Source: Solemya velum
Lineage: Eukaryota
NCBI GenBank assembly: GCA_048127485.1
Contig: JBHNWI010000006.1
Coordinates: forward strand, 46,345,538-46,366,778
Direction: 5' to 3'
Length of the DNA: 21,241 nt
The translations under genes were made by a program, and so were the position numbers. Position 1 is the first letter of the stretch. Each line of letters starts with the position of its first letter. The notes beneath the pieces are model-generated. The model searched no databases and was not told the DNA's origin. It saw nothing but the letters and a program-made list of their open reading frames with translations. Positions 1 to 21,241 of this stretch are shown here, in pieces.

Positions 1-148
1 AACTTATGTGTCCAAAAAAACTCGCTCATTGGATATAAATATAAATGTATCAACTGTTGCATTGAGAATAAGTTCTTGACGTTCAAACATTGATAAATAG
101 ATTAGCCACTATTACAGATTTTTAACCAGACTCCGGTATGGAAATACG

Positions 149-258
149 TAGACCGAAATTCCTCTGTCTCACGACGGCTATTACTACTGACGTAGGCCTG
201 TCTCGACAGGCCTACGTCAGTAGTAATAGCCGTCGTGAGACAGAGGAATTTCGGTCTA
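149..258. repeat. Perfect 110-bp palindrome (53-bp stems, 4-nt loop CTCG), flanked by the 9-bp direct repeat GGAAATACG at 140-148 and 259-267. Foldback/MITE-like insertion signature.
   Basis: Read directly. 149-201 is the exact reverse complement of 206-258. Identical 9-mers abut both ends. Confidence 0.85.
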
Positions 259-2095
259 GGAAATACGAAACGCAAAACTGACCGGTCAGTATTCGAAACC
301 CAAAATACCATTGCTGGAAAAAACACATTATACAAACTTTGTTGAGAACGAGAAACATTTTCTTAATAATTTGTAAATTTCATTTCGAGGTCAGATATGA
401 ACTTTTTAATATGGCATCTTTTATAAAATGTGACGTTTTATGTTGAGCTCAACAGAAAGATTACATTTCATAATGAATTACCTTATTTTCTATGTCAAAT
501 GGTGTTATCTCGTCAAACTGTTTTATAATACTAGCAGCTATTCTAAATGACTGTTATACCAGATTTATGCATACATGCAGTGTTTCATCGAGTTGTGACA
601 CTATAATACCTACGACATTATATTATTGCATTGATTGAAATGTAAACTGTTTTACAATTGATACTGTCAAAACAATTCGTATTAATAGCCTAGACCTTTC
701 ACCAACCCTGCATTGTAATATACGCATAAACAATGTGCGATGCCTGATATAGGTCTATGCTATTTTGTACTCATTGTCCATGGCATGCGATCTGAGCTGG
801 AATAGTGTTTTGTATTACTTTGTATGTCTTTCCGAGAAATGAGAACTAGTATCAATTATTCGTCGGGAAACACAACCGAATATAGAAACAGAAAACGGAG
901 AGTTTAGGCACTTTATACATTCGTCCACTTCCGTATACGGACCATTCAGTTGGTAGAAAATCTGTTGTTTAGGTTTTTAATAGATTTCCTTCAACTACTA
1001 AATATTATCTAAAACTAACACCTATACATAAATGAAGGTTAACGCGTATATTTTCATTTCTCCGAGTGTCTTTGAAAGCTCACGAAACGAGAGAAGTGAG
1101 TAGCTTAATATAGACCTACTGATGGGAACTCTGAGGCTATAATCGCAGTAAAGTCTAGGGTAGCCCACCGTAAAGAACAATTGAAAATAACAAATGTCTT
1201 AGTTTAATATACCAAGAAAGTAGGCAGACGTATATATACGAAAGTTTATGGAATAAAACTTCTGAATTCTTATTTTTTTGCTGACGTTTCAGTGAAGATT
1301 CTATATTGTAGTTTTACTGTTCTACCAACTTCTAAAATGCCAATCAAAGATGCTAATCAGACGAATTTTATTAAATTACCCCTATGTTTAGGAATGTTGA
1401 AATATACCGATTTTCTGTAGGGCCCGAATTAGGGATAAGCCGAAATATGACATGTTATAACGTTCGCGTAGAAGAAAAAGGTGCTTCGATACTGCTCCCA
1501 TTTCTTTGCTTGTCTCAGATGGAAGTGATTTCACCCAGGTAAGTCGTATGTAAGTCCAATTCCAAGTTTTGCATTTATGTTAATGTGATATATGGATAAT
1601 ATTACTTGTTTACGAATGTACTGGGTCACATTTCCAATACATAATATATACCTCTGTGTATAATATTAGGCCTATGCTTAGATTTACGCACTATGCCCAA
1701 TACTGTTACTATACACCATAGGGCGCGCGTTTTCGATAGATATCATAAAGGCTATAATGTTCCGACGGCTTTGATATGGATGGAGTTGGTTGGTACAAAA
1801 CTTATGTGAGAATTTGTATTTTTGCTTTACTCTGACCAAACATTATCGGACTAGCAATTGACTGTCATTGTTTGTGCATTGAATGTGAGACAATAGAAGG
1901 CGACATATCGTCTGCTTATCACGGTACAGACAGTTTTACGGGTTGTCGCCTGGGCGAGCTCGTTGGAGCACAAACGGGATATATTGCTATTGGTTTACCA
2001 ATTACACCGAGAGTCCAAACAAGATTTGTACCGTAAGTATTCTGAATATGCTAAAATAATGTTCAACTGAAGTTTTCAAACTTTTATTGAAATAG

Positions 2096-2123
2096 TATGA
2101 ATATTATGAATATTATGAATATT
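2096..2123. repeat. Microsatellite (TATGAATAT)x3
   Basis: Direct tandem 9-mer seen in sequence. Confidence 0.8.
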
Positions 2124-2644
2124 AAACACAGTAACAACACAGTAGCAAAAGTTGCTTCACTAGAAAATGTCACAAAATACAGAGTCAACATGAATGGACA
2201 AGATGAGAAGCGGCATGACCCCATCTGCATAATATATAGAATGTCAATATATCGGTTCTCATAGTGGTTCCATATACATGTATGTCAGTTGGTTTCTACC
2301 CAGTTCGTTGTATCGTAGTCAGTTTATGTTGTGATCTGAATCATCTGATGTTGGTCGATATCGACATTCCCAATCTCTTCTAGCGCATTGAACCATGGAT
2401 TCGTCGGACACCAAAGGTAACAAAGCGGCGCGTCTGACCACGAACCACAAACTTGAGCATTAGCCTTAGTTGCAACTGAGATAGTCTGCAAGAAACGGTC
2501 ACTTATGTTATTAAATGTTTAATAAATATCAAAATATGTTATCACGACTGTAAAGATAATGATTTATTATCCGTATGTAGCCTATAATGTATAATTTGCA
2601 ATTGACGACTAATCTTCTCTGAAAAAACTATAGTCGGAGAGCTA

Positions 2645-2950
2645 GTTGTTGTTGTTGTTGATTGGATAGAAAACCTTAGGCCGTAGGCCCATATGTTCTT
2701 GAGTGGAGAATATAGAGAAAGACGGATACAGGCCAACCCGGGTGAAGCACTCTGCTCTTTATTCGACAAAGTCAGCCTGGTTCTTTATAGCGCCTCGTGT
2801 AAATCACAGCTATATTAGACCTCCCTTAGTCCCTTCCGAACGACTATGGGTCACCCCGAGGTCGAAGACCTCTGAAAAATCCCAACTTATCAACCGGGAA
2901 TCGAACTCACGATCCCTGGATCACAAATCGGGTGCGCTATCGGGGCAACT
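2645..2950 (-). mobile_element. tRNA-derived SINE, copy 1 of family X. The tRNA-like head lies at the high-coordinate end with a B-box GGTTCGATTCCC on the minus strand. The tail is (AAC)n, seen as (GTT)5 at 2645-2660 on the plus strand.
   Basis: About 85% identical to 14735-15006. The reverse complement carries a tRNA-like A/B box (GATAGCGCA...GTGAGTTCGATTCCCG). The internal region differs from copy 2 and the head has a deletion. Confidence 0.6.
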
Positions 2951-3350
2951 TAGAGCTAGTTAATTATACAGGTAACGCTCATTCTGTTTGTAGGACAATC
3001 GGGATATAGTAATTAACATTTTTGGAACAAACGGGATGTAACCCTTTCCCATTTGTCATACGTGCCATTTCTCAGACAGTAAAAAGTAGCATTAGTTAAG
3101 GTTGGGTGGTCGGGCATCTTCAACTTAGAACCCCACTGTACAACCGTACGAGTTGTGCCCACTGGATTCTTACCCATCGTAATATTCGTATATTATCGCA
3201 GCTACCCGGAGGAGTCAACCGTGTCTCTCCCACTGGACAGTGAATTATAGAACACGCTGTCGGTTCCCCGGAAGGCTGCGAAGTCAACCGTTATTGAAGT
3301 ACTTTCTAGTGGTCGCCACTGCACTACAATCTGAATGCAGACCTGTCAAC

Positions 3351-3430
3351 TCTCATGCATCCCGCGTGAGACTCACGCATTCAGACGTTTACTCACGCTC
3401 TCACGCACTGGTCAAGTAATCTCACGCATT
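3351..3430. promoter_or_regulatory. Cluster of CTCACGC(A/T) motifs: five copies in 80 bp plus a sixth at about 3878. Includes the inverted pair GCGTGAG-A-CTCACGC at 3364-3378.
   Basis: Motif recurrence seen in sequence. Function unknown. Confidence 0.3.
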
Positions 3431-3828
3431 TGCTTAAAAGTTACAAACACAATTTTTTATGGTCATGATTTCGAATTGTCGTGTCGGATTTCGCGTCTAC
3501 AACACACGCTGCCTGTTGAGGTTACTGTGGTGGTCAATCCATTAGTGTTCCGATCGATATATTACGGAAACCATCGTTCTTTTCCGTCCACTGTATGACG
3601 TTGGACGCATTAAAATCGCGAGACGATCCGAAAAAATTCGGGAAATATTTTCCACGATCGTTTGACAATTGAAAATTTGAATTTGAAAAATTATCCATGA
3701 GCTGACAGGGTGAGTGAATTGAGTAAAAACACACATCAAAAACACTCATATTCTAAGGTATAGTTAATGTCAATTATGCCTCTCAGATAGTAGGAGAATT
3801 CATCTCCTGGCGTTTAGAAATCAAAATT

Positions 3829-3864
3829 TGTCCGGGGGGGGGGGGGCATGCCCCCGGACCCCCC
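3829..3864. repeat. G14 homopolymer (3833-3846) inside a GC hairpin. Stem GTCCGGGGG pairs with CCCCCGGAC. The C-rich tract CCCCCGGACCCCCC follows.
   Basis: Seen in sequence. Potential G-quadruplex or hairpin, or a hotspot for sequencing slippage. Confidence 0.8.
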
Positions 3865-4680
3865 TAGTAGTAGTTTGTCTCACGCATTTTTCAGTTTGGG
3901 GGTTGGCAGCTCTGTGAATGGCTATCGTAATATTTTTAATAATGATTCAGTTTGCTCAAACTTCCAATTAGATGCCCAAACGCACGATCTTAAAGTCAAT
4001 GAATAAACCAAAGAAGCGAAACCTTTATCGTCAAAATCATAACAAATATTACAATAATGGTTGCTTTTGCAGTGCAAAGCCCTCTAATGTGTGCTTTACG
4101 GGGCTCAGGGATTGGGTTTGTTTGTTTTGTTCCAGCCACACAGACAGACATCCAAACGCAACTGCATACTATCAGTTTGCATGTATGAGCCATGGTTAGC
4201 TATCGCCCTCGTTTAGTGTTGAAAAACCAAAATGTCAAGGGAAATATCGACCCAATGTCTAAGGACATAGAATTGCACATACAGAACGGCAGCATTTTTT
4301 CTATGTACGTTTGTCAGGTGGCCCTGTGACGTCAGCTCGTTCAATCGTTCATATATATACCATGTGTTATTATATTACCAATTTTTTTTTATTTGAAGGT
4401 ATAAATGACTACAACAGAAACCGACTCGAAGACAGCATGTGGGTTTCACTATCACGTCAAAAGCGAAACATGCGAATACATCGGAACTACAATCACATGT
4501 GATATCAAAAGCACCCCACACCGTTTTCCCGGAAGATACTTTCTGCCGAAGGCAAGAATATATGTTGGTCAACTGGAAGAACATTCTATTGACTCAGCTC
4601 AAACGGTAACATAGCTACTGCATACTTTCACCTCGAATAAAACCCGGGGATTGTGTGCAGATTTACGTGAAAAAGTGAAG

Positions 4681-5220
4681 ATGCATTCGAGCAATGGTAG
4701 TGAGAAGAAAGACATTTCTGATAGGAGACAAAGAAGAATTTTTGGGTGTGATTGTGTTGACAAGTGCAGTTCTAATATCAAACATACTGAAACAGAGTTC
4801 AAACCAGAAGAAAACAGTGAAACAACCGAGAAAGCTAGTCAGAATAGTGACCTACAGCCATTTGAACTATGTACAATACACCCAAAGAATGAAAATTGTT
4901 CAACACACGGCGACGAGAAATGCTCGTTTTGTGATGACACATGTGCTGTTAAGTTTTGTGAGGATTGTTGTGTTTCGTGCTGCACAGCATGTTTCATTGC
5001 GATTCATTCTGAGAAAGGCTCATTTAAACGTCATATGATTAACGAACTGAGATTGAAATTTGATTCCATATGCCAAATACACCCTTTTCCTCTGGCGTTT
5101 TTCTGTAAAACCTGCTCTGTGGGTATTTGCATTGACTGTTTGGTTAAGAGTGGAAAAGACGGAGAATCACACCGGGGTCATGAAATTAATCATCTTGATA
5201 CTTATGTGAAGAAGAAGAAA
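4681..5220 (+). CDS. First coding exon of a B-box zinc-finger (TRIM-like) protein. It has two B-box motifs, C-x2-H-x7-C-x7-C-x2-C-x5-H and CQIHPFPLAFFCKTCSVGICIDCLVKSGKDGESHRGHEINHL. The exon ends at a GTAAGT donor at 5221.
   Basis: ATG at 4681 in a 180-codon open frame. Cys/His spacing matches B-box type 1 and 2 consensus. A canonical splice donor follows codon phase 0 immediately. A possible acceptor TTGTGTGCAG sits at 4651-4660 and a TATA-like CATATATATAC at about 4343. Confidence 0.6.
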
Positions 5221-5329
5221 GTAAGTATTGTTAGTTGAAATTCATCTCTTGTAATGTCTTACCATGGGAAGCAATGAAAAATCATCGATCTCGTACTTCC
5301 CTCACGTTTCGGGATATTGTGAATTTGTG

Positions 5330-5720
5330 CATAAAGTCAGTGGGAAGAGTGTATTATTGTCCCTGTTCCTAAAAAAAGAGATTGTGGTGATGTAAAAAAT
5401 TATAGGGGCATAACACTTTTAGGTAGTTCAGCGAATATTTTCTCCAATGTTCTGAATATACGTTTTTTTAATTTGGCGGAGAACATGATTGTTTTGACAG
5501 ACTACTAGTTTAGGTTTAGGGAACATAAAAGCACAACTGATATTTCAAAGACACTGGCCGATACAGGTAAATTTTACTGTGCATTCCTGGATTTTAAAAA
5601 AGCTCTCGATAAGAATAATATAGATATGTTTTAGTATAAAATTATTCATGACTGGTTCTAGCCTGAAAATGATTGCTATGGCCAAATCAGTGTATAAGGA
5701 CGTGAACCCGTAAAACAGGT
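5330..5720 (+). pseudogene. Decayed LINE reverse-transcriptase fragment (RT domains 0-3) with multiple stops and frameshifts. It lies in the intron downstream of the B-box exon.
   Basis: Translation gives ...VPKKRDCGDVKNYRGITLL..SANIFSNVLNIR...FGFREHKSTTDISKTLADTGKFYCAFLDFKKALDKNN.... This is collinear with the intact RT at 13500-13950 (GFRHGRSTIEH...YCAFVDFKKAYDRI). Confidence 0.7.
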
Positions 5721-6904
5721 AAAAATTTACTGTGAACGTTGGAATATTCAAGAACGAGGTGTTTGTGTTCGAACGTTGCCGTCCAAGTGCTTTTCTATAT
5801 AAGAATCGAGTTCGAAGTTGCCAATGGTACTTCGAGTACCTAGGTTCATTATTGTTGAATAATGACTGGACAGGTAGATCTCAAACGAGATTAGCGAATC
5901 GGGGCAGGAATCGTTTTTGGACCTATATTCATTTTTGAGGAATGTGGCATTAAATGATAAGAATACGTTTCGATTATTTGATTCACTTTTTGGAGTATAC
6001 TTTGGTATGCTTGGGAGGTGTGGGGATGTGATCATAGTTTAGAAGCTATAGGCCTCCACACCAGTTTTTGGCTGATCATCTCTTTCGGTGATCAGAAAAA
6101 ACGAATTTATTGATGTAGGAAAGGTTGGTGATGTACCAAATCATTAAATATAAATAAAAAGTCCGGACAACAAACTAAAAACATACAAACAATTAATTGG
6201 ATTAACACAAATGCCCTGGAAAGGTGGGCATCTCTTGCTCAGCATGCGGCATCCGTTATGTCAATGTTCTAGTCAAATCCAGTGTTTCCTCTAGTCAAAT
6301 CCATTGTTTGATACAGGTCGGAGTCAACTAAGAAATAGGCACCTGTCATGCCAAGACACATATCAGAGTCATTAACAGAAAAGGCAATGCATTGCCTAAA
6401 AAGTGCATGGTTAGGGAAGCTGTTATTATAAAAGCAATTGGGTTCTTAATTCGTAGAAGTTAAGGGAATTATAGTGACAACTGTTAAGTATTATATGGCA
6501 AGATGACTATTCGTGGCAGCGAGTAAAGGTTCTACTGGGACGCATATGAAAATCAGCTAGGTAGAAGAAGTCGATATTTTCGAAAATGTAAACATGGATA
6601 TGTATGTATATGAAAAATTATACTCAGTGTGCTCTGGCCTAAAACCAACATCAAAATTTCAGAGCATAGGTGTTTCAAATATTGCAAGTGCTTTCAGCAG
6701 TTCTGAAACATATCTCGGACAAGGTTGCGATGCAGACACAGCTTAACGTACTGTTTGGTGACGCCTCACAAGGTCACAACTGTAGTGGCCGTAGAACTTT
6801 AATGAATACACAAACGTAGGTCTAATGTAACCCTGTGTCAACCACTAAATGTAAGTAGTTATGCTCTACATAAAAAATCAAAACCAGTGTATTCAGAACT
6901 AATT

Positions 6905-7165
6905 CTCGCAAATCCCACTCGCTGTCCGAGTGGTCTAGGCGCCTGGCGTCGAGACCTCTGGCTTCCCACCGCCCGAGTTCGAGTCTGGCTCCGGCCTTAA
7001 AATTTCACTGAGTGGAATGGACCGGGCTCGATTGTGGGAAGGTTGTCCGTGACCTGTCGAGTGTGCGGTGGTTTTTACCATGTTTCTACATGAGTTCTTC
7101 CTCCACCATTCCGCTCGGACAGGGGCATAATGTCCCTATAGGGATTGAACGCATGCCTCTAAAAC
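6905..7165 (+). mobile_element. tRNA-derived SINE (family Y). Head: GCTGTCCGAGTGGTCTAGGCGCCTGG...CCCGAGTTCGAGTCTGGCTCCGGCC. The body ends ...GGGATTGAACGCATGCC.
   Basis: A-box-like AGTGGTCTAGG and B-box GAGTTCGAGTC on the plus strand. No intact cloverleaf. Boundaries approximate. Confidence 0.5.
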
Positions 7166-8911
7166 AAATAATTCTTCCCTAACTTCCTTCCTTCCATGAA
7201 CTGTGGAACATACACACACATATGCAGTTGACTGTGTGATGCTGCCTCTCATGGATGGAAAATTTACAATTAGGAAATTGAAATCATCTCGTTTGTCATA
7301 CAGACTGGTTTCACATTTCTCATTTGGGTCAAATTGGAGAACTGAGTCCAGGTATGAGGCAGAGTTCTGTTGTATCTTTAATCTCAAGTTCAGACGGGTA
7401 AATGGTATGTACAAAAACAAGTCTTCCAACAATGGAGCGCGATTAGTGACTATCTGCTGAAGCTAGTGTCCGCCAAACTCAACATAAATGTTGTCAATAA
7501 AAAATTGAAGCATGCTTAAGATATATTTTTCTGAGTTATTTTCGTATTACTTTACGGAGTAAAAATGCAAGCCCCGAACAACAACTATTTATAACAATCT
7601 TTGCCGTTATTGTAATGGAAACATTCGGCAATCAAATCTCTCAAACGAGCTTTCATTTTGCCGTGTCATGGTAGTATAGGGAGTAGAAAAATCGAGTCTT
7701 AATGTCGGCAATTCTTGAAAGAAGGGACGACTTGAAGTTTTGTAAAAGATGCTTAGAGTTTTTCAAAATCCACCTTCGATTGATACCGCCGATAGACTAT
7801 GCCGTAGAGCAATATTTCTGCATGACATCTTTCACCACTGTCAGGATCGTTGTTACAACTTTTGATAAAGGTATGTCAGGACATTTAAAAGATCCTGCAA
7901 CATGCATTTGTTTGCACGCAGACTTGGGTAAACCCAGCAAAACTGGGAGTTTTGAATCTTTCTCCGCAACTGCAACGTCGAAAAAGTTCAAAGCCGATTT
8001 CTATTAGTCCAAAATTTCTAGCTTCGTCAGCGTATTGTAGGTATGTGTAGGATTACCTTTAGAATCGCTCAGACCAAGTTCGTCTAGCAGACAATGGAAT
8101 CAGTATTTTTTACAAACAACAACAGAATTGTTTGACGCTTTATCAACTGGAACAATAACATGTTTGGCGTGTAAGTCCGTCTAGTCAGCTATAACTTCGT
8201 GGTCTGTGGAAGTCAGCATCGACCTTCTCGTTTTTTTGCCCAGCGTCTAACATAATCCCCTACTGCATTCACAATGATTTGAAAATTGTCTTTCCATTTA
8301 TGTGATTTGAATTTCGGTATTTGGAACCTCTTGAGACTCCTGATTTTACCATTGTTAATTATGTTTAGTTTCCCAGTAACCACGTACATGCCCGCAAGGA
8401 TTACAAACAAACGGAGACGATGAACAAGAGCACCGAGGTGGACAAGATCTGACGTTATCCAAGTTCAAGTTTTTCTGCGTGTTTTTATGATTATAGATTC
8501 TTTATGCGATGGCTTTGTGTATGAAATCAAAGGGACATATTTATCTTTTAAATACGGCGGGATATTTGGCTGATTTTCTTTCATTGTGGAAAATTTTACT
8601 GATATTGATTGCGTCCGACCCCTTGTTCTCAAAACTCATTTTCAGGACGGAACGTCTTTCATCCTGCCGAATGTCTGTTCTGACATGTTTATAAAGTCAG
8701 CTGGACTCATTACCCATAATAATGGCATTCAGTCTGCATTCCTGACTCTTGAAATTCGTAAAGATAATATTCCGTACCTCTTCGAAAAGATATTGGAGTT
8801 TCTTCAGTGGAATAAATCTCTGTGCAGTAGTTCTATAATGTCACATAGTGATAGGGCGATTGTAATGACAATAACCATGACTTCTGATATTATTTGTTTT
8901 GAAAAAAAATG

Positions 8912-9186
8912 GAGTGAGTGAGATGATTTATTTTAGAGGCTTGTTTAGCACAATTAAACTTCTGTCAGTGCGAGTAGCAGTAGAAATCGCCTAGAAGAAG
9001 GCGGGAAAAACCTGCGATCATTCGCAAGCCACCGATAGCTTTCTCACAAGCATGAACAGGATGCATTCGCCGTTGAAGTTTGTCACCAACGGGGCTCAAA
9101 CCCGGAACGTTGAGATGTGAGAGACACTCCGGGAATTAGATGCTGAGCGCAACGTCTTATCCCCTCGGCCACGGAAGCCCCGGGTA
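8912..9186 (-). mobile_element. tRNA-derived SINE (family Z1), minus strand. The head is the reverse complement of ...CGGAAGCCCCGGGTAC. The tail carries the CTCACTCACTCC motif.
   Basis: Reverse complement reads GTACCCGGGGCTTCCGTGGCCGAGGGGATAAGACG...GGGTTTGAGCCCCG. This resembles a tRNA-Ser/Leu-like D-arm and B-box. Its 3' end CTCACTCACTCC is shared with the SINE at 9672-9878. Confidence 0.5.
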
Positions 9187-9290
9187 CATATAATGGGTAA
9201 TGTACACCTACCATTTACTGTCGATACTGTCCCGGGTACATATAATGGGTAATGTACATCTACCATTTACTGTCGATACTGTCGATACTA
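9178..9290. repeat. 52-bp tandem duplication (2.2 copies, one mismatch) that starts inside the SINE head (CCCGGGTAC).
   Basis: Units at 9178-9230 and 9231-9283 are near identical. A partial third repeat of CGATACT follows. Confidence 0.9.
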
Positions 9291-9671
9291 CATATAGTCT
9301 ATAGACATTGGAACACTCCAACACTAATAGTCGGGAAATATCATATGTATATGAATTTCTCTTTTATGTTCTGTATTGTATTCATTACATTTCTCGTACA
9401 TTGAAACTTCGATTACATTTAGAACTATTTTGATAGAAGGTGGCTAAGAGCGGCGTCAAGTTGACACAGGGCTTGGTATCTGGTTTGTCATCGATTCTTC
9501 AATCCAGAAGTGGTTATCGGGATACCCTGGAAGTAAGTTGAGTTGATATTAATGAGAAATTTTAAAATATATAATCAATTGAGTGCCAGCAAGAAACTAT
9601 ACCAATCTGCAATTTCAATTCATGGACGTTGACAGCACGGGGAACGCCTTACTATGTTAGTTAGTTAATGA

Positions 9672-9878
9672 AGGAGTGAGTGAGCGGCCAGTGATCGAGC
9701 GAGTGAGTTGACTAAGTCTGACCCCACAAGCAAGACTGAGGTCCAGTGTGCTGGAATAATAGTCGTTAATGAGACTCGAACCCTTACCACCCCCCACTCC
9801 TCCACACAGATGTGGAATACCCATATATGGTACCCAGCGCTTTGAGCATCGGTCCACAGCCTCCCTTCTCTGGAATTA
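9672..9878 (-). mobile_element. tRNA-derived SINE (family Z2), minus strand. B-box AAGGGTTCGAGTCTC on the reverse complement. 3' motif CTCACTCACTCC followed by a (TAAC)n tail.
   Basis: tRNA-like B-box and the shared tail motif. Boundaries approximate. Confidence 0.4.
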
Positions 9879-11555
9879 GAACATAATATATGTGTAACTA
9901 TGCATTAATTAGAATTTAGGAAAGAATTTCCAGAAACGAGAAACTTGAATATAAATTATAATACTCAACTTGAACTGTTACACCCGGCCAAGGAACGTAA
10001 AATTTGTACATGTCTCACCTCTGGGCGGCATTCGTTAGAGTTTTCATTAATTATCTTGATGGTTTACGATATAAGTATATAAGAAGACCAAAAATCAATT
10101 CGTCTCCGATAATTTCCAGCCTTGAACTTTGTTCGTGCAGGCGAACACGACTTGACCTTTGGCGTGCGATTACGTAAGCCTAAACAAAAAAATATCACTC
10201 TAAACTGAAATAACCATAGCATCTTAGCATGGTAAAAACAATTAACTTGCATTTACACAGACACACAGGAGAAATGAGGAAAGATCGGAATCGATAGAAC
10301 ACGTTAACTGGATCGAATGGGTTATGTCTAATTTTTTTCTCGACAGCCTCATCACTCGATGATAACCGGACAACATCGATTTGCTTCCGATATCTAATCT
10401 GTTCGATCCCGATTCTTTTGGGGGTTCTCTTTTATAGCACTACTCTCTTATAGTAGATCATTCTAAACTGTTTTTTAAATTGATGCGAAATGTGCTCAAC
10501 ACAGGTTGTAGGATTTACTATTGGAAATATAAATCCAACACCATGCGTAACCAGTTTGATTAGTTGATATAACAACAGATACTACGATTGGTCAAACTCA
10601 TCCCACTGTGTTCTATACGTCTTATAAATCTAGTTTACGAACGTGATCTGAATTTTCGATTATTATGTGAGTTTCATTCGCTTGTAATATCCGAACGGTG
10701 ATTCAATTGAGTTCTAATCTCCATACCATTGATGGGGAACGTAGATTGGAAAGACGATATAATAAATTAGAAGTAGAACGCGTGCCGCATATATAACTTC
10801 AAATATGAGTTGTATCTTTTGGCAGTTGGATTGGCTGTTGAAAAAGGAGACTATTCGACAGGAGTTTGTGTCCATACACGATGTCCTGATAACAAGTGAA
10901 GAACAGCTTCTGGAGGGAATGGAGATGGTTTGTTGTTTCTATTTTATCAGACTGGTTGTCTTTGTATTCATTTCCGAAAGTAGAGGAAATTACCCCATTT
11001 GTGAAATTAATTTCTTAGTTGGGACCAAAAGAAGATAATGAAAAAGTTTTCCTTAAAGATAACCGTCCTACTCATCAAAGTTACCGGGTTGTGCACTACT
11101 TACGGTGCGACAAAATCCCCATCGTTTCCCGGTCCAGCGCAGGCGGCGGCACTGATTCCCGGTTCCCAATCCAGTGTCGCATATATGATTTAACATTGTA
11201 CACCTGAGTATTTCTTGTATTCTTTCGAAAACAAAACTTTTGAGAATATATGTCCCGAGATCTCTGTATTAATCTGTTTTTAAAAATATCAATATGTCTT
11301 CTTAGCTCAAATTTCCACAATAATTAATTTCACTTGAAAAATTAGTGGCTGTTAATAATATATTCTGTAATCATTTATTTCAATTTCCTATTTGTAAATG
11401 TTCATTCGTGAGCAGTAACATCCAGCAGTCACCCGTATAAGGCGTATAAGTCTCGTAGCTCGATATTCGATAATTATTCTGAACAATTATAGTATTTTTA
11501 TAAACTTTGCTATTGATGATGTTGAGAGGATGTATGGATCTAGGGTACCGGAACT

Positions 11556-11650
11556 CTACACCGATGTGACACCAACGTAATACCACAGCACCGGCGAGAT
11601 ACCGGCGTAACACTATAGCACCGGCGTGACACCAACGTAATTACTACTAC
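11556..11650. repeat. Minisatellite, about 3 units of CACCGGCGTGACACCAACGTAAT... Same family as 14525-14570 and 19111-19316.
   Basis: Shares the core CACCGGCGTGACACC with the other two loci. Confidence 0.8.
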
Positions 11651-11844
11651 AGCGTGGCACAACCGAACAGGTGCGCTTTTTGTGATGGAGTGTTGTGGGG
11701 TGTTAGGATAGATAGATATATTTTATTAACGTCTCACCTTCCACATATAACGTTTTTACAAATGTCATACAAAATAAAATCAAACAACATCATATAAAAA
11801 CGATAGAAGCCGCTCTTTATAGAGCTATGAGAGACGACAAAACA

Positions 11845-12150
11845 ACATATTAACTTACATATTCAGGATTAAAATGCAAAAATATATTAAACTTTACATC
11901 ACTGTAATAGACTGTTATACAGCAGAACCACATCAAGTATAAAATAATCTGATAATAGCCTAAAATACTCATTTTCTGCCTGGTTAAAAAAAGATACCGA
12001 TATAAAACTTCAGGATTAAAATGCAAAAAAAAAAAATATATATATAAAACTTTACATCACTGTAATACAAACTGTGATACCACATCAATTATAAAATAAT
12101 CTGATAATAGCCTAAAAATACTAATTTTCTGCCGAATTTAAAAAAGGTAC
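11845..12150. repeat. About 153-bp tandem duplication (2 copies, roughly 85-90% identity) inside the LINE 3' UTR.
   Basis: CAGGATTAAAATGCAAAAA...CTTTACATCACTGTAATA...ATAAAATAATCTGATAATAGCCTAAAATACT..TTTCTGCC appears twice in tandem. Confidence 0.85.
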
Positions 12151-12318
12151 CTAAATAAAACTATGTGAACACTAATTCCATAATGCTATATACATATGTG
12201 TAACTGTATGGCACAACCATGGGAACATATATACATGTATGAAAAAAATCACTAAGGTTTACAAAACCTATTCGCAAATAATTTTCTCCATTCGAGAATA
12301 TCCCAGCAGGTTTTGGCA

Positions 12319-21241: not shown

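Follow-up and report, generated by a model that had tools for sequence, protein, structure and literature searches.

Target-site duplications (TSDs) of 9 bp are characteristic of Mutator-like elements, including Phantom and Foldback, and those of Merlin measure 8-9 bp. TSDs of 8 bp are found in hAT, P and others, and TSDs of 2-4 bp in Tc1/mariner, piggyBac, PIF and CACTA. The MITEs of the Merlin (IS1016-like) type are short TIR elements, with TIRs typically of about 20-25 bp. In Drosophila Foldback (references within PMC3169594), two inverted arms fold back on each other between 9-bp TSDs, and these arms are hundreds to thousands of bp long, imperfect and made of degenerate tandem repeats. Maize Mu generates 9-bp TSDs (PMC2774946), and Tm1 of Meloidogyne, which is classified as Mutator/Foldback, has TSDs of 8-10 bp, mostly 9, and includes MITE-like members with foldback TIRs; the TIRs were 100% identical in 5 of the 61 Tm1 elements analysed (PMC3169594). 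On the side of the molluscs, MULEs occur in all species analysed, MITEs form a considerable part of bivalve genomes, and Merlin is rare in bivalves (PMC10294476). The bivalve MITEs described so far, for example the tandem-repeat MITEs of Donax trunculus (cited in PMC10294476), are small and abundant non-autonomous TIR elements with a central region, often of tandem repeats, and imperfect TIRs.

Here we describe a short inverted repeat in the protobranch bivalve Solemya velum. PMC13066446 credits the S. velum assembly to Chen et al. 2025 (Science 387:1001). We refer to the whole stretch of 21,241 nucleotides that was analysed as the window.

Structure of the inverted repeat

The inverted repeat is located in AT-rich non-coding DNA, 139 bp from the left edge of the window and about 4.4 kb upstream of a B-box exon. 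It consists of the following parts.

140-148, no strand assigned: left TSD copy, GGAAATACG, the same as 259-267 and directly abutting the palindrome
149-202, no strand assigned: left 54-nt arm (TIR), TAGACCGAAATTCCTCTGTCTCACGACGGCTATTACTACTGACGTAGGCCTGTC, 100% complementary to 205-258
203-204, no strand assigned: central dinucleotide TC, asymmetric, which together with the innermost pair gives a 4-nt hairpin loop
205-258, no strand assigned: right 54-nt arm, the exact reverse complement of 149-202
259-267, no strand assigned: right TSD copy, GGAAATACG

Read directly, the locus runs ...ccggtat GGAAATACG (TAGACC...GGCCTGTC tc GACAGGCC...GGTCTA) GGAAATACG aaacgc..., where the brackets enclose the element. 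Its outer ends are TAGACCGAAATTCC...GGAATTTCGGTCTA, and the junctions between target and palindrome read TAGACCGAAATT. The empty-site form of this locus would be ...CTCCGGTATGGAAATACGAAACGCAAAACTG..., with a single GGAAATACG.

The two 54-nt arms of 149-258 were found to be 100% complementary by a script, by a repeat finder and by a pattern search. The bases G148 and G259, just outside the arms, cannot pair, which sets the length of the palindrome at exactly 110 bp. The repeat finder also proposed an extension to 67-nt arms at 91%, which we rejected, as the flanks add just 7 matches in 13 positions, the level of chance. A first, sequence-only reading of this DNA had described 53-bp arms around a 4-nt loop; this is the same structure described as folded, and the single-stranded DNA fold of 149-258 indeed showed a 53-bp stem and a 4-nt loop at -70.5 kcal/mol. 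The same reading called the palindrome perfect, which is correct for the arms and incorrect for the centre, where the TC dinucleotide is asymmetric. It also reported identical 9-mers at both ends, and our script confirmed GGAAATACG at both places, 140-148 and 259-267. As the bases adjoining this direct repeat on the outside differ (t/a before, t/a after), it measures exactly 9 bp.

Among 200 shuffles of the palindrome, which folded with a mean of -16.4 kcal/mol, none was as good as the native sequence (z = -20). The chance of a 54-nt perfect inverted repeat is about 4^-54 per position, and that of identical abutting 9-mers is about 8e-6 under the local base composition. Neither the palindrome nor the 9-bp repeat arises by chance.

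In terms of internal composition, the only word of at least 5 nt that is repeated within the arm is CTGTC, which occurs twice, and TRF detected no tandem repeats within 149-258. The GC content of the arm is 50% versus 32% in the flanks, and the arm is therefore foreign to its surroundings. On each strand, one reading frame runs open through the palindrome, and the two ORFs that cross it, of 47 and 77 aa, both extend into the flanks and are without a homologue. Accordingly, the structure of 149-258 is that of a DNA segment with TIRs, a TSD, foreign composition and no coding capacity.

Comparison with known transposons

TIRs at both ends, a directly abutting TSD and a size of 110 bp without coding capacity, which are all features of MITEs, are present at this locus. 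A MITE family is defined by multiple dispersed copies in the genome, each bearing a TSD of its own, and the window contains one copy. The TSD of 9 bp also lies within the range used for Mutator-like elements (about 9, 8-11). Accordingly, the 9-bp stagger points to a Mutator-like element (MULE/Phantom-Foldback) as the first candidate and to Merlin as the second, the latter being less likely in bivalves. To our knowledge, the terminal TAGACC fits the consensus ends of no superfamily, which counts against our preferred explanation.

The closest likeness is to the Phantom/Foldback MULEs, represented by Tm1 (PMC3169594) and maize Mu (PMC2774946). The S. velum element shares with them the 9-bp TSD and long TIRs that are able to form most of a short non-coding element. 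However, the TIRs of Tm1 and of FB are composite, with tandem motifs of 13-15 bp, whereas the arms of S. velum have no internal repeats, and the element of 110 bp is much shorter than those of the Tm1 type. The likeness is one of structure. In comparison with Drosophila Foldback, the two inverted arms, the fold-back and the 9-bp TSD are alike, but the S. velum arms are 54 bp long, unique and perfect. An assignment to Foldback in the strict sense was rejected: the 9-bp TSD and arms that take up nearly the whole element are present, though the tandem sub-repeats are absent from the arms. The Merlin MITEs are alike in TSD length and in their short TIR form, but their terminal sequence probably differs. 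A hAT element, which would leave an 8-bp TSD, was also rejected, as the repeat measures 9 bp and a reading of 8 bp needs an asymmetric extra G at one end. The described bivalve MITEs are similar as a class, but the S. velum element has no central region.

Database searches

The arm occurs once in the 21-kb window, and no duplicates of the flanks, such as a paralogous empty site, were found elsewhere in it. Neither was a transposase gene, or a longer element with the same ends, present in the window. Exact scans with terminal and inner arm words gave 0 and 0 matches in the JGI metagenomes, and likewise 0 and 0 in the GTDB (prokaryotic) genomes. As the DNA collections scanned, including those below, do not contain the S. 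velum genome, the negative results carry no information on the copy number in the clam.

In IMG/VR, a first scan returned 3 matches, all in one phage coding region; they share no more than the 20-mer with the arm and diverge directly beyond it, so we regard them as chance, and a second arm-word scan of IMG/VR returned 0. The lone match in PLSDB (22 nt, E = 0.3) was also rejected as chance, and the phage records contained no match to the arm. The 47-aa ORF had no match in an index of 5.8 billion protein clusters or in a HMMER scan of 1.84 billion representatives, a peptide search that detects other copies only where they have been called as ORFs. De Bruijn contigs would break at a perfect palindrome. 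The S. velum Logan contigs that we retrieved were about 1 kb long and all came from one repeat element, which is described below with the genomic context.

At gathering score, no Rfam family was detected in the window. Several miRNA precursor models scored below threshold on the palindrome, the best being mir-4524 with 44.4 bits (gathering score 68), and the scores were equal on both strands and all below the gathering scores. Such matches are what any long perfect hairpin gives.

Beyond chance matches, the arm sequence matched nothing in the collections searched. The kind of element is well known.

Proposed origin and alternatives

We consider that 149-258 is probably a copy of a TIR DNA transposon of the foldback type, very short and non-coding, and either a MITE or what remains of the termini of a longer TIR element. 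Considering that the element consists only of TIRs, has an exact abutting TSD, is of foreign composition and codes for nothing, cut-and-paste integration by a DDE enzyme with a 9-bp stagger is the most fitting route. In this process, a DDE transposase supplied in trans would bind both of the identical 54-bp ends, cut the target GGAAATACG with a 9-bp stagger and join the 3'-OH ends of the element to it; host gap repair would then fill the two 9-nt gaps, giving the direct repeat. The element itself would represent two copies of one transposon end placed head to head, an arrangement expected from internal deletion, from abortive gap repair or from fold-back copying of a single end. The sequence-only reading, which proposed a recent insertion of a foldback/MITE-like element, is supported in part: the full structural signature is in place, whereas the transposase family, the mobility in trans and the multi-copy status are putative.

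With regard to age, the earlier statement that there is essentially no divergence agrees with our count, as no difference was found in the 54 arm pairs and the 9 TSD pairs. Zero differences in 63 paired positions set the arm-to-arm divergence below about 4.6% (95% bound), or about 2.3% per lineage. The insertion is therefore young for this genome, and it may be polymorphic. Long perfect palindromes would tend to be lost by deletion, which is consistent with recency.

The alternative that survives best, although we consider it rather unlikely, is that a longer TIR transposon inserted with the 9-bp TSD and later lost everything between its outer 54-bp ends, by abortive gap repair after excision or by replication slippage across the hairpin, so that a dead stump remains at a single locus. 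The anatomy would be identical to that expected under our preferred explanation, the element indeed comprises just two ends that meet at an asymmetric junction of 2 nt, and no further copy was seen in the window or in the JGI metagenomes, in which the S. velum genome is not included. On the other hand, with perfect arms and a perfect TSD, both the insertion and the deletion would have to be recent, and MITEs that move in their short palindromic form are common. These two explanations can be separated only by the genomic copy number.

Two further possibilities, which even taken jointly appear improbable, concern the way in which the symmetry was made. On the one hand, the locus could be a founder at the birth of a MITE, where a single transposon end was copied back by fold-back replication or hairpin repair and integrated once; in this case, the arm would be single-copy besides its parent. 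On the other hand, the element could belong to a family that moves through a single-stranded hairpin, in which one arm is remade from the other, so that every copy is a perfect palindrome. If either of them is true, the perfect symmetry is mechanistic and not a sign of youth.

The sequence-only reading had also warned that such structures can be assembly artefacts, which our results make unlikely here. An artefact could arise from adapter or transposon-end oligonucleotides placed head to head in a tagmented molecule, or from a fold-back chimeric long read in the consensus. The stagger of Tn5 is 9 bp, equal to the repeat observed here, an adapter-adapter junction with a filled 9-bp gap would presumably look exactly like this structure, and the arm has no natural match in any searchable collection. 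However, a Tn5 tagmentation footprint, which is alike in having a 9-bp duplication flanking the ends, would show the 19-bp mosaic end CTGTCTCTTATACACATCT, and the junctions here read otherwise. In a screen of positions 101-310, we found no 12-mer, with 1 mismatch allowed, of common adapter and transposon-end sequences (Tn5 ME, Nextera, SMRTbell, PacBio ultra-low-input, ONT, TruSeq, MGI and MuA ends). The plasmid records contained no match beyond chance, and a search of arm substrings in the full text of papers returned one chance 14-mer, in an unrelated primer, and nothing else. Moreover, snap-back chimeras produce inverted flanks and arms derived from local sequence, whereas the flanks of this locus are direct repeats and the GC content of the arm sets it apart from its surroundings. 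Accordingly, we regard an artefact as highly improbable.

It is equally hard to credit that a hairpin DNA or RNA fragment was captured at a staggered break without any transposase, as filler DNA in end joining or through the action of LINE endonuclease/TPRT on a hairpin RNA, together with a fortuitous 9-bp duplication and a locus that might serve as a hairpin-RNA or miRNA-like gene: both the genome and the window do contain a LINE reverse transcriptase, and several miRNA precursor models respond below threshold, but the element has neither a poly(A) or microsatellite tail nor polarity. Moreover, no miRNA score reaches its gathering score or differs between the strands, and filler DNA is normally copied from nearby, while nothing in the window could have supplied the arm.

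If the element belongs to a multi-copy family, it would represent one more young and possibly still mobile MITE in a protobranch bivalve. Such a family would aid the repeat annotation of S. velum, could be used as an insertion-polymorphism marker, and could flag an active transposase with a 9-bp TSD, probably Mutator-like, in this species. As a perfect palindrome of 110 bp, the locus may also be fragile or prone to deletion, and it could give rise to hairpin small RNAs. A transposon specialist would find nothing surprising in such an element.

Genomic context

The window contains few long ORFs, and its recognisable coding pieces are a LINE reverse transcriptase, the B-box exon and a TBP-domain ORF. 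No tRNA was found in the 21-kb window. It is rich in other repeats, which include the LINE reverse transcriptase ORF, dispersed repeats and tandem repeats. The features are as follows.

2650-2939 and 14731-14988: dispersed repeat pair, 79% identity over 293 aligned columns
4651-5238, forward strand: B-box zinc-finger exon (PF00643, E = 6e-8), which among the recognisable host coding sequences is the closest to the palindrome
9179-9296 and 15121-15285: tandem duplications, the first with a 52-bp unit in about 2 copies (98% matches) and the second with an 88-bp unit in 1.9 copies
11558-11641: short array related to that at 19111-19306
12319-14013, reverse strand: LINE reverse transcriptase ORF of 564 aa (RVT_1, E = 4e-36), grouped with 14050-14517 (reverse strand)
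14625-14696 and 15005-15073: dispersed repeat pair, 92% over 72 bp
18085-18636, forward strand: intronless TBP-domain ORF, of which about 18112-18636 encodes 174 aa
19111-19306: GC-rich tandem array with 19/25/44-bp units containing CACCGGCGTGACACCGGTG

The LINE reverse transcriptase ORF showed 99% identity over 59% of its length to the S. velum protein ScPMuIL_009632, which is encoded on a 185-Mb contig, and its further relatives are bivalve LINEs with about 50% identity. The annotated model of ScPMuIL_009632 also has a glycosyl-hydrolase-18 domain, so a transposable element may have been absorbed into a chimaeric gene model. Both dispersed repeat pairs probably represent an unclassified interspersed element in the neighbourhood of the LINE.

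The TBP-domain ORF sits within an apparent multi-copy repeat at window positions 17954-19115. A TBP-like protein with 99% identity was found on five Logan contigs. Together with the reverse transcriptase match, this marks the window as almost certainly nuclear DNA of S. velum. In all four contigs that were fetched (SRR5027968, SRR5027965, SRR5027974 and SRR5025435), the distance between the TBP-like gene and the contig end is identical. The two contigs that were aligned share their first base, window position 17954, and match the window with about 99% identity, and the longest contig stops at the tandem array. In the window, this array (19111-19306) contains many local inverted repeats and immediately follows the TBP-like repeat on its downstream side. 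The TBP-domain element may be borne by a transposable element.

Two TBP-like paralogues, BOV88_13710 and BOV97_13100 (84% and 73% identical, respectively), which are the nearest relatives with a name, are recorded at NCBI in entries for the 'Solemya velum gill symbiont'; the contigs that carry them measure about 1.1-1.4 kb. A TBP of the eukaryote/archaeal type on such short symbiont contigs suggests contamination of the symbiont bins with host DNA.
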